Virus record (IMG/VR): IMGVR_UViG_3300042259_000159
Length of the DNA: 64,000 bases
Source: a virus
Strand: one strand, 5' to 3'
The notes below the pieces were generated by a model. That model was not told where the DNA came from. It saw only the letters and a list, made by a program, of their open reading frames with translations, and did not search any database. A program made the position numbers and the translations under genes. This document shows, piece by piece, positions 1 through 64,000 of this stretch; positions within the stretch are counted from its first letter, which is position 1, and every line of letters begins with the position of its first letter.

Positions 1-407
1 GTATGGGTGTTAAGTATCAACTCGTTCGCGTGAACAACACCGTTGCGCTTTTTCTGGGCCAATCCGCCGTCGTCCATGTACCAAATGGCGATGTGGATTG
101 CAGACAGCCTGTTCAGGAGTTTCCGGTTGTAGATGTTTTTATAGCCATCTTTGTATAATATCCTTCTCAGTGTTTTACCCCATTTAGTTGTGCTTATATA
201 AGTTCGGTAGCTATCAAATCCGTTATTATTTTTGTAGGTGATGTCAGAGCACTTCACCCCTTCGGAACGTAGATACGCGATTTTCCACAGCAAGTAATCT
301 TTTTGAGCTGCGCAGTGCAGTATCGATCCGCTCCCAGTTTTACCTAAGTGTCCGTCGCCCAAGATGACACTTAGTAATGCAGTTCGTGAACTTCTGTTAA
401 ACTTCAT
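1..407 (-). CDS. LAGLIDADG homing endonuclease (3' end cut by window edge)
   Basis: Minus-strand ORF with ATG at 405-407 and RBS (rc of aagcctcc 411-418). Hand translation MKFNRSSRTALLSVILGDGHLGK...IAIWYMDDGGL shows two LAGLIDADG-type motifs. Not in the ORF track because it runs off the window. Confidence 0.7.
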   Translation of the reverse strand, partial: MKFNRSSRTALLSVILGDGHLGKTGSGSILHCAAQKDYLLWKIAYLRSEGVKCSDITYKNNNGFDSYRTYISTTKWGKTLRRILYKDGYKNIYNRKLLNRLSAIHIAIWYMDDGGLAQKKRNGVVHANELILNTH

Positions 408-463
408 GTTAAGCCTCCAAGCACTGTTGTGCTGTTTAAGTCGACATTTAGTCGTTGCACCTT

Positions 464-955
464 CTACCATAAGTAGTTACGGGAGATGTCCTTATAAGAT
501 CTCCGACTACGGATGTCGTCGTAGATATGCTTAGGTATCCCCATAAGGTCTCGAATTTCCTTTGCAGAGTGTCTGCCATCGGCAATCATCTGGCAAATTC
601 TATGCACCTTGTCATCAGGGAGTGTGCTATGTGGACGCTTGCACAACTTGTTCTTGAATGCGTGCTTCCGATTTTCAGATGGCGTCACCCACTCAAGATT
701 GTTCTTGTGGTTATCAATCTTAATCCCATTCTTATGATTGACAACTTTGCCTTCTTCGTAGCCTTGCACATATGTGTAAGCCACAAGTTTATGCACAAAG
801 ATACGAAGAGTCTTTCCTTCAGAGGAGAGGGTTACTCGCTTGTAACCTGTTCTATTAAGGTCAGTGCGCAACACTCTTCCTGTTTCTGAATTTAAGACAA
901 CACCCTCTTCATTAACGAGGTACTTTTCAAAACCTTTTATTGCGACTGGTCTCAC
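464..955 (-). CDS. HNH homing endonuclease
   Basis: Track ORF 163 aa. N-terminal FEKYLVNEEGVV (NUMOD4-like) and HNH core VNHKNGIKIDNHKNNLEWVTPSEN. Confidence 0.8.
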   Translation of the reverse strand: MRPVAIKGFEKYLVNEEGVVLNSETGRVLRTDLNRTGYKRVTLSSEGKTLRIFVHKLVAYTYVQGYEEGKVVNHKNGIKIDNHKNNLEWVTPSENRKHAFKNKLCKRPHSTLPDDKVHRICQMIADGRHSAKEIRDLMGIPKHIYDDIRSRRSYKDISRNYLW

Positions 956-1023
956 ACCTAATCTCCTTATAGTAGCTTGGCTCAGGATTGTCTCTGAGAG
1001 AGTTCCCCTGAATTCACACAGTT

Positions 1024-2010
1024 TTACGCGGGCATCAATTTACCCGCCCCGAAGTAGAAGGTCTCTCCTAGTCTTCGTCCTCTTGTGGCTTTTGTCAGGC
1101 CAAGCCAAGGCCACGGCCTTCCGTATTCGGGCTTAGTTCTTGCTTTTTCTTTTAAGGTAGAACCCTTGACGATACGGGTGTTCTTTGGGACTACAGTCTT
1201 CCACTTGGTGGCTTGCAGACACTCCGCTACCTTCCCTTCGAGGAGACAGTCATTAACATCCTTACACGGAAGCTCAGCAACATGCCCTCCGGGGAAGATA
1301 CGAACAAACTCTTCTGCTGCTTTCTGACCGGGTTCGTCCATGTCAGGGACGTACACTACCTTCTCAAACAGCTGACGAATCTTGTTTGCATGTTGGAGAA
1401 CAGCCTTCTGCACACTTCCTGCTCCTGAAGGAAGGCTCACAACAGCAGGAATGAGATGTTTGTATTGGGTGTTTGCTACGCTATCCCTGAGCATTTGATA
1501 CAAAGACATTGCATCAATCTCACCTTCGGTGATGTACAGAGTCTTTGCTCCAGCTGTGATAGCTTGTTTCCAACCAAAGAACGAAGCCCCTTTCAAAGAG
1601 CCTATAGCCCACATCCTCTTATCTTTCAGGATTCGTGCTTTATAAGCAGTGAGCTGCCCTCCTTCATCCGTGTAAGGAAAGAATACGATGTCAGGAGTAG
1701 AGCCATCCATAGGTGAGACACCTACTTTGACATTGAAATGCTCAAGGGTTTCTTTCCTCAGCTTTCTTGAAGGAAGAGGATGAGAGAGAAGACTAATTAT
1801 GTGTTTAATTTCTTCGTCTATCTCTTCCTTCGTCTTTTTAGCCACTACAGGAGTGTAGCCTTCAGGTTTGTCCTTATAGGGGTCAGGGACATATTTTCCA
1901 CAAGAGAAACAGTAGCCATCATAGCTGCCATCTTCTTGTAAAAACACTTGTAAACCTGAAGCTGTTCCACAAGAGTGAGGCAATTTTTCTACGCATACTC
2001 CTCGTTTCAT
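1024..2010 (-). CDS. DNA primase (zinc-binding domain + TOPRIM)
   Basis: Track ORF 328 aa. Cys-rich N-terminus (CGTASG...CFSCGKY) and TOPRIM acidic motifs (EGEIDAMS, DMDEPGQKAA). Confidence 0.75.
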   Translation of the reverse strand: MKRGVCVEKLPHSCGTASGLQVFLQEDGSYDGYCFSCGKYVPDPYKDKPEGYTPVVAKKTKEEIDEEIKHIISLLSHPLPSRKLRKETLEHFNVKVGVSPMDGSTPDIVFFPYTDEGGQLTAYKARILKDKRMWAIGSLKGASFFGWKQAITAGAKTLYITEGEIDAMSLYQMLRDSVANTQYKHLIPAVVSLPSGAGSVQKAVLQHANKIRQLFEKVVYVPDMDEPGQKAAEEFVRIFPGGHVAELPCKDVNDCLLEGKVAECLQATKWKTVVPKNTRIVKGSTLKEKARTKPEYGRPWPWLGLTKATRGRRLGETFYFGAGKLMPA

Positions 2011-2093
2011 ACCTCCTCCATGTTAGAAGTTAAAGGGGGAATTAACTTCCCCCTATTTATATATACGTCACAGACGAGAGAATGTGACAATTT

Positions 2094-2879
2094 TTATTGC
2101 ATATAATTCCGAATTGCTCTAGCGTATGCTTCAAGAGCAGTGCCCATAATGCCCGGAGCAGTGTTCACTTCCAAGACGTAAGCCATATTCGCCCGCTGGT
2201 TGTAGATAACATCCACTGCTCCGAAGTCAAGCCCAAGAGCTTTAACAGCGAGGAGAGCCTGATTCTGAACTTGGAAGGGGCAGGTGTCATTTACGTCAGC
2301 TCCGTCTTTGTCAGTCCGAACAAAGATGAATCCCTTCTCATGGTTGCGGATACGCCAATCCACATTCTTAATATTCATTTCGGGATTGAGGGCTTTCCTC
2401 GTGATGTCGATGATTCTCCCGTTAAAGACATGGACACGATACTCCTGCTTTTTCTTGATGTAAGCAGTGTAGAGAGGAGCCTCAGGAACTTTGCCATGAG
2501 GCTCCACCAATTCAATTCCCTTTCCGCCATACCCAACGAGAGTGTGACGAACGACTACACAACCTCCGTTTTCCGCCCACAACTGAGCTCTGTCTCGGTC
2601 GATAGTGAAGGCGGGAAAATTGACATACTCTTCATCTTCAAACACTTCAAAAGTACGAAGCTTGTTGGAAGCAATTGCCACTGCCTCAAAGTCGTTAAGC
2701 ACACGACAATCCTCAGGGATGTGCTTAGGACGGGTAGAGCAGCCCCAGTTGAGCACCATTTTATCGGGGGTCCATTTCCACTTGCTGCGTTCAGCTCGAA
2801 TGCGGAGAACACCCAATTCAGTAGCAAGGGCTTTAGCGGACGTAGACTCCATTTTGTAAGGCAGAATAAACAGTTTCAT
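2094..2879 (-). CDS. ATP-grasp family ligase
   Basis: Track ORF 261 aa. Glycine-rich loop GYGGKGIE and C-terminal VLEVNTAPG typical of the ATP-grasp fold. First gene of a tightly packed minus-strand cluster. Confidence 0.75.
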   Translation of the reverse strand: MKLFILPYKMESTSAKALATELGVLRIRAERSKWKWTPDKMVLNWGCSTRPKHIPEDCRVLNDFEAVAIASNKLRTFEVFEDEEYVNFPAFTIDRDRAQLWAENGGCVVVRHTLVGYGGKGIELVEPHGKVPEAPLYTAYIKKKQEYRVHVFNGRIIDITRKALNPEMNIKNVDWRIRNHEKGFIFVRTDKDGADVNDTCPFQVQNQALLAVKALGLDFGAVDVIYNQRANMAYVLEVNTAPGIMGTALEAYARAIRNYMQ

Positions 2880-2889
2880 TTTTTGTCTC

Positions 2890-3714
2890 CTAGATGTCTA
2901 TTAAAGGTTCGTCGATAAACACTGCGTTCATAAAGTCAATGCCATTGACAATAGAGTAGCAGCGATAAAGCTGTCTTTTGAACGAAGCGTTAAAGTCTTC
3001 GTAGGCAAGAGCGAAGGGAAACACTTCCCTCGTAAAGGCTATTGCGTCTTTAGACGCTTCTTTCAGGAGGGCATGAGGGTCTTCAAAAGTACAAGCTTTC
3101 TCCCGAAGAGAGAGGAGAAGGCGGAGCCACTGCTCAATCACTGCGATGTCCACAGTCCCACGCATAGCTCTGAACTCAATCGAACCATACTGAGGCGTAG
3201 CCTTGATGTTCATGCTTGCATAACGAATGTCGTTGTCATCCAAGGCATTAAAGTTCATGCTTTTTGCAAGACCCTCCAGTTTGAAGATGAGTCCTTCCGC
3301 ATCAAAGGAAGAGAGGCAGAAGAGATTGCCTTTACGCGTTTCTCCACAAAACTCCAGAAGAGCGTCTTCATAAAGCAAGTAGAGTATAACAAAGTTGAAC
3401 CACTGGCCCACTGTCAATTTTTGAACGTTAATATGAACATGAACAGATGTTCTGTCCGAGAGGACAACATCCGCTCTCCTGAGATGTTCTCTCAGCATAC
3501 GGAGCCGACGACAAGCCCCCGGGAAGCTGATGGGTTGAGGAAGGACGTATTCCTTCGGGTCATGCCCCCCAATAGGACGAAGAGAAGGTTCGATATGTAC
3601 CTGCCACCCATTCACCTGACGGGGGAGGTCACGACCTTCCACCTCTATTTCAATGCCAATGTCCCCATTCTTAGGGACCAACCCCAGCATATCGGCAATA
3701 GTTATTTCAGCCAT
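2890..3714 (-). CDS. putative amidoligase (glutamine-synthetase-like COOH-NH2 ligase)
   Basis: Track ORF 274 aa. N-terminal GIEIEVEG motif resembles the E-x-E nucleotide/metal site of GS-like amidoligases. Assignment from motif recall only. Confidence 0.45.
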   Translation of the reverse strand: MAEITIADMLGLVPKNGDIGIEIEVEGRDLPRQVNGWQVHIEPSLRPIGGHDPKEYVLPQPISFPGACRRLRMLREHLRRADVVLSDRTSVHVHINVQKLTVGQWFNFVILYLLYEDALLEFCGETRKGNLFCLSSFDAEGLIFKLEGLAKSMNFNALDDNDIRYASMNIKATPQYGSIEFRAMRGTVDIAVIEQWLRLLLSLREKACTFEDPHALLKEASKDAIAFTREVFPFALAYEDFNASFKRQLYRCYSIVNGIDFMNAVFIDEPLIDI

Positions 3715-4268
3715 TCTTCTCCCACCACCTCTTTGATGTAGTTAGCATAGAAGTTGTCTGCCACAATAAACTTTTCTTCATCAATATCTGCCACAGGCAT
3801 AGTCCGATAGAAAAGACTCCGCTCCCCAATAGCGAATTCCCTATGGAAGGCTATGCTTCTTCTTCGAGAACGGTCTTTCTCAAAGCATTCTTCCACCGTA
3901 GGGTAGTCGGCTATAATGGTCTTTGCCAAGTCTCTTACATTGGGTTGAGCACTTATCCCTACATAGTTGGAACGAAGGTCCAGACGGTCAAGAACCAATC
4001 CTTGCTTCTGCTTCCGATGGGGCCAGCGAGCCACATACATTGAGACCCCAACTAGGGTGTTCACATAGCCCAAAGGAGGAGAGGCAAAGTCCCATCCCTC
4101 ATCCCTAATGTGGATGCGAGCATCTTCTCCTTCTTCATCAAGAATGTCATACCCATTAGCAAATCCATCTTCCACATGCCGGATGTAGAAGGGGCTGCCA
4201 TTATACCTCACTACCGTTCCTGCCAGACGCATATTAGCGTCATGGTCGTTATTAAATTTCAACAGCAT
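3702..4268 (-). CDS. hypothetical protein within amidoligase cluster
   Basis: Track ORF 188 aa; overlaps neighbours by a few codons, consistent with operon packing. Confidence 0.5.
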   Translation of the reverse strand: MLLKFNNDHDANMRLAGTVVRYNGSPFYIRHVEDGFANGYDILDEEGEDARIHIRDEGWDFASPPLGYVNTLVGVSMYVARWPHRKQKQGLVLDRLDLRSNYVGISAQPNVRDLAKTIIADYPTVEECFEKDRSRRRSIAFHREFAIGERSLFYRTMPVADIDEEKFIVADNFYANYIKEVVGEEWLK

Positions 4269-5043
4269 GGGGCACTCCCAGATTGTACTTCTTAATAAGA
4301 GCGACTGCCGAATCTACATCCGAAGTGTTGATGATGTTGGTGATGTCTCCCTCTTCCTCAGCCAAGTCTCTTCCTGCAAGCAAGTCAACAACAGCTTGTC
4401 GGGAAGCGGAGAACACCCAACGCATCAGACGCTCTTCTTTAAGCCAAGCATTGGACAGAGTGCGATATTCCATGCCGTAAGGCTTAACACGAAAAGCCCC
4501 TGCCTTCCCGTAGAGTTCTCTCCTTTTGGTGTCCTTGTCGAACAGAAGAGAAGGCAATCCAAGGTAGAAATCCAGCTGCCGTGCAAGCTGACACGAAGCA
4601 AGGAAAGCTCCGAAGTCGTTCACATCATGCTCCATATAGCCGATATGAACATGCCCAGCAGCAGTGCGGAAGTCTCGATTACCGTCAGGAGAAGGGTTGA
4701 TGTCCTGCGTCCACCCATTGTAGTCGGGGTCACACCCCAATTCAAGAGCGGCAGGAGGCTGAGTAGCCATATACTCCTTGCCAAAATGAGCCACAGGCTC
4801 AATGACAATTTCCTCCTTCACCATACGACGAAGCTGAGCGAATACATGCTCAATGTTGCTGACGAAGGTGTTTTCATCAGCTGCCGGCTCAATGTTAAAC
4901 TCAAGAGCCATACCATCCACCTGTACAGCCCCCTTCTCAACAGGGAAAGGGGCTTCCTTAGTCCCGGGAATGAGGCCGTAGCCGGAGATGAACTTCCCAT
5001 TGTCCTTCACAAACAGTTCGGGGTCGGTGCCAATGTATATCAT
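4252..5043 (-). CDS. hypothetical protein, possible second COOH-NH2 ligase-like enzyme
   Basis: Track ORF 263 aa (MIYIGTDPELFV...AAGHVHIGY). Sits between the amidoligase-like gene and the amidotransferases. Family assignment tentative. Confidence 0.4.
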   Translation of the reverse strand: MIYIGTDPELFVKDNGKFISGYGLIPGTKEAPFPVEKGAVQVDGMALEFNIEPAADENTFVSNIEHVFAQLRRMVKEEIVIEPVAHFGKEYMATQPPAALELGCDPDYNGWTQDINPSPDGNRDFRTAAGHVHIGYMEHDVNDFGAFLASCQLARQLDFYLGLPSLLFDKDTKRRELYGKAGAFRVKPYGMEYRTLSNAWLKEERLMRWVFSASRQAVVDLLAGRDLAEEEGDITNIINTSDVDSAVALIKKYNLGVPHAVEI

Positions 5044-5054
5044 GTTATTCCTCC

Positions 5055-6266
5055 TTAAAAGGGTATATTAGAGTCATACAGGGAGACAAAGTCTTTGTCT
5101 TTCAGGCATTCCAAACAAACAGAATCGTATTCCGAGATGATTGCGATTTTCTCATTCCTCTCATAGAACTTCCCGCACCAGTCGCAGGAGTGGTAAGGGT
5201 GATGCGGGTAGCTTATCTTATACTCAATCTTAGGGGCTTCTTCCTCCTTCTGATTGATGGGAATGATGGAACCCACAGTGAAATACGTCTTCTTGTCGAG
5301 CGTTTGCCCGATGAACAATATCTTTGCCCGAAGGGGGACGCCCACAGGAACATCCGAGTTGCCATATGCGAAGTGACGAGCTTCAATATCCTCTCCAATC
5401 ACCTCACCGAAGTAGTCGACATTCTTCCCATATGTGCTTTCCCTTTTGTGGAACTTCACAGTGGCATACTCATCTTCTCGATAGGTGCGAAGATTCCCCA
5501 CTGCTTTTCGTGTTGCCCTCTCCCAATTATTCCACCCTTGGTGGATGTACGTTGTCTTGACAGGAGGCGTGTACGAGCAAGGAGTGAGCTTCTTGGTAGT
5601 GAGTTTAAGGCCGTTGCTCAAGTTCCACGAGTAGAGAACATTTTCTTTCACTTCGCAAGCTTTCATGCAGGGTATTTTGTTTCTCCAACATGCCGCATGA
5701 ATGAAGAAAGGCTCAGAAGCCCAGAACACCACCTTCTTTTCTTTGTCAAGCATATAGTAGAGAGGCCGCTTATCGTTCCGCAGCATGTTGAGCGTGTCTT
5801 CGTTTTCGTCATACCAGACAAGAGCAGCTGCCCCGCAAAGATTCTGCCAAGTGTCTTCCACACCATGTATGGACATATGGTGGTAGATGTTGGAAGAATC
5901 AACATCGAATTTCTTGTAATCCGCCAGAAGATGTTGGGCTGTAAGTGTTCCGTTATGCACTCCTGTAATGTGCCCATGCTGAAACGGATGAGCGTTTTCC
6001 TCGATAATAGTTCCTTTCGTTGCTGCTCTATTATGCCCTATAAGGCATTTCAACACTTGTGAAAAGATAGGCTGTACTTTACCAATGGTGACAAAGTCAT
6101 AGGCTGCCAGAAGAGATTTTTCGATAGTGACTTTCTTCGTATGGCGATTTACTCCAGCGAGACCCACGGAATCAACTCCGCGTATTTCGTCAAAGATGAG
6201 CATATCCTTGACTGCCTTCTCCTCTTTCGTTGTAATCAGTCCAGCTGCTCCAATAATACCACACAT
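5055..6266 (-). CDS. class II (Ntn-type) glutamine amidotransferase domain protein
   Basis: Track ORF 403 aa. Starts MCGIIG, i.e. Cys immediately after Met as in Ntn amidotransferases. Confidence 0.7.
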   Translation of the reverse strand: MCGIIGAAGLITTKEEKAVKDMLIFDEIRGVDSVGLAGVNRHTKKVTIEKSLLAAYDFVTIGKVQPIFSQVLKCLIGHNRAATKGTIIEENAHPFQHGHITGVHNGTLTAQHLLADYKKFDVDSSNIYHHMSIHGVEDTWQNLCGAAALVWYDENEDTLNMLRNDKRPLYYMLDKEKKVVFWASEPFFIHAACWRNKIPCMKACEVKENVLYSWNLSNGLKLTTKKLTPCSYTPPVKTTYIHQGWNNWERATRKAVGNLRTYREDEYATVKFHKRESTYGKNVDYFGEVIGEDIEARHFAYGNSDVPVGVPLRAKILFIGQTLDKKTYFTVGSIIPINQKEEEAPKIEYKISYPHHPYHSCDWCGKFYERNEKIAIISEYDSVCLECLKDKDFVSLYDSNIPF

Positions 6267-6391
6267 AGAATACTCCTTTTTCGCACAGAAAAGGGGTTTT
6301 AAGCCCCGTTTATTTGTTTTGTGGACAATGAGATGTCATTGCATCTACCATCGCTTAGAACCAATTCTCGAAAGAATTGGCTCCAAGAGGG

Positions 6392-7006
6392 TTAGATGCC
6401 GAATACATCCTTCAGTACAGTGAAGAACAGCGTTCGAGTGTCATCCTTCCCACCATATTCAGGATGGGGTTGGAAGCACAGGCTCTTAGTCTTCGGGTAG
6501 ACGACAATTTCAGCTTGGTCGTCACGAAGAACAGAGCGCACCCTTCTTTCAGCCGAGAGAAGAGTGTTGTCGATGCAGTCTTCCACTTCTCCGAATCCTT
6601 CAAGACGACCATGACGGGCAGGAATCATCATCTGGTGGTGAGTGGAGGTGACTTTGTACTTTTCTCCCCTCCAATCGAGAGTGTGTGTGCCTCTGATGGC
6701 ATGACCCGTGACATCCTGCCGCATACTTCCACCATTCATCACATTGAGGAATTGCCCCCCACGGCATATTCCCACCAATGCTGCGTTGTGTTGTGTGGCA
6801 AAGAGGTAGTTGGTTATGTCAGCAATGTCTCGCTGAATACAATTATGGGAAGCCCTGTTGAGTTCACCATACAGAGAAGGGGTGACATCATATCCGCCAG
6901 AGAACACAAAGAGGTCAGCTTCCTCCATCTGTGTTGTCATCTGGTAGCCTGCATTGAGGAACATGGTGGACACAGCAATGTCTTGCGTAGACATAAAGAA
7001 TTTCAT
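6392..7006 (-). CDS. class I glutamine amidotransferase-like protein (gamma-glutamyl hydrolase type)
   Basis: Track ORF 204 aa. Nucleophile elbow GICRGGQ. Confidence 0.7.
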   Translation of the reverse strand: MKFFMSTQDIAVSTMFLNAGYQMTTQMEEADLFVFSGGYDVTPSLYGELNRASHNCIQRDIADITNYLFATQHNAALVGICRGGQFLNVMNGGSMRQDVTGHAIRGTHTLDWRGEKYKVTSTHHQMMIPARHGRLEGFGEVEDCIDNTLLSAERRVRSVLRDDQAEIVVYPKTKSLCFQPHPEYGGKDDTRTLFFTVLKDVFGI

Positions 7007-7815
7007 CGAAATCTCCTCAGGTTGTCTATTGTGTTGACGACAATTTCATCAGTGCCGGGAATATCTTTGTCGTATTCCAGCATGAGAGTATTGCCATTCC
7101 GTGTCACTCTTTTCCCGCTCTCTTTGAGAGCAGATTCAATAAGGTCTATGACAAGAGGCCGATTGGTGTAACGGTTCAGAGTTTTTTCTACTCCTCTGCC
7201 CCAGTCACCCCCATTAAACGGGTCATCCAAGTGCCTTTTTTCCAACTGCTCCCCGTATATGAAGGCGGACGCAGACCTCACCGTAAGACCAGTATCGAAG
7301 AGGGAATGAGGTCCTCTTCTCGACGCAATATATTTCTCCCCACGATAGAAGTAGGCACTAAGCAACGCCACGGGTGGAGACACTTCAAACTTCTTCATAT
7401 ACTCCACCATCTTTTCTATACGGAAATCCTCATGGACGTCCCACGGAAGACGAGCAAGAGTAGCTGCCGTCAGCAAGATGTTTCTGGGAGCGTCCAGAGA
7501 AATGTACACCCCTCCTTTCTTCTTGTTTGTGTTGTTCTCATAATAGCCCTTGAAGCCGCTTTTCTTGAACAGCCAAGGCCAGTAGTGTTCTTTCAAGAAC
7601 TCACCTTCAGACCTAATACCTCCTGCCGGCCCGGGGACACAGCAGAGGTGAGTATATCCATTTTTGAGGGTGTGCGAATTCTTGAGCCATGCAAGGCACA
7701 CTTCGTTCGGAAAAGATTCACACTCTCTCGTTTTTTCGTTCACGAGAAGGTAGGGTTGAGACCTTACGTTATCATCCTCCTGACATTTCTTCACTTCCTT
7801 AAAGAAACTCCTCAT
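7003..7815 (-). CDS. hypothetical protein (last gene of amidoligase cluster)
   Basis: Track ORF 270 aa; stop overlaps the start of the class I amidotransferase gene. Confidence 0.5.
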   Translation of the reverse strand: MRSFFKEVKKCQEDDNVRSQPYLLVNEKTRECESFPNEVCLAWLKNSHTLKNGYTHLCCVPGPAGGIRSEGEFLKEHYWPWLFKKSGFKGYYENNTNKKKGGVYISLDAPRNILLTAATLARLPWDVHEDFRIEKMVEYMKKFEVSPPVALLSAYFYRGEKYIASRRGPHSLFDTGLTVRSASAFIYGEQLEKRHLDDPFNGGDWGRGVEKTLNRYTNRPLVIDLIESALKESGKRVTRNGNTLMLEYDKDIPGTDEIVVNTIDNLRRFR

Positions 7816-8077
7816 GTTTCTCTCCTTTCTTCTCTCTGTATAATATATATATATATATTATATAATAATATATATTATACAGAAGTTAATAGTTTAGTTA
7901 AGAGCAGGAAATCCTGCCCTCTCTAAAGTATTAACAGTAAGGGTCTTCGTCCTCTATCGACCAGTCAATCGGCTCCTCAGGCATAATCGTCACCATTTAT
8001 TTGCGAGTAATCTATTCCTTGTTATTGAAAGTTTCTTGTCACATTTTCCATTTTCCAACGTATAATATATTAAGAGA

Positions 8078-8479
8078 CTAGTTCTTGCGACACCAGATTC
8101 CGTCACAAGACGGAGGCTTATTCATCTGGTCAACGTGGAGAGACACACTCTCAATAGGGTATACAATCATGTTATCGTCCCCTTCTTCTTCCACATTGAG
8201 GTAGTAGGACGACTGTTTTTCAAAGTCAAAGTACCTCACTGATGTAACTTTCAGACAAACATGAGCGTTCTCTTTGTAGAAGAAGTCCCCAACATCAAGG
8301 TCGGTGAAAGCCCTCTTCAGGCTAGTATGTCGGCTAACAACTGCAACTCTGGTCATACTCTCTTCTCCTTCGTTTTCTTCCTTACCTTTCAGATAGGGAA
8401 TTTTCAATATTGCAAACACGCTGATACCCATAGCCGCTACCAGAAAGAAAGCTTCACTCCATAACATAGGAGGCTCCAT
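8078..8479 (-). CDS. membrane protein
   Basis: Track ORF 133 aa with hydrophobic N-terminal helix (LWSEAFFLVAAMGISVFAIL). Confidence 0.45.
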   Translation of the reverse strand: MEPPMLWSEAFFLVAAMGISVFAILKIPYLKGKEENEGEESMTRVAVVSRHTSLKRAFTDLDVGDFFYKENAHVCLKVTSVRYFDFEKQSSYYLNVEEEGDDNMIVYPIESVSLHVDQMNKPPSCDGIWCRKN

Positions 8480-8481
8480 GA

Positions 8482-8718
8482 TTAGCGTTCAAGCCAAGAA
8501 TACTCTTCAGTAATACGGAAAAGTGAACAAAGTGGGTATTTATATACGACACGCTTCTTATCTTCCTCAACCAAAATACAGAAAAGACCGCCTTTTGTAT
8601 ATGTGTTGACGACATTCTCAAGCGTAATTGGTTGGCTGGATTCATTTCTATGTATTGAAATTTTCATACCTTTCTCAATAGCGTCAGTCATTGTACTACT
8701 CCTTTTAAGTATGCGCAC
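8482..8718 (-). CDS. hypothetical protein
   Basis: Track ORF 78 aa, co-directional and tightly packed with neighbours. Confidence 0.4.
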   Translation of the reverse strand: MRILKRSSTMTDAIEKGMKISIHRNESSQPITLENVVNTYTKGGLFCILVEEDKKRVVYKYPLCSLFRITEEYSWLER

Positions 8719-8963
8719 CCTACGTATATAGAGCCGATGTGGAATTTCGTACCCTTAAGTTCAGGCTGTTTCCTTCCAACTTTCTTCAGAAATCTTCTGA
8801 AAGCACGGAGGGTACGACAGGGAGGCCCATGACTGGAGAAGCCTTTCTCTGTCGTACACTCTTCAAGCGGAAGCCAGATGCCATCACAATACCAGAGACC
8901 ATCGGACGCAGGTCTCCAGAAGTAACGTCGCAAACGGGCACCTCGCGAGCTAAAAAGTTTCAT
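8688..8963 (-). CDS. hypothetical protein
   Basis: Track ORF 91 aa. Confidence 0.35.
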   Translation of the reverse strand: MKLFSSRGARLRRYFWRPASDGLWYCDGIWLPLEECTTEKGFSSHGPPCRTLRAFRRFLKKVGRKQPELKGTKFHIGSIYVGCAYLKGVVQ

Positions 8964-9028
8964 CAGTCTCCCCTACCTTGTAAATGGCACTATTTTTCAA
9001 AACCCTGTCTAGGCTTTTTGCAGACATC

Positions 9029-9274
9029 TTACTTCCTCCTCTCCATCCATATCTGACGTATCTCTTGGAAGAGACTAAGACCTTCATGAAGAATAAGTGC
9101 AAGCACCCCTACCCAAGACAACACCGCAACAATAGCACAAACGATGAGTGCCTCACCAAATGTGTTGACATAACATCCATACGTCCTTTGTAGGCCAATA
9201 AGGACTAGGCAGCCTATATATGCAACAACTACCCCGCTCAGGTAAGTGGAAACGACAAGCTCTATTCCCGTCAT
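9029..9274 (-). CDS. small membrane protein (two hydrophobic helices)
   Basis: Track ORF 81 aa, strongly hydrophobic. Confidence 0.45.
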   Translation of the reverse strand: MTGIELVVSTYLSGVVVAYIGCLVLIGLQRTYGCYVNTFGEALIVCAIVAVLSWVGVLALILHEGLSLFQEIRQIWMERRK

Positions 9275-9427
9275 TTTACTTCCTCCGTGCTTTGTCCAGC
9301 ATCATCCTCTGGTTTTCAGACAGTTGTCCCCAATACACTTGGGGATTGTACAAGGCTTTCCACGAGGGCAGACGCAGTTCCTTAGCCAGTGACTTTTCTA
9401 TTGCGTTAGGCATAACCTTCATCCTTG

Positions 9428-9766
9428 TTAATATTCATAGTATTCGCGTAAAGCGTCGTTGTTCCATGCCGGCTCATACACAGGCTTGTCATGTGCTTCT
9501 GCGAGCTTGTGAAGCACGTCGACAATGAAGGAAACGCCATTCTTTGCTTTCTTCGGATTGTTCTTCAGCTGGGCTTCAGCCGCAAGTCTCCCTACCCACT
9601 TCACATATCGGTCAGAGTTGGAACACTTCGCCACACCATACTCCACCTCTCCACTAGGGAGAGAACGGTATGCCACCGTAGCTCCACCGAAAGGATGATA
9701 AGGGTAGAAGTCACCGTTACGGTTGATGTAGCTGCGGCGGTAGTGAAAGAACGACACTTTATCCAT
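9428..9766 (-). CDS. hypothetical protein, PFGGATV-motif paralog family
   Basis: Track ORF 112 aa with HPFGGATVAYR...GVAKCSNSDRYVKWVGR; shares the motif with 9784-10050 and 28085-28573. Confidence 0.55.
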   Translation of the reverse strand: MDKVSFFHYRRSYINRNGDFYPYHPFGGATVAYRSLPSGEVEYGVAKCSNSDRYVKWVGRLAAEAQLKNNPKKAKNGVSFIVDVLHKLAEAHDKPVYEPAWNNDALREYYEY

Positions 9767-9783
9767 TTCTATTCTCCTTTGTC

Positions 9784-10050
9784 CTATTCCCAGCGACCAC
9801 GGTAGTCAGGTGTATTGTATGCTGCTCTTATGTACGCTACTATTCCATCGAACACGTCTTTTTTCATTGTTAAAGGGGCAGACAGAGCGTCTATGTATGC
9901 GAGGTTACGCCCGATGCGTTTCACATACTGTTCAGAGTTACAGCATCGGGCAAGGCCAAATGCTACAGCATCCCCTACCTTGCGGTAGAAAACAGTAGCG
10001 CCACCAAACGGATGAAGACGCAATTCACCTTTACGGCTTATGTAGGGCAT
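9784..10050 (-). CDS. hypothetical protein, PFGGATV-motif paralog family
   Basis: Track ORF 88 aa with HPFGGATVFYR...GLARCCNSEQYVKRIGR; tandem paralog of 9428-9766. Confidence 0.55.
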   Translation of the reverse strand: MPYISRKGELRLHPFGGATVFYRKVGDAVAFGLARCCNSEQYVKRIGRNLAYIDALSAPLTMKKDVFDGIVAYIRAAYNTPDYRGRWE

Positions 10051-10069
10051 TGCTCCCTTCTCTTAATTG

Positions 10070-10312
10070 CTACAACACATCACACACACGAGTCCCATTG
10101 TTATAGTAGTATCGGTATTCCCGCACCTTAACAAGTTGTCCTTCCTTGTTAGGTGACATTACACCAATGGAAATGGAAGGAAATATTCCTAGCTCCAATT
10201 CATGCAATGCTACCTTATAAGCGGCGTCGAATGTTGAAAACAATTGGTATCGGTAGGTGTATACGGACATTACACTGTCTTCCAGAATAATTTCATTCCG
10301 CAGACTTTTCAT
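10070..10312 (-). CDS. hypothetical protein
   Basis: Track ORF 80 aa. Confidence 0.4.
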   Translation of the reverse strand: MKSLRNEIILEDSVMSVYTYRYQLFSTFDAAYKVALHELELGIFPSISIGVMSPNKEGQLVKVREYRYYYNNGTRVCDVL

Positions 10313-10428
10313 ATTATTTCCTCACTTTCTTTCATCAATCGATTTGCAATCCCACCGAATGATGATAGTAGCTTATGCTACCAACAAGGGAAGGGGCGAC
10401 GCATAGACGCATCACCCCTTCCCTTGCT

Positions 10429-10797
10429 TTAGAACACCATATCGAGAACCGCCGACACGGCTTTGTTTAGTGTATGGAATCTTGCTTCTTCTTCCATCCT
10501 ATCGCCCGTGATATTCACGAGCACAATGCTATCGAGGTGCGGAAGGAGGGTATAGTCCTCCTCGTTGATAGAAAAGAAAAGCCCTTCCTCGCTTTCATAT
10601 GCGGCGATAAGGCGCTTGGCTACGTCCTGTTTATCCTTCTCCAGCCGGAGACGCTTTACGGCCTCGCTGTTTTCAACGTAGTCATGGCAATCCGTTCCAC
10701 CTTTACGGGCAACGAACGCACCACCGCCACAAGTCAGGGGCTTTCCTTCACCCCACCGGCAAGTCTGGCAATATTGTGTGTTTTGCATAGCAGTCAC
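10429..10797 (-). CDS. hypothetical Cys-rich protein
   Basis: Track ORF 122 aa (CQTCRWGEGKPLTCGG...C). Confidence 0.45.
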   Translation of the reverse strand: MTAMQNTQYCQTCRWGEGKPLTCGGGAFVARKGGTDCHDYVENSEAVKRLRLEKDKQDVAKRLIAAYESEEGLFFSINEEDYTLLPHLDSIVLVNITGDRMEEEARFHTLNKAVSAVLDMVF

Positions 10798-10866
10798 TAC
10801 TCCATTGGTTATGGTTCATCACATAATTGCAAGCCCTATTGCTAGGGCCTGCTATATGGGACGAAG

Positions 10867-11532
10867 CTAATCAAGGGAAATGCCGCAATCAAATGCGAGG
10901 CTTTTCACACGGTCGAGAAATTCTTTCATATTGTCCTCGGGAATGTATTGTCCCTCGGCCAGTTTTTTCAAGTCAGACTTGATTGCATTGACTGCTTTTC
11001 CCTTGTACGGTTTTTCAGGCTTGGCAGGATTAAAATCATACCATGACTGAGCCGCGAGGCGGGCTTTCACGCTCATGACATTAAAAGACTTGGCGATAAG
11101 CTTCCCTTTTTTGTACGGTTCGCCGTTCGGATCGAGAAGCGTTTCACCGTCCGCTTTCTCCTTCGCCGTTTCGAATTTCCCCTTTTTCATATTCCAGCGT
11201 ATAGCGGACGCGCTTGCGTCCAGAACCGGCTTGTTGTCCTTATCGTATTGTATGGGACCGTCGCAGAATACCCATAACATATAGTTTTGTACTGCCGTGA
11301 TGTTAATTGCCCGTGTGCCGCCGATACGTGTCATGAATTCGCTCATAAGGCGGCAACCTACTTCGCCGTCAGTATCTTCCGCCTTCGCCATTACAGCGTC
11401 GACGATAACCGCCTGGACGGCTTCGCGGAAGGACAATGCCATTGCCTCGATATCCGGCATGGCGGCTGCGAACCTTTCAGCATGCTGGCGGACAACAGGA
11501 TTACTAATCTTGCTTGCGTCGAAGTTGCTCAT
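10867..11532 (-). CDS. hypothetical protein
   Basis: Track ORF 10867-11592; start placed at the internal Met (MSNFDASK), so the 5' end is uncertain. Confidence 0.5.
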   Translation of the reverse strand: MSNFDASKISNPVVRQHAERFAAAMPDIEAMALSFREAVQAVIVDAVMAKAEDTDGEVGCRLMSEFMTRIGGTRAINITAVQNYMLWVFCDGPIQYDKDNKPVLDASASAIRWNMKKGKFETAKEKADGETLLDPNGEPYKKGKLIAKSFNVMSVKARLAAQSWYDFNPAKPEKPYKGKAVNAIKSDLKKLAEGQYIPEDNMKEFLDRVKSLAFDCGISLD

Positions 11533-11599
11533 GGTCTTTACCTCACTTACGTTATTTGTTTGTGGTATGAATGAACAAGCCACCTTGCGCATTCAAGCC

Positions 11600-13050
11600 C
11601 ACAAACAAACAAAACCTTGCTAGGGCTTGTTTGTCTATGGCGCACAAAGCGTCTATCCTACTTTTCGCCATAGTCCATGATGCGCGTTCCCCGATAGCCT
11701 AGGAATAATTTGTCCTTTCTAAGCGAAGAAATACGCGGAACCATGCTACTTTTCGAATATCCGCTTTGCTTTTCGGAGCGGTGGCCCGCTGCAACCACTT
11801 AAGGAGTCTAGACCACGTCACGCCGCTGAATTCTATCAACGGTCTGCGATGTAAGACGGTACGGAACCTATATAGGACGGTTACCTATCGGTGTCAACCG
11901 GTTTTTTCGTCCGCTTGCCGTACCGTGCCGGTATGCCGCTGATATAGCATACGCCGTGCCAACGTGTGCAACATGTTGAAATATCAGCACTATTTTTTGT
12001 GCCCTGAAACGCTATGCCCTAACCGCTTTATGTAAACCGTTGAAATGACTAGCTTTTCATATAATGCCGGTTAAAAATTTTGTACCGCTTTTCTGCTAGT
12101 GAATGAAAACTATGGCAATGCCGTAATGTAAGCGCCTGATATAATTGGCGGTTTAAAAAATTATACCATTTCAGGCAAAAGTATAAAAAATTGAACCGAC
12201 CATTTTCTTGTATAATGAGACGCGATTGCAATTATTATGCCAAACTGAATGGAACGCCTTGTGCTTATGCAATTGCCATGCCAATTGATATGGCACAATA
12301 AGTGCATAAGCAAGCATTGTGCCAACAAAGTTATCAGCCAGTTTAGCATGAAGCGTGCCATAATGTCATAAGTGAATGATAGCAGCATGATAGCATGGTT
12401 CAGCAATCTGAATATAGAATGTTATGTCTCGTTTATTGATCATTGCATATAAGCAAAATGATCAATAAGAGAGACAATATTATATAATAAGTATATACTT
12501 GTGTCGAGCGTAAGCGAGACGATATAATACTATATAGAATACACGTAAGTGCCCATAATGATTGGACTATAGGTGAATGAGTAGTTGAAACATGATAGCA
12601 GTAGGGTAATGACCTATATATGCCGTAGGCGATATAGGATACCAGATAAATATGCCGTAGGCGATATAATATTCCCTAACCGATATAGATTTACAGGGGG
12701 GTAGTAGGGGGTGAGGGGGTGTCCTTTTGGATGCACTACCCCTTAAAAATTTCTCATAGAAATTATCGCCCCAGCCAAAAATATTTTCTCCAATTCCCCC
12801 GCACATTTACACACAAATATGTCGAGCGTAGCGAGACGATATAAAAATATTTTGTCACACTTTTGATTTTCTTACGTATATACATATAGGGGGATAAGGG
12901 GGGAAGAGGAATAAGTATTATAACGAAAGAAGAAGAAGAAGAAATAAGATGGTAGATATATAAAGGGGAGGGCTCTGCTAAGAAAGCAGCCCTCCCCTTA
13001 TAAGAAATAGATGAGGAAGAGAGAGGCTAACATAACAAAGGAAAAGTAGG
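11600..13050. repeat. 1.4 kb non-coding region with short direct repeats separating leftward early genes from the rightward tail-fiber gene
   Basis: No convincing ORFs. Repeated units include atatgccgtaggcgatata (x2), gtcgagcgta(a)gcgagacgatata (two copies), cggtt(t)aaaaa(a)tt-type units, and G-rich gggggtagtagggggtgaggggg. Confidence 0.4.
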
Positions 13051-13057
13051 AGAGAAG

Positions 13058-14956
13058 ATGGCTAAGATAAACATTCCTAATATTTCTTCTCCTTATGCGT
13101 CTCAGAATGCTTTGAATGAAAGATTCAAGATGATTGAGGACGTATTGAATGACAAGGTGTTGTGGAGAGACAACCCTATCGGAGAAGTGAACACGTTAAA
13201 GAATGACATAGACCTAGGCAACAACGACCTGCTTAATGTAGGCTTAGTTAGTGCTTCGTCTATTATGGTGCAGGGGCAGGGGCTAGAAGAAGGCATTACA
13301 GAAGCCTTGTCTCGTTGTACTGAAAAGGCTGACGAGGCTGAGGCTTCTGCTAATGCAGCTGCTGCTAATGCAGCCAGTGCTGAGGCTTCTGCTATTAGGG
13401 CGGAGGCTGCTGCGTCTCAAGTTGACCTGCCTGCCGTCTCCCCCGGAGATGAGGGGAAAGTTCTTACAGTTTCTCCTTCGTTAGAGAAGGAGTGGGCAGA
13501 GGTGCCTGAGGAGCTCCCTCCTTACAGCGTTGCAGACGAAGGGAAGGTTCTTAAGGTTTCTTCGTTGGGGGAGACAGAGTGGGGGATGGAAGAGAAAGAG
13601 CTTCCTTCCTACACACCGTTGGATGCTGGAAAGACCCTGTCTGTTAACGAAACAGGAAACGCAGTAGAGTGGACAGAGCCTCCTAAAGGGAGTGTTAATA
13701 TTGCTCCACAAACGATAGTGAGGGCTCAAGTGGGTCCTCGTCCCGACGGCTGGACGGCTGCTGACTGTGACGCCCCCGTGCAGAGTATGTCTGCGGAAAG
13801 CGCAGTCATCGTGAATAACGATGTACTCCCGGTGTTCTCTAGCTCTAACAGCAGCGGTGGGATGACGGTGTCAGCGCAGTCCATTTACAGTAGCACCTAC
13901 CCTGTATGGAAAGCGTTCAACAAGCAGGCCGTGAATTATACGGATAGTTGGCAATCAGGAAATGACTTCGCAAGTGACACCGGAGTTGGTAGCAGTTGGA
14001 TTCAAGTTGACATGGGCAGTCAGTTCAATGTGGCGCGTATCGTCCTGTATCCTCGAAATGAAGACGGGACGTTCAACACAAATTTCCCGTATGACTTCGA
14101 TATTGTCATAGACGGCGTGAAGGTGAAAGAGGTCAGAAATGCTATCCCGCCAAGCAGCACTGCGCGAATGGAGTTCGACCTAGATTCTCCGGTAACTGGG
14201 CAGATAGTCCGGTTGGACATTACGAGGACAGGCGGGGCCAGTGTGACTTCACTAGGCCAGTTTTATGTCTATGATGCGGAGGTAGTAAGTGGGAGCGCTC
14301 TTGTACAGATAGCCGCAGGGCTTCAAGTCGCTTACGCAGATGAGGGCAGGGTACAGTTGTCTGATGTTTTAGATTCAGCACATGCAGTTGACCTGTCGGC
14401 AGCGGCGGACGGGACGAGCTACATTTACGCGGATCTCTCGGAGGATGGGGCTTTCTCCGGTTTCGGTGCGACTGCCGTTGCGCCTGAGGTCGGGGCGGAA
14501 AAGGCCGACACATTGGCCGACCACTTCAACCCCGCAGAGGTTGTAATGTACAACGTCGCGGGTTCACCAGTCCGCCGCGTCTACATCGGCACGGCTGAAA
14601 AAGCGTCCGGAGCGATTACGAGTGTTCACTGCTATAGCCTTGGAACAGTAGTCACTATGCCCATAAACAGCGGCAACCCTGTGGCTACGCAGTCCCTTGT
14701 TCTTGATGAACTTCCTTATGCCTACAGCAGGATGATGCAGGTTGAACCGCAGTTGTACGGTGAAGGCATATGGGGCAAAGCTGGATGGATTTATACGTCT
14801 GCTGGCCTCGGTGTGTCGGCCACCGTGCGAAAAGAGGCAATCCGTGTTGTGACAGGCACTGGTCTTACTGCACAGTATGCGTCTATTGGTGGTGACTTTA
14901 ATGCAAACATACCGAGTCCGGCAAAAATCCGCGTCACGGTGCACAGGGGGTACTAA
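13058..14956 (+). CDS. tail fiber / receptor-binding protein with C-terminal discoidin-like carbohydrate-binding domain
   Basis: Track ORF 632 aa with RBS. N-terminus MAKINIPNISSPYASQ, Ala-rich coiled-coil stretch, and C-terminal SWQSGNDFASDTGVGSSWIQVDMG resembling an F5/8 type C domain. Confidence 0.7.
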   Translation: MAKINIPNISSPYASQNALNERFKMIEDVLNDKVLWRDNPIGEVNTLKNDIDLGNNDLLNVGLVSASSIMVQGQGLEEGITEALSRCTEKADEAEASANAAAANAASAEASAIRAEAAASQVDLPAVSPGDEGKVLTVSPSLEKEWAEVPEELPPYSVADEGKVLKVSSLGETEWGMEEKELPSYTPLDAGKTLSVNETGNAVEWTEPPKGSVNIAPQTIVRAQVGPRPDGWTAADCDAPVQSMSAESAVIVNNDVLPVFSSSNSSGGMTVSAQSIYSSTYPVWKAFNKQAVNYTDSWQSGNDFASDTGVGSSWIQVDMGSQFNVARIVLYPRNEDGTFNTNFPYDFDIVIDGVKVKEVRNAIPPSSTARMEFDLDSPVTGQIVRLDITRTGGASVTSLGQFYVYDAEVVSGSALVQIAAGLQVAYADEGRVQLSDVLDSAHAVDLSAAADGTSYIYADLSEDGAFSGFGATAVAPEVGAEKADTLADHFNPAEVVMYNVAGSPVRRVYIGTAEKASGAITSVHCYSLGTVVTMPINSGNPVATQSLVLDELPYAYSRMMQVEPQLYGEGIWGKAGWIYTSAGLGVSATVRKEAIRVVTGTGLTAQYASIGGDFNANIPSPAKIRVTVHRGY

Positions 14957-15306
14957 TGGCAATTTACGCAAAAGTAGGCGAGAGCGTGCAATATGTAATG
15001 ACAGAGGCTCAGGCACGGAAAATGCCTGACTTGGTTTTGATGTCAGGGGAGAGACCCTCCCTAGGACATATTGCTCAAGCAGATGGAACATGGTTGGGTC
15101 CAGACAGCATACAAAAACAAATAGAAGCCATCGAAAAAAAGTATAAGACAAAAGAAGATGCTATAAAAGAACGCCTCCTGAATATACGATTATCTGATGG
15201 AACTTCAGAAGAGGCAAGAACCCTTGAAATACAAACGGCGTGGGCAGGAATACAGGCTGCAAAAACACAGGAAATAGAAACAATTTTACTAGGAGGTTTA
15301 GAGTAG
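14956..15306 (+). CDS. hypothetical protein downstream of tail fiber
   Basis: Track ORF 116 aa; start overlaps the tail-fiber stop (ATGG/TAATGG context). Confidence 0.5.
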   Translation: MAIYAKVGESVQYVMTEAQARKMPDLVLMSGERPSLGHIAQADGTWLGPDSIQKQIEAIEKKYKTKEDAIKERLLNIRLSDGTSEEARTLEIQTAWAGIQAAKTQEIETILLGGLE

Positions 15307-15461
15307 TGCCTACACTTCATTGTTCGGCTTGTGATAGTAAGAATCTTACACAGGAAGGCTTACCAGCTTCAGCCATCAAGTATGGCTATTATAGGTGTTT
15401 AGATTGCGGAAACCTCGTAAGACCTATTGTTATGCCAGACCTTGTAAACGAACCACTATAG
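15306..15461 (+). CDS. small zinc-ribbon protein
   Basis: GTG at 15306 after aggagg; CSACDS...CLDCGN Cys pairs. Start trimmed from the track ORF 15240-15461. Confidence 0.35.
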   Translation: MPTLHCSACDSKNLTQEGLPASAIKYGYYRCLDCGNLVRPIVMPDLVNEPL

Positions 15462-15470
15462 GGGGTAATT

Positions 15471-15752
15471 ATGTCTCTTGGTTACGTTCCACTACGTGCA
15501 GGAGACAGCAGTGATTGGTTGGGGAGAGATATTGTTATTAATATCTCTTCCTCATTAGACCTCACTGGCTGGTCTGCAAAGTTCAAATTGCAAGAAGTCA
15601 CTAAAGACTTCCCTGATATTTCTTCTAAACAAATATCTATTGCACTAACAAAGGAGGATACCTCCGGCCTTACTAAGGGCTTCCATTACGGGTATCTTAA
15701 AATATATGACAATGATGGTGGAAGCATAAAATCAGTTGGAGGGTTTATCTAG
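15471..15752 (+). CDS. hypothetical protein
   Basis: Track ORF 93 aa with RBS-like gggggtaatt ATG. Confidence 0.45.
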   Translation: MSLGYVPLRAGDSSDWLGRDIVINISSSLDLTGWSAKFKLQEVTKDFPDISSKQISIALTKEDTSGLTKGFHYGYLKIYDNDGGSIKSVGGFI

Positions 15753-15964
15753 TGTTAGATTCTATTTTGAGGCTCTTGCTGCTTCTTGTCGATTTAATTA
15801 AAACATCTGTGAGGAAGCAGGAGGTAGAGAATGTTAAAAAAGAATATAAGGATATTAGTTCTGATAGTAGTGATGAGTGGTCTTCTTGTTTCGGGGTGTC
15901 TATCGACAGGAAGCCAACAAAGCATGATAAAGAGCCTGCCTCCAAAACCAGTTCTGGAAAATAG
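15752..15964 (+). CDS. small protein with N-terminal transmembrane helix (possible i-spanin-like)
   Basis: Track ORF 70 aa (SILRLLLLLVDLI helix); overlaps the lipoprotein gene in another frame. Confidence 0.3.
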   Translation: MLDSILRLLLLLVDLIKTSVRKQEVENVKKEYKDISSDSSDEWSSCFGVSIDRKPTKHDKEPASKTSSGK

Positions 15965-16064
15965 TTGGATAGATGAAGAGGGAACGCTTCATATCCCAAA
16001 AGGAGATAAAGAAGAACTAATGCTCTATATAAAACAACTTGAAAATATATGTTCAGGATATTGA
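15831..16064 (+). CDS. lipoprotein (possible o-spanin-like)
   Basis: ATG preceded by AGGAGG; signal peptide with lipobox LVSGC. Confidence 0.5.
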   Translation: MLKKNIRILVLIVVMSGLLVSGCLSTGSQQSMIKSLPPKPVLENSWIDEEGTLHIPKGDKEELMLYIKQLENICSGY

Positions 16065-16489
16065 CTTTCGGTGGTAAAATGATTATCTTATAGGTAACAC
16101 ACCATAAGCCGGTCTATTTAACATAGAAACAAAAACTCTTGGAACAAGAGGGTTAGCTCGGTCCGTTTTCGTTGGCTAGTAAAAGCAACGATAAGCCGAG
16201 AAGCCCCCCACTTCAATTAGACCGCAAGGTCAATAAGTGGTGGGCAGTTCACAAAATTCCTATACAACACGTCACAACCCTACAACACACCATACAAGAG
16301 AATGCTTGCAAGACATGGCAAACTTCTGTCATGTAAACATGTATACATATGACAGGAATTTGAACCAGTGGCGAAGCATGGGTTTTCAGGAAATGCAGCA
16401 AATAATGATGGGGAATGGTATACCACAAAGTATGATACAATCCCTTATGTACGGAACAAGAATTTAAAACCCCCTAGGAGGACAACACA

Positions 16490-16711
16490 ATGGAAGCAAT
16501 TATTACATATCTGGTAGCTAATGGAGGAACAATCCTCGCTGCCCTATCCGCCATTATTGGTGGATTTTCTATTATAGCAACGCTAACACCGAACCAAACA
16601 GATAACAAGGTTATTAATGCTTTATTGAAGGTTATTAACTTTCTTGCTGCTAACTTCGGTAATGCTAAAAATGACCCGAATGTTGGAGTTATAAAAAAGA
16701 GCGAAAAATGA
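16490..16711 (+). CDS. small membrane protein (holin-like)
   Basis: Track ORF 73 aa; hydrophobic N-terminal half, charged C-terminus; RBS ctaggagg. Confidence 0.4.
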   Translation: MEAIITYLVANGGTILAALSAIIGGFSIIATLTPNQTDNKVINALLKVINFLAANFGNAKNDPNVGVIKKSEK

Positions 16712-16953
16712 CGCTCATATTTAGGCTGTGAGCGTTTCTAATATCAACACAACCCTTACATCATAATACTGGAAAAAGTGTCTGATAAGGCATGTTCTGT
16801 TAAAAAGAGCCTGCATACGGCCCATAGTGTGTGGGCATACACATAGTGTATATGCACACATTTGTGTGCACATCTTTCCGGTTGTGTTGTATGGGTGTTG
16901 CTATTTCTTGGTAGAAACGGCGAGAGGCGGTAAGGTTTCCCTACCGCCTCTTT

Positions 16954-17502
16954 TCATATCATGCTTGTATCTTTTATAAACCGCCAAGTATATCCAGCAC
17001 TTTTACCCTTTTTGTTTTTGCAGCACTTGGTTATACCCGACCCACTCTTAAGCCCTACCGCTTTTGCAGCCTCCTTATCATCACTAAATATTTTTCCTGT
17101 CTCTAGACATACAATAAACTCCCCCCTTCTCCTCCTTCCATGTATGGTTCTCTGTCTGCGTTGTTCAGCGGTAACAGATTTATGACACGCTTTGCAAAGA
17201 ACCCTTAATTTGCTCTCATCACAAAACATCCTCTCCATTACCTCAGACCAATCCATTTCATAAATAGTCTTCTCAAGAGGTATTACAGGGACAATATGGT
17301 CTACCTCAACACCGGATGCTCCATAGGGCTTTCCACATATACTGCAAATAAAGACCCTCCCCCCTCTCGGTCCACGAAGTGTTGGATGTGTGGCCTTATT
17401 CAGCACATTGCGTACAATGGGCGAGCGCGAAAAAGTTCTCCGCATACAAGACATGATGGCATTGTGTGGTTTCCATGTTTTTTTATCCTTCTTCGTTTTC
17501 AT
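16954..17502 (-). CDS. HNH endonuclease
   Basis: Track ORF 182 aa; HNH core VDHIVP...LCKACH with extra Cys pairs. Confidence 0.7.
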   Translation of the reverse strand: MKTKKDKKTWKPHNAIMSCMRRTFSRSPIVRNVLNKATHPTLRGPRGGRVFICSICGKPYGASGVEVDHIVPVIPLEKTIYEMDWSEVMERMFCDESKLRVLCKACHKSVTAEQRRQRTIHGRRRRGEFIVCLETGKIFSDDKEAAKAVGLKSGSGITKCCKNKKGKSAGYTWRFIKDTSMI

Positions 17503-18064
17503 ATATCTCCATAAAACTCTTTACCACCTCCAAACTGTCATAAGGGTAGAAGTTTCTACCAAACATTTTTACAGAGATGTTATACGGTTTTCTAGGCATC
17601 ATTATTCTTATCCTAGAATCATCAAACATCTGAACTGTGTGTGGATGGTCATCAACAAAGACAAGGACATTATTCTCTTCACAAAAAGGGTGTTTCTCAT
17701 CCCAGTCACGGTTGAATATTCTAAAAACAATATCATCGCCGTATATCTGGTGTAACATACCCTGTGTGTCTGCGTTTGTTTCTCTTTTACGTGCAGTGAG
17801 AATATCAACACTACCAAAAAGTTTCATGCTTTTACCAACCACATTAACAGAATAATCAACAGGTTTGCTGTGTTCCGCATACTTAAAAACATAGTCACAA
17901 AGAAGAGAATGTGTCTCCTTCTCACTCATATTTCCAACAGTTTTAATATACTCATTTCCTGTAGTATGAATACCATGCTCCATCTTTAGTCCATAAACAA
18001 TACATGGAAAGGTTTCAACAAGGGTATTATCAAGATCAAAAACAAAAGGGTTTAGTGCCTTCAT
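17483..18064 (-). CDS. HAD-superfamily phosphatase (probable nucleotidase)
   Basis: Track ORF 193 aa; motif I FDLDNTL near the N-terminus and a later VDDH-type acidic motif. Confidence 0.65.
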   Translation of the reverse strand: MKALNPFVFDLDNTLVETFPCIVYGLKMEHGIHTTGNEYIKTVGNMSEKETHSLLCDYVFKYAEHSKPVDYSVNVVGKSMKLFGSVDILTARKRETNADTQGMLHQIYGDDIVFRIFNRDWDEKHPFCEENNVLVFVDDHPHTVQMFDDSRIRIMMPRKPYNISVKMFGRNFYPYDSLEVVKSFMEIYENEEG

Positions 18065-19104
18065 TAGAACCGCTCCTCATACTCATAAAGGGTTGTTATA
18101 TGGCCTCTCTTCTCAAGCATTCGCAGAAGAATGAAATTTTCATTCATCATCTCTTTCCAGTTACGGGTTATCTCATCACCTCTCCAACCGGTGTATGTGT
18201 AATTATCTCCATAATAATCTTTGTAAGCTTCTGACACGGCTACATACATATCCCTTTCAGTGTTACATCCTTCGAGGTACTTCTCTGCGCCTTTGGGACC
18301 AACGCCTTTGGATTTTCTAATTCCAAACTCTTTCCTTATTTCATCTGTGAAATTATGCAGGCCAAGGATGTTGTCGGTAGCATCTCCTGTCAACATCTGT
18401 GTCCAAAACCGTCTTGCAGCAATATCAATACCAACCCACTCTGGAATAATCTCTTTGTCTAGATAATTAAGGTGATAGCCTGCAACCTGATAAAGATCCT
18501 TATCACAGGCACATATAGTGATGGGTGATGCATCCATATTTCCAGCCTTAACGGCCTTATGATATCCCCACCAACCAAGGACGGAAACAACATCATCAGC
18601 TTCAAATCCGTCTTCCCACACAACCTTGTCTTTGTATGCATCTTTAACAAAATCTTTAACAGCATCAAATCTAAGCGGTTTATCTATCCTGTTCCCTTTG
18701 TATTTCTGTATTGTAGCAATGTCATCACGAAAATTACCACAGCCGCCTATAACTATTTTATAATCTTTGCATAAGGGGTGCTTAATAATCCTCTCAAGGC
18801 TTGCTTCAAATCTGCCGAAGGCGACAAAATCTTCATTTGTTATTTCCACAAGAGGTTCTATCTCAAAGCACTCCGGTGTGAAGGGTGGTTTTCCGTTAGC
18901 CTCCCGTTCTGCATTTAAGTCCGCTAGCCACCCCCCGTCTTTTTTTGAGAAGTTACCTCCCCAGAAGGCTGTTCTGTTTTTAAATATTTTTTTCTTATCA
19001 CTACCTTTGTGCTTCACAACAACACGTTCTTCTTGGCAAGCCAGTGCAGATCTAACAAGGAGTGTATCGGCATCAATAGCAAAAAGCTTTTTATTTTTCT
19101 TCAC
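18064..19104 (-). CDS. 5'-3' exonuclease / flap endonuclease (T7 gene 6-like)
   Basis: Track ORF 346 aa; FAIDADTLL, GFEADDVV and GDATDNILG acidic motifs. Confidence 0.8.
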   Translation of the reverse strand: MKKNKKLFAIDADTLLVRSALACQEERVVVKHKGSDKKKIFKNRTAFWGGNFSKKDGGWLADLNAEREANGKPPFTPECFEIEPLVEITNEDFVAFGRFEASLERIIKHPLCKDYKIVIGGCGNFRDDIATIQKYKGNRIDKPLRFDAVKDFVKDAYKDKVVWEDGFEADDVVSVLGWWGYHKAVKAGNMDASPITICACDKDLYQVAGYHLNYLDKEIIPEWVGIDIAARRFWTQMLTGDATDNILGLHNFTDEIRKEFGIRKSKGVGPKGAEKYLEGCNTERDMYVAVSEAYKDYYGDNYTYTGWRGDEITRNWKEMMNENFILLRMLEKRGHITTLYEYEERF

Positions 19105-19158
19105 TATCCCTCCACAAGTGAAAGGGGTTACATTGTAACCCCTTGGAATATAACAGAA

Positions 19159-20031
19159 CTAGAACGGAATATCATCCATTTCGAAGTCTTCTTCACCGCC
19201 ACCAACACTGTCGTCATTAACATATTCATCAGGTTCAAAAGGAGGTTCATCAGGGAGTACAGGTGTTTCAGGTTCTTTTGTCTTCTCCTCCGCTACAGGG
19301 ATTTTACCCTCTTTGACATATTCTGTAACCGGCTTAACCAGTTGAAGAACCCAGATAGCTTTTTCCTGAATCTCATCCTCTTTCTTAGCAATATCACAAG
19401 CATTAAGAATGGCGTGACCCACGGCAGCACCAACATCATAGTCACTCATATCGGGGTGCTTCTTTGCATAAGCGGCCTTAAGCTTGGTTGTCAGGTCATG
19501 AATGAAGCAAGCCGTCTTAATGACAACGCTGTCATCTGCAACCTTTCCACCCTTAAGGAAACGGAATGCTCCGTTGAGTGCGTGACCGACACTAACCCCT
19601 GTCATATCTTTTTTGAAAGACTGCTTTTGCTGCCCACCGCCGGTCTGCTTGCTTTTTGCAGCAGCCTGCTTAAGCTTTATGCTTTTGCCGTTGTAGTAGG
19701 TAACACCGTTGGCACCTGTGTTTGTGGTTAGCGTGAAAGTAATTTCATCTCCTTCTTTCAGATCATGAAATCCTGCACCAAGCTTGATGGCAAACCTCTT
19801 ATCTTTTCTTCCTCCAATATTTACTTTAATACCATCAAAGGATACAGTCTCCATTTTATCCATATCCATACCCTTGACTTCACCATCAAACTGTGCCACC
19901 ACTCTTACCGTGTTTCCATAGTTATCAGGTTGCTTAAGCTCATTAAACCAAAGCTTGCTAATAACACCATTTACAACCATACTCATATCTTTCCTCCTTT
20001 TATCTAAAGCTTTAATATTTAAACTAACCAA
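19159..20031 (-). CDS. single-stranded DNA-binding protein with acidic C-terminal tail
   Basis: Track ORF 290 aa; C-terminus EEDFEMDDIPF as in SSB/gp2.5-type proteins. Confidence 0.6.
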   Translation of the reverse strand: MVSLNIKALDKRRKDMSMVVNGVISKLWFNELKQPDNYGNTVRVVAQFDGEVKGMDMDKMETVSFDGIKVNIGGRKDKRFAIKLGAGFHDLKEGDEITFTLTTNTGANGVTYYNGKSIKLKQAAAKSKQTGGGQQKQSFKKDMTGVSVGHALNGAFRFLKGGKVADDSVVIKTACFIHDLTTKLKAAYAKKHPDMSDYDVGAAVGHAILNACDIAKKEDEIQEKAIWVLQLVKPVTEYVKEGKIPVAEEKTKEPETPVLPDEPPFEPDEYVNDDSVGGGEEDFEMDDIPF

Positions 20032-20607
20032 CTTAAAAATAGACTATACATATTTTCTAAGTATAAGTCAAGAGTTTATTTATTTTATTATTATTTATCT
20101 TAATATTTCATATCTCTACACCTGAAAGGGATTCGATGGGTTTGAAGAGGTTTGGATAGACCACCCCCTATATACCAAGTATTAATACTTAGCTAGAGGG
20201 TCTTTCTATCCATTGATTCGATTGGGAATCAGATGGTCATATCCACAGACTTGATTGCAATCCTTGATTATAATCAGTCGTACCTTTCTCAGTACGGGAT
20301 ATGGGGAGTATATACACGTTGTGCTAGACATATATACCCTACTGGAATCATAACGAAGGATAGCTCCTCCGGCAGCACCCACACCAGTATTAGACCTAGG
20401 CTCTTGCTTCGCTGCGTCCCTCAAGTAACAAGTTCACCACATTTTGCGGCTTATACCCTGCTGGCCCTTGTTGGGGGTCGTCACAACCAACAGGCAGGAG
20501 TCTTGACAAAAGACCTCCTGTCACATACAGTATATGAAAGTGGGCGAACCAAAATCTTTTTGCATGTGAAAAATAAATATACAACAGAGTTTTCAAAAAG
20601 TCAAGAC

Positions 20608-20635
20608 TTGACTTAAACAAAAAATAGTGTATAGT
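20608..20635 (+). promoter_or_regulatory. sigma70-like promoter for the rightward replication operon
   Basis: TTGACT (20608-20613), 16 nt spacer, TATAGT (20630-20635). Confidence 0.4.
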
Positions 20636-20667
20636 CTTAAGATAATCAAAAGGGAGGTAAAATATAC

Positions 20668-21051
20668 ATGAGAACACTGGATAAACAAATAGGCGGGAGT
20701 CATTATACAAAACAAAAAATACAACCAATACAGGGGTATGCGCTCATTGGAATTGAAAAGCAAGCCTTTATGTCAAACATTATCAAGTACATTACGAGGT
20801 TTAAAGACAAGAACGGTCTTCAGGATATCCAAAAAGCAGACGACTATCTTGACCTTATGAAGCTGGGATTTGAAGGTGGTCTTGAGACAGATATGCTAAG
20901 CCTTAGAGAGTATTGTGAAGCAAATAAATTTACAGAAGATCAAACCTCTGTGGTATGCCTCTCTTGGCTCTACATGTTGACAGGAAGAGATGAATACTAC
21001 ACCTATGCAAAGCAGAAGATAGCGAATATACTCAAGGGGTTGGAAGATTAA
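20668..21051 (+). CDS. hypothetical protein
   Basis: Track ORF 127 aa with RBS aaagggaggt. Confidence 0.5.
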   Translation: MRTLDKQIGGSHYTKQKIQPIQGYALIGIEKQAFMSNIIKYITRFKDKNGLQDIQKADDYLDLMKLGFEGGLETDMLSLREYCEANKFTEDQTSVVCLSWLYMLTGRDEYYTYAKQKIANILKGLED

Positions 21052-22685
21052 TGGCAATAGGAGGTTATACAAATATGCGGAAAAGGTCTTTTGAGTATAC
21101 CCCGACAGAGACGGTTGAAGAGGTTAATAAGTACCCTTTTGCCATATGGGATGAGAGAGGAATTAGACCAGAAACATTCAAACGTTTTGGTGTAAGAATG
21201 GCCCGTTCCAGCGACGGTCTTTCTGTTTCAGCTATATATTACCCCTTTTATTCTCAGGACAAGAAGGTTTGTGGATATAAGAAGCGCGACCTGACAAAAG
21301 ACAAGCATGAGAGAGGCCACTTCACTGTGATAGGGCATGTCGGGGTAGATTGCATGCTGTTCGGGCAGAACCTTGCAAAAAAATCAAAGAAGGTTTTTAT
21401 TGTTGAGGGAGAAAACGATGTACTGGCTTCATATCAGGCCATGAAGGACTTCATCCTTAAAGGCAAGCCAGAATACAGAAACATGGAACCACCTGTGGTA
21501 GGCTTGTCATGTGGAACAGCAAATGCAGCAGCTGCTGTTGCAACAAACATAAGTTTTATAAACAGTTTTGATGAGGTCGTTCTTGGTCTTGACAATGATG
21601 AAGCAAACCTTGTCGAAAAAAGAAAAGGGGTGAAGAAGGGGAAAGAGGCTACGGAGGATGTTGCAGGCATCCTTATGCGCGACAATATCTTTGTGGCGCA
21701 CTACGAGGATGGATTTAAAGATCCAAACGATTATCTCATGCAAGGTAAGAGCACTCTTCTTGCAAACACGCTCATGTTTACAAAAAACAGGTATGTTGCA
21801 GAGAAGGTGGTGGGTGCCTCAAGCTTTTCTTTTGAGGAGATTATTGCTGAAAAAGAAAAAGGTGTTTATGTAGAGTCTTTCCCGAAAGTTATGGACATGA
21901 TATATGGGATAAGAAAAAGGGAGATGATTGTTATTACCTCAATGTCCGGTGTTGGTAAAAGCTATTTTACATCAGAAATAGGTTACAGTCTTCTGGAGAA
22001 AGGTGCCACAGTGGGAGCAATTTTCCTTGAAGAAGAGGGTAAAGAGACAGTGCAGAGGATTGTGGCAAGAAAGGCCAAGATAAACTTCAACAAGTTCAGA
22101 TTTGCTTGCAAGAGCCTTGCCTCTATTGAGCAGTTGAGGCAGGCATACGATTGGACAACGGGGAAAGATATAGGGAAAGAAAGGCTTTATACCCTTAACC
22201 ATTTTGGTTCCTTGCGTATTAATGACTTGATGAATAAGATAAAGTATTTGACATATGTTTGTAAATGTGACTATATCCTTCTTGACCATTTAAGTGCTGT
22301 TTTGTCTGGACAAGATAGTAAAGATGAACGCAAGGAATTTGATATCCTTATGACCGAGCTTGCTGCTTTTGTATCCTCAAACGATGTTGGCATCATTGCC
22401 GTGTCACATCTTAATAGAAATGCAGCAGAGGAGATTAGAGGTCTTTCAAACCTTAAAGAACCTAAATGGATATGCACCAAGAAGGAAGACCTCAGGGGTT
22501 CAGCGAGCCTTGAGCAGTTCTCATGGATAATTCTTGGGATTGACTTTGAGGTTAGACCTGATAGAACCAGAGGAAGAGCACGGATTACCGTTCTTAAAAA
22601 TAGACCTCTGGGAACAATCGGTGTTGGTGATGTTTTTATATTGGACAATGATACTGGCCTCTTTATTAACGCAGATATTGTATAG
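21051..22685 (+). CDS. primase-helicase (TOPRIM + DnaB-like helicase, T7 gp4-like)
   Basis: Track ORF 544 aa; TOPRIM VEGENDVLAS, Walker A ITSMSGVGKS, Walker B region CDYILLDHLS. Confidence 0.85.
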   Translation: MAIGGYTNMRKRSFEYTPTETVEEVNKYPFAIWDERGIRPETFKRFGVRMARSSDGLSVSAIYYPFYSQDKKVCGYKKRDLTKDKHERGHFTVIGHVGVDCMLFGQNLAKKSKKVFIVEGENDVLASYQAMKDFILKGKPEYRNMEPPVVGLSCGTANAAAAVATNISFINSFDEVVLGLDNDEANLVEKRKGVKKGKEATEDVAGILMRDNIFVAHYEDGFKDPNDYLMQGKSTLLANTLMFTKNRYVAEKVVGASSFSFEEIIAEKEKGVYVESFPKVMDMIYGIRKREMIVITSMSGVGKSYFTSEIGYSLLEKGATVGAIFLEEEGKETVQRIVARKAKINFNKFRFACKSLASIEQLRQAYDWTTGKDIGKERLYTLNHFGSLRINDLMNKIKYLTYVCKCDYILLDHLSAVLSGQDSKDERKEFDILMTELAAFVSSNDVGIIAVSHLNRNAAEEIRGLSNLKEPKWICTKKEDLRGSASLEQFSWIILGIDFEVRPDRTRGRARITVLKNRPLGTIGVGDVFILDNDTGLFINADIV

Positions 22686-22698
22686 AAGGAGTAGTGAA

Positions 22699-25119
22699 AT
22701 GAGATTCTTTACAATGGACTCTGAAGGAGATGGACTTGTAGATGAAATAACTAAGTTCCACTGTATTGTCTTCAAGGAGTATAAAAAGGAAAACATTTTT
22801 GTGTTTGTCGACAAAGAAAGAATGACAAAAGACATCTCAAAAGGTATAGAAAATGTATTCTCTAAATACCGTTTTACTTGGGGGTATATAGAGGATTTTC
22901 CCAGATTCCTTAAGAGTGATATTGTTGACGGATTTCATTGTCATAACTTCTTCGGATTTGATCAGAAGGCCATTGAGAAACTGATACCGGAAATAAAGTT
23001 TAACCCCTTCATCAGACGTGAGGGGGTTCCGAGTACTGTTAATGTTGGTGGTTTTGAAAGAGACATACACATTTATGACACCCTTCCAATGAGCAGAACG
23101 CTGCACCCAGACAGACCCCTACCTTCTGGGTGTCCTGCTAGGATTAAGAACCCTATAACAGGGAAGATGCAAAATGTTGGCCCCCACGGTTTTCAGGCTT
23201 GGGGATACCGTGTTGCAAGAGCAAAGCCGCAGATCGATGATTGGATAAATGACACACTTTTTAACTATATACAACGGTGTGTTGCAGATACTGAAATCGG
23301 TGAAAAGGTTTGGGATGCCCTAAGGGTGGAGGCTCAAGACATAGCCACGGGTGGGGATTGGAAAAAACCGCTTAAGACATCAATGATAGATTTTTTTCTG
23401 TTTTGTGGTCAAGAGCAGGAAGGTGCCTTGTTGGATAAAGAGAAAGCGAAGACCCTTTGGGAAAGTATAAATAAAATGATGAAGGAGATAGCAGATGATG
23501 TAAATGCCTATCTTCTTGAGAAGAATGTTAGAAGGCCCCTTCCAAAAACAAAACAACCTAAATATCCTGCACAAACGTTTAAAAAAGACGGCACTCTAAC
23601 AAATAATGCACTCAAGTGGTGTGATAGGGTTGGTATACCAGAAAAAGACGCTGAGAAGGCCATTCTGTGCATAAATAAGGCACTTAAAGAAGGGGATGAG
23701 AGTGTCCTTGAAAGGTATGTTTTGACGGAACAAGTCACTATTGCACACGATGCAGCCATTAAGGAGTATCTTGTGGAAGAGGGTTGGGTTCCTACTCTTT
23801 GGAATATAAAAAACGCTTTTGTGAATCAGAAGAAAAAGGACTACACTCCTGAAGAGGTAGATGCAAACATTGCAAAGTATATCAGTGAACTGAAGACAAG
23901 CCCTTATAAAAGATTTATTCTTAAAGAGTTGGATTGGGAAGGCATGGACACTGATAGAGCTTTAAGTACCGAATCCTTCAGGAAGCATGTAAAAAGTAAA
24001 GGTAGGCAGCTTCCCACAACACCTAAAATAAAGGATGCCGCCACGGGTCGTATATGTCACAACCTTGAAGAGATGGATGGTGATTTTGCAAAGAAGGTTG
24101 TGAAATATGGTAGTTTGGAAAACAGACGTAATGTAATTCTTAGTGATAATGGAACTGGTTGGCTAACACACCCTAGACTTGAAAGGGACGGAAGAATACC
24201 TGCCAGCCATACAGGAACCACAAATACACACAGAGTTAAGCATTCAAACATCGTTAATATACCCAAGCCCGATCCTAAGGTTCTTTTGGGGTATGAGATG
24301 CGTGATCTTTTTGTTGCTCCTGAAGGGTGGATGTGTGTTGGGTGGGATAGTGCCGCTCTTGAAAACAGGGTTGCGGGGAGTGCTGCATACCCCTATGATG
24401 GGGGCAGATATGCAGATATTCTTCTCTTAGCGGACAGCCATACCCTTAATGCCCAAGCTTATTCTAAAGCAGCGGGGAAGGAAATCACAAGAAATAATGG
24501 CAAGTCTGTGACGTATGGAATTTTATACGGAGCACAGGCAAAAAAGGTTGCAAAAATGCTTGACATTTCCGTGGAAAAAGCACAAGATGTTATCAATGCT
24601 TTTTGGGATTCCAACGATGGTTTGAAGAAGTTTAAAGAGCATCTTGAGGCTTATTGGGAGAGCACAGGGAAAAAATACATCCTCGGACTAGATGGTAGGA
24701 AGGTTTATACAAGAAGTAAGCACAGCCTTGTAAATGCAGCCTTCCAATCCTGCGGTGCCATTCTTATGTCGCACACTATGGTGGAGATTGAGTATAGAAG
24801 GAGAGAGCAGGGTCTTATTGCTCCTCGTTGGGGATTTTATCATGATGAGGGGCAGTATTATATTCCTTTTACAAAAGATAAAAGTCTTTTTGATTTTGTG
24901 ATTCAGGATGAAAAGGATACCCCAAAACCAGATGACAGGATGTGGACAAAAGCAAGAGAGATAAAAGAAGGCAAGGCGGCAGGCAAGTTTGTGAGGTATT
25001 ACAGCCGTTTTGGAGAGTTGTGTGTTGAAACCCATAGGGATGTAGGTGTAATGCTTGGTATGAATATTCCTCTTGACGGGGAATACATGGTTGGTAAGAG
25101 TTGGGCACAAACACATTAA
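22699..25119 (+). CDS. DNA polymerase, family A, with 3'-5' exonuclease domain
   Basis: ATG at 22699 after aaggag; Exo motif MDSEGDGL; polymerase motifs VGWDSAALENRV and K...YG (YGAQAKK). Track ORF extended upstream in-frame from an alternative start. Confidence 0.85.
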   Translation: MRFFTMDSEGDGLVDEITKFHCIVFKEYKKENIFVFVDKERMTKDISKGIENVFSKYRFTWGYIEDFPRFLKSDIVDGFHCHNFFGFDQKAIEKLIPEIKFNPFIRREGVPSTVNVGGFERDIHIYDTLPMSRTLHPDRPLPSGCPARIKNPITGKMQNVGPHGFQAWGYRVARAKPQIDDWINDTLFNYIQRCVADTEIGEKVWDALRVEAQDIATGGDWKKPLKTSMIDFFLFCGQEQEGALLDKEKAKTLWESINKMMKEIADDVNAYLLEKNVRRPLPKTKQPKYPAQTFKKDGTLTNNALKWCDRVGIPEKDAEKAILCINKALKEGDESVLERYVLTEQVTIAHDAAIKEYLVEEGWVPTLWNIKNAFVNQKKKDYTPEEVDANIAKYISELKTSPYKRFILKELDWEGMDTDRALSTESFRKHVKSKGRQLPTTPKIKDAATGRICHNLEEMDGDFAKKVVKYGSLENRRNVILSDNGTGWLTHPRLERDGRIPASHTGTTNTHRVKHSNIVNIPKPDPKVLLGYEMRDLFVAPEGWMCVGWDSAALENRVAGSAAYPYDGGRYADILLLADSHTLNAQAYSKAAGKEITRNNGKSVTYGILYGAQAKKVAKMLDISVEKAQDVINAFWDSNDGLKKFKEHLEAYWESTGKKYILGLDGRKVYTRSKHSLVNAAFQSCGAILMSHTMVEIEYRRREQGLIAPRWGFYHDEGQYYIPFTKDKSLFDFVIQDEKDTPKPDDRMWTKAREIKEGKAAGKFVRYYSRFGELCVETHRDVGVMLGMNIPLDGEYMVGKSWAQTH

Positions 25120-25145
25120 AAACTTTTAGTAAAGAAGGAGAATGT

Positions 25146-25394
25146 ATGAATCTTTATGTAGTAGAAACACCTGTTATGCCTAAGAATGATTGGGATACCT
25201 ATCACAGAGCCTTTACGAGGGTAGAGGCTGTTGATCCCCTCCATGCGGTTAAGATAATTCTGTCTCAGCTTGACGATAAGGAAAAATACCGTGATTACAT
25301 TGTGAGCTGTGATGGTATGTGTGATGACAAGGGTGTTTCTTGTCAAACCCTTATTAGGGTTGATACAGCAGGAATTTCAACATATTATATTTAG
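25146..25394 (+). CDS. hypothetical protein
   Basis: Internal ATG after aaggagaatgt within track ORF 25101-25394. Confidence 0.4.
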   Translation: MNLYVVETPVMPKNDWDTYHRAFTRVEAVDPLHAVKIILSQLDDKEKYRDYIVSCDGMCDDKGVSCQTLIRVDTAGISTYYI

Positions 25395-25402
25395 GAAACA
25401 AT

Positions 25403-25753
25403 ATGAACATCTTTAACAAAACAGATAAAGAAACGGCAGACGACCCAGAAAACGAAGGCATGTTCTTTACCCTAGCCAAAAACTTTGATGATGACTTTGA
25501 TTCACAAGAACAAAAAGAAAAACATAGTGGGTGGGTAAAAATTGCGGTAGGGGAATTGGGGTGTAATGCCGTTCTTGATTATGAAAAAGGCATTTCAGAC
25601 TTTGCACTTGAAATGCTCAAAGAAGATATAAAGGATCAGAATGTTGATCTTGGAGAGGTTGGTGTGTACACGTTTAACATAAATGTGGACTGTGAATCAG
25701 ATTACTATGGTGACTATGATTGTTACCTTGAATATGAGAAAATTGAAGACTAA
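25403..25753 (+). CDS. hypothetical acidic protein
   Basis: Track ORF 116 aa. Confidence 0.4.
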   Translation: MNIFNKTDKETADDPENEGMFFTLAKNFDDDFDSQEQKEKHSGWVKIAVGELGCNAVLDYEKGISDFALEMLKEDIKDQNVDLGEVGVYTFNINVDCESDYYGDYDCYLEYEKIED

Positions 25754-25793
25754 ACACTACTGACCGAATTAAACAAAAAGGAGAGTTGATCAT

Positions 25794-26186
25794 ATGAATT
25801 ATAAAGAACACCTTATTGCAAACATGAAAGTTGCTGCCAACTCATTTAAAATGATGGTATTTCATGCCTTGCACGGTATCATTCCTTGCAAATACACAAG
25901 TCATGATTATTGGGCTGTCAACGACAATTCAAAGGATATCAAAACATCGGAGTTTATTCCCTGCAAAGAGCGATTGCCGGAAAACAAAGGATATTATTGG
26001 GCTACTGTTAAAGAATCGGGTAGCCCGTATAGTGAAACCGGCACTAGTTACTATATAGAAACAGTTTGGTACAGCCCTGAAAATGGAAATGGCTGGTACA
26101 TTGCGAATTGCCGCAAAGATAATCCTGATTGGACATTTGAAGTTACTGCGTGGATGGAACGCGCCAAGCCTTATAAAGGAGATTGA
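25794..26186 (+). CDS. hypothetical protein
   Basis: Track ORF 130 aa with RBS aaggagag. Confidence 0.45.
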   Translation: MNYKEHLIANMKVAANSFKMMVFHALHGIIPCKYTSHDYWAVNDNSKDIKTSEFIPCKERLPENKGYYWATVKESGSPYSETGTSYYIETVWYSPENGNGWYIANCRKDNPDWTFEVTAWMERAKPYKGD

Positions 26187-26288
26187 TAGTGCCCAAGAAC
26201 TACATACCTGTTTGGACGGGTTGGGGAGGGCAAGCCCTACTTGTAGATAAAGCGTGAAACGCTTTGTTTCTAAAACCTATATTTTCTA

Positions 26289-26317
26289 TTGACAAAAGTG
26301 TTCGGTCTTGATAGGTT
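26289..26317 (+). promoter_or_regulatory. sigma70-like promoter (cTATTGACAaaa...gTTGTATTTAAC family)
   Basis: TTGACA 26289-26294, 17 nt spacer, TAGGTT; the same extended motif recurs at 32236-32264. Confidence 0.4.
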
Positions 26318-26356
26318 GTATTTAACGAAACAACATAAACAAACAAAAGGTTCAGA

Positions 26357-26768
26357 CATGCGTAAAACTCTTTTTATTATTCGGGGTGCTTCCGGTTCCG
26401 GTAAAAGCACTCTTGCTGATGAGATTGATAACATTTTGCAGGTTTGGGAAGCAGATATGTATTTTACAGATGCCATTACTCAGGAATATAACTTCATCCC
26501 TAAACTCCTCCCGCTGGCTCATAAGTGGTGTCAAAATCAGATCCGTAAGTGTATGGAGCGCGGTGACAAGAGAATTGCTGTGGCAAATACCTTTACAAAA
26601 AACTGGGAAATGAAACCATATCTTGACATGTGTGAAGATTTTGGTTACACTCCTTTCGTAATTCGCTGTGAGAATGCTTTTGACAATATCCACGATGTAC
26701 CTGAAGATGTTGTCAAGAAACAACGCGAACGTTTTGAAGATTATGGAGTAACTAAAGATGTCTCGTAG
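26357..26768 (+). CDS. P-loop kinase (polynucleotide/nucleotide kinase-like)
   Basis: ATG at 26357; Walker A GASGSGKST. Track ORF 26289-26768 begins upstream from an alternative start. Confidence 0.6.
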
Positions 26769-26988
26769 GGTATACACAAAAACTATCAAGACAGAAAAGG
26801 AAGTCGCATTTACCGAATTAACATGTGACGAGTGTGGCAGAAAAGAAGAAACAAGCGCAGACGAATTGTTCGGATGGGATGCTATGACGTATGGTGGTAA
26901 GGTATACGATATATGCCCCTCGTGTGCTGAGGCTTTGGCTACTATTGTACAATCTATGAAAATAGAAAAGCAAGAAAATCTATACTAA
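26758..26988 (+). CDS. small zinc-ribbon protein
   Basis: Track ORF 76 aa; CDECG...CPSC. Confidence 0.4.
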   Translation: MSRRVYTKTIKTEKEVAFTELTCDECGRKEETSADELFGWDAMTYGGKVYDICPSCAEALATIVQSMKIEKQENLY

Positions 26989-27011
26989 CCTGTTATAAGA
27001 AAAGGCTAACT

Positions 27012-27545
27012 TTGGACATCTTCTTTATAACTTTTATTCTGTGGTTTGGAGGGGAGACTATTCCCGATGATCTCCTGCACGATACAATCAGTGAGGTTGT
27101 CGATATTGTATGTTCTCAGCACCACATACCGGACAAGGAAAGTTTTAAAAGGCTTTTATATGAGACTGCTCAATATGAAAGTGAGGGTGGAATATATATA
27201 GAACAGCTTTCCGGAGGAGGAGCAAAAGGTATCTATCAGATAGAGCCTTTCACAGCGGAGTGCATAAAAAGCAATTGGATGAAATATAACGCTTCCAGCG
27301 GTGTTGAGACACTTTATAAAAATGCCTATGAAAGCGGCATGGGCTTGGAGTGGAATCTAGAGGTTAATCTGGGGTTTCAAACACTTATAGCCTCTTTGAT
27401 TTACATTTCAAGAATGAATAAAAAAGACCATGCCCTAATAAAAACCTTGACAGGAAGGGCAAAAGTGTATAAGAAGTATTTTAATACACCACTTGGAAAA
27501 GGAACAGTTCAAGGGTATATAACCAAAAACAAAAAGGAGAAATGA
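27012..27545 (+). CDS. hypothetical protein, possibly lysozyme-like/transglycosylase
   Basis: Track ORF 177 aa (TTG start in track); ESEGG...GGGAKGIYQ vaguely SLT-like. Weak. Confidence 0.3.
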   Translation: MDIFFITFILWFGGETIPDDLLHDTISEVVDIVCSQHHIPDKESFKRLLYETAQYESEGGIYIEQLSGGGAKGIYQIEPFTAECIKSNWMKYNASSGVETLYKNAYESGMGLEWNLEVNLGFQTLIASLIYISRMNKKDHALIKTLTGRAKVYKKYFNTPLGKGTVQGYITKNKKEK

Positions 27546-27802
27546 TGAGTATTTACACACCGAAAGAGGTAGCAAATGTAGCAATGGATATCGTTCTGAA
27601 GGAGGGCATTGCACGTCTTGAGTATGATAAAGATTTTATCCGAAAGATTGAAAACACCCTTCAAGAAGCAGGGTACTTTAAGGTAAACATTACCGATGCA
27701 CAGAAGCGTCACATTGCAAAAGCAATGCTTAAGGATGTGACACGATGGCATGAAAGTCGCCGTAAATATATGGCAGAAAGCCGTGGACATAAGAACTGGT
27801 AA
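27542..27802 (+). CDS. hypothetical protein
   Basis: Track ORF 86 aa with RBS aaggagaa. Confidence 0.4.
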   Translation: MMSIYTPKEVANVAMDIVLKEGIARLEYDKDFIRKIENTLQEAGYFKVNITDAQKRHIAKAMLKDVTRWHESRRKYMAESRGHKNW

Positions 27803-28084
27803 GTCTTAATTCCTCGACTGGCCAGTCCCATTCAGACGTTTAAGGAGTACAAATGCTTGCTTTTTGTTCGCAAGACGAGTTTGATTTTTCAGAGGAAAAA
27901 CAGGAAAGACGTGTAAACCGTATGAAGAAGGGAAGTAAACGGCTTACTAAAGAAGATCGTAAGAAGATAGTTAAACAAAGGCGTATACTTAAGAACAAAG
28001 AGGGCTTCAGGGATGAAGAGCATGATGGTGAGTATATCTAGCGCACCACACTCAAAATGCCTGAGAAAAAATAAGGAGAACACT

Positions 28085-28573
28085 GTGGAAAAGATGAGTG
28101 AAAATATGAGCCTCTATGATTTTATTCTTGAGGATCTTGCAAAACTTAAAGGTACTACGAAATACGGGCACTACCGTCACAAAATGTTAAAGCTGCTTCC
28201 ACGTATAGGCTTTTTGGGTGATGCCGGTTACTACCCCTTTGGAGGATGTACTGTAGCACTTGAGTTCACTAATGTAGGTGTTGCTATAAAATACGGAGTA
28301 TGCAACGAGGTCGATCGCTTTGTTAAAAGCCTCGGAAGGGCTTGTGCAAGATCAAAAAAGCCCTCACAATTTTATCCGTATGAGAAACTTCTAGAAGACA
28401 TCCTTCAGGATGAAGAATGCCTTACGGATGACAGCCTTGCATGTAAGCTTGATATCGCACTGACAACCCTAGATACCTTTAGACGCATGATCATACAAAG
28501 AGCCTACCAGAAAGCCGAGGAAGGTCTTAAGAAGGCAGGATTTAAAGAGAAAACATTCTACATTCTGAAATAG
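28085..28573 (+). CDS. hypothetical protein, third member of PFGGxTV-motif paralog family
   Basis: YYPFGGCTVALEF...GVCNEVDRFVKSLGR shares the motif with 9428-9766 and 9784-10050. Start placed at GTG after aaggaga; start uncertain. Confidence 0.45.
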   Translation: MEKMSENMSLYDFILEDLAKLKGTTKYGHYRHKMLKLLPRIGFLGDAGYYPFGGCTVALEFTNVGVAIKYGVCNEVDRFVKSLGRACARSKKPSQFYPYEKLLEDILQDEECLTDDSLACKLDIALTTLDTFRRMIIQRAYQKAEEGLKKAGFKEKTFYILK

Positions 28574-28647
28574 GCATTTATCACCTTGACAAGCATCTTA
28601 TCTTAGGATAGGGTGCTTTTATTATTTTCAATTACAAGGAGGATGCT

Positions 28648-30024
28648 ATGGAGATGTTTTTTAGCAACAAAGAGGTTATCAGGGCTTGGGAAAATGTTGT
28701 GAAAAAACTTAACGCCAGCGGTTTTAAAGGTGCCATTGTTGGCGGTGCAGTTAGGGATGTTTTTATGGGAAAGACTCCCACAGATATAGACATTGCTACA
28801 AATGCAACACCAGAGGAGGTTTGTAGCATCTTTAAAGGTGCTAAACTTGTTGGTGAAAGCTTTGGTGTTTGCCGTTGGAATGGCTATGAAATTGCTACTT
28901 ATCGAAACGATGTCCACAACGGTATTGGTGATACTTGTTGCACCGTGAGGTATACAGACGATCTCATTGAAGACCTTAGGCGTAGAGACTTCACAATGAA
29001 TGCTTGTGCATATGAGAGGCATCCTGACGGGACAACGCATTTTGTTATGGCACAGGCAGGTTGTCTGGATGACATCGAGAATAAGCGTCTTGATTTTGTA
29101 GGCAATGCTGAAGATAGAATCAGGGAAGATCCCAACCGCAGCTTCAGAGCATACCGCATGATTTGCAAAACAGGCTTTCTGCCGTCATATGCTACAGCAA
29201 AGATAATATACAACAGAGGTATTGTTGAAAAATATCTTCCGTACATTGCACCTGAGAGGATAGGTAAAGAGCTTATAAAATCTATGGAGGAGCCTTTCTC
29301 TTGGAATTTTTTTAGGTGTCTTTACAGGTCTGGTATTATGTACACTCTCATCCCTGAGATGGCACAGGCTTGGAATATTTGGGGAGGAAAATACCATGCA
29401 GAGTACGTTGGTGAACACCTTATGGCTGTTGGTATGGGTATCTCTGCAAAATTCCCCTTGCTGAGGCTTGCAGGGTATCTGCATGATGTTGGTAAGGGGG
29501 TAACACACGAGGATGGCAGCTTCATCCGGCATGAAAAAGAGGGCGTGCATATTGCGCGGAGGTTTCTTAAAAGCCTTAAGTTCTCTACAAAAGATACAGA
29601 GAAGGTTTGCAATATAATTCGTTGCCATATGCGTAGATTTGGTGAGAATGAAACGCCTGCTACAAACAGGCGAACCCTTGCATATCTTGCAAAACACAAT
29701 GTCTGCACATACGATTTCATCCGTTTGCGGATTGCGGATCACAACGGCAACTTTGCATGCAAGAAGATGAAATTCAGAGATATTAAGTCCCTTGTCAGAT
29801 GTTGGGACACCTATCAGTTTGAAAAACAAGCTGCCCATAGTAGGAAAATGCTTGCCATTAATGGCAGGGATATTATGAAAGAGTTTAATATCCCTCCGTC
29901 AAGACTTGTTGGGGAGATGATTGAATTTGCCCATAATATTGTTCTTGACAATGTTGATAAAAACGAATATAGTATCCTTATCAATGAAATTAAAAAGCGG
30001 TTCGGAGGTAGCAATGGCGAATGA
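28648..30024 (+). CDS. cca: tRNA nucleotidyltransferase (CCA-adding enzyme) with HD domain
   Basis: Track ORF 458 aa with RBS caaggagg. Polymerase-beta head motif GGAVRD...DIDIAT and HD motif LHDVGK. Confidence 0.8.
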   Translation: MEMFFSNKEVIRAWENVVKKLNASGFKGAIVGGAVRDVFMGKTPTDIDIATNATPEEVCSIFKGAKLVGESFGVCRWNGYEIATYRNDVHNGIGDTCCTVRYTDDLIEDLRRRDFTMNACAYERHPDGTTHFVMAQAGCLDDIENKRLDFVGNAEDRIREDPNRSFRAYRMICKTGFLPSYATAKIIYNRGIVEKYLPYIAPERIGKELIKSMEEPFSWNFFRCLYRSGIMYTLIPEMAQAWNIWGGKYHAEYVGEHLMAVGMGISAKFPLLRLAGYLHDVGKGVTHEDGSFIRHEKEGVHIARRFLKSLKFSTKDTEKVCNIIRCHMRRFGENETPATNRRTLAYLAKHNVCTYDFIRLRIADHNGNFACKKMKFRDIKSLVRCWDTYQFEKQAAHSRKMLAINGRDIMKEFNIPPSRLVGEMIEFAHNIVLDNVDKNEYSILINEIKKRFGGSNGE

Positions 30025-30202
30025 ACTTAATCTAAGGCTTAAGCTTAACGATGTGGAGAGGGAGGCAGCCACCTACAGGGCGGTATGCAAGATGTTGTTT
30101 AATAGAATGTCTTCAGCAGGAGACCTTGCATTCATCCACAAAAAGGATCTTCAAAAAGCACTTGACAAATATAAGGAGGTATCACAAGATGCAAATATAT
30201 AA
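30014..30202 (+). CDS. hypothetical small protein
   Basis: Internal ATG (MANELNLRLK) within track ORF 29921-30202. Confidence 0.3.
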   Translation: MANELNLRLKLNDVEREAATYRAVCKMLFNRMSSAGDLAFIHKKDLQKALDKYKEVSQDANI

Positions 30203-30608
30203 ACCGAGCCACTTCAGGATTGAAGAACTTGTTGACAAAAAAACTTTCAACGACAGAGGCGAGAAGGCTTGGCAACTTTTGGATGACAGGGCTTTGTTTG
30301 TTCTTCAGCTTCTCAGAAAGCGTTATGGACCCATTACAGTTAACAACTGGCTGTGGGGAGGGGACAGACAGTGGAGCGGCCTTAGAACAAAAGAGTGCAG
30401 TATTGGTGCAACATATTCTCAGCACAGGTTCGGAAGAGCCTTTGACTGTCTTATTAAAAACGCCACTGCCGAAGAAGTTAGAAAAGATATGCTTGACTTC
30501 TGGCCAAAACAGATGTATAACTTCCCTATCACGATGGAAGACGATGTAAGCTGGTTCCATTTTGATACGCGGCAACAGGAAAATCCAGTAACCATTTTTA
30601 AACCGTAA
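30189..30608 (+). CDS. peptidase M15-like (L-alanyl-D-glutamate / D,D-peptidase type, endolysin-like)
   Basis: ATG at 30189; SQHRFGRAFD matches the H-x6-D zinc-binding motif of M15 peptidases. Confidence 0.55.
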   Translation: MQIYKPSHFRIEELVDKKTFNDRGEKAWQLLDDRALFVLQLLRKRYGPITVNNWLWGGDRQWSGLRTKECSIGATYSQHRFGRAFDCLIKNATAEEVRKDMLDFWPKQMYNFPITMEDDVSWFHFDTRQQENPVTIFKP

Positions 30609-31051
30609 AGGCGAATATCTGCCTAGCGTAACTCATAGGATACATGGACTTCGCAAGTACAAGAATCAAATTAAAAAGGAACTTTAACTATGGATATAGC
30701 GGTATCACACAAGATACGACTGCCGTGGTTCCCCTCCAAATCCTTCTGTGCTAAATCTTAACGCCTGTGGACAGAATGACCTCTGTATCTACCAACCAAT
30801 GGAAGATATAAGTCAGCTGGTTGAAGCAGGAATTAAGTCCGGATTAATAGAAATTAATAGGAATTAAGGAGCAGATGAATATGTTGATTACGAACAATAA
30901 AGAACACCTTCGCTCATACCATGATATCATGCGTCTTTGGAAGATTGGTATCTTCACAGACAAGGCAAAGGATAAGTATTTGAATAAGCTTTATATTCGT
31001 GCTATGCACGACGGTAGGGTTCTTACAGAAAAAGAACATTGAGGGATAGCA

Positions 31052-31393
31052 GTGGACAATGTACCTTTTCTTGACCTTAATAGGGTCTCTGTAAATATGC
31101 TTATCAAAGCACCTGAATTACTTGTTAAAACAGATGCACAGATACATTCCGTAAAACACATTATAGAGGATCTGAATCTAGATGCTGTTAAACTTGTAAA
31201 GATGGCCGTCCTTCTACGTACTCTTTTGAGGCAGAGGAGGTATTATAAAGAGATCACGGCCTTGCATAATTCAATGTGTGTTGATAGTGAAAGGGTACTG
31301 AACTGGAAAAAGAAAAGCGATAGGCGGTTGATGGGGTATAAAGATCAATCCGAGCAACAGCTTGAATACTATGAGAAGAAATACAATCTCTGA
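31052..31393 (+). CDS. hypothetical protein
   Basis: Track ORF 113 aa (GTG start). Confidence 0.35.
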   Translation: MDNVPFLDLNRVSVNMLIKAPELLVKTDAQIHSVKHIIEDLNLDAVKLVKMAVLLRTLLRQRRYYKEITALHNSMCVDSERVLNWKKKSDRRLMGYKDQSEQQLEYYEKKYNL

Positions 31394-31408
31394 TACAGGA
31401 GGAGAAAG

Positions 31409-31600
31409 ATGAAGATGGGTTTTATGACTATTCTGGGTCTTATCTTTATTACGCTGAAACTTACAGGGCATATCCTGTGGTCTTGGTGGTGGGTATTGGC
31501 ACCTTTCTGGGGTCCAGCAGTAATTGCACTGATTTGCTTGATTTGTTTTGTAGCAAGCAACCTGCTGTTTAATACGAACAAAGGCAAAAATAGACTTTAA
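31409..31600 (+). CDS. small membrane protein
   Basis: ATG after aggagg; two hydrophobic helices, Trp-rich. Confidence 0.4.
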   Translation: MKMGFMTILGLIFITLKLTGHILWSWWWVLAPFWGPAVIALICLICFVASNLLFNTNKGKNRL

Positions 31601-31610
31601 GATTAATTTA

Positions 31611-31647
31611 AAAACCGCTTGACAAAATCAGGCGGTTTTTCTATTGT
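31611..31647 (+). promoter_or_regulatory. composite terminator-promoter element
   Basis: Hairpin aaccgc-ttgacaaaatcag-gcggtt followed by ttttt; TTGACA (31619-31624) in the loop and TATTGT 17 nt downstream. Near-identical copy at 38081-38116. Confidence 0.45.
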
Positions 31648-31785
31648 GTTCCTACGGCAACGAGGAAAAGAACACAAATACGCAACAAACAAAAGGGGAA
31701 ATAAAGATGAAATGGTTGGAACAGTTTGAACCTATCAGTAACACCACAAATGTAAAAGCAATTTATGAAGTTGCAGGTATCGTAG

Positions 31786-32058
31786 ATGGTCTTGGGGGAT
31801 CTTTCTGACGAAACATTCAGTAGCTGGCAGGATGTTTTCAAGAAGTGCACGCCTCTTTATGCAGACTGCGTAGGAAGGAGTACATATCAGGTTGTCACCT
31901 ATCTTAGAGAAATTAATGAAATGACCTACCAAGAAGCTGTTTCCTACATGTTACAGGAGATGCTCCCTTTATTTGGAAAGCCCATCTTCTGGCACAGTAA
32001 ACATATACAGCTTTGGGATTATCTCTCAAAGCACGGTGTTAGTAAGAAGAAGGCGTAA
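31786..32058 (+). CDS. hypothetical protein
   Basis: Track ORF 90 aa. Confidence 0.3.
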   Translation: MVLGDLSDETFSSWQDVFKKCTPLYADCVGRSTYQVVTYLREINEMTYQEAVSYMLQEMLPLFGKPIFWHSKHIQLWDYLSKHGVSKKKA

Positions 32059-32235
32059 GGCTCCTATAGACTTTTCAAAGAACTAGTTGGGGCATCAACT
32101 AGTGGAGTAGGGCATGTCAGACTGGAGAAATCTAGCAATGCCTGTTGATACCAGAATCCCAAGAACTTTAGCCTTGGGAGTATGTCAAGGACAAGTTGTG
32201 AATCGATTTGTTTTTTACAAAAAACACAAATTTCT

Positions 32236-32264
32236 ATTGACAAAACTTCTTAGCTTGGATATGT
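32236..32264 (+). promoter_or_regulatory. sigma70-like promoter (same family as 26289)
   Basis: TTGACA, 17 nt spacer, TATGTT, followed by gtatttaac. Confidence 0.4.
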
Positions 32265-32493
32265 TGTATTTAACAAAAACATTTTTTACATCAGAAAAAG
32301 AGAGAAGATCATGATGTATAAAGAAATGACAATCATGCAGTTTTTGGCAAAACTGGCAAATGCCTCTGGAGATGAGGCACTTGACCTTGTTGGGGAATGG
32401 CAATGTGGAGGTCTTGTTGTTGGTGGAATCAGTCTTGATGATGCTGAAGAATTTGAAGCTAAATAAAACACATTTAATAAAAAAGGATTGACA

Positions 32494-32928
32494 ATGACCG
32501 AAAACAATTGTACAAAGTTTCTTGCACGTGAGAAGTACGAGGAAGCATGGATTTGCATGATAACAGCACTGGAACATATTGAGAGTGCAAAATACCTTAT
32601 CGGGCTTTGTAACAGTGTGCATGTCGGCGATGCAACCTATAACCTGAATCGTGCCACCGATGATATGCAAACGGCACACAGTTTCTACAAAGAATTCTTC
32701 GATACTCTGACGATTGGTTGTGATGACGAGGATGAACAAAATGTTTATCAAAGTGAGGAAGAAATTAACGAGGCACTGTGTGACCTAGACATAATGGGGA
32801 TAGACAGTAAAACTGTATGCATTTCTTGTTTTTATTGTGGGGGTATTTGCCCCAAAGACCCCGTTAGTTGCAATCAAGCAACACATTTTTATAAGTTCCT
32901 TCACAAGGATACAGGAGAGCGAGCATGA
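32494..32928 (+). CDS. hypothetical Cys-rich protein
   Basis: ATG at 32494 within track ORF 32488-32928. Confidence 0.4.
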   Translation: MTENNCTKFLAREKYEEAWICMITALEHIESAKYLIGLCNSVHVGDATYNLNRATDDMQTAHSFYKEFFDTLTIGCDDEDEQNVYQSEEEINEALCDLDIMGIDSKTVCISCFYCGGICPKDPVSCNQATHFYKFLHKDTGERA

Positions 32929-33263
32929 ACAAGTGTCAAGAAGAAATCCTTACTTTTGTTGTTGGGGTGGTTGCGGAGATGGAGCGTGAAACAGGAGCGG
33001 ATATTTTTGTAAGTTACTCTCCCCACGTGTCTTGCATCAATGTTAATTTCCACGCTAATAAGTGGATAAGTGGACATGGATCAGATTTTGATGTGGTGTT
33101 TTATCTTGATTCTGAAGAGTATGATGATATAGCTGAAAGTTTCCTGTCTCTGGAGAATGCTAGGGATTTGATTGAAAAGCATCAACAAGATACCCTGCTT
33201 AGAAAGCAAAAAGCCATTAAGGAACTTGAAGAGCAGCTTAAACGCCTGAAAGAAGAGCAGTAA
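32925..33263 (+). CDS. hypothetical protein with C-terminal coiled coil
   Basis: Track ORF 112 aa; start overlaps upstream stop. Confidence 0.45.
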   Translation: MNKCQEEILTFVVGVVAEMERETGADIFVSYSPHVSCINVNFHANKWISGHGSDFDVVFYLDSEEYDDIAESFLSLENARDLIEKHQQDTLLRKQKAIKELEEQLKRLKEEQ

Positions 33264-33270
33264 GTATTGA

Positions 33271-33296
33271 GGCCGGAAATAATCCGGCCTTTTTTA
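33271..33296 (+). terminator. rho-independent terminator
   Basis: ggccggaaataatccggcc hairpin followed by tttttt. Confidence 0.55.
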
Positions 33297-33446
33297 CGTC
33301 TAAATCCAGAGGACTTTTTCATTTTAAAAGGTCTAGAGAGGTTTTTCATTTTGGGAGGTCTAAAGAACATTTTCAATTTACAACCAAAAGTAAAAAGTCT
33401 AGAGAACATTTTTAATTTGAGGTCTAAAGAGGATTTTCATTTTCAG
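33297..33446. repeat. iteron-like array (about five degenerate 27-nt units)
   Basis: Units of the form (a)ggtctaRaga(N)ttttcatttt; the first ~80 nt are identical to 37871-37951. Confidence 0.6.
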
Positions 33447-33460
33447 ATTTTTGTATGAAA

Positions 33461-33600
33461 ATGATACTCATTATCACCGATAATGGTCGTTGAAAACGAC
33501 ATTCATTATCAACGATATTGATAATCATTTTCAATGATATTGAGTTTCATTATCAATCTAAATAGTAACTATTACTAATAATAAAAATTGTGCAGGGGCG
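33461..33600. repeat. cluster of ATTATCA-containing palindromes
   Basis: attatcaccgataat, cattatcaacgatattgataatca, ttcattatcaatc. Confidence 0.45.
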
Positions 33601-34555
33601 GTTTATAATGGATCTTAACCATGTGCCGGAATGCCTTTGATTTTTTCCTCGCTGGCAAAGACAGAATATTAAAAATGCAAACGGCGGTCAAGCGGAAAAT
33701 GAAAAAATATTAAAAATATTTTTTCGGCTTGCCATATCATTATATAGACGCTATATCCATCCCATACCACAGACAATGAATGGAACGCGGAGGAATGGAG
33801 TTTTTATTAAAAATCGTCTGAAAAACACTTGACAGTGATTCCGCTTTGTGTTTAGTTTTTCACCTACAAGAACACAAAAAAGAGGTAAAGAAAATGCCAA
33901 CCATGTATCAATTTGCTAGTGCAACGCCCTACATCATTATTATTGTATCCATGCTGATCTGTGTCGGGATCGGATCAACCCTTTCCAGTAAAAAAGATAG
34001 TAAGCACGCTTGGAACACAACATACAACGGTAAAAATATCTAGGAGGCTAAAAATGTCTGATTTTCTTACTCTTTTCAAGAGCATTGCGGCGGAGGTACT
34101 GGCCGAAGAGGAAACATCCCGCGCAGCTGCTACTACACTTGACGCTTGGCAATGGGCAACGGATGAAACGGACGGATTGCCCGAACAGGTATGCAAACAT
34201 ATAGGTCTGTGGGAGGAACAGGAAAATGAAAGATAAGCAGGTTTTGATTGATCTTGTCACGGCTTGCGGATACATTTGCATTCTTTTTGCTATCCTTTAT
34301 ATATGCCTTTTTATACATGCAGCCTAGTCGGGAGGTGTGAAATGCTTTTTTCAGATTTTTGTAGGGCGCTCCAGTGCACGCCGCTTGCCGGTATCCGGAT
34401 TATTGAGGAGTGGGCAGAAAAGCACAGTACAGTCACCTGTAAAAATATTGTACCGTTCCGGCCTTGGCGGGCTGGACAAATATATGTTAATGAATTGTGC
34501 CCTGAAATATTTGACACCGTATATAAATGGTTTATCGGCAGGGGGGTAGTAAATA

Positions 34556-34843
34556 ATGAAGACAAAGAGTGAAAAAGATTTTTTCATGAAAAACTTTTGT
34601 TCCTATGGTTTTACACGCAAAAGCGTTTTGGCACTATATGACGCTGTACAGGAGTGGGAAGGCAAAGAACAGGATACATACAATTTAGACGGTATACACG
34701 GCTACATACAGGAATGGCTTGCAATTAATCCGCCGGAGGTATTAGCATGCAAAATAACGTTACGCCGTGCCCGTGCCGATGATATTAACGCCGATCCAGA
34801 ACAAATAACACTGTGGAGGAGGAATGCCGGTAAAAATACTTAA
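34556..34843 (+). CDS. hypothetical protein
   Basis: Track ORF 95 aa. Confidence 0.35.
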   Translation: MKTKSEKDFFMKNFCSYGFTRKSVLALYDAVQEWEGKEQDTYNLDGIHGYIQEWLAINPPEVLACKITLRRARADDINADPEQITLWRRNAGKNT

Positions 34844-35174
34844 AAATTGCATGGATGGATATAAAGATGCTATATTTTTTACCGAGGAGGATAAAAACGG
34901 CTGGACAGGAAACGAAACATTTAGTATGGAAGCGGAGGAGGTGATTTTCAAAGACTGCTCGCACTTTGTGGATACCATTATAGGCTATTTACCTATTGAT
35001 TTTTGTGAATATGATCAACTAGGCTTTGATTTTTGGCTTACACGCAACGGGCAAAACGCTTTTGCAAAGCGTATAATGCTTTACAATGGTGCAGCAAAAA
35101 TACTAACACAGGTATCTGAAGTTTTTGGCACTGTTTATGCCTACGCTGAAAATGATGAAATATTTTTGAAATAA
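34824..35174 (+). CDS. hypothetical protein
   Basis: Track ORF 116 aa. Confidence 0.35.
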   Translation: MPVKILKNCMDGYKDAIFFTEEDKNGWTGNETFSMEAEEVIFKDCSHFVDTIIGYLPIDFCEYDQLGFDFWLTRNGQNAFAKRIMLYNGAAKILTQVSEVFGTVYAYAENDEIFLK

Positions 35175-35232
35175 CGCTTGACAATGCTAAAAGTACAGAT
35201 TAGAACAAGACAAACAACAGCAAAAAAGGAGC

Positions 35233-35829
35233 ATGGAAATGAAAATTATCGAAGCTTTTGAAATGTGGGAAAATGAAGTGCAGCCCTTCATCGTTGAAAA
35301 ATACGGTGAAAATGACTTTCCGGCACTTGCGGAAAGCTGGAATGACTTCACAGACATTCTTTGCAAGGACGGAGAATTGACGTCCTTGCAGTATCACTAT
35401 GCACCGGCATATGATGAAGGTATGCCCGACGATGATCTGGAGTACATCCTTGACCAGCTTGGCATTGAGTTCCATTGCGAGACCATACCTGCACGTACAG
35501 ACGGGCTTATGTCTGATATGCCTGCCGGTACGCGGCACTTTGAGTGCACATTCTATCAGGGCAACACTCCGGCTCTTGTTGTGCAGTACTCGCAAGGTCC
35601 TGCACACATGGGCATGCCCACTCGCGAGGAGGTTTTGCAAAGCATCATGCAAGATATCGCCTATGCCGATTACGATTTTGAGGAGTTTTGCAACGAAATG
35701 GGCTACGATACTGACAGCAGGACGGCAGAAAGTATCTATAATGCAGTAGTGGAACAAAACGAAATTGTCCAAGCCATGTTTACGGCGGATGAAATTGCCG
35801 ATCTTCAGCAGCTTTTTTACGATTTTTAA
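35233..35829 (+). CDS. hypothetical protein
   Basis: Track ORF 198 aa with RBS aaaaggagc. Confidence 0.45.
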   Translation: MEMKIIEAFEMWENEVQPFIVEKYGENDFPALAESWNDFTDILCKDGELTSLQYHYAPAYDEGMPDDDLEYILDQLGIEFHCETIPARTDGLMSDMPAGTRHFECTFYQGNTPALVVQYSQGPAHMGMPTREEVLQSIMQDIAYADYDFEEFCNEMGYDTDSRTAESIYNAVVEQNEIVQAMFTADEIADLQQLFYDF

Positions 35830-35839
35830 CGAATAGTGC

Positions 35840-35866
35840 TTGACAGGTGCTGTATTAACCTATAAT
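35840..35866 (+). promoter_or_regulatory. sigma70-like promoter
   Basis: TTGACA, 15 nt spacer, TATAAT. Confidence 0.4.
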
Positions 35867-35907
35867 ACAGTACCTACTCAACCACTATTAAAAACGGAGT
35901 AAAAGCC

Positions 35908-36492
35908 ATGCGTGAAATTATTACGAAAATTTACCGCTTTGAGGAATTGTCTGAAAAATCCCAAGCCCGTGCACTTGAAAAATATCGTGACATTTTTGTG
36001 TCTGATAGCCTTTGGTATGAGGATTTGCTTGAGGAATACAAGGCATGCCTCGAAAAATGTGGGTTCTATGATGCAGAAATACTTTTTTCTGGCTTTTTCT
36101 CGCAAGGGGATGGAGCCTGTTTTGACGCACAACACATTGACGTTGCGGAAGTGCTCAATGCAATAATTATGACTGATCAGGCATGCATTGACCGCGAATT
36201 TATCCGCTTTTACACACTGGCGAATCATGATGCAATCGAGTGCGACATTCTTCAGCGGTCATCCCTTTATGTTCATGAGCATACCAGATACATAGGCGCG
36301 GATAGCCCGTTTTTGACTGAAATGGAAACAAAACGCCTTGAGGAAATTATTGAAAATTTTCGCCTTGATCTGTGCTATACCATATACAACCGCCTTGAGG
36401 CGGAGTATCAATATCAGACCAGTGATGAAGTTTTGCGTGAGTTTTTCATTGATATGGAATGCGAGTTCTATGAAAGCGGGAAGATGGTATAA
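35908..36492 (+). CDS. hypothetical protein
   Basis: Track ORF 194 aa. Confidence 0.45.
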   Translation: MREIITKIYRFEELSEKSQARALEKYRDIFVSDSLWYEDLLEEYKACLEKCGFYDAEILFSGFFSQGDGACFDAQHIDVAEVLNAIIMTDQACIDREFIRFYTLANHDAIECDILQRSSLYVHEHTRYIGADSPFLTEMETKRLEEIIENFRLDLCYTIYNRLEAEYQYQTSDEVLREFFIDMECEFYESGKMV

Positions 36493-36552
36493 CTATCAAA
36501 AATAGTTAGCAATGTTTGAGAGGAAAGAAAAATAATTTTTTATAAAAACCGC

Positions 36553-36581
36553 TTGACAGGTGTAGGGCATATTTGTATGGT
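36553..36581 (+). promoter_or_regulatory. sigma70-like promoter
   Basis: aaaaccgcTTGACA, 17 nt spacer, TATGGT. Confidence 0.4.
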
Positions 36582-36614
36582 TGCCCTACAGACAACAAAA
36601 AAGGACGGTTAAAA

Positions 36615-36890
36615 ATGACAAAGCTTGAAAAACAGAACGCTAAAAAATGGGATGAAATTTGCAACCTCCTCCGCGCCCACGGCTATGAAATGGACCGTTA
36701 TGGCAATATGGTCAAGGGCGAAAAGGGTAGTGCCGTGAGATATAAGAAGATGGCTCGCAATGTGCGCAAAGAGCGTGATTTTTATACGGAAGGGTATGAC
36801 GGGAAAATGGAAAGGCTTTGGCGTAAAGTGTGGTCCATACCGCTTAAGCAGCTTGCCATTGTGGATGGAAAAATAACAAAAAATAAGTGA
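36615..36890 (+). CDS. hypothetical basic protein
   Basis: ATG after aaaaggacgg within track ORF 36573-36890. Confidence 0.4.
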   Translation: MTKLEKQNAKKWDEICNLLRAHGYEMDRYGNMVKGEKGSAVRYKKMARNVRKERDFYTEGYDGKMERLWRKVWSIPLKQLAIVDGKITKNK

Positions 36891-36978
36891 TTTGGTGCAT
36901 TGCGGGGAATCCTGAAAATAATCCTGACAGGATTCCCTGCCCCAGCGTGTCAAAAAACAAAACAGATTGGAGGATACA

Positions 36979-37206
36979 ATGATAGATGAAAATATCCGCT
37001 TCATTAGCATAGAACACGATTATCAGAATAGTGCGGTTCGAAGCTGGTTTAATGTTGACGGTCAGGATTGGTGTATTCACCTTTCCACTATGACAGGGGA
37101 GCGAACTATGCTTGACAGTGAGGGCTATCCAGTTTATCCGCGCAATAGACGTGAAGATGCTATCTGGCGTAGGCTTTTGCAACACGTATATAGGGAGCAG
37201 GTATGA
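36979..37206 (+). CDS. hypothetical protein
   Basis: ATG after ggagga within track ORF 36967-37206. Confidence 0.35.
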   Translation: MIDENIRFISIEHDYQNSAVRSWFNVDGQDWCIHLSTMTGERTMLDSEGYPVYPRNRREDAIWRRLLQHVYREQV

Positions 37207-37460
37207 AAAATATAAAAGCAGTGGATAGAAAAAAGGACCTTTCCACAGGAACCATTGAGTTGATTCATTGGTTTCAGGATCAAGCGCACTGGCAAAAGGA
37301 TCCGTGTTTCAATAGGATGTGCATTCATGTCGCTGATTGCCTTGAGTGTGGGACAATTACACCGATGGAGGGTTATGATATACAGGCATATGTACATCTA
37401 TACGGATTATTCCCGGAGTGGCCGAAGGCGCGGGCGTCAAACTACTCACATACCATCTAG
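37203..37460 (+). CDS. hypothetical protein
   Basis: Track ORF 85 aa. Confidence 0.35.
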   Translation: MKNIKAVDRKKDLSTGTIELIHWFQDQAHWQKDPCFNRMCIHVADCLECGTITPMEGYDIQAYVHLYGLFPEWPKARASNYSHTI

Positions 37461-37478
37461 TACACCAAGGAGCATATT

Positions 37479-37808
37479 ATGACCACAGTGAAAAGATTAC
37501 AGAAGCTGGTTGAAGACATTGCAAGAGACATTGAAAACGGCGTAATTGATTGCGAACCCGTGGACGGTGAAGAGCCTACGGCATTTGATTACCTACAAAA
37601 CGCACTTGCTATTGAGTACATTGTCAGCAGCAGGAAAGAATATCTTGGCGCACGCATCATGGTTGCATGTGGCGGACCTGATATCTGGATTAATACACGC
37701 ACAAACACTGTGGAAGGCTACTGGGGCTCTAATGCAGCCGTGGCCATGGCCTCGGCATTGTTCCGCCGTCACGGAAAAGCGCTGGAGGAATTATACTTGT
37801 GTAGTTAG
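37479..37808 (+). CDS. hypothetical protein
   Basis: Track ORF 109 aa with RBS aaggag. Confidence 0.4.
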   Translation: MTTVKRLQKLVEDIARDIENGVIDCEPVDGEEPTAFDYLQNALAIEYIVSSRKEYLGARIMVACGGPDIWINTRTNTVEGYWGSNAAVAMASALFRRHGKALEELYLCS

Positions 37809-37843
37809 GGGCTACGTTAAAATTAGCAAAAACTTCAAAAAAG

Positions 37844-37871
37844 GCGTTGACAAGGTTGACGCCTTTTTTAC
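37844..37871 (+). terminator. rho-independent terminator
   Basis: ggcgttgacaaggttgacgcc hairpin followed by tttttt. Confidence 0.5.
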
Positions 37872-37951
37872 GTCTAAATCCAGAGGACTTTTTCATTTTA
37901 AAAGGTCTAGAGAGGTTTTTCATTTTGGGAGGTCTAAAGAACATTTTCAAT
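37871..37951. repeat. second copy of iteron-like array
   Basis: acgtctaaatccagaggactttttcattttaaaaggtctagagaggtttttcattttgggaggtctaaagaacattttcaat, identical to the start of 33297-33446. Confidence 0.6.
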
Positions 37952-38080
37952 CCGATGCAGCCTTTGCCGCGTATAGCCGTGACCGCATTGGTTTGGATGG
38001 AGAACTGGAGGGATTGTATGCGTGTAAGCCTCCGCTAACACACATAAGGCTGCTTACAGTAAAAATAGAAAAACTATTCA

Positions 38081-38116
38081 AAACCGCTTGACAAAACCGG
38101 GCGGTTCTTCTATTGT
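38081..38116 (+). promoter_or_regulatory. composite terminator-promoter element (copy 2)
   Basis: aaaccgcTTGACAaaaccgggcggttcttcTATTGTgttcct; near-identical to 31611-31647. Confidence 0.45.
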
Positions 38117-38157
38117 GTTCCTAACGAACACAAACACTCAACAAAGAGAGGTAAAGA

Positions 38158-38502
38158 ATGTTTCCTATCAAGATGAATGTCAAGCATTTTTATGCCGCCA
38201 GAAAAGCGTTCCTGCATGCATTTATGCGCCACAACAACCCCGACAGTATATTCGACGAGACAGATTGCGCGATCAATGCCGTAAATCGTGAAAGAATCTA
38301 TAAAAAAAGAGAAAAGGACGCGTTTGTTGTTGGATTTCTTGCGTTTTTGTCTGATATTGACAATATCAAAGAGCTGTACAGACAGCACGGGGAAGATGCT
38401 GTTATGAAGACTTGGCTAGTAGACAAAAAACTGGTGCTTACCGGTGACGAAGATATGATAGACGATGTTCTGTATAGGGTAGGGCTCAAGGTAGCTAAAT
38501 AA
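38158..38502 (+). CDS. hypothetical protein
   Basis: Track ORF 114 aa with RBS agagaggt. Confidence 0.4.
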   Translation: MFPIKMNVKHFYAARKAFLHAFMRHNNPDSIFDETDCAINAVNRERIYKKREKDAFVVGFLAFLSDIDNIKELYRQHGEDAVMKTWLVDKKLVLTGDEDMIDDVLYRVGLKVAK

Positions 38503-39119
38503 TCAAAAAACCTCAAAACAACATAAATAACAGGAGCACACTATAACTGACCGCACATTCTTTATCCACCTTATATCCGGCCACGTTGCTACGCTCGAAG
38601 AGTGGAGGGCAGACTATAAGTCAATGGATGCAGAACTATGGCACGGCAAGCCCGCTGAAGAGTGCAACCCTGATGAATGGCTTAAAGACGGCCTCCTTGA
38701 GGAATATGAAGCGGATCCCAACGAATAAAGCAGTTACACCACAGAGGCACCTATGAGGTGCCTCTTCTTATGCCTACTAGCGCCGTTATCAGGGTAACGG
38801 CAGGAATCAGCGGGAAACATGTATATAAGGAAAGAAAAACTAAAAGATAACCTAGGACATACGTAAGAGGTAAAAAGCATTAGAAGGCGCATAAGGGGCA
38901 CTAAATATGCCCCTTATTTGTTTGTGTGTCTAATAGGCTTTGTGTGTGCAAAAAGGCTTGTATAGCGGCTTTATCATGGAAGCCGCGCATACAGGCAAGG
39001 CTTTTAGCACTATATATGCACAGATACGGTGTATCCGTGAATATGGTTAATAATCTCTAAATACCTGCCCGAAAGATATGAAATATCTTGAGGGGGGAAA
39101 CACACAATAATCCTCCTGT

Positions 39120-39370
39120 CAAGTGTTACTGATTTTGAATATCATTATCAATGGAGATATTGTCATTGAACAGCATAACGCTGTTATACACACGGATCAA
39201 TTAATTCCCATCGATCAGCATTTCGCTGGTGCTGCTGGAATCAACACTTGTTGAGATAATGACATCCATTATCAATGCTGTTCAATGGCCGTTTTCAACG
39301 GCAATGTTTCACGTGAAACATTCCTGATCAGAATACTGGCAAGAAACATTGATAACGACAATCTTTATCA
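39120..39370. repeat. palindrome/repeat cluster in large non-coding region
   Basis: Repeated cattatcaatg units, palindrome gtttcacgtgaaac, and gttgataacgacaatctttatcaac inverted repeat. Confidence 0.4.
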
Positions 39371-39442
39371 ACGTATCTGGCGATCCTTTCAGGTTAACAC
39401 AAATCTGGAAGAAAGTAAAGTAATATAAATTTTAATAAGGGG

Positions 39443-39471
39443 TTGACATCTTCCTGATATTTTGATATTAT
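39443..39471 (+). promoter_or_regulatory. sigma70-like promoter
   Basis: TTGACA, 17 nt spacer, TATTAT. Confidence 0.35.
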
Positions 39472-39967
39472 AGAAAGAGAGGCGTATGGGGAGGGGGGAG
39501 GCCTTAAGCACCGGTATACTTATATACCAAGTACCCCTATAGGTTCATGCCGGATATTTGCCCAAGTACCCCTATAATGGTATACCGATATACTTATACA
39601 CACCATATCTGCACACAGAAGGTATAGGGGGATATTTCCTGCTAGGATATTTCCACACAAAAAGGGGGAGTATATGGGAGGGATATTCCTGAAGGGAATA
39701 GATATTTTAGACAGGTATATATATATTATCTCTATGCTATATATACTCTATATATGTATATTCCATATATACATATTTCTTCTTATTCTATTCTTCTATT
39801 TCTACTAATGAGATATATACATATTAGGACAGCATATGCATGTGTCTACATCACATGTAGACACATATATACACATTCCCTTTCCTAACGGACAGCCGTA
39901 TTATAACATATTTTTTGGATTTTGTCAAGAACTTTTTTGTATTTCACATGGAAAATATTTCATACCG

Positions 39968-40085
39968 GCTATTCCTTTTGGGAATAGCCTATTCCATTTT
40001 GGAATAACCATTCCTAGGGGAATAGCCTGTTCCCAGAGGGAACAGACATACCCGAAGGGAATAGATATGCCCATTGGAAATAGCA
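39968..40085. repeat. array of GGAATAG-containing direct and inverted repeats
   Basis: gggaatagcc, ggaatagcctattcc, gaatagcctgttccc, gggaatagatatgccc, ggaaatagc within about 120 nt. Confidence 0.45.
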
Positions 40086-40414
40086 AAAGCCCACACACCT
40101 GTAAAGATATGTGGGCTGATAACATTAACAGTGTTAATAACATTAGCGAAGCTAATAATATTTTATCCTATCAATCAATACCTGTAGCTACGTGATCGAG
40201 GCAGAGCACCTGTGGTCGAGGTAGAACACCTTGCCAATGCAGAAGGTATGCCCTTCCTTCATAATGCGGAATGTTGCTTGCATGGGCACATTTACCTCCA
40301 CTACCCACTGGATGCCTTGTTCAGGCCAGAAACTCAAGCTGCCGTTAAACTCAAAAGGCTTTGCTTCACAACCCTTCACAGCGGTATTTATCTCTTCCAT
40401 ACCATCTTCACCAG

Positions 40415-41269
40415 TCATGACTCCACGGAATCAAGCAAACTTGGCTGCTTATTTCTACGGCTAATAGCCTCGGCGTCTAGCCGCTTAGCGATTATCTCGC
40501 AGTACTTTTCTTCGCGCTCTATCAGGATCCAGCGGCGGCTAGCACGCTCGGCTGCAACTGCTGTTGTGCCGCTGCCCGCGCAGAAATCAAGCACTGTTTC
40601 ACCTTCGTTGGTGTAGGTTTTGATGAGGTATTCCATTAGGGCAACAGGTTTTTGGGTTGGATGGAGTGCTTCAGAGTCTTGGCTAAATTTAATAACACCG
40701 CGAGGGTAGTTTGTAAATTCTTGTTTATAGCTTTCAGATTTGGTCAGATCATTATGTACACTTGTCCTATCCCCATTCTCTTTTAGAGAATCCTTCCGTG
40801 TCTTTGTCCCCGTGTTTTTTACCACCTTGTCCACCTTTACAAGCCCCTGCGCGTTATAAGTTGGCTGCTTGCGGTAGAATACAAGCACGTCCTCAAATCC
40901 TTTTAGCGGCATCCTTTTGGCATTGGGGAAATTTGTTGGACGACCTTTCTCCCAGACCCATGTGTATTTAAGCATTTTGAGATTACTAGCCCCCAAAAGA
41001 CTTGTAAACGGCTGGCTAGCAGTCATAACAACAGCCCCACTAGGCTTGATAGCCCGCTTCAACTGCTCCCACATTGGCTCTAGCGGAATAATGCTATCCC
41101 ACTTACACGCCGTCATTCCAATTCAGCCGTAGGGTGGATCGCATAACACCAGGTCTATAGAGCCGTCTGGGATATATTTCATAACCTCAAGACAATCTCC
41201 ATGAACCAACGTGTTAGGCAATACGCACCCTACGTGCTGTATCTCCTTTTCGTTAGTTATAGTAAACAT
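40415..41269 (-). pseudogene. beta-class N6-adenine/N4-cytosine DNA methyltransferase interrupted by an in-frame TGA
   Basis: Upstream segment MFTITNEKEIQHVGCVLPNTLVHGDCLEVMKYIPDGSIDLVLCDPPYG ends at TGA (41123-41125), then continues in the same frame as track ORF 40415-41116 (HPTQKP, DFCAGSGTT). Confidence 0.6.
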
Positions 41270-41811
41270 TAAATAAAATACTCCTGTATGTTTAGTTTCA
41301 AATTATTCCAATCTGTTTGTGTCATATCATTTTTGCACCTATTTTCAAACCACGACAAAAACTGCAAGTTTTCTATGTCATTAGTTCCTCCTTTTGCTTT
41401 TGGTGTTATGTGGTCTATTGATGGCTTTTTGTATTTTTCTTTACCGCCGCTAACCCATCTTTCATAAATCCTATTAAATTGATCGTCATAGTAAAACCTA
41501 CTTATATAACTTTTGTACCATTCAGTTGATATGTCCCATCTGCCTGAACGATTCGTAATTACATCATTTAACAGCTTTAATTTATCAAAATCCTTAAACT
41601 GCATTAACCAATCAGTCGTTACGTCAAACCTCAAGTGTGTTGCCATGTTGTTATAATTGCGCTCAATATCACAATTAAATTTTTTAACACCTCTTAGATT
41701 CTTGGGCTTTCTGGTCTGTACCCCATTTCTCTTCAGGATTCTTGATATTAGTTTGTGATTAGTACCTAGCTTATCCGCTATAGAGCGCATTGAATCGCCA
41801 CTTTTGTACAA
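41269..41811 (-). CDS. HNH homing endonuclease with N-terminal helix-turn-helix
   Basis: Track ORF 180 aa; HNH core SIDHITPKAKGGTNDIENLQFLSWFENRCK; lies between the two methyltransferase genes. Confidence 0.7.
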   Translation of the reverse strand: MYKSGDSMRSIADKLGTNHKLISRILKRNGVQTRKPKNLRGVKKFNCDIERNYNNMATHLRFDVTTDWLMQFKDFDKLKLLNDVITNRSGRWDISTEWYKSYISRFYYDDQFNRIYERWVSGGKEKYKKPSIDHITPKAKGGTNDIENLQFLSWFENRCKNDMTQTDWNNLKLNIQEYFI

Positions 41812-41816
41812 TTCAA

Positions 41817-42218
41817 CTAATGGATAAATAGGTAATCCCCAATCTCCTCGGGGCGTTTAGCATTTTTTACCTGCTCATTATAAGGAAGAACCAAGAGTTC
41901 ACCAACAGCATCCCTTTTGGATACAGGCAGTTTTTCTTCCAGCCGTTTTTGCATAGACTCGGAGTCCATTCCCATCAACAGCTCAAAAATCTCCAAATCT
42001 TTTAGACGATTATCGGTGGCAGGTAGAAGCGATCCAAGTATACAGGCTTTATTGAGTATCAGGGGTTTGCGCCCTTTCCAGTAACTGCCAAGAGCGGTCA
42101 ATGTTTTGCTCTGAACAGCGCTCTGTTCTTTAAAACTTTCAGCGGATATTTTTTGCACTGGAAAGAGATGTTCAATCAGTGCCGGTTTATCTTTCCATTC
42201 GAACGGTTTCAGTGCCAT
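41817..42218 (-). CDS. hypothetical protein
   Basis: Internal Met (MALKPFEW) of track ORF 41817-42293; overlapping ORF 42218-42448 in another frame leaves the start unclear. Confidence 0.35.
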   Translation of the reverse strand: MALKPFEWKDKPALIEHLFPVQKISAESFKEQSAVQSKTLTALGSYWKGRKPLILNKACILGSLLPATDNRLKDLEIFELLMGMDSESMQKRLEEKLPVSKRDAVGELLVLPYNEQVKNAKRPEEIGDYLFIH

Positions 42219-42592
42219 CAGATATCTCCCTTTTCTATAAATCCAACAAGAGGAAGGACTTCTTGTTTTGCTTGTATATTGTACATCTGGCAAAGATCAG
42301 TAAGATTGTCAGAAGATGTAACCCACTTACCAACCTGATTTTTGACATCGAAAAAGGTAACACCCTTATTGTGATTGCATGGTAAGAGGTTTTCAAAAAG
42401 ATTATGGCACCCCCTTAAGGAGGGCTTTTGTATCATAACACCTTCCACAGGTGGGACAAAATATTAAACTGGTTAGTTCTGTTTGGTGTATAGTCATCAA
42501 CACACCCTCCCATCACTTGTCATTTGCTTGCTCCTCTGTGTTTTTTGTATGGTTTTATAGCCTCGGCATCGCCCCTGCTTTCTGCCCATTGC

Positions 42593-43417
42593 TTAGATGA
42601 TTGCTTTATTCTCATGTGCACTCTCAATGCGCCGCTTGGCAATGTTGAAATAGCCTTGGTCTAGCTCAATACCGATAAAGCAGCGGTTCAGCAGCTTGGC
42701 CATCTTGCCAGTCGTACCGCTGCCCATGAAGGGGTCGAAAATCGTATCGCCTTCGTTTGACCAGCTTGATATATGTCTTTGCGCTAATTTTTCAGGAAAA
42801 ATTGCAGGGTGCTTAAACGCCTCACTATCCATTGTTGAGTGACCTTTACCTGTCGTTATGTACCATATATTTCCATCTATCTTATCTAATCCAACTGGTT
42901 TCCTTTTCTTGCCACTTCTGGCACTGCGCATTTTTTCAGTTGTAGATGAAAAATAACTGTTCTGACGTGAAGTTTCTTTTTCCGGATATTTTGTCGGAAC
43001 TCGAATGGCGTTAAAGGTTTTAGGTCTACCCTTACTAAAAACAAACATATACTCAAAATCTTGTTCGTATCTGTTGTGGTTTTTCGGTAGTGCGTTTTTA
43101 TGGTATATCATCGTATCATGCAGCCGGAAGCCGCACTCCATAGCCCACAATGCTTGCTTAAAGCTAGTACCTGTCTCACTACCCTTAATCGTGGCGTCAC
43201 CAACAACCCAAACAACAACCCCACCATCTTTAGTAACACGGTATAGGTCTTTAATAACCGCCTTCCAAACATGCTCTCCCCACAACGCATTATTGCCGTT
43301 ATAAGTGCGCAGATTATCGTATGGTGGGCTTGTTACCGTTAAATCAACAATACCATCAGGTATTTCTTTCATCCGCTCAAGGCAATCGCCTAGCATCAGC
43401 TTAATCATCATCACCAC
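42593..43417 (-). CDS. beta-class N6-adenine/N4-cytosine DNA methyltransferase
   Basis: Track ORF 274 aa; motif IV SPPY near the N-terminus, HPAIFP, motif I DPFMGSGTT near the C-terminus. Confidence 0.8.
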   Translation of the reverse strand: MVMMIKLMLGDCLERMKEIPDGIVDLTVTSPPYDNLRTYNGNNALWGEHVWKAVIKDLYRVTKDGGVVVWVVGDATIKGSETGTSFKQALWAMECGFRLHDTMIYHKNALPKNHNRYEQDFEYMFVFSKGRPKTFNAIRVPTKYPEKETSRQNSYFSSTTEKMRSARSGKKRKPVGLDKIDGNIWYITTGKGHSTMDSEAFKHPAIFPEKLAQRHISSWSNEGDTIFDPFMGSGTTGKMAKLLNRCFIGIELDQGYFNIAKRRIESAHENKAII

Positions 43418-43634
43418 CCATCAGCCCGTCAAACAAATCATCGGTATATCCTTCAATTTTCCCTTCAATATGCCCATCAATCCATGCCCCACCGTATGTT
43501 TTAGGGTAGGGGCTAGTAACACCTTCTAGCTTGTTACGGCTATCCTGTTCACAACACAAGGGGATGTACTTGTTCTGTTCATTTTCACAATCCACCTCAA
43601 TCACATATCTCATGATTTCTCCTTTTATTCGCTC

Positions 43635-44351
43635 TTATATTTCCGAAAGACGCTTGTTTCCCCTGAACCTTTTACCTTCCGAGTAATTTATTCTCTCCTC
43701 AAGATCAAGCATCCTCGCCCACAATTCCGGCTTATTATTTTTAACAGCCAAAAGGCTGTCCAAGGGTTGAAGGGGGCAGCAATAGCAGGATACCCTATTC
43801 ATGTGTTTGTAGAGGCCCCCCCAATCAAAGCCCCTATCATAGCAGTATTCAAGGGCTGATTTTTCGTCCATATCCCACTCTATCAAAGGAAAACGAAGAA
43901 TCCATCCATGTTTTTCAGCATTAGCATTCATTGTTCTAGAGAGCGCCCTCTCTGATTCATCTTTTGCAAAGCCAATACACTTAACAATGTTACCATCTAT
44001 TTTTTTATAGCTCATCCCCCTCAAATAGTAATCAAAAGCTTTTATCTTTTCTCTTGTACACCACCTTCTAGACGGTGATGGCCATCCAACACCACGGCAC
44101 CTTACTTCTTTAGTCCCCCTAGAGACCACTTCGTGCTCCGTAAGCCAATAATCAAAGGGTTTGTTTGGTTTGAGTATGGTGATTTTGCGAGAAATATAGT
44201 CTTCAACCTTTTTGATATGATCATACATCTCGGGAAATTCCCAACCTGTGTCAAACATAACAATGTCTTCAATCTTTTCTCCACATTCAATGGCCTTCAA
44301 AAGCATTGCTGTAGAATCCTTTCCCCCGCTAAAACTAAAAAATTGTCGCAT
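43635..44351 (-). CDS. PAPS reductase-like / PP-loop ATP pyrophosphatase family protein
   Basis: Track ORF 238 aa; PP-loop FSGGKDS at N-terminus and C-terminal Cys cluster CYCCP. Confidence 0.65.
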   Translation of the reverse strand: MRQFFSFSGGKDSTAMLLKAIECGEKIEDIVMFDTGWEFPEMYDHIKKVEDYISRKITILKPNKPFDYWLTEHEVVSRGTKEVRCRGVGWPSPSRRWCTREKIKAFDYYLRGMSYKKIDGNIVKCIGFAKDESERALSRTMNANAEKHGWILRFPLIEWDMDEKSALEYCYDRGFDWGGLYKHMNRVSCYCCPLQPLDSLLAVKNNKPELWARMLDLEERINYSEGKRFRGNKRLSEI

Positions 44352-44631
44352 ATACTACTCCTTTTTGCAATCTAACGTTTATTAACATATTTTCCTCTGA
44401 CAGGTACTCCCCTGTAAAGCACAGGTGTATCAAAATAGTACTCTTCTGTCAACCTGTTTAGAGGAGTATAATGCCAAGTTTGGTTTTTATTTGATGTCCA
44501 TGAAAAATGAGGAAAGGGGAATATCTTTTCACAATTAACCCTCCCTCCACATGTAATTTGTTTCCAGATTGCCCAGATAAGACAGTTACCGTACCGCATA
44601 AACTTACCACGTATAAAAGAGGATATAAAAG

Positions 44632-44943
44632 TTAAAGTTTGTCATCCAACCCCTTTATCCACCGACTATACTCTGTATCTGAGAGGCCAAAATATTCTTG
44701 AAGGGTAACACCTTCACATTCATCGCCACCATACCGCTTATCGATCATGTTGTCAACAATTTTCCTGTTTATCTTTTGAGGCTTATTTAATGTTGATGCC
44801 ACATACTTAACATCTAGAACGTGGTATACATACAGGAGAACAATCCAAATAAACGGAGTCATCCCACTAAAGGTGGCATAAAGGGTCGCTACAAACAAGG
44901 TAGCAATAGTGGCAAAGTAAGAAACAATAAAAACAGGGTACAC
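44632..44943 (-). CDS. membrane protein
   Basis: Track ORF 103 aa; two N-terminal hydrophobic helices. Confidence 0.4.
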   Translation of the reverse strand: MYPVFIVSYFATIATLFVATLYATFSGMTPFIWIVLLYVYHVLDVKYVASTLNKPQKINRKIVDNMIDKRYGGDECEGVTLQEYFGLSDTEYSRWIKGLDDKL

Positions 44944-45138
44944 GGCAACACCTCCTAAATATGTTCTTCTATAAGATTCTTTGTACTTATAACACAGAAC
45001 CTGATGGAGCTATACAGCCCAAGGAGCAAACCTGTGGTAATGAAGCCGCTAACAACTATGCTTCCTGACAAAGCCATAACCAGAAGATAGGCAAAGAAGA
45101 GACAACCACACAACGATCCTGCAAAATCAAGCAGTGTT

Positions 45139-45693
45139 TTAAAGCCTTTCATGTTGTTCTTTCTCCATAATATATTGACAAATAACTTTTGCTGCTTTTT
45201 CGTCACTTACTAGGTTTATAAAAGGTATATTATACTCTATAAGAAAGTTTTTTATCTTAATATCTACCTCTTCAGCCTCTTTTACATCCTTTTGGGTGCG
45301 TCCCTTTGAATCATAGGGGAACTTTTTATTTCTTTCCAAGAGGATGTTAACGTTGTCATATGCATTGAAAGTTTCAACAACAAGGTGTTGAAATGCGTTT
45401 TTAGGAACAAAACCATCAACCTTGCAATAGATGGCTGATAGGAGTATAGGGCTGTCTGTAACCACGAAGTCTGCCTGCCCATAGATACTTTTCTGTTGCA
45501 GTAGCTGTTTTGCGAAAATGTAGAGTTGCTCTTCTTGGAGAATCTTCTCTCTGCCCTGATATACCAAGCTTTTAGCATACTCTGTTACCAGTTCAGTGCT
45601 CAGATGTCTCCTTTTCATTACTGAGAAAAGATCCGCAGCGACAGTGCTTTTACCGGCACAAGGCCCACCAAAGATGTTGATTATTTTAGTCAT
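45139..45693 (-). CDS. P-loop nucleotide kinase-like protein
   Basis: Track ORF 184 aa; Walker A GGPCAGKST at the N-terminus. Confidence 0.6.
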   Translation of the reverse strand: MTKIINIFGGPCAGKSTVAADLFSVMKRRHLSTELVTEYAKSLVYQGREKILQEEQLYIFAKQLLQQKSIYGQADFVVTDSPILLSAIYCKVDGFVPKNAFQHLVVETFNAYDNVNILLERNKKFPYDSKGRTQKDVKEAEEVDIKIKNFLIEYNIPFINLVSDEKAAKVICQYIMEKEQHERL

Positions 45694-46211
45694 TATCCCT
45701 CCAAACCTTCTTCAACAATCCACCAATTCTTTACAAGGAGTGTGTGGTATACACTCCCGTCCTCCAAAGACACCACACACGCAAGAGGGATTCCATCATA
45801 TATACCAATAACCTCTTGAATAATAAAAACACACCCCTCCTCTACCTGACACGGCTCATACTCCTCAACAAAATAATCATAGAGATTACCATCCTTGAGA
45901 ACAATAACGGCAAGCATCCCCACCAAAACCTCTTTAGTTTGTGTAACAACGGCTGTACCGTTTGAGGTGGCCTTGCTACCAATCAGAGAAGCTGCGCTAC
46001 TATCTCTTACAAGGCTCAGGAGAAATACCATCCCCACAAGCAGATAAATTATTAGTAAAGTCTTCTTCTTCAACAAAATACTCCTTTTTTTGTATTCTTG
46101 CTTTATATTCTTCCCCACAATCCAAACAAACAACGGATCCCGCTGTGTAGACACCGTCCGGTTGTTCTTCAAACTGAAAAACACATCTCCCTGAGCACTT
46201 CGGGCAAACCA

Positions 46212-46439
46212 TCATACCGAATCCTCCTTTTCATTCATCTCTTTTAGGCATTGTAAACAGATATGCTCCCAATCTTCATCAAACTTAACCTTCTTTGATT
46301 CCACGATGGAAGCGATGGGGTATATGACCTCGTAATCATCTGTTACCCCGCAGCAGTCACAAAGGAAAGCCTCTTTCAAATACTTCATAACAACCTCCAT
46401 GAAAAGAATATACACATAACAAAGAAGAAAGTCAAGCAA
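46212..46439 (-). CDS. small zinc-finger protein
   Basis: Track ORF 75 aa; CDCCG...CLQC. Confidence 0.35.
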   Translation of the reverse strand: MLDFLLCYVYILFMEVVMKYLKEAFLCDCCGVTDDYEVIYPIASIVESKKVKFDEDWEHICLQCLKEMNEKEDSV

Positions 46440-46471
46440 AAAAAAAAGGAGAGCCGAAGCTCTCCGTAAAT

Positions 46472-46870
46472 CTACCCTTTCTGACTTCTCTCAATGTAGT
46501 CATCAATGAGGGCATCTTTCTTTTTAATCCTTCCATCCAGATCGACACCTTCTTTGAAGGCTTTTGACTTAATCTCCTCAATGGAGAGATTCTCAAGCTC
46601 CTCCCGCAAGGTGTTTTCCGCTCCTGTGGCAACCTCCTGCATCTTCTCTTCCTCTTTTACCGTTGTCTCAACCACAACACTCTCTGGGTCATTGATAGCC
46701 TCTCCCGCACTTTTAGGTACGGTTACAGAATATTGACTGCCAAAACGGTTCATTTTTACACCCGCAAGAGACACACCAGCAACGCCAAGACAGTAGGCAA
46801 TACGTGCATAATCACGATGGTTGAACGCACTGTAAACATAAAAATCAATAAGCTCTTTTGTATAAAACAC
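46472..46870 (-). CDS. hypothetical protein
   Basis: Track ORF 132 aa. Confidence 0.45.
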   Translation of the reverse strand: MFYTKELIDFYVYSAFNHRDYARIAYCLGVAGVSLAGVKMNRFGSQYSVTVPKSAGEAINDPESVVVETTVKEEEKMQEVATGAENTLREELENLSIEEIKSKAFKEGVDLDGRIKKKDALIDDYIERSQKG

Positions 46871-46871
46871 C

Positions 46872-47999
46872 TTAATCCTCCCTGATATATTGTCCTACAG
46901 TATTCCCTTGCGGAATACCATCTTTCGAAAACTCCTGAAACTTAACATTAAGCCACTTGCCAATATAGCTGTCTTTGTACTTTATAATTTGCTCTCTATA
47001 GGCATCCTCCCCCATAGGTCTAACTTCAAAAATCTTTTTATTCTGGGTTTCACAGACAAACATACCTTGGCGGTATGCAACACACCCGTCTGTATTATAG
47101 ATTGGTTTTGTTTCCACCACATCTACAATTTTAAACTCATTATCCATAAAGCTTTTATATTTCCACAGGTGAGGAGACCTAGTACATTCATAGGGGGCAT
47201 CTATTCTTATTATTATGCCCTCAAATCCTTGCTGAACACGTTCGTTACATATCTTCTCCAAGGAATCACAGGAAGGCAGTCTCATATCCTTCTGCTGGAG
47301 GAGGGTGTTTGGGGTAAGAAAGGCAGTTCTTTCCCTATAAGTAAGATGCTCCATCCCCTTAATATAAACATCAAATACTACAAAGTCAATATCATATATT
47401 TCAGCATTACCTGTCTTTACAAATGAGTTGATATCTTGTAAGGGCATCCCGTGCTTATAAAACTCCCCATCAAGTATTACATTCTCCTCCTTGGCCTTCA
47501 TCCCTCTTGCAATCCTTGATATAAGAGCCTCTGACTGGTAATACGCACGGCATTGTAAAGGCACCTTGGAATATTCTACATTTTTACGTGAGAAAAACAG
47601 CCTTCTCCTGTCAACTTCTTGGAAGGTGGCTCGTAACCCGTTTAACTTATTTTGAAGCACCACAGACCCGCCCACGGCCATTTTTTCCATACGTCTATAG
47701 TTTTTCCTTCCGTCCTGCGCCTTCATAGGGTAGAAGGTGGAACCCCACTGTTCAATATCTTCGACATACCCTTTACGCTCTATCTGCTTCCTGTGCAGGG
47801 CGGCAGCTTCAAGACGTGCCTGTTCCTCTGCTGTTGTCTCATTTGCTTTCCCTATATTCTTACCGTTGCAAACCGTTTTTCTTTTTGTTTGTTTACCGCC
47901 CTGTGTTCCGTGGATAACAGTGAAGGAATCTCCCTCAACAAAGATCCTCCACTCCCTGATTTTGCCTTTTCTATCTTTAGCATATAGTGTGGAAAACAC
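46872..47999 (-). CDS. ATP-dependent DNA ligase
   Basis: Track ORF 375 aa; motif I KLNGLR, motif III ILDGEFY, motif IV EGIIIR, motif V LWKYK. Confidence 0.8.
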   Translation of the reverse strand: MFSTLYAKDRKGKIREWRIFVEGDSFTVIHGTQGGKQTKRKTVCNGKNIGKANETTAEEQARLEAAALHRKQIERKGYVEDIEQWGSTFYPMKAQDGRKNYRRMEKMAVGGSVVLQNKLNGLRATFQEVDRRRLFFSRKNVEYSKVPLQCRAYYQSEALISRIARGMKAKEENVILDGEFYKHGMPLQDINSFVKTGNAEIYDIDFVVFDVYIKGMEHLTYRERTAFLTPNTLLQQKDMRLPSCDSLEKICNERVQQGFEGIIIRIDAPYECTRSPHLWKYKSFMDNEFKIVDVVETKPIYNTDGCVAYRQGMFVCETQNKKIFEVRPMGEDAYREQIIKYKDSYIGKWLNVKFQEFSKDGIPQGNTVGQYIRED

Positions 48000-48053
48000 A
48001 AAGAACCCCTGTACATAAAAAGTTTTCTGGAATAAAACAAAGGAAATACATAA

Positions 48054-48287
48054 TTAACCTTTATTCAGAAGAGATGTTAGCATTTCTGTAAAAGCCGCTA
48101 CCTCGTCCATCTCGTCTGAGAAGTTTTGTTTGTGAACAACCTTAACCACCCTATTGAACAAAGCAGGCTTGATATCAAACTCCTCTTTGGCAGTTTTTGC
48201 CAACTCTTTGCGCTGCTCTTTTATTTGATTTTCTTCTTCCATAAGTACTGCTGCCGATTCAATCATGTTCTTAAGCTTCTGTTCCAT
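48054..48287 (-). CDS. hypothetical protein
   Basis: Track ORF 77 aa. Confidence 0.4.
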   Translation of the reverse strand: MEQKLKNMIESAAVLMEEENQIKEQRKELAKTAKEEFDIKPALFNRVVKVVHKQNFSDEMDEVAAFTEMLTSLLNKG

Positions 48288-48296
48288 AATTCCTCC

Positions 48297-48848
48297 TTAT
48301 TTAACTCCTGTGCTTCCGTGACCACCACGATTTTTACCACTGAGGCTATCAACCTGTTTCAAAACAAAACCCTCACTGCGCATCGTGGATGTTACCCTGA
48401 ATTGGCAAACCCTATCATTTTTTGCTACTCTCCCATCACGCATAGCTATGACAGGGAAAAGCCACTCATCCCCCTCACCGCAGTAGGTGTTATCAATAAT
48501 GCCCATACTATTAGTGAGAAGAAATCCATAGTTTTTAAAGGTGGAAGATCGGGGAACAACATGTGCCTCGCTTCCCTCTGGTAGCTGCACTGCTATGCCA
48601 AGGCGGATTCTTAAATAATCGTTAGGATAATAATACCAATATTGTCCAGTATTTACCAAGGGCTTAAAAATAATCTCCCCTGTGCTTTTACACATATACC
48701 CTTTCTCAATGCTAGAAACACGAAGGTCAATCCAATCCCCGATATCAATTACCTCCGGCGGGATAAGGTCTTTATCCAAAACCTTAAAACAAATCTCCTT
48801 TCTCAAAACTACCTCCTTTTTAGGGGGTCGTAACCCCCTTTTTTTCAA
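48297..48848 (-). CDS. dut: dUTP diphosphatase (dUTPase)
   Basis: Track ORF 183 aa; trimeric dUTPase motifs (DLRVSS, RSS, GIIDNTYCGE, RVCQ, RGGHGSTG). Confidence 0.8.
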   Translation of the reverse strand: MKKRGLRPPKKEVVLRKEICFKVLDKDLIPPEVIDIGDWIDLRVSSIEKGYMCKSTGEIIFKPLVNTGQYWYYYPNDYLRIRLGIAVQLPEGSEAHVVPRSSTFKNYGFLLTNSMGIIDNTYCGEGDEWLFPVIAMRDGRVAKNDRVCQFRVTSTMRSEGFVLKQVDSLSGKNRGGHGSTGVK

Positions 48849-51800
48849 CTAAATGCTTTTATCTACAAACTTTCTCTGTGGAAAATCAAATTCCCGCCTT
48901 GTTTTATTCCAAGCTTTTACGGGTGTAAAAAACCCAACAACCCTTGTCAGCTGTGTACTTATATCTTCCGAACATATGGGGCATGTACTGAAGGAACCCA
49001 TAGAGACATGGGAGTTGATACACTCAGAGTATACGGTATTAATGGCAAAATGTTCACATCCACAACCCAAAGCAAAACAGATAATTTTCTTGGCCTGCTC
49101 TCTTGTCAGCCTCTGCCCGACAGTGGCATGAACAATCCCCCCGCCTGTTAGGTTTTTAGTATATTCTCCGTCAATTCTGAGCCTGTCCCACAGAGATGCC
49201 TCTTCCCACAAAGGAACAAACTGGTTTGCATAGAGAGGGTATTCTATAAAAGTATCGCCGTGAATGATCTTATCTGCGCTGCAAACTTTTACAGCCATAC
49301 TCTCTGCTGGGATTTGCTCAATGTTGAAGACATATCCTGCGTTCTTCTTGGTATACAATCTAGCTTTTCTGTTAAGAAATGTCAAGATCTTTTTCTTCAA
49401 ATCCCCCTCAACACCGAACCTTTGTTTAAGAACCTTTTCACACTCGTAAAGACCAAGAATACCAAACGTTGAAAAGAGCCTGTTGAGGTCTATCCACCCA
49501 CGCGTTATAAAAGGCTGAAGACCTATTTGTTCAAGGACATGAATCAAGACCTTATGAGCAATCAGAATATCTTTAGCAGCCTCTACACGGTACGTGTATA
49601 TTTTCCAAAAATCATCAATACTCTCGGCCTCAATTGCCATCTTGTTGAAATTAAGAGTAACAACTCTATGGCTCCCGATGCTGGAAAGAACACCGGCACC
49701 GAAAGAATTGGAGGTGGATGCCACATCTAACATCTCTTCATCATTGATCAATCGGCAACAGCTAGCGATCTTTGTGCTCTCAGATGTGAAAATATTGTAG
49801 CGCGAAATGTCTCTATTAAGAAATATTTCCAAACTCTCTTCGTCTGCAAGGATGTAATCATCGCCGTCCTTAGTTTTTGAAATGTTCATCGTGCAAACAG
49901 GGAACCTGTAAGGCATCCCGTTATTTGAGGGATCTCCTTTATCAAAGATGTCTAGGAATATTTCCTGCAATTCAAAAACATAGTCAACACACTCTTCTAT
50001 ATCTACAACACCACCATCTGAAAACATCCACAAAAGATGTTCCTTTATGATGTACCTGAGTTTGTGTTTATCAAACACCGATACATTGGTAAAGGGACTC
50101 TCAACTCCGTCACGACTCAAATGGTTTACGCTGTGAATAAGCTGTTGAAACTCGTTTTCTATCTCTTTCCTCACAGCCTTATCGTTTTTAAGCACATCAA
50201 GGGGAACCTTATTCTTTATCATGAGAAGGTGAGCAACATCTATAAATACAGTACCTATGGCTAGAGCACCAGCAACATGCGATGACATTTGGTGGATTGT
50301 CTCACACAGGGCGGCAATATAACTATTAACTCTTTTTGCCGGTTTAGAGGGCAATACTCCAAAAGTTCTTCCTTCTGTAATGAGATTTGTTGCGTTTAAA
50401 GAATAACAATTATGTTGCACCATTCCGTTTGCATAAAAACGGCCCGTTGCTGTTGTCAAATCATATACGTCTTGAAGCTCCTCTCTAAGCTTTCTTGTAC
50501 TAGGAATGTCTTCAAGATTAAACCTGATGATTTTTACAACCCTGTTGCTTTCGCCCTTGGTGTTTGCTTTTTCATTATACTTATCATAGTCTTCTTTATG
50601 CATCTTCATCTTATCAGAAAGATCAACCATCTTATTCGTACTTGACGGGACAAAGGAAAGGGCATAAATCGAATTAGAAATATCACTCCCTTTTATCCTT
50701 TTTCTAAGGCATCGAATACCTTCAATGCCTCTAAGGACGTCATAAAGTGTGTTTATTACTGCCATAGACTGCAAACAAATCTCCACCCTGCCATTCTTTT
50801 TGTAGGTATATCCGTCCGCGTCTACAAGCCCCGCAACAAGTGCCTCTACAGAATCATTTGTCCAAGAGAGGATGTTCTTAGGAAGAACCTTTGTGAAGCT
50901 ATTTTCTTTGTTCCCGAAACCAAAAAAGGCACTTACAAGAAAATTCATATCATAAGAAGACCAATTAATCTGTCTCTCGACTTTATCACTGGGCTTAAAA
51001 AGATTCGCATCAGGAAACAAGTCTTTTATGATACTATAAATTCTTGAGTTATCAATATCGTTTTGATAAACACTGCAAAGCGTTCCCCCTCTTGTAAATC
51101 TGAAAGAGCCTTTTATGTCCTTACCGTTCATTACGCCATCATCAACACAATACCCTTCAAAGTTCCCATCACCAAGCATAAAGCCAAGAAGGTAGGCCAG
51201 CTTTTCTGGAACAATTATTGTTTTTTCCACGGAGGGCAAACAAGTCTCTGTCAAAACAGCATCCCCAACAGAAAGTTCTGAGGCTATTTTTTCAGTTCCA
51301 TCTTCCATATAGATTGGGTGGTTGTCTGTTACCAAAGCAAAGTGCCCTGCCTCTGTCTGATACAAAGAGAATCCTGTATCCGTTTTATGCTTGATAATAC
51401 GTTGTACAGCAACCCATCCATTGTTTGTATCCCAAACCTCTATATTAACTTTTTCACTCACATTGCAGGCCAACTTACCGGAACGACCTTTTGCGGTGTT
51501 CTTGTTAGTGATGTTCGCACTCACATTATTACGCAGCATTGCTGTTGTAATCTCTAGATCTCTTGTAAGGCCTTTTGTGTTAATTTCCTCATGCGTACCC
51601 CTATTTTCGGAGTGTATTGCAAACATATTGAAAAGCTTTTTAAGAGGAATACAAATAATCTCTCCGTTAATTCTGACAAAAACAGGCGTGTTTCCATAAT
51701 ACGAATATGGAAGGTTTAGCTTCGTGCTGTCGGAGATGGGAAGACTGAAATCCAACATTTCTCCTATAAGCCTTTTAGCCCTCTTCTTGCCGTAGAGTTC

Positions 51801-52151
51801 CTTCATAACACGGTAGAGGAAATCGTACCCTGCAATTTTTTTCTGGGGGGCACTTGCCTCACTCTGTATTCCGGCAATTGTCTTCTCATTCTTATTAGCA
51901 TTGTCATCAATAGAGACATCATTAATGTTTGCATTTAATTGTTTTTGAAACATCTTGAGAAAGTCTGTATTGTCCTGCGAAAGACCATGCAGACGCATAA
52001 GTTTTTCAGCTTTTGTATCAATCTCTTCTTGAGAAAGGGTTGTTTTACGAGAAAGATTCCTTTTCAAAGCCTTAAGCATCTGTTTCCGTGTGTATTCAAT
52101 CTCAGCATCATTTGTAAAAGATGAAGAAAAACCTTTAGCTATGCTATTCAA
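48849..52151 (-). CDS. nrdD: anaerobic ribonucleoside-triphosphate reductase (class III) carrying an intein
   Basis: C-terminus has four-Cys zinc ribbon (CINSH...CPIC) and glycyl-radical motif TRVVGF...WNKTRREF. Start uncertain: track begins at TTG 52220; TTG at 52151 after AAGGAG is preferred here. Confidence 0.8.
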   Translation of the reverse strand: MNSIAKGFSSSFTNDAEIEYTRKQMLKALKRNLSRKTTLSQEEIDTKAEKLMRLHGLSQDNTDFLKMFQKQLNANINDVSIDDNANKNEKTIAGIQSEASAPQKKIAGYDFLYRVMKELYGKKRAKRLIGEMLDFSLPISDSTKLNLPYSYYGNTPVFVRINGEIICIPLKKLFNMFAIHSENRGTHEEINTKGLTRDLEITTAMLRNNVSANITNKNTAKGRSGKLACNVSEKVNIEVWDTNNGWVAVQRIIKHKTDTGFSLYQTEAGHFALVTDNHPIYMEDGTEKIASELSVGDAVLTETCLPSVEKTIIVPEKLAYLLGFMLGDGNFEGYCVDDGVMNGKDIKGSFRFTRGGTLCSVYQNDIDNSRIYSIIKDLFPDANLFKPSDKVERQINWSSYDMNFLVSAFFGFGNKENSFTKVLPKNILSWTNDSVEALVAGLVDADGYTYKKNGRVEICLQSMAVINTLYDVLRGIEGIRCLRKRIKGSDISNSIYALSFVPSSTNKMVDLSDKMKMHKEDYDKYNEKANTKGESNRVVKIIRFNLEDIPSTRKLREELQDVYDLTTATGRFYANGMVQHNCYSLNATNLITEGRTFGVLPSKPAKRVNSYIAALCETIHQMSSHVAGALAIGTVFIDVAHLLMIKNKVPLDVLKNDKAVRKEIENEFQQLIHSVNHLSRDGVESPFTNVSVFDKHKLRYIIKEHLLWMFSDGGVVDIEECVDYVFELQEIFLDIFDKGDPSNNGMPYRFPVCTMNISKTKDGDDYILADEESLEIFLNRDISRYNIFTSESTKIASCCRLINDEEMLDVASTSNSFGAGVLSSIGSHRVVTLNFNKMAIEAESIDDFWKIYTYRVEAAKDILIAHKVLIHVLEQIGLQPFITRGWIDLNRLFSTFGILGLYECEKVLKQRFGVEGDLKKKILTFLNRKARLYTKKNAGYVFNIEQIPAESMAVKVCSADKIIHGDTFIEYPLYANQFVPLWEEASLWDRLRIDGEYTKNLTGGGIVHATVGQRLTREQAKKIICFALGCGCEHFAINTVYSECINSHVSMGSFSTCPICSEDISTQLTRVVGFFTPVKAWNKTRREFDFPQRKFVDKSI
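50409..51467 (-). mobile_element. intein with LAGLIDADG homing-endonuclease domain inside nrdD
   Basis: In-frame insert with block B GHFALVTDNH, two LAGLIDADG motifs (LLGFMLGDGNF, LVAGLVDADGY), C-terminal block VYDLTTATGRFYANGMVQHN followed by Cys. N-terminal boundary (CNVSEK vs earlier Cys) uncertain. Confidence 0.6.
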
Positions 52152-52659
52152 AGCAGTAAACTCCTTCTTTTGTAAGTTTAACATAATTATTATTATAAAG
52201 TTCTTGGTTAGACGAACCAAGTACGAGTTTTGTCCTTTGCCCTTTTGTTGTATCTGACTGGTGCAGTTCTTTTATATACTCTCCTGTTTTTATAAATTTG
52301 AAACCGTTAAGATTAAGGTATTTAACAGTGTCAATATCGTATCCAGTATAAATACATATGTTAAAACACCCACCGTATTGTTCTAAGAACTGTGCTGTAA
52401 ACCCTCTGTTGCAGGAGGCTAGCGGATCTCCACCAAGAAGTACAATATTATTTGTGCGGTATTTTAAGGTCTCCTGTTTACAATGGTTGTAGAAGTCTTC
52501 AATGGAAAATTCCACACCACCCTGATATTCAGGGTTTTGCAGGGAGGGGTTATGACACCCCTTACAGGAAAAATCACACCCACACATAAAAAGACTTACT
52601 GCCCACCCATCCTTTGAGGGGTAGTCTGTAAATGTCATCTCAGAACCTGCAAATCTCAT
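52144..52659 (-). CDS. nrdG: anaerobic RNR activating enzyme (radical SAM)
   Basis: Track ORF 171 aa; radical-SAM Cys motif CDFSCKGC (C-x3-C-x2-C) near the N-terminus. Confidence 0.8.
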   Translation of the reverse strand: MRFAGSEMTFTDYPSKDGWAVSLFMCGCDFSCKGCHNPSLQNPEYQGGVEFSIEDFYNHCKQETLKYRTNNIVLLGGDPLASCNRGFTAQFLEQYGGCFNICIYTGYDIDTVKYLNLNGFKFIKTGEYIKELHQSDTTKGQRTKLVLGSSNQELYNNNYVKLTKEGVYCFE

Positions 52660-52661
52660 TT

Positions 52662-53258
52662 TTATCCTTCTCTTTCCAGAGCAACATCTATAAGGGATTG
52701 GAACTCCGGCGGGAGGCTGTTATACATTTTTTGTGCCATTTCCCTTATTTCCCACTGTGCGTCTTTTGCCATACGGAGTTTTAGAAAATTGATTAATGCT
52801 CTTAGATTCATTGTTACCATAATTTTTGTGGTAGTTGCGTTCGGGAACACAAAACGTGCATCCTCTTTTTTAACCCCAGCATCAAGCAGGCGATTGTATG
52901 TGTCCCATATAACCTCCATTGTATCTTCATAAAGATCACGAATATAGCCATCCTCGTGCTCTGATATGCTTGGTGGAGTGACATAAGAAGGCTCTTCTGT
53001 CTTTACATACCTTTGACTTGCCTGTGTATATGATGCAATACGGTGTCTTACCTGTTGATGTGTTAGTGCGCGGGATACCCCTGTAATTTCAAAACAAAAA
53101 GCAGAATGCTCCACAACACTTTCGTGTCCTTTCTTAATACACTTTTTAACAAGCGCTGTATCACTCGCACCCCCATTGTCAGAAACACTTTCATAGGGTA
53201 TTCTGGCAGCACGACAAATAGTTGTGTATTTCAAACAATCAACAAGTTCTACTTTCAT
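52662..53258 (-). CDS. thyX: flavin-dependent thymidylate synthase
   Basis: ThyX signature RHRIASYTQASQRY. Start set at MKVELV after AAGGAGG; track ORF extends 7 codons upstream. Confidence 0.85.
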   Translation of the reverse strand: MKVELVDCLKYTTICRAARIPYESVSDNGGASDTALVKKCIKKGHESVVEHSAFCFEITGVSRALTHQQVRHRIASYTQASQRYVKTEEPSYVTPPSISEHEDGYIRDLYEDTMEVIWDTYNRLLDAGVKKEDARFVFPNATTTKIMVTMNLRALINFLKLRMAKDAQWEIREMAQKMYNSLPPEFQSLIDVALEREG

Positions 53259-53422
53259 TACGCCTCCTTTTTTACCCAAGATGTGGGCTTATAATCATTG
53301 CCTATTCGGCAGTTTTTACACTCTACCTTCCTGTGGTGTCTATAGGGGCCACTTGCACAGCTTATGCATGTAAGATTTGTCTCAACATGCCCACGGTTTT
53401 TCCTCTCTACAAAGACATTCAT
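53258..53422 (-). CDS. small zinc-ribbon protein
   Basis: Hand-translated 54 aa ORF (MNVFVERKNRGHVETNLTCISCASGPYRHHRKVECKNCRIG...); its TAA overlaps the thyX ATG. Below the track size cutoff. Confidence 0.35.
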   Translation of the reverse strand: MNVFVERKNRGHVETNLTCISCASGPYRHHRKVECKNCRIGNDYKPTSWVKKEA

Positions 53423-53590
53423 CGTTTCTCCTTTTTGCGTTGATAGGTGAATTTAATATTCCCAACCCTTGCAGGTATAACACTCTTTTCAATAACACGC
53501 CCACATGCCTTTTCAGGAATGGAGAAGGTATCTATAATTTCCCCATTACTATTAAACACCACTATAGTATCCACAAAACCCCCTAAAGGC

Positions 53591-53612
53591 TGAAAAAGCC
53601 GCTTTTAGCGGC
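53591..53612 (-). terminator. rho-independent terminator
   Basis: Minus-sense hairpin gccgctaaaagcggc followed by ttttt, at the 3' end of the phosphoesterase gene. Confidence 0.5.
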
Positions 53613-54579
53613 AAAAATAAATGTCTGGTGAGAAGGTTAGAAGATCTTTTGTATGCACTGAGTATGAGATATCGTTCAAATCCTGTGCTTCGTGTAAAAT
53701 ATCAAACACAAGGAACCCGAAATCTACTGTTCCAGAACATTTCCTCTCTCCGAAAATTGTCTTTGGACCTTGAAGAGATGGACAAGACATCGCCATATAT
53801 TTTGTTGTACTGTTTGCAATGTGGTAGTGAACATGCCCACGGAGAATTACATCGCTTTTAGGCTGCATCTTTTTCTCTTCCCATAGGCGATTCCAGACAT
53901 ATTCTTTCGAAAGCTGTGTTGCCCTCCCGTGAGGGATTCCACTACTTCCAATGGCATGTCTGAGGTCAAAAAGAATCCCATTAATATCTACCCACAACCT
54001 ACCATCAAAAATAGCACCTATCTCTTTAGCTAGAACCTCTTCAAAATCCTCACCACCGGCATATGTATGGTAACCTGTCCCACCAACTAGAAAAATATTC
54101 TTACACGGGATTGAATCGAAGACTTGAACAGCTATATCTACTTGCTCGTTGAGGGATGAGGTTATCAGTCCATTTCCACCATCCTTAGATGCCTTGCCAT
54201 CAATTGCATCGCCTATGTGAAAAAGTGCATCGATATGGCCTAAGGATGAAACCCCTGTAGAGAAAAAGTCCCACATCTCTTCTTGCATAGAGGCAATCTT
54301 CTTTCTTTCCTCTTTGCTTCCTCCTTGAACGTTAAACATCCAGTCTGGAGGTGTCAAACCAACCTTACTTCCGCAGTGGGTATCCGAGATAACCAAAACC
54401 CTTGAGAAATCCCTTTTACACCTTTCCTCCTCTTTTTCCCACTTTGTGAGACCCTTATACTTATCCTTAAGAAAGTCGTGAACAGAAGATTTTGGAACCC
54501 CTGTTGCGGCAGAAATCTGCCTTATAGACTTCCCAGCCTTTTGCATTATAAGAGCAACCTCTTTCTGATATTCCTCCAT
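53605..54579 (-). CDS. calcineurin-like metallophosphoesterase with N-terminal HTH
   Basis: Track ORF 324 aa; metallophosphoesterase motifs DTHCG, GDAIDG, GHVH. Confidence 0.7.
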   Translation of the reverse strand: MEEYQKEVALIMQKAGKSIRQISAATGVPKSSVHDFLKDKYKGLTKWEKEEERCKRDFSRVLVISDTHCGSKVGLTPPDWMFNVQGGSKEERKKIASMQEEMWDFFSTGVSSLGHIDALFHIGDAIDGKASKDGGNGLITSSLNEQVDIAVQVFDSIPCKNIFLVGGTGYHTYAGGEDFEEVLAKEIGAIFDGRLWVDINGILFDLRHAIGSSGIPHGRATQLSKEYVWNRLWEEKKMQPKSDVILRGHVHYHIANSTTKYMAMSCPSLQGPKTIFGERKCSGTVDFGFLVFDILHEAQDLNDISYSVHTKDLLTFSPDIYFCR

Positions 54580-54616
54580 CTAACCTCCTTTACTCCTGTT
54601 TTTGGGAATAGAAATA

Positions 54617-54644
54617 TGGTACTGGCAGCGGGATTCGAACCCAC
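54617..54644 (-). pseudogene. orphan tRNA 3' fragment (T-arm + acceptor 3' strand + CCA)
   Basis: Minus-sense GTGGGTTCGAATCCCGC TGCCAGT A CCA with no matching 5' half nearby; its acceptor 3' strand pairs perfectly with the 5' acceptor strand of the aberrant tRNA at 55246-55323. Confidence 0.4.
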
Positions 54645-54658
54645 ACTGAAGGGGGGAT

Positions 54659-55108
54659 TTACTTATCTCTCTGGTAGTAGTGCTTTGATATTGCACTTCT
54701 TTCCATTTTTTGAATTTTTTTATTCTGAACGTCGGACCCATAACGTCCAGAACACGTTCTGGAACAAAAGGGCCCAGCTTTATTTTTAATGTTTCTCTGT
54801 GTCACCGTTGGCGTAAAAAGAGAATCGCAATATGGACACTTTACTTCTTCCACTCTCACCCTTACCACATCAAGCGAAGCATGGGAGGATCTACACAAAA
54901 CTTGTAAATTTTCAATTTTGTTGTTCAGTGGATTTCTATCAATGTGGTCAACTGTCTCAGATGGATCTAAAACTCTGCCCAGATGCACTTCCATTATAAT
55001 TCTGGAAGCCTGTTTAGCAGTTCTTTTAATTCCATCATATAAAACAATGACCAGTCTACCGTCTTTCCTTAAATATGGCCCATAAATTTTTTTACACTCT
55101 GGGTACAA
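54659..55108 (-). CDS. HNH homing endonuclease inserted in tRNA array
   Basis: HNH core HIDRNPLNNKIENLQVLCRSSH. Track ORF 54659-55192 would overlap tRNA-Leu, so the start is placed at TTG near 55108. Confidence 0.7.
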   Translation of the reverse strand: MYPECKKIYGPYLRKDGRLVIVLYDGIKRTAKQASRIIMEVHLGRVLDPSETVDHIDRNPLNNKIENLQVLCRSSHASLDVVRVRVEEVKCPYCDSLFTPTVTQRNIKNKAGPFCSRTCSGRYGSDVQNKKIQKMERSAISKHYYQRDK

Positions 55109-55122
55109 TTTTTGAATGTGTT

Positions 55123-55206
55123 TGGTAGGAGAAGAGAGATTCGAACTCTCAAGGAATAATCCGTCGAGGCTTAAACTCGATGTGTTTACCATTTCACCAT
55201 TCTCCC
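55123..55206 (-). tRNA. tRNA-Leu (anticodon TAA), type II, CCA encoded
   Basis: Hand-folded cloverleaf: acceptor GGGAGAA/TTCTCCT, anticodon stem TCGAG/CTCGA with loop TTTAAGC, long variable arm, T-arm GAGAG-TTCGAAT-CTCTC. Confidence 0.7.
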
Positions 55207-55245
55207 GTATTTTTTATCTACCATTCCGCCATTCCCGCATTTATT

Positions 55246-55323
55246 TGGTACCCACTGTGAGATTCGAACCCACACTAATCAGTTTCTAAGACTGATGCCT
55301 CTGCCAAGTTGGGCTATACCAGT
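55246..55323 (-). tRNA. aberrant tRNA-like gene (anticodon TAG, type I architecture, poorly paired acceptor stem)
   Basis: Good D-, anticodon (TCAGT-CTTAGAA-ACTGA) and T-arms, but 5' acceptor ACTGGTA mispairs with the adjacent 3' strand AGTGGGT. Confidence 0.4.
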
Positions 55324-55581
55324 ATTATGCTTATTATTTTATTTTGAAAGGCCATATGTATACACATATATATATATACATATATATATGTATAGAGCAA
55401 CCAAAATGGTTAAATAAAAAGGTGTTTTGTGGAGACACCAAACTCCTCCAGTTTTAGTGATCTGGAAACAATAAGCGGCGCAGGTGCTCTTTAAAACACG
55501 TGCTACCAAGCGTATAAATTGTCTAGGGGATTTCACCAAACACATTATGTTATTGGAGGGATCTTTCCCTAGACTCAGTAA

Positions 55582-55654
55582 AGCTCCTGACAGGACTTGA
55601 ACCCGCAACCGGCTGATTACAAATCAGCTGCTCTGCCAGTTGAGCTACAGGAGC
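55582..55654 (-). tRNA. tRNA-Thr (anticodon TGT), no encoded CCA
   Basis: Acceptor GCTCCTG/CAGGAGC, D-arm GCTC...GAGC, anticodon loop TTTGTAA, T-loop TTCAAGT. Confidence 0.7.
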
Positions 55655-55658
55655 AGAA

Positions 55659-55730
55659 CAGAGGGAGAAGGATTCGAACCTTCGAATGACGGGACCAAAA
55701 CCCGTTGCCTTACCGCTTGGCTACCCCTCT
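55659..55730 (-). tRNA. tRNA-Gln (anticodon TTG), no encoded CCA
   Basis: Acceptor AGAGGGG/TCCCTCT, anticodon stem ACGGG/CCCGT with loop TTTTGGT, T-arm GAAGG-TTCGAAT-CCTTC. Confidence 0.7.
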
Positions 55731-55738
55731 AAATTTTT

Positions 55739-55815
55739 TGGCTCCGGCGGCAGGATTTGAACCTACATTCGCAATGGTTAACAGCCATTTGCCTTACCAA
55801 TTCGGCGACACCGGA
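55739..55815 (-). tRNA. tRNA-Asn (anticodon GTT), CCA encoded
   Basis: Acceptor TCCGGTG/CGCCGGA, anticodon stem AATGG/CCATT with loop CTGTTAA, T-arm GTAGG-TTCAAAT-CCTGC. Confidence 0.7.
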
Positions 55816-55860
55816 ATGAACTTTTTATTTGTTATCAGCATTGTTTTGCTTTATTTTAAA

Positions 55861-55939
55861 TGGTCTCGGTGATTAGATTTGAACTAATGATTATTCCTGC
55901 TCCCAAAGCAGGTGCCATACCAAGCTAGGCGACACCGAG
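55861..55939 (-). tRNA. tRNA-Pro (anticodon TGG), CCA encoded
   Basis: Acceptor CTCGGTG/CACCGAG, anticodon stem CCTGC/GCAGG with loop TTTGGGA, T-arm ATTAG-TTCAAAT-CTAAT. Confidence 0.65.
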
Positions 55940-56416
55940 ATCAGGTGTGGTACCAAACTCCACTATGGGCAGAGGTTATAAGAAGGTCCGTACATGATAT
56001 AGACAGATATTCTTCCATAACAGCGGTACGGACGCTGTCTCATTTTTATATCTTTCAGTGTGCTATTACGCCAAAGGGAAATTAAGCCTTACCAGTTACG
56101 GGGTGCCCTTTTACTATCCACAAAGAATTTCAAATCGCGTGCATTCTAAGTATCGGAAAATTCTACAACCACTTAAAGTACACCTCGTTTAAGAGATAGC
56201 GACCTGTGCTTCGTCCCACTCTTTAAAGGATGGCTGCCTCAAAGCCCACCTCCTGAAAAATGCATGAAGGATTATCCCTCCTTCGCTAAATACAACCTAT
56301 CAATTTTAAGGGTTCTTGTCAAGAACATTTTAAGGTTTTTGAAATTTTTGTTGAACGCTGATTTGCTACGCGGGTACAGCGTTCGAAACCTCGATAGCAT
56401 CCTTGCCGTTGGCAAA

Positions 56417-56506
56417 GCTGTCAGGAGCCGCAGGAGGAGAATTGAACTCCTCTGGCATCAACACGCAGTCACCACAACTACATCTACCGTTACGGGTATG
56501 GCTCCC
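56417..56506 (-). other. tRNA-like element (T-arm and acceptor helix, non-canonical D/anticodon region)
   Basis: Minus-sense GGAGCCA...GAGGAG-TTCAATT-CTCCTC...CGGCTCC; lies just outside the right-end hairpin of the tnpB element. Confidence 0.3.
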
Positions 56507-56574
56507 CATCCTAGTCACCTGTTGATACCTTATAGGTTCAGCCCTACCAAGGGCACTGCGGCTTAAGTGGGTTG

Positions 56575-56860
56575 GTTGGTGCAGATTGTGAACGTACCCC
56601 CGCCTATAGAGGCGGAAGCTTCCTGCTTCAGCGAGAACAGCACCAGTAACTCCGAAGAGTTGTGGCGAATTACACTCTCTCCACAGGCGTAAATTCCCGT
56701 GCGACCCACGGTACTTTATGAGTTACGCTAGGCAGATATTCGCCCAGCTTCTTCTCTAATATTTATTGCAGCGTTCTTGTCACGGTTATGATGACTGCCA
56801 CACTTAAGGCAATCCCATTCCCGCACAGACAAGTCTTTGGTATCCTTGTTCTGGTAGCCA
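56575..56860 (-). ncRNA. candidate TnpB guide RNA (omega/reRNA) region at the element right end
   Basis: By analogy with IS200/IS605 TnpB systems the guide RNA overlaps the tnpB 3' end and runs to the right-end hairpin (56600-56615). Not folded or aligned. Confidence 0.3.
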
Positions 56861-57965
56861 CAGACATGGCATAGCTGACTGCTTGGATACCATTTGTCTA
56901 TCTTGATAAGTTGCTTACCCTGCCATGCAAGTTTGTATTTCAGCATACTTGTGAACATGCTCCAGCCGTTGTCGGATATGGATTTACCAAAGTTGAACTT
57001 GCCACCCTTCTTTCGCTTCGCCATGTCCTTTACGCTAATGTCCTCTATGCCAATCACATCATAGCGGTCTGCAAGATAACGAGCTTTCTTATGCAGGAAG
57101 TCGCGGCGTTGATTAGCAATTTTCTCATGGAGTACAGCCAAACGTAGTCTTTGTTTATTCCTATTACGGCTCCCTTTTTGTCTCTTGGAGAGTTTTCTTT
57201 GTGCCTTGATCAATCTCTTTTCGGCTTCCCGTAAGAAATTTGGATAATCGGCGTTGTCCTCATCGGAAGCAACATACATCCCGTGCATAGCAAAATCCAA
57301 TCCAAGAAAATTCTTCGGTATGATGGGAAGTATTTGGTTTTCATACTCCACCAAAATACTAATATAGTATTTTCCTGACGGTGTTTTACTTATGGTTACA
57401 GTCTTTATGGTGCTATTCTCCATCAATGGACGATGCAGACACAGCTTTACCCAACCTATTTTCGGCAGCTTGACTTTGTTTCCCTCGATTCTTACAGAGC
57501 CATGTTGGTTGTTCGTAGAATATGAAGCATGACCCGCTTTCTTCGACTTGAAGCGTGGCTTGCAAAAATGCTTCCTATTGCTCCAAAAGTTGTTATACGC
57601 CTTGTTCAGGTTTATTTGGGCATTGGCGAGAGCAAGGCTGTCAACCTCTTTCAGCCAAGGAAACTCTTTCTTGTACTGTGCAGGTGTGTTGTTCAGCCTC
57701 TCTCCTGTTTCCTTATAGTGATCAAGACGATCTCCAAGCATCTTGTTATAGATGAATCTGGCACTGCCGAAAGTCTTGGCAAACATAATCTTCTGTTCAA
57801 TTGTCGGGTAGAGTCTATATCGGTATGCCTTATTCACTATAATCACCTGCCTTGATTTTCTATGTATTTACGAATTGTCTCAAACGGAGCAATTATCTGG
57901 CTCAACTACTTACGTAAATTCGCTAGACACACCTTCATCCCCCACCTTAGAGGTGGAGGGCTTCT
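56590..57965 (-). mobile_element. IS200/IS605-family insertion element carrying tnpB only
   Basis: tnpB flanked by similar imperfect palindromes: cccgcctatagaggcgg (56600-56615) and ccaccttagaggtgg (57942-57956). No Y1 tnpA. Inserted between tandem tRNA-Leu genes and the rest of the tRNA array. Confidence 0.65.
56728..57846 (-). CDS. tnpB: TnpB (RuvC-like RNA-guided endonuclease, IS605 OrfB family)
   Basis: Track ORF 372 aa; N-terminal YRYRLYPT, RuvC-like region, C-terminal zinc finger CHVCGY...CLKCG. Confidence 0.85.
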   Translation of the reverse strand: MIIVNKAYRYRLYPTIEQKIMFAKTFGSARFIYNKMLGDRLDHYKETGERLNNTPAQYKKEFPWLKEVDSLALANAQINLNKAYNNFWSNRKHFCKPRFKSKKAGHASYSTNNQHGSVRIEGNKVKLPKIGWVKLCLHRPLMENSTIKTVTISKTPSGKYYISILVEYENQILPIIPKNFLGLDFAMHGMYVASDEDNADYPNFLREAEKRLIKAQRKLSKRQKGSRNRNKQRLRLAVLHEKIANQRRDFLHKKARYLADRYDVIGIEDISVKDMAKRKKGGKFNFGKSISDNGWSMFTSMLKYKLAWQGKQLIKIDKWYPSSQLCHVCGYQNKDTKDLSVREWDCLKCGSHHNRDKNAAINIREEAGRISA

Positions 57966-57987
57966 GGCGGGTTAGGTTAAATCCCTT

Positions 57988-58012
57988 GTGTCTACTAATT
58001 CCACCAATCGGG
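57988..58012 (-). pseudogene. truncated tRNA 5' fragment (acceptor + D-arm) adjacent to the tnpB element left end
   Basis: Minus-sense GCCCGATTGGTGGAATTAGTAGACAC duplicates the 5' 26 nt of tRNA-Leu(TAA) at 58023-58109, including the aaagatttt spacer, but has no anticodon or T-arm. Confidence 0.45.
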
Positions 58013-58022
58013 CTAAAATCTT

Positions 58023-58109
58023 TGGTGCCCAATGCAGGACTCGAACCTGCACGCCATTTCAGGCAGGAGGGCTTAAACCTCGTGTGTCTACCAATTCCAC
58101 CAATCGGGC
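58023..58109 (-). tRNA. tRNA-Leu (anticodon TAA), type II, CCA encoded
   Basis: Acceptor GCCCGAT/ATTGGGC, anticodon loop TTTAAGC, long variable arm, T-arm GCAGG-TTCGAGT-CCTGC. Confidence 0.65.
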
Positions 58110-58118
58110 TAAAATCTT

Positions 58119-58202
58119 TGGTGCCTCAGACAGGATTCGAACCTGCACGGATCTCTCCACTTGGTCCTAAGCCAAGCGTGTCTGCCATTCCACCACTGAG
58201 GC
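58119..58202 (-). tRNA. tRNA-Leu (anticodon TAG), type II, CCA encoded
   Basis: Acceptor GCCTCAG/CTGAGGC, anticodon stem CTTGG/CCAAG with loop CTTAGGA, long variable arm, T-arm GCAGG-TTCGAAT-CCTGT. Confidence 0.7.
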
Positions 58203-58229
58203 TGAAATTTTAATTAAAGTTTGACATAC

Positions 58230-58640
58230 TCCCCACGGATAAATCCGGGGGATTCTGGATTCAAACAGCAACGGCGGGTGCAAGCACCCTTCTGTCTGTC
58301 ATTGAGGCAGTCGCCTTAGAACCAGCCGCTGCACCGAACTCGCTACCGCTGGGCGCTCTGCAAGAACACACTCCCAGATATGTATGCCAATAGCAATTTT
58401 TGTCATGTTTCATGTTTACCTCCGCTCGCAGGTGAGCTATTCGTTATATGTCGTAAAATTCATGGCTCGTGTATTTGCACGGGATTACCCCATGCAAAAC
58501 GTGCAGGAAGGCAAGCACAGCCTGACGCACGGCCTCCCTTAATGCCTTTTTTGCTACGGCAAAATTCGCCATCATGTGCTTAAAATAGATCATCATATAA
58601 CCAGTCAATCAACCGGATTTGCTATGCTCTCCGGTTATTT
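58230..58640 (+). other. non-coding region with tmRNA-5'-like motif (candidate structured RNA)
   Basis: Plus-strand GGGGGATTCTGGATTCAAAC (about 58247-58266) resembles the conserved 5' end of tmRNA, but no 3' T-arm/CCA partner was found in the next 400 nt. Confidence 0.25.
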
Positions 58641-58646
58641 CGGTCG

Positions 58647-59057
58647 TTAGCCTTCCATCGCCAGCTTGATTGCCCGGCGAACTTTCCCAAAATCGTGAAT
58701 CGAAAACAGGCATCCGCCGAAATTATACCGGCAGACCATCTCCGCATCCAGCCAGCGCAACACCTCCAGCATTTCAGGGGCGGCTGCAATAAGTTTGGCG
58801 TTGGCCTCCATGATTGGCACGCGTCCTTGCACGCCACGGGCAGAGGTTGCACATACCGGGTTGCCGTTGCAATCCTCTACTATCAACCGGCCTTTTCGGT
58901 CCGGCACAACTCCGGCAGTAACCGACCACGGGCCGGGACTATGCACAGGATAATCTTCCCTGTTGTAGGCTGTTTTCCCATCCGTTATAATTGTCGGCGT
59001 TTCGCTATCTTTGCAAACCTTTCCCCGATATGTATTTCCGTCACCGTAGCTATTCAT
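58647..59057 (-). CDS. hypothetical protein
   Basis: Track ORF 136 aa. Confidence 0.45.
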   Translation of the reverse strand: MNSYGDGNTYRGKVCKDSETPTIITDGKTAYNREDYPVHSPGPWSVTAGVVPDRKGRLIVEDCNGNPVCATSARGVQGRVPIMEANAKLIAAAPEMLEVLRWLDAEMVCRYNFGGCLFSIHDFGKVRRAIKLAMEG

Positions 59058-59284
59058 TGGTGTTATCTCCTTCTTCGGCCATTATTCTTAAAAATTCTTC
59101 AAAGTTGTATGCGGCCTTATTCGTCATCTCTATACACCTCCACTTGCTCATGTGATTGTCGGAAACTTTCGGCAACTTTTTCGGCGACATCTTTTGTCAT
59201 TAGGCCAGTCCTATACCACTCTCCGGCTTGTTCGTTAATCCATCTCCAGTATTTCACTCGATAATTAACATTTTTTGGCATTGT

Positions 59285-59551
59285 CTATCTCCTCCGCAAG
59301 TTGCGCTCTCTGGTCAAGCCACCATTTTTTTCTGACACGTCTTTGTCTCTTTCAATCGTGTAGAGAAGGTTTTCGGATTTGTCTATCAATTCCTGTAATT
59401 GATGATATATTTTCCGGTATTCGTCGTGCGAAATATCCAAAAGTTCCCGCATTCCGTCTCTGGTATTCTTAAACAACAAGCAATCTGCATCACCACGAGA
59501 AAGGCCAAGGTTTGCTTCCATATAATTAAACGGGCAAACAGGCTTTTTCAT
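59285..59551 (-). CDS. hypothetical protein
   Basis: Track ORF 88 aa in a run of small co-directional minus-strand ORFs. Confidence 0.35.
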   Translation of the reverse strand: MKKPVCPFNYMEANLGLSRGDADCLLFKNTRDGMRELLDISHDEYRKIYHQLQELIDKSENLLYTIERDKDVSEKNGGLTRERNLRRR

Positions 59552-59808
59552 GTTGTCTCCTTTATTTCTTCAATAAGTGTTTCCAGGTCTGAACACTCCT
59601 GCTCAAGTGCCTTGTGCAGTGCTTTATTCTCATGAGCACCTTGCATTTCCGAGTACAGCCGCCCGAGCAACGATGCTTCCAAGTATGGCAAAACCCTTTT
59701 CAACAGTTCACCTCGCAACAAATTTTCAGTAACCTGCTTTTCTTGGTGGTTCTTCATCAGGCAAGAACCGCAAATAATATTCTCGCTGTGGTTACAGGAC
59801 GTTATCAT
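59548..59808 (-). CDS. hypothetical protein
   Basis: Track ORF 86 aa; start/stop overlap with neighbours. Confidence 0.35.
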   Translation of the reverse strand: MITSCNHSENIICGSCLMKNHQEKQVTENLLRGELLKRVLPYLEASLLGRLYSEMQGAHENKALHKALEQECSDLETLIEEIKETT

Positions 59809-60047
59809 ACAAACCCCTCAAAATAGCATAACGGCAGCCAACCCCGAATAAGGTGCGTGTCGTGACCATCTATCAAGAACCTATCTTCACAACATATCCA
59901 ATCATACTCGCCGTCGTCTTTCGCGTCGTTCTCCGGAGCAACATTAGAAAACCACGCACTACAAACTGTTCCGTCATGCAAAAACAACAATATCTGCTGA
60001 CCGTTTGTCGGTAGTGTTTCCGGGCCATTCAATCGTATTTGATTCAT
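59805..60047 (-). CDS. hypothetical protein
   Basis: Track ORF 80 aa. Confidence 0.35.
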   Translation of the reverse strand: MNQIRLNGPETLPTNGQQILLFLHDGTVCSAWFSNVAPENDAKDDGEYDWICCEDRFLIDGHDTHLIRGWLPLCYFEGFV

Positions 60048-60257
60048 TTACAGTCCTCCAAATGTATTTTCCATTGCCGTAAACCCGCAGCCTTTTCCAT
60101 CTGCAAGCGTTTCAACTGCGGCATTAAAACCACGGACGAACGCCGGTGGCGGGTCCGGTATGTCGTCATCGTCAGTACCCCAATACTTACGCCAGCTATC
60201 CATCATCGTTTTGTTAATCATTTCACTCATCTTCAAAGCCCTCCACGTGCAAATCAT
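60048..60257 (-). CDS. hypothetical protein
   Basis: Track ORF 69 aa. Confidence 0.3.
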   Translation of the reverse strand: MICTWRALKMSEMINKTMMDSWRKYWGTDDDDIPDPPPAFVRGFNAAVETLADGKGCGFTAMENTFGGL

Positions 60258-60713
60258 TGCTCAGATCCAAGTCAACAAACACCTGCGCCGGTTCCTCTTC
60301 CTCGCCGTAATTACCCGATTGCCTGACGGGGCCGGTGAGTATTCTGATGTCTCTTATCATGCATAACAACTGTGATCCGTCGAAAGAGAGATTAAACAGC
60401 TGAGACAGTTATGCAGGCGTTAACGTTCTTATTATATAGCACAGGAGAAACACTTTGTCAAGCTTTTTATAAAACTATTTTAAAAAAGAACTGTTTCGCT
60501 GTACATAATTCTGACTTAAGGCCTAGAACAAATAGTAAAACCGGAGGAGGAGCTTCTTTTCATCTAGGATGTGACTTCCATGTCTGATAGGCTTTCCGGC
60601 GTGTTAAGAAGAATATAACAAACAACACAGGCCTTGTCAAGTGTTTTCTTACATCCCTTATGAGACTCCTTATTGTTTATATCACAACACCCTGCTGTCA
60701 TTGCTTCTTCCTC

Positions 60714-61423
60714 TTAGATAGTAAACAGTTTTTCAACACCTTTCTTGCTTCCCGTGTTCTTTGTCAGGCTGCTTACAATTTCTTTTTTCCAAATGCAAGT
60801 AAAATCTTCTGGAGCATTATATTCTGAAACAAACACCTTATGTCCCTCATTAGCCTTATCTCTGCACCACTGCCAAAACAACTCATGGTCAAAATCATTA
60901 GAGTACTTTGTTGTCCCTGAATAGGGCGGATCACAGTAGATTAAGCTGTTACTGGGGATATGTAGCTCATCATAAGGACAACACAAAAATTCTACATTTT
61001 GAATTAGCGAGGACTGTTTTATTGCTGATTGCTTACTACGTTTTGTTTGTATTATCATGTTTTCAATATCACCTTTTGTTCCTGCTTTGTCCCGCCTATA
61101 CCCCCCAAAAAATTTACCACCAAAAGACATTGAAAATGCTGTAAATCCAGTTAAACCATCAATATTTTTGTGTTTTTTCATTGAATTGTACATATCTTCT
61201 GTAATAATTTCAGGAATACTTTTTGGTGCATCGCGTATAAGTTTTAATGCTTCTATTACATACGGGCTGCAATGGCGGCCCCAATACGATTCCCATCAAC
61301 CTTATCAATCATGTTTCCACCTCCAACAAACGGTTCAACCCACCACTGGTCAGGTTTTCTTTCTGCAAGCATAATTGGGAGGATATACTTTGCTATTCTG
61401 TTTTTACTTCCCATGTATTTCAT
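60714..61423 (-). pseudogene. Dam-like N6-adenine DNA methyltransferase requiring a -1 frameshift
   Basis: N-terminal piece MKYMGSKNRIAKY...EPFVGGGNMIDKV (ATG 61421-61423 after AGGAGG) stops at 61256; the DPPY-containing C-terminal part (track ORF 60714-61193) continues in the -1 frame as ...PYVIEALKLIRD. Frames diverge near a GGGGCC run around 61255-61270. Confidence 0.55.
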
Positions 61424-61772
61424 ACTTACCTCCTGTTTTTGTTTTAGTTGTAAGGTGCTTTTACCTGTCAATATCAAACTACCCCTATTCCCCCTGTTTG
61501 TCAATACCTTATTCTTATCTAAACATAAGATATATATATTATATATATATTCTTTATATAATATAAATATATATACTTTATATATAGTATATTTATATAA
61601 TATATATATGTATATAATATATATACTCCTACTCACTACGAGACACATACATAATATATACATTAACCCTTCCTGCAAAGGAAGCCGTAGGATACCATAA
61701 AAAAGAGATTTTGTCAAGCATTATTTTAAGAAATGTTAAAAATAATTTCCTAACCTAATCTCTATTTTTTAC

Positions 61773-61801
61773 TTGACAAAAAGACTTTATTGTGTTATAA
61801 C
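61773..61801 (+). promoter_or_regulatory. sigma70-like promoter
   Basis: TTGACA, 17 nt spacer, TATAAC; upstream of 61822-62016. Confidence 0.45.
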
Positions 61802-61821
61802 ATAATAGAGGCTAATTTTAT

Positions 61822-62016
61822 ATGGAGGAAAATATGATATACACATACAGGTGTTCAATCTGCAACAAGCTTTTTACCTCGCACGAGGATGTATACGATG
61901 TATACTTAGAAAGCTTTGTTTGTCCTGAATGTCTGCGTGAGGGAAATATCTCCGCTGTCTATGGCGAGGATTTCTTAGATTCGCTGGACATGTTCGACAA
62001 CCCAGAAGATCTTTAA
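61822..62016 (+). CDS. small zinc-ribbon protein
   Basis: Track ORF 64 aa; CSICN...CPEC. Confidence 0.45.
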   Translation: MEENMIYTYRCSICNKLFTSHEDVYDVYLESFVCPECLREGNISAVYGEDFLDSLDMFDNPEDL

Positions 62017-62051
62017 TAAAGTATTTTATCAAAAAATAATTAAATAAAGAC

Positions 62052-62080
62052 TTGACAAATGGTTAAAAGTGTGTTATAAT
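62052..62080 (+). promoter_or_regulatory. sigma70 consensus promoter
   Basis: TTGACA, 17 nt spacer, TATAAT; upstream of 62220-62540. Confidence 0.5.
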
Positions 62081-62219
62081 AGGTTTTGAATTAATAATTA
62101 AAAATGATAATGAATTTCATTGTCTTTTGTAATCTTCTAAGATGTCTTAGATAGGCATCCGAAAAGTATAGGGGAGTTTCCCTCCTTTTCTCCCCTATAA
62201 AATATTAACAGGAGGTAAT

Positions 62220-62540
62220 ATGGCTAGGCCGAAAGGTACAACAAAAGAGGTTCTTATGAACAGGAAGCTTCTTGCACAACTAGACATTATCAAAGAGAAG
62301 GTGTCTGATGATGTTGTAGAGGCTTATGAAACACTGGCCTTCTTGATGAGGGATAAGGCATCCTCTTCAAGTGTAAGAAAGGGTTCAGCGGAACAAATCA
62401 TTGGTCTCCACAAATCTTTTTGCAAGGAAGCAAGCGGTGATGTTGAGGATGTAGAGGAGGTAATGGAAGACGGTAGGACTTCTGGCGGGGGTATGGGTAA
62501 AATACTCAGCCTGAAAATGGTAGGAGGAGGCAATGACTAA
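62220..62540 (+). CDS. hypothetical protein (possible small terminase subunit or first terminase exon)
   Basis: Track ORF 106 aa with RBS aacaggaggt; lies directly upstream of the intron-interrupted large terminase segments. Confidence 0.4.
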   Translation: MARPKGTTKEVLMNRKLLAQLDIIKEKVSDDVVEAYETLAFLMRDKASSSSVRKGSAEQIIGLHKSFCKEASGDVEDVEEVMEDGRTSGGGMGKILSLKMVGGGND

Positions 62541-62759
62541 ACTCGCACCTGCATCAAGAAAGCAAGAAATGATGCTGGGTGCTGATGCCCAAATGACGGT
62601 AATTGGTAGATAACTGCCCTGTACACAGGAAACTGTGTATGTGTATCTCATTAAAACGGGGAACCCTAAGTGTACACGCATAAGGGAATCCCGTGACTAC
62701 GCAAGCCGAAAAAGGAGTAGGCATGAAAAATTTAGGATTTATGGGTTTTGATAAGTGTG

Positions 62760-63037
62760 CGGATATGTTCTGACCTAGAGAAGGGTTTTTCATGCTCTTC
62801 TACTGTAAGGAGGAATAAGGTTGGAACAAGCACGGTACATAGGATCTATAGAAGAAAAACGCATACTTCCATATCTAAGAATTTTTCTTGGGAGTAGTTG
62901 TAACGACTAGTTCATAAGAACGTAAGACACAAGTAGTCCTTAAGTGCAAGGACAAGGTGTTTGAAACATGAGACACTCTAACAAGTAATGTTGAGGGTGA
63001 AGAGATAGTCTGAACTGTATAGAAATATACAGCAGGA
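62760..63037 (+). mobile_element. group I intron core (candidate), copy 1
   Basis: R-like element gtaacgactagttc (62899-62914), S-like element gaagagatagtctgaac (about 62999-63016), P9-like hairpin ctgtatagaaatatacag (63015-63032). Boundaries not determined. Confidence 0.5.
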
Positions 63038-63350
63038 GAACATTTTAATGTTTTTCCGGCAGATGCCTTACGAACATCTGTGAACATTTTGGGTGCCGCA
63101 GGTTCGGGAAAGTCATACATAATGAATATGATACCTTTGAGGTATGTCGATTGCCCCAACTTTAGGGGGATTGTCTTCCGAAGGGAAACGACACAGCTTA
63201 CAGGTGAAGGGGGGATGTGGGATACAGCAACGGAGATATACTCTGAGCTGCCTAAAAATATCAGGCCCAAAATATTGAAACATAACCTGAGAATGATTTT
63301 TCCGAATGGGGCAAAAATTAAGTTTTCACACATGGAAAATGATAATGATT
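63038..63350 (+). CDS. terL: terminase large subunit, exon with Walker A
   Basis: Frame opens after the intron core; Walker A GAAGSGKSY. Exon ends are approximate because the reading frame stays open into the flanking intron sequence. Confidence 0.5.
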
Positions 63351-63585
63351 TCAGGAAACATCAAGGGTTAATTAGTAGCCCCTTGTGTTGGTGACAGCGC
63401 AAGCAAACTAACCTAATTCGGTGGAAGCCCAAACATGTAGGATGTGGGTGATACCGAGCAAGCCACGGCGTGTGTAACGACTAGTTCTTAGGAACGTAGG
63501 CCCAAGCGGGTCGAAACGGTTAGCATCTTATTAAGATGAAGATATAGTCTACTCTGCATGGAAACATGCAGCGGACACTTTATGT
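63350..63585 (+). mobile_element. group I intron core (candidate), copy 2
   Basis: R-like gtaacgactagttc (63474-63487), S-like gaagatatagtctac (about 63537-63551), P9-like hairpin ctgcatggaaacatgcag (63553-63570). Confidence 0.5.
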
Positions 63586-63594
63586 GTCGGGCAG

Positions 63595-63860
63595 ATGTTA
63601 GCGCCATCTGTTGAATATTATGTACAATATACCCTGATATGCTTTGATGAGGCAACACATTTCACTTTCCAACAAGTTGAATACTTAATGTCACGTATGA
63701 GAAGTAAAAGTAAGTATGCTTCTCGTATGGTTCTGTCGTGGATTACGCGACATGTATGGCGAAAGCTGTACTGGCAACTGTGTGAACTCAGGGAAACCTT
63801 AGCTGCTGCAATTGGGCAGAGGAAGAAGGCAATCCTGAGCGAAGCCTTCCCACCGGGAAG
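63595..63860 (+). CDS. terL: terminase large subunit, exon with Walker B
   Basis: Walker B ICFDEATHF shortly after the start of track ORF 63595-63888; 3' boundary approximate. Confidence 0.5.
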
Positions 63861-64000
63861 GAACGTGCAACGACCATCGAAAGCGTAACACCTGTTACAG
63901 TGAGTAGAGTACACCACACATGTGTGGTGGAAGCGCACAGCCCCTAACATGTAACGATGAGGGTGAAGATATGGTCTGAACCTACAGAAATGTAGAAAAA
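63860..64000 (+). mobile_element. group I intron core (candidate), copy 3, running off the window
   Basis: R-like gtgcaacgaccatcga (63864-63879), S-like gaagatatggtctgaac (63965-63981), P9-like hairpin ctacagaaatgtag (63982-63995). Confidence 0.45.

Follow-up and report, generated by a model that had tools for sequence, protein, structure and literature searches.

How does a phage produce a large terminase subunit (TerL) when the two ATPase motifs of that protein are encoded in separate open reading frames (ORFs)? At the end of the window, by which we mean the whole 64,000-nt stretch of viral DNA analyzed here (GC content 42.4%), the two motifs are in separate ORFs, as a preliminary description of this DNA had noticed: Walker A lies in an ORF at 63080-63394 and Walker B in one at 63595-63888, in a different frame. 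The same description proposed at least three group I introns in the large terminase gene (terL), a count that was correct as a minimum, the gene having four. We conclude with high confidence that this end of the window carries the beginning of a functional terL gene of an uncultured tailed phage and that four group I introns interrupt the gene.

The terL gene starts with an ATG at position 62533, upstream of the start at 62541 that was first given for it, and this start overlaps the stop codon of an upstream ORF (ATGACTAA). The upstream ORF, a putative small terminase subunit by position only, gave no matches in a Pfam search; it also precedes terL in two relatives of the phage (loci L006 and L007), and its exact protein is present on seven public contigs. 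The terL gene extends beyond the window end at position 64000, and the rest of it was read on the JGI contig Ga0451648_000250 (locus L001), which is identical to the window across their full 4863-nt overlap and then continues further. The 5' splice sites were set after the U that is paired with G in the helix P1, and the 3' splice sites after a G. The gene is then organized as follows (a slash within a sequence marks a splice junction, and positions past the window end are window-equivalent):

62220..62540, plus strand: upstream ORF of 106 aa, putative small terminase subunit by position only
62533..62607, plus strand: terL exon 1, 75 nt, 25 codons, MTKLAPASRKQEMMLGADAQMTVIG, ending in GGU
62608..63091, plus strand: intron I1, group I, 484 nt, within the Walker A codons (VIG/GAAGSGKS), ending in G
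62701..62893, plus strand: insert of ~195 nt, located in I1 in the terminal loop of P6
63092..63368, plus strand: terL exon 2, 277 nt, with Walker A GAAGSGKSY, ending in ...CAAGGGU
63369..63622, plus strand: intron I2, group I, 254 nt, without ORF
63623..63739, plus strand: terL exon 3, 117 nt, with Walker B LICFDEATHF, ending in ...CUGUCGU
63740..64000 (to 64023, window-equivalent), plus strand: intron I3, group I, 284 nt, of which the first 261 are in the window
64024-64331 (window-equivalent; L001 4887-5194): terL exon 4, 308 nt
64332-64613 (window-equivalent): intron I4, group I, 282 nt, read on L001
64614-65336 (window-equivalent; L001 5477-6199): terL exon 5, 723 nt

The 3' end of I3 lies 23 nt past the window end (L001 4886). 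Two codons are split by introns: I2 is inserted in phase 1 of a leucine codon (t/ta) in HQG(L)QYT, directly before Walker B, and I3 in phase 1 of a cysteine codon (t/gt) in VLS(C)NPDPD.

Removal of the four introns joins the exons into a frame of 1500 nt with a single, terminal stop codon and a product of 499 aa. In Pfam this product matches the whole Terminase_6N profile in a single stretch (aa 24-278, E = 1.7e-30), and Terminase_6C is matched as well. A protein search with the 499-aa TerL returned 908 matches at E <= 1e-10, the best of which (P0001) is an uninterrupted protein of 497 aa with 65% identity and 99% coverage. The protein is of the Terminase_6N type; its nearest homologs belong to uncultured phages, and it is ~50% identical to those of rV5-like phages. 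Aligned with intact TerL homologs, a check put forward in the preliminary description, the joined product bears out the exon boundaries. Among 13 sequences (the product and 12 intact TerL proteins), there are no gaps at any of the four junctions, whose contexts are VIG/GAAGSGKS, HQG(L)QYT, VLS(C)NPDPD and LLRG/NW. The junction residues are invariant in this alignment (G25/G26, Q116-G117-L118, N158-D162 and G259-N260-W261), and the residues P6, S8, K10, Q11 and G25 of the short exon 1 are kept in homologs. The introns therefore interrupt, in order, the Walker A loop, the QGL motif just before Walker B, the CNPDPD motif and the GNW motif, the last of which marks the boundary between the ATPase and nuclease parts. 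These are the most conserved codons of the ATPase and linker, and insertion into such codons is typical for elements spread by homing endonucleases.

The same terL structure recurs in assemblies made independently of one another (JGI, Logan, ENA and IMG/VR), and thus it is not an assembly artefact. Between the window strain and the closely related strain of locus L010, the codon differences in the five exons comprise 32 synonymous and 8 non-synonymous changes, a ratio that indicates purifying selection on the predicted spliced frame. In a collection of 5.8 billion proteins, no full-length protein is more than 65% identical to the spliced TerL, and hence the record contains no assembled transcript in spliced form. 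Gene callers report terL as seemingly unrelated pieces (104, 92 and 241 aa), and all public copies of this phage therefore lack, or show cut short, the marker gene most used to classify phages.

The intervening sequences were assigned to a ribozyme family with RF00028, the group I intron covariance model of Rfam, for which the gathering score is 50 bits; this was another check that had been suggested beforehand. A scan of the whole window recovered I2 (63359-63571, 76.1 bits) and I3 (63728-63997, 77.5 bits), and I4 scored 95.9 bits on L001. I1 was found in a local scan at 39.2 bits (62875-63032, E = 5e-8), which is under the gathering score because of the ~195-nt insert in its P6 loop; a natural allele of I1 without the insert (locus L005) scores 59.7 bits, above the threshold. 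Between positions 62000 and 64000, RF00028 was the sole Rfam family at E values up to 1, with no match to group II introns, and the region is also unlike a group II intron in having no large ORF.

All four terL introns, and the two introns of the neighboring portal gene described below, have a G as their last nucleotide (the omega-G) when cut at the frame-restoring boundary. A U·G pair in P1 is present at every 5' splice site in the sequence, in the minimum free energy (MFE) folds and in the covariance-model alignment. In I1, where the last U of exon 1 provides the U of this pair, P1 is formed by GGU/AG with CUGCC (GGUAG with CUGCC in the MFE fold) and has five base pairs only; the corresponding strands are GGGU/UA and UAGCCC in I2, UGUCGU/G and CGCGACA in I3, and GCGGU and GGCCGC in I4. 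The R-like and S-like elements of the preliminary description were found where it had placed them, each S element being followed by a hairpin with a GAAA loop. According to the RF00028 alignment, the R element is J6/7 with the 5' strand of P7, the S element is J8/7 with the 3' strand of P7, and the hairpin is P9. The positions of these elements are as follows:

62900..62909, plus strand: R element of I1, GTAACGACTA
63474-63483, plus strand: R element of I2, GTAACGACTA
63867-63876, plus strand: R element of I3, GCAACGACCA
63000..63011, plus strand: S element of I1, AAGAGATAGTCT
63539-63550, plus strand: S element of I2, AAGATATAGTCT
63966-63977, plus strand: S element of I3, AAGATATGGTCT
63015-63032: P9 GAAA-loop hairpin of I1
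63554-63571: P9 GAAA-loop hairpin of I2
63982-63995: P9 GAAA-loop hairpin of I3

In the MFE folds, I1 (in either allele), I2 and I3 form P1, P2, P3, P4-P6, P7.1, P7.2, P8, P9, P9.1 and P9.2. The z-scores of these folds are -3.9 for I1 of the window, -5.6 for I1 of L005, -3.96 for I2 and -2.1 for I3. An RNAalifold consensus of five related introns from three phages has 69 base pairs, 39 of which remain paired despite changes on both sides. The compensated pairs fall in P2, P3, P4/P5, P7.1, P7.2, P8, P9, P9.1 and P9.2; the P7 pseudoknot, which this tool leaves unscored, is aligned in the covariance-model output. The two hairpins P7.1 and P7.2, located between the 5' strand of P7 and the 3' strand of P3 in I1, I2 and I3, are covarying. 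This pair of hairpins is the signature of subgroup IA (phage T4-like), to which the introns belong. The narrower subgroup IA2 may be proposed by resemblance to the td intron.

For I1, I2 and I4, a stop closes the reading frame of the preceding exon 0-8 codons into the intron. In I3, the frame of exon 3 stays open for 49 codons into the intron, through P3-P7, before a stop is reached, and ribosomes reading into the core of this intron could hinder its folding. A homing endonuclease gene was looked for within the terL introns: I2, I3 and I4 are without an ORF, and I1 has only its ~195-nt remnant.

The insert of I1 retains a ribosome-binding site (RBS) and an ATG (MKNLG...), and it contains no intact ORF. 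We regard it as probably the remnant of a decayed intron ORF because it has these start signals, sits in the P6 loop and is shortened by nested deletions in other strains. The insert is ~195 nt long in the window strain, 88 nt in L010 and ~10 nt in L005, and the deletion in L010 lies between TAGGAT direct repeats. This nested series of alleles looks like a stepwise loss of a former P6-loop ORF. A specific identification of the insert as an endonuclease remnant was tried and rejected: Pfam returned only non-significant HTH-type matches with E ~0.1.

The introns of this phage are not restricted to terL. The portal gene, which is next to terL on L001, contains two group I introns, I5 and I6 (RF00028 scores of 51.5 and 93.0 bits), giving six group I introns within 5 kb of terL and portal sequence. 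The spliced portal protein aligns to the portal protein of L007 without gaps and at 68% identity. I5 encodes a LAGLIDADG_2 ORF (L001 7085-7687, Pfam E = 1.8e-26), located 1.9 kb downstream. I6 encodes a 227-aa HNH_3 endonuclease ORF in L010 and the similar strain of locus L011 (6844-7527 and E = 1.4e-11 in L010), in the place of which the window strain has 36 nt. A further group I intron, broken by two ORFs, lies in the primase-helicase gene at the left edge of the window. It was missed by the standard Rfam scan of positions 1-62500 and was found by protein comparison and a local rescan; it rules out the view, drawn from that scan, that introns are confined to terL and portal. Such scans can miss ORF-laden introns, and thus the intron counts derived from them are minimum numbers. 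Exact copies of the core motif occur in the 64-kb window only at the three terL sites and in the left-edge intron, and the motif scan of the window found no other introns of this family. The genome is longer than the 72.5 kb that we examined. The idea that a 70,213-bp JGI contig is the window in circularly permuted form was dropped, as the start of the window is absent from the portion of that contig that we analyzed.

Comparison with related phages shows that the introns are optional. Among 50,697 phage records, BLASTN searches with positions 62000-64000 and with the region from I3 to I4 detected no genome related to this phage, and gave only matches of 70-82% over 100-200 nt to introns of other phages. 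The scan of IMG/VR with the spliced TerL recovered only strains of the same phage (98-99%), and the distant relatives came from the protein search. One of these, L007, has a TerL that is 65% identical and the same gene order, and it has no introns in terL or portal. The other, L006, has two terL introns, one of them exactly at the I2 site. Its second terL intron is in the Walker A codons 3 nt downstream of the I1 site (VIGG/AAGS) and belongs to a different intron lineage. In the portal gene of L006, the I5 site is occupied by an intron without an ORF; the I3, I4 and I6 sites of this relative are empty. Among close strains, L010 and L011 (97% nucleotide identity) keep I1-I4 and are devoid of I5, their portal exons being joined exactly at the predicted I5 junction (around position 6433 in L010). 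The intron-less portal allele occurs at 97-99% nucleotide identity. These near-identical public strains vary in the presence of introns, in the presence of endonuclease genes and in the extent of intron-ORF decay, so that the set spans the homing cycle from gain through degeneration to loss. It would make a natural system for testing the co-conversion of ORF-less introns.

The preliminary description held that a block (GAGGGTGAAGANATRGTCTGAAC) is shared by three introns and took this as a sign of intron spread within the gene. Even with three mismatches allowed, the block is present in only two copies, at 62993 and 63959 (none are expected by chance); the diverged version in the middle intron reads TTAAGATGAAGATATAGTCTACTC. 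Moreover, the block is the J8/7-P7 core and is contained in the Rfam consensus (UgAAGAUAUAGUCu). As a part of the family-wide catalytic core, it carries no information on spread within terL.

Other similarities between the introns do bear on this question. I3 and I4 have in common a 52-nt patch, from P5/P6 to the 5' strand of P7, with 100% identity; the portal intron I5 matches it at 92-96%, and its best match elsewhere, among the 50,697 phage records, is 82%. In L010, the same C-to-T change is found in this patch of both I3 and I4, which indicates concerted evolution, and a second patch difference turns a U-A pair into U·G in the P6 stem. A stretch of 23-26 nt in P7/P7.1 is common to I1, I2 and I6 at 91-92%. 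The 52-nt patch suggests exchange between introns, and the entire set of similarities would fit the view that the terL introns were copied from each other recently, by ectopic transposition inside terL. We consider such recent copying rather unlikely. Outside the patches, the terL introns either match at 70-77% in the core or give no alignment, and they are no closer to one another than to the introns of unrelated phages; the shared block, as stated above, is family-wide. I2 is identical over its 254 nt in the window strain and L010, and the flanking exons of these strains differ by 2.6-3.3%; by our calculation, the chance of finding no differences in I2 is ~7e-4 at 2.8% divergence. Patchy gene conversion between old, distinct introns, together with recent exchange between strains, fits this pattern better than wholesale recent duplication.

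The terL introns have lost their own endonuclease genes, of which no more than a remnant is left, in I1. Vertical descent probably maintains them, along with co-conversion or recombination involving neighbors that bear endonucleases, namely the LAGLIDADG and HNH ORFs of the portal-gene introns in this phage and its strains. Since the terL introns have no intact endonuclease, their present mobility is a matter of conjecture. It can be speculated further that the packaging module is an 'intron island' that evolves as a unit. The endonuclease of I5 (LAGLIDADG) or of I6 (HNH) would start co-conversion, long conversion tracts would carry the ORF-less terL introns into the intron-less alleles of co-infecting relatives, and the island would serve as a weapon of interference competition between close strains rather than as a group of independent parasites. 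Ectopic conversion among the introns is part of this proposal on account of the 52-nt patch of I3 and I4 and of the absence of differences in I2 at ~3% exon divergence. We put the island forward as a tentative possibility.

Splicing of the terL transcript, which we infer from the features of the introns and exons, would follow the usual steps. The pre-mRNA would fold into the group I core, exogenous guanosine would attack the phosphate after the U of the P1 U·G pair, and the freed 5' exon would then attack after the terminal G of the intron. The late terL transcript would in this way yield a 1500-nt mRNA of five joined exons, translated into the 499-aa TerL. Exons 2 and 3 are short and lie between introns that resemble each other, so that exon skipping is possible, as seen in the SIOphi TerL and in Twort orf142 (PMC11878797).

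Splicing in the infected cell could also be non-autocatalytic, with the introns needing a maturase, e.g. the LAGLIDADG protein of I5, or host factors. There is a precedent in some TerL and polymerase introns of Bastillevirinae that are spliced in vivo and not in vitro (PMC11878797), and a LAGLIDADG_2 ORF is encoded in the neighboring gene. However, the terL introns have complete cores with good scores under a covariance model that is based mostly on introns capable of self-splicing. Furthermore, L010 and L011 keep I1-I4 and are without the LAGLIDADG-bearing intron, so this protein cannot be required. We judge dependence on such helpers to be improbable and favor autocatalytic splicing.

A decaying pseudogene, with insertions that resemble introns and no longer splice and with another terminase that packages the DNA, is a very improbable explanation, which we reject. 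It would account for the lack of intact endonucleases in the terL introns, for the ORF debris in I1 and for the sub-threshold Rfam score of I1 in the window. On the other hand, the 32:8 exon ratio, the intactness of all catalytic motifs, the stop-free joined frame and the intron helices that stay paired through compensatory changes all speak for a working gene, and no second terminase gene was seen beside the portal and capsid genes. Finally, segments translated apart or joined as protein by inteins have a negligible probability and are likewise rejected: although some TerL homologs have inteins at the same Walker A site, stops occur in the exon frame 0-49 codons into the intervening sequences, a Hint domain is absent, exons 3 and 4 lack an in-frame start codon or RBS of their own, and the two codons that are split by introns can be repaired by RNA splicing only.

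The terL introns can be compared with several known systems, of which the T4-type introns (td, nrdB, nrdD/sunY; IA2) share their architecture. They have P7.1/P7.2 hairpins and an ORF position in the P6 loop, as here, and a stop soon after the 5' splice site, as in I1, I2 and I4. In addition, the 3' half of I2 matches the td intron region of T4-like Salmonella phages at 81.6% over 97 nt. The T4 system differs in having one intron per gene, in targeting nucleotide-metabolism genes and in the presence, current or recent, of an endonuclease of its own.

In the Staphylococcus phage Twort, orf142 is interrupted by three group I introns, reportedly described by Landthaler and Shub in 1999. I4 matches a Twort intron region at 71.6% over ~190 nt, and its matches to the introns of Twort and DSS3_VP1 are at 72-73%. 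The Twort introns are likewise short and ORF-less and lie in one late structural gene, whereas their target is the tail tube instead of the terminase and their splicing is proven (PMC11878797).

The nested alleles of I1 recall an intron in a phage lysin gene. Foley et al. are said to have reported in 2000 deletion derivatives of this intron in Streptococcus thermophilus phages. The internal deletions form a series that removes the ORF and leaves the ribozyme, comparable to the ~195, 88 and ~10 nt of the I1 insert (PMC11878797, PMC8541194). The gene and the host are different here, and a version of I1 with a full-length ORF was not found among the alleles.

In the crAss-like Zeta-group phages, structural and packaging genes are split by group I introns into up to five fragments, with up to 14 introns per genome (PMC7886860). 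Those introns were recognized mainly by endonuclease domains, in genomes with recoded stop codons (PMC7886860), whereas in the present phage the code is standard and the ribozymes themselves were identified.

Experiments have demonstrated that TerL group I introns are spliced in other phages, the documented cases being the Bastillevirinae (two or three introns per gene) and the Shewanella phage KASIA (PMC11878797, PMC8541194). The Bastillevirinae phages of Bacillus, such as SIOphi and phiAGATE, have the same target gene family, with 2-3 introns per terL; conserved genes of DNA metabolism and packaging are invaded, splicing occurs in vitro and in vivo, and exons are skipped between neighboring introns (PMC11878797). 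In contrast to them, the phage described here belongs to another lineage, and its terL has four introns, all of them devoid of an intact endonuclease gene. This number is at or above the highest reported count for one terL that we found (2-3, in the Bastillevirinae; PMC11878797). Together with the two portal introns and the two-endonuclease intron of the primase-helicase gene, the four terL introns put this phage among the more intron-dense phages outside the crAss-like group. The current understanding of group I introns is unchanged by these findings: on all sequence-level criteria for group I introns, the terL introns are a known kind of selfish phage element, present at unusual density.

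Directly past the window end, the terL gene carries a fourth group I intron, I4, which is inserted between LLRG and NW. This 282-nt intron occupies positions 5195-5476 of L001, a contig that overlaps and extends the window (window-equivalent 64332-64613), and scores 95.9 bits with the Rfam model RF00028. A 52-nt stretch of I4 (L001 5280-5331) is 100% identical to a stretch of I3 (window 63827-63878), and both stretches show concerted evolution across strains. In I2 there are 0 differences between strains with an exon divergence of ~3%. At window 63740-63888, the reading frame of exon 3 stays open for 49 codons into I3, running through P3-P7; a stop is reached after 0-8 codons in the other three terL introns (I1, I2 and I4). 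Ribosomes might interfere with I3 folding.

The related phage L006 possesses an intron (L006 1498-1778) that interrupts the same Walker A codons as I1, at a point 3 nt downstream of where I1 is inserted (window 62608), and belongs to a different intron lineage. Inteins were identified in the same P-loop of several TerL homologues, for example P0008, P0014, P0036 and P0022, at positions GGAAG-intein-SGKS or GGAAGGGK-intein-S/T. Therefore, the P-loop coding sequence of this TerL family has been invaded by selfish elements on at least four separate occasions.

The adjacent gene, which encodes a Mu-type portal protein, contains two group I introns:
L001 6918-7858, I5, 941 nt, with a 200-aa LAGLIDADG_2 ORF in P8
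L001 8085-8433, I6, 349 nt, without an ORF in L001

In strains L010 and L011, I5 is entirely absent and I6 carries a 227-aa HNH ORF. The predicted spliced portal product of 490 aa matches Portal_Mu (5.8e-22) and aligns without gaps to the portal protein of the intron-less phage L007.

A D12-class adenine methyltransferase (window 60714-61717, minus strand; weak PF02086 match) takes the form of two successive ORFs, the reading frame being broken near 61195-61275. The same break is present in the independent assemblies L001, L003 and L004, and is therefore probably real, reflecting a pseudogene or a recoding site. An AT-rich low-complexity (TATATA)n-like tract of ~140 nt (61500-61640) separates the methyltransferase gene from a small zinc-ribbon-like ORF (61822-62016), and is followed by promoter-like TTGACA-N17-TATAAT sequences at ~61775 and ~62051, which precede the packaging genes. 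Eight tRNA genes form two minus-strand clusters, at 55126-55939 and 58026-58202 (RF00005, 37.8-66.3 bits); clusters of this kind are typical of larger virulent phages.

A further group I intron was found at the left window edge (1-1066, minus strand), continuing on the contigs L013 (1268-1402) and L012. It interrupts a Toprim primase-helicase gene within its Walker A codons, between FYFGAG and VKMGKSE, and is associated with the following ORFs:
1024-2010, minus strand, Toprim primase-helicase
464-955, HNH_3 endonuclease, in the P6 region of the intron
from 406 to beyond the window start, LAGLIDADG_2 endonuclease, after the P7 5' strand of the intron

The primase-helicase gene is adjoined by clustered genes of the glutamine amidotransferase, COOH-NH2 ligase and amidoligase-like types (window ~2090-5040, minus strand; L012 1-3862), identified from Pfam tags on the public contig. 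The Rfam score of the left-edge intron is 20.6 bits, because its core is split by the ORFs and cut by the window. Its core motifs are of the I3/I4/I5 type, and it harbors two endonuclease ORFs; two such genes within one phage intron are uncommon.
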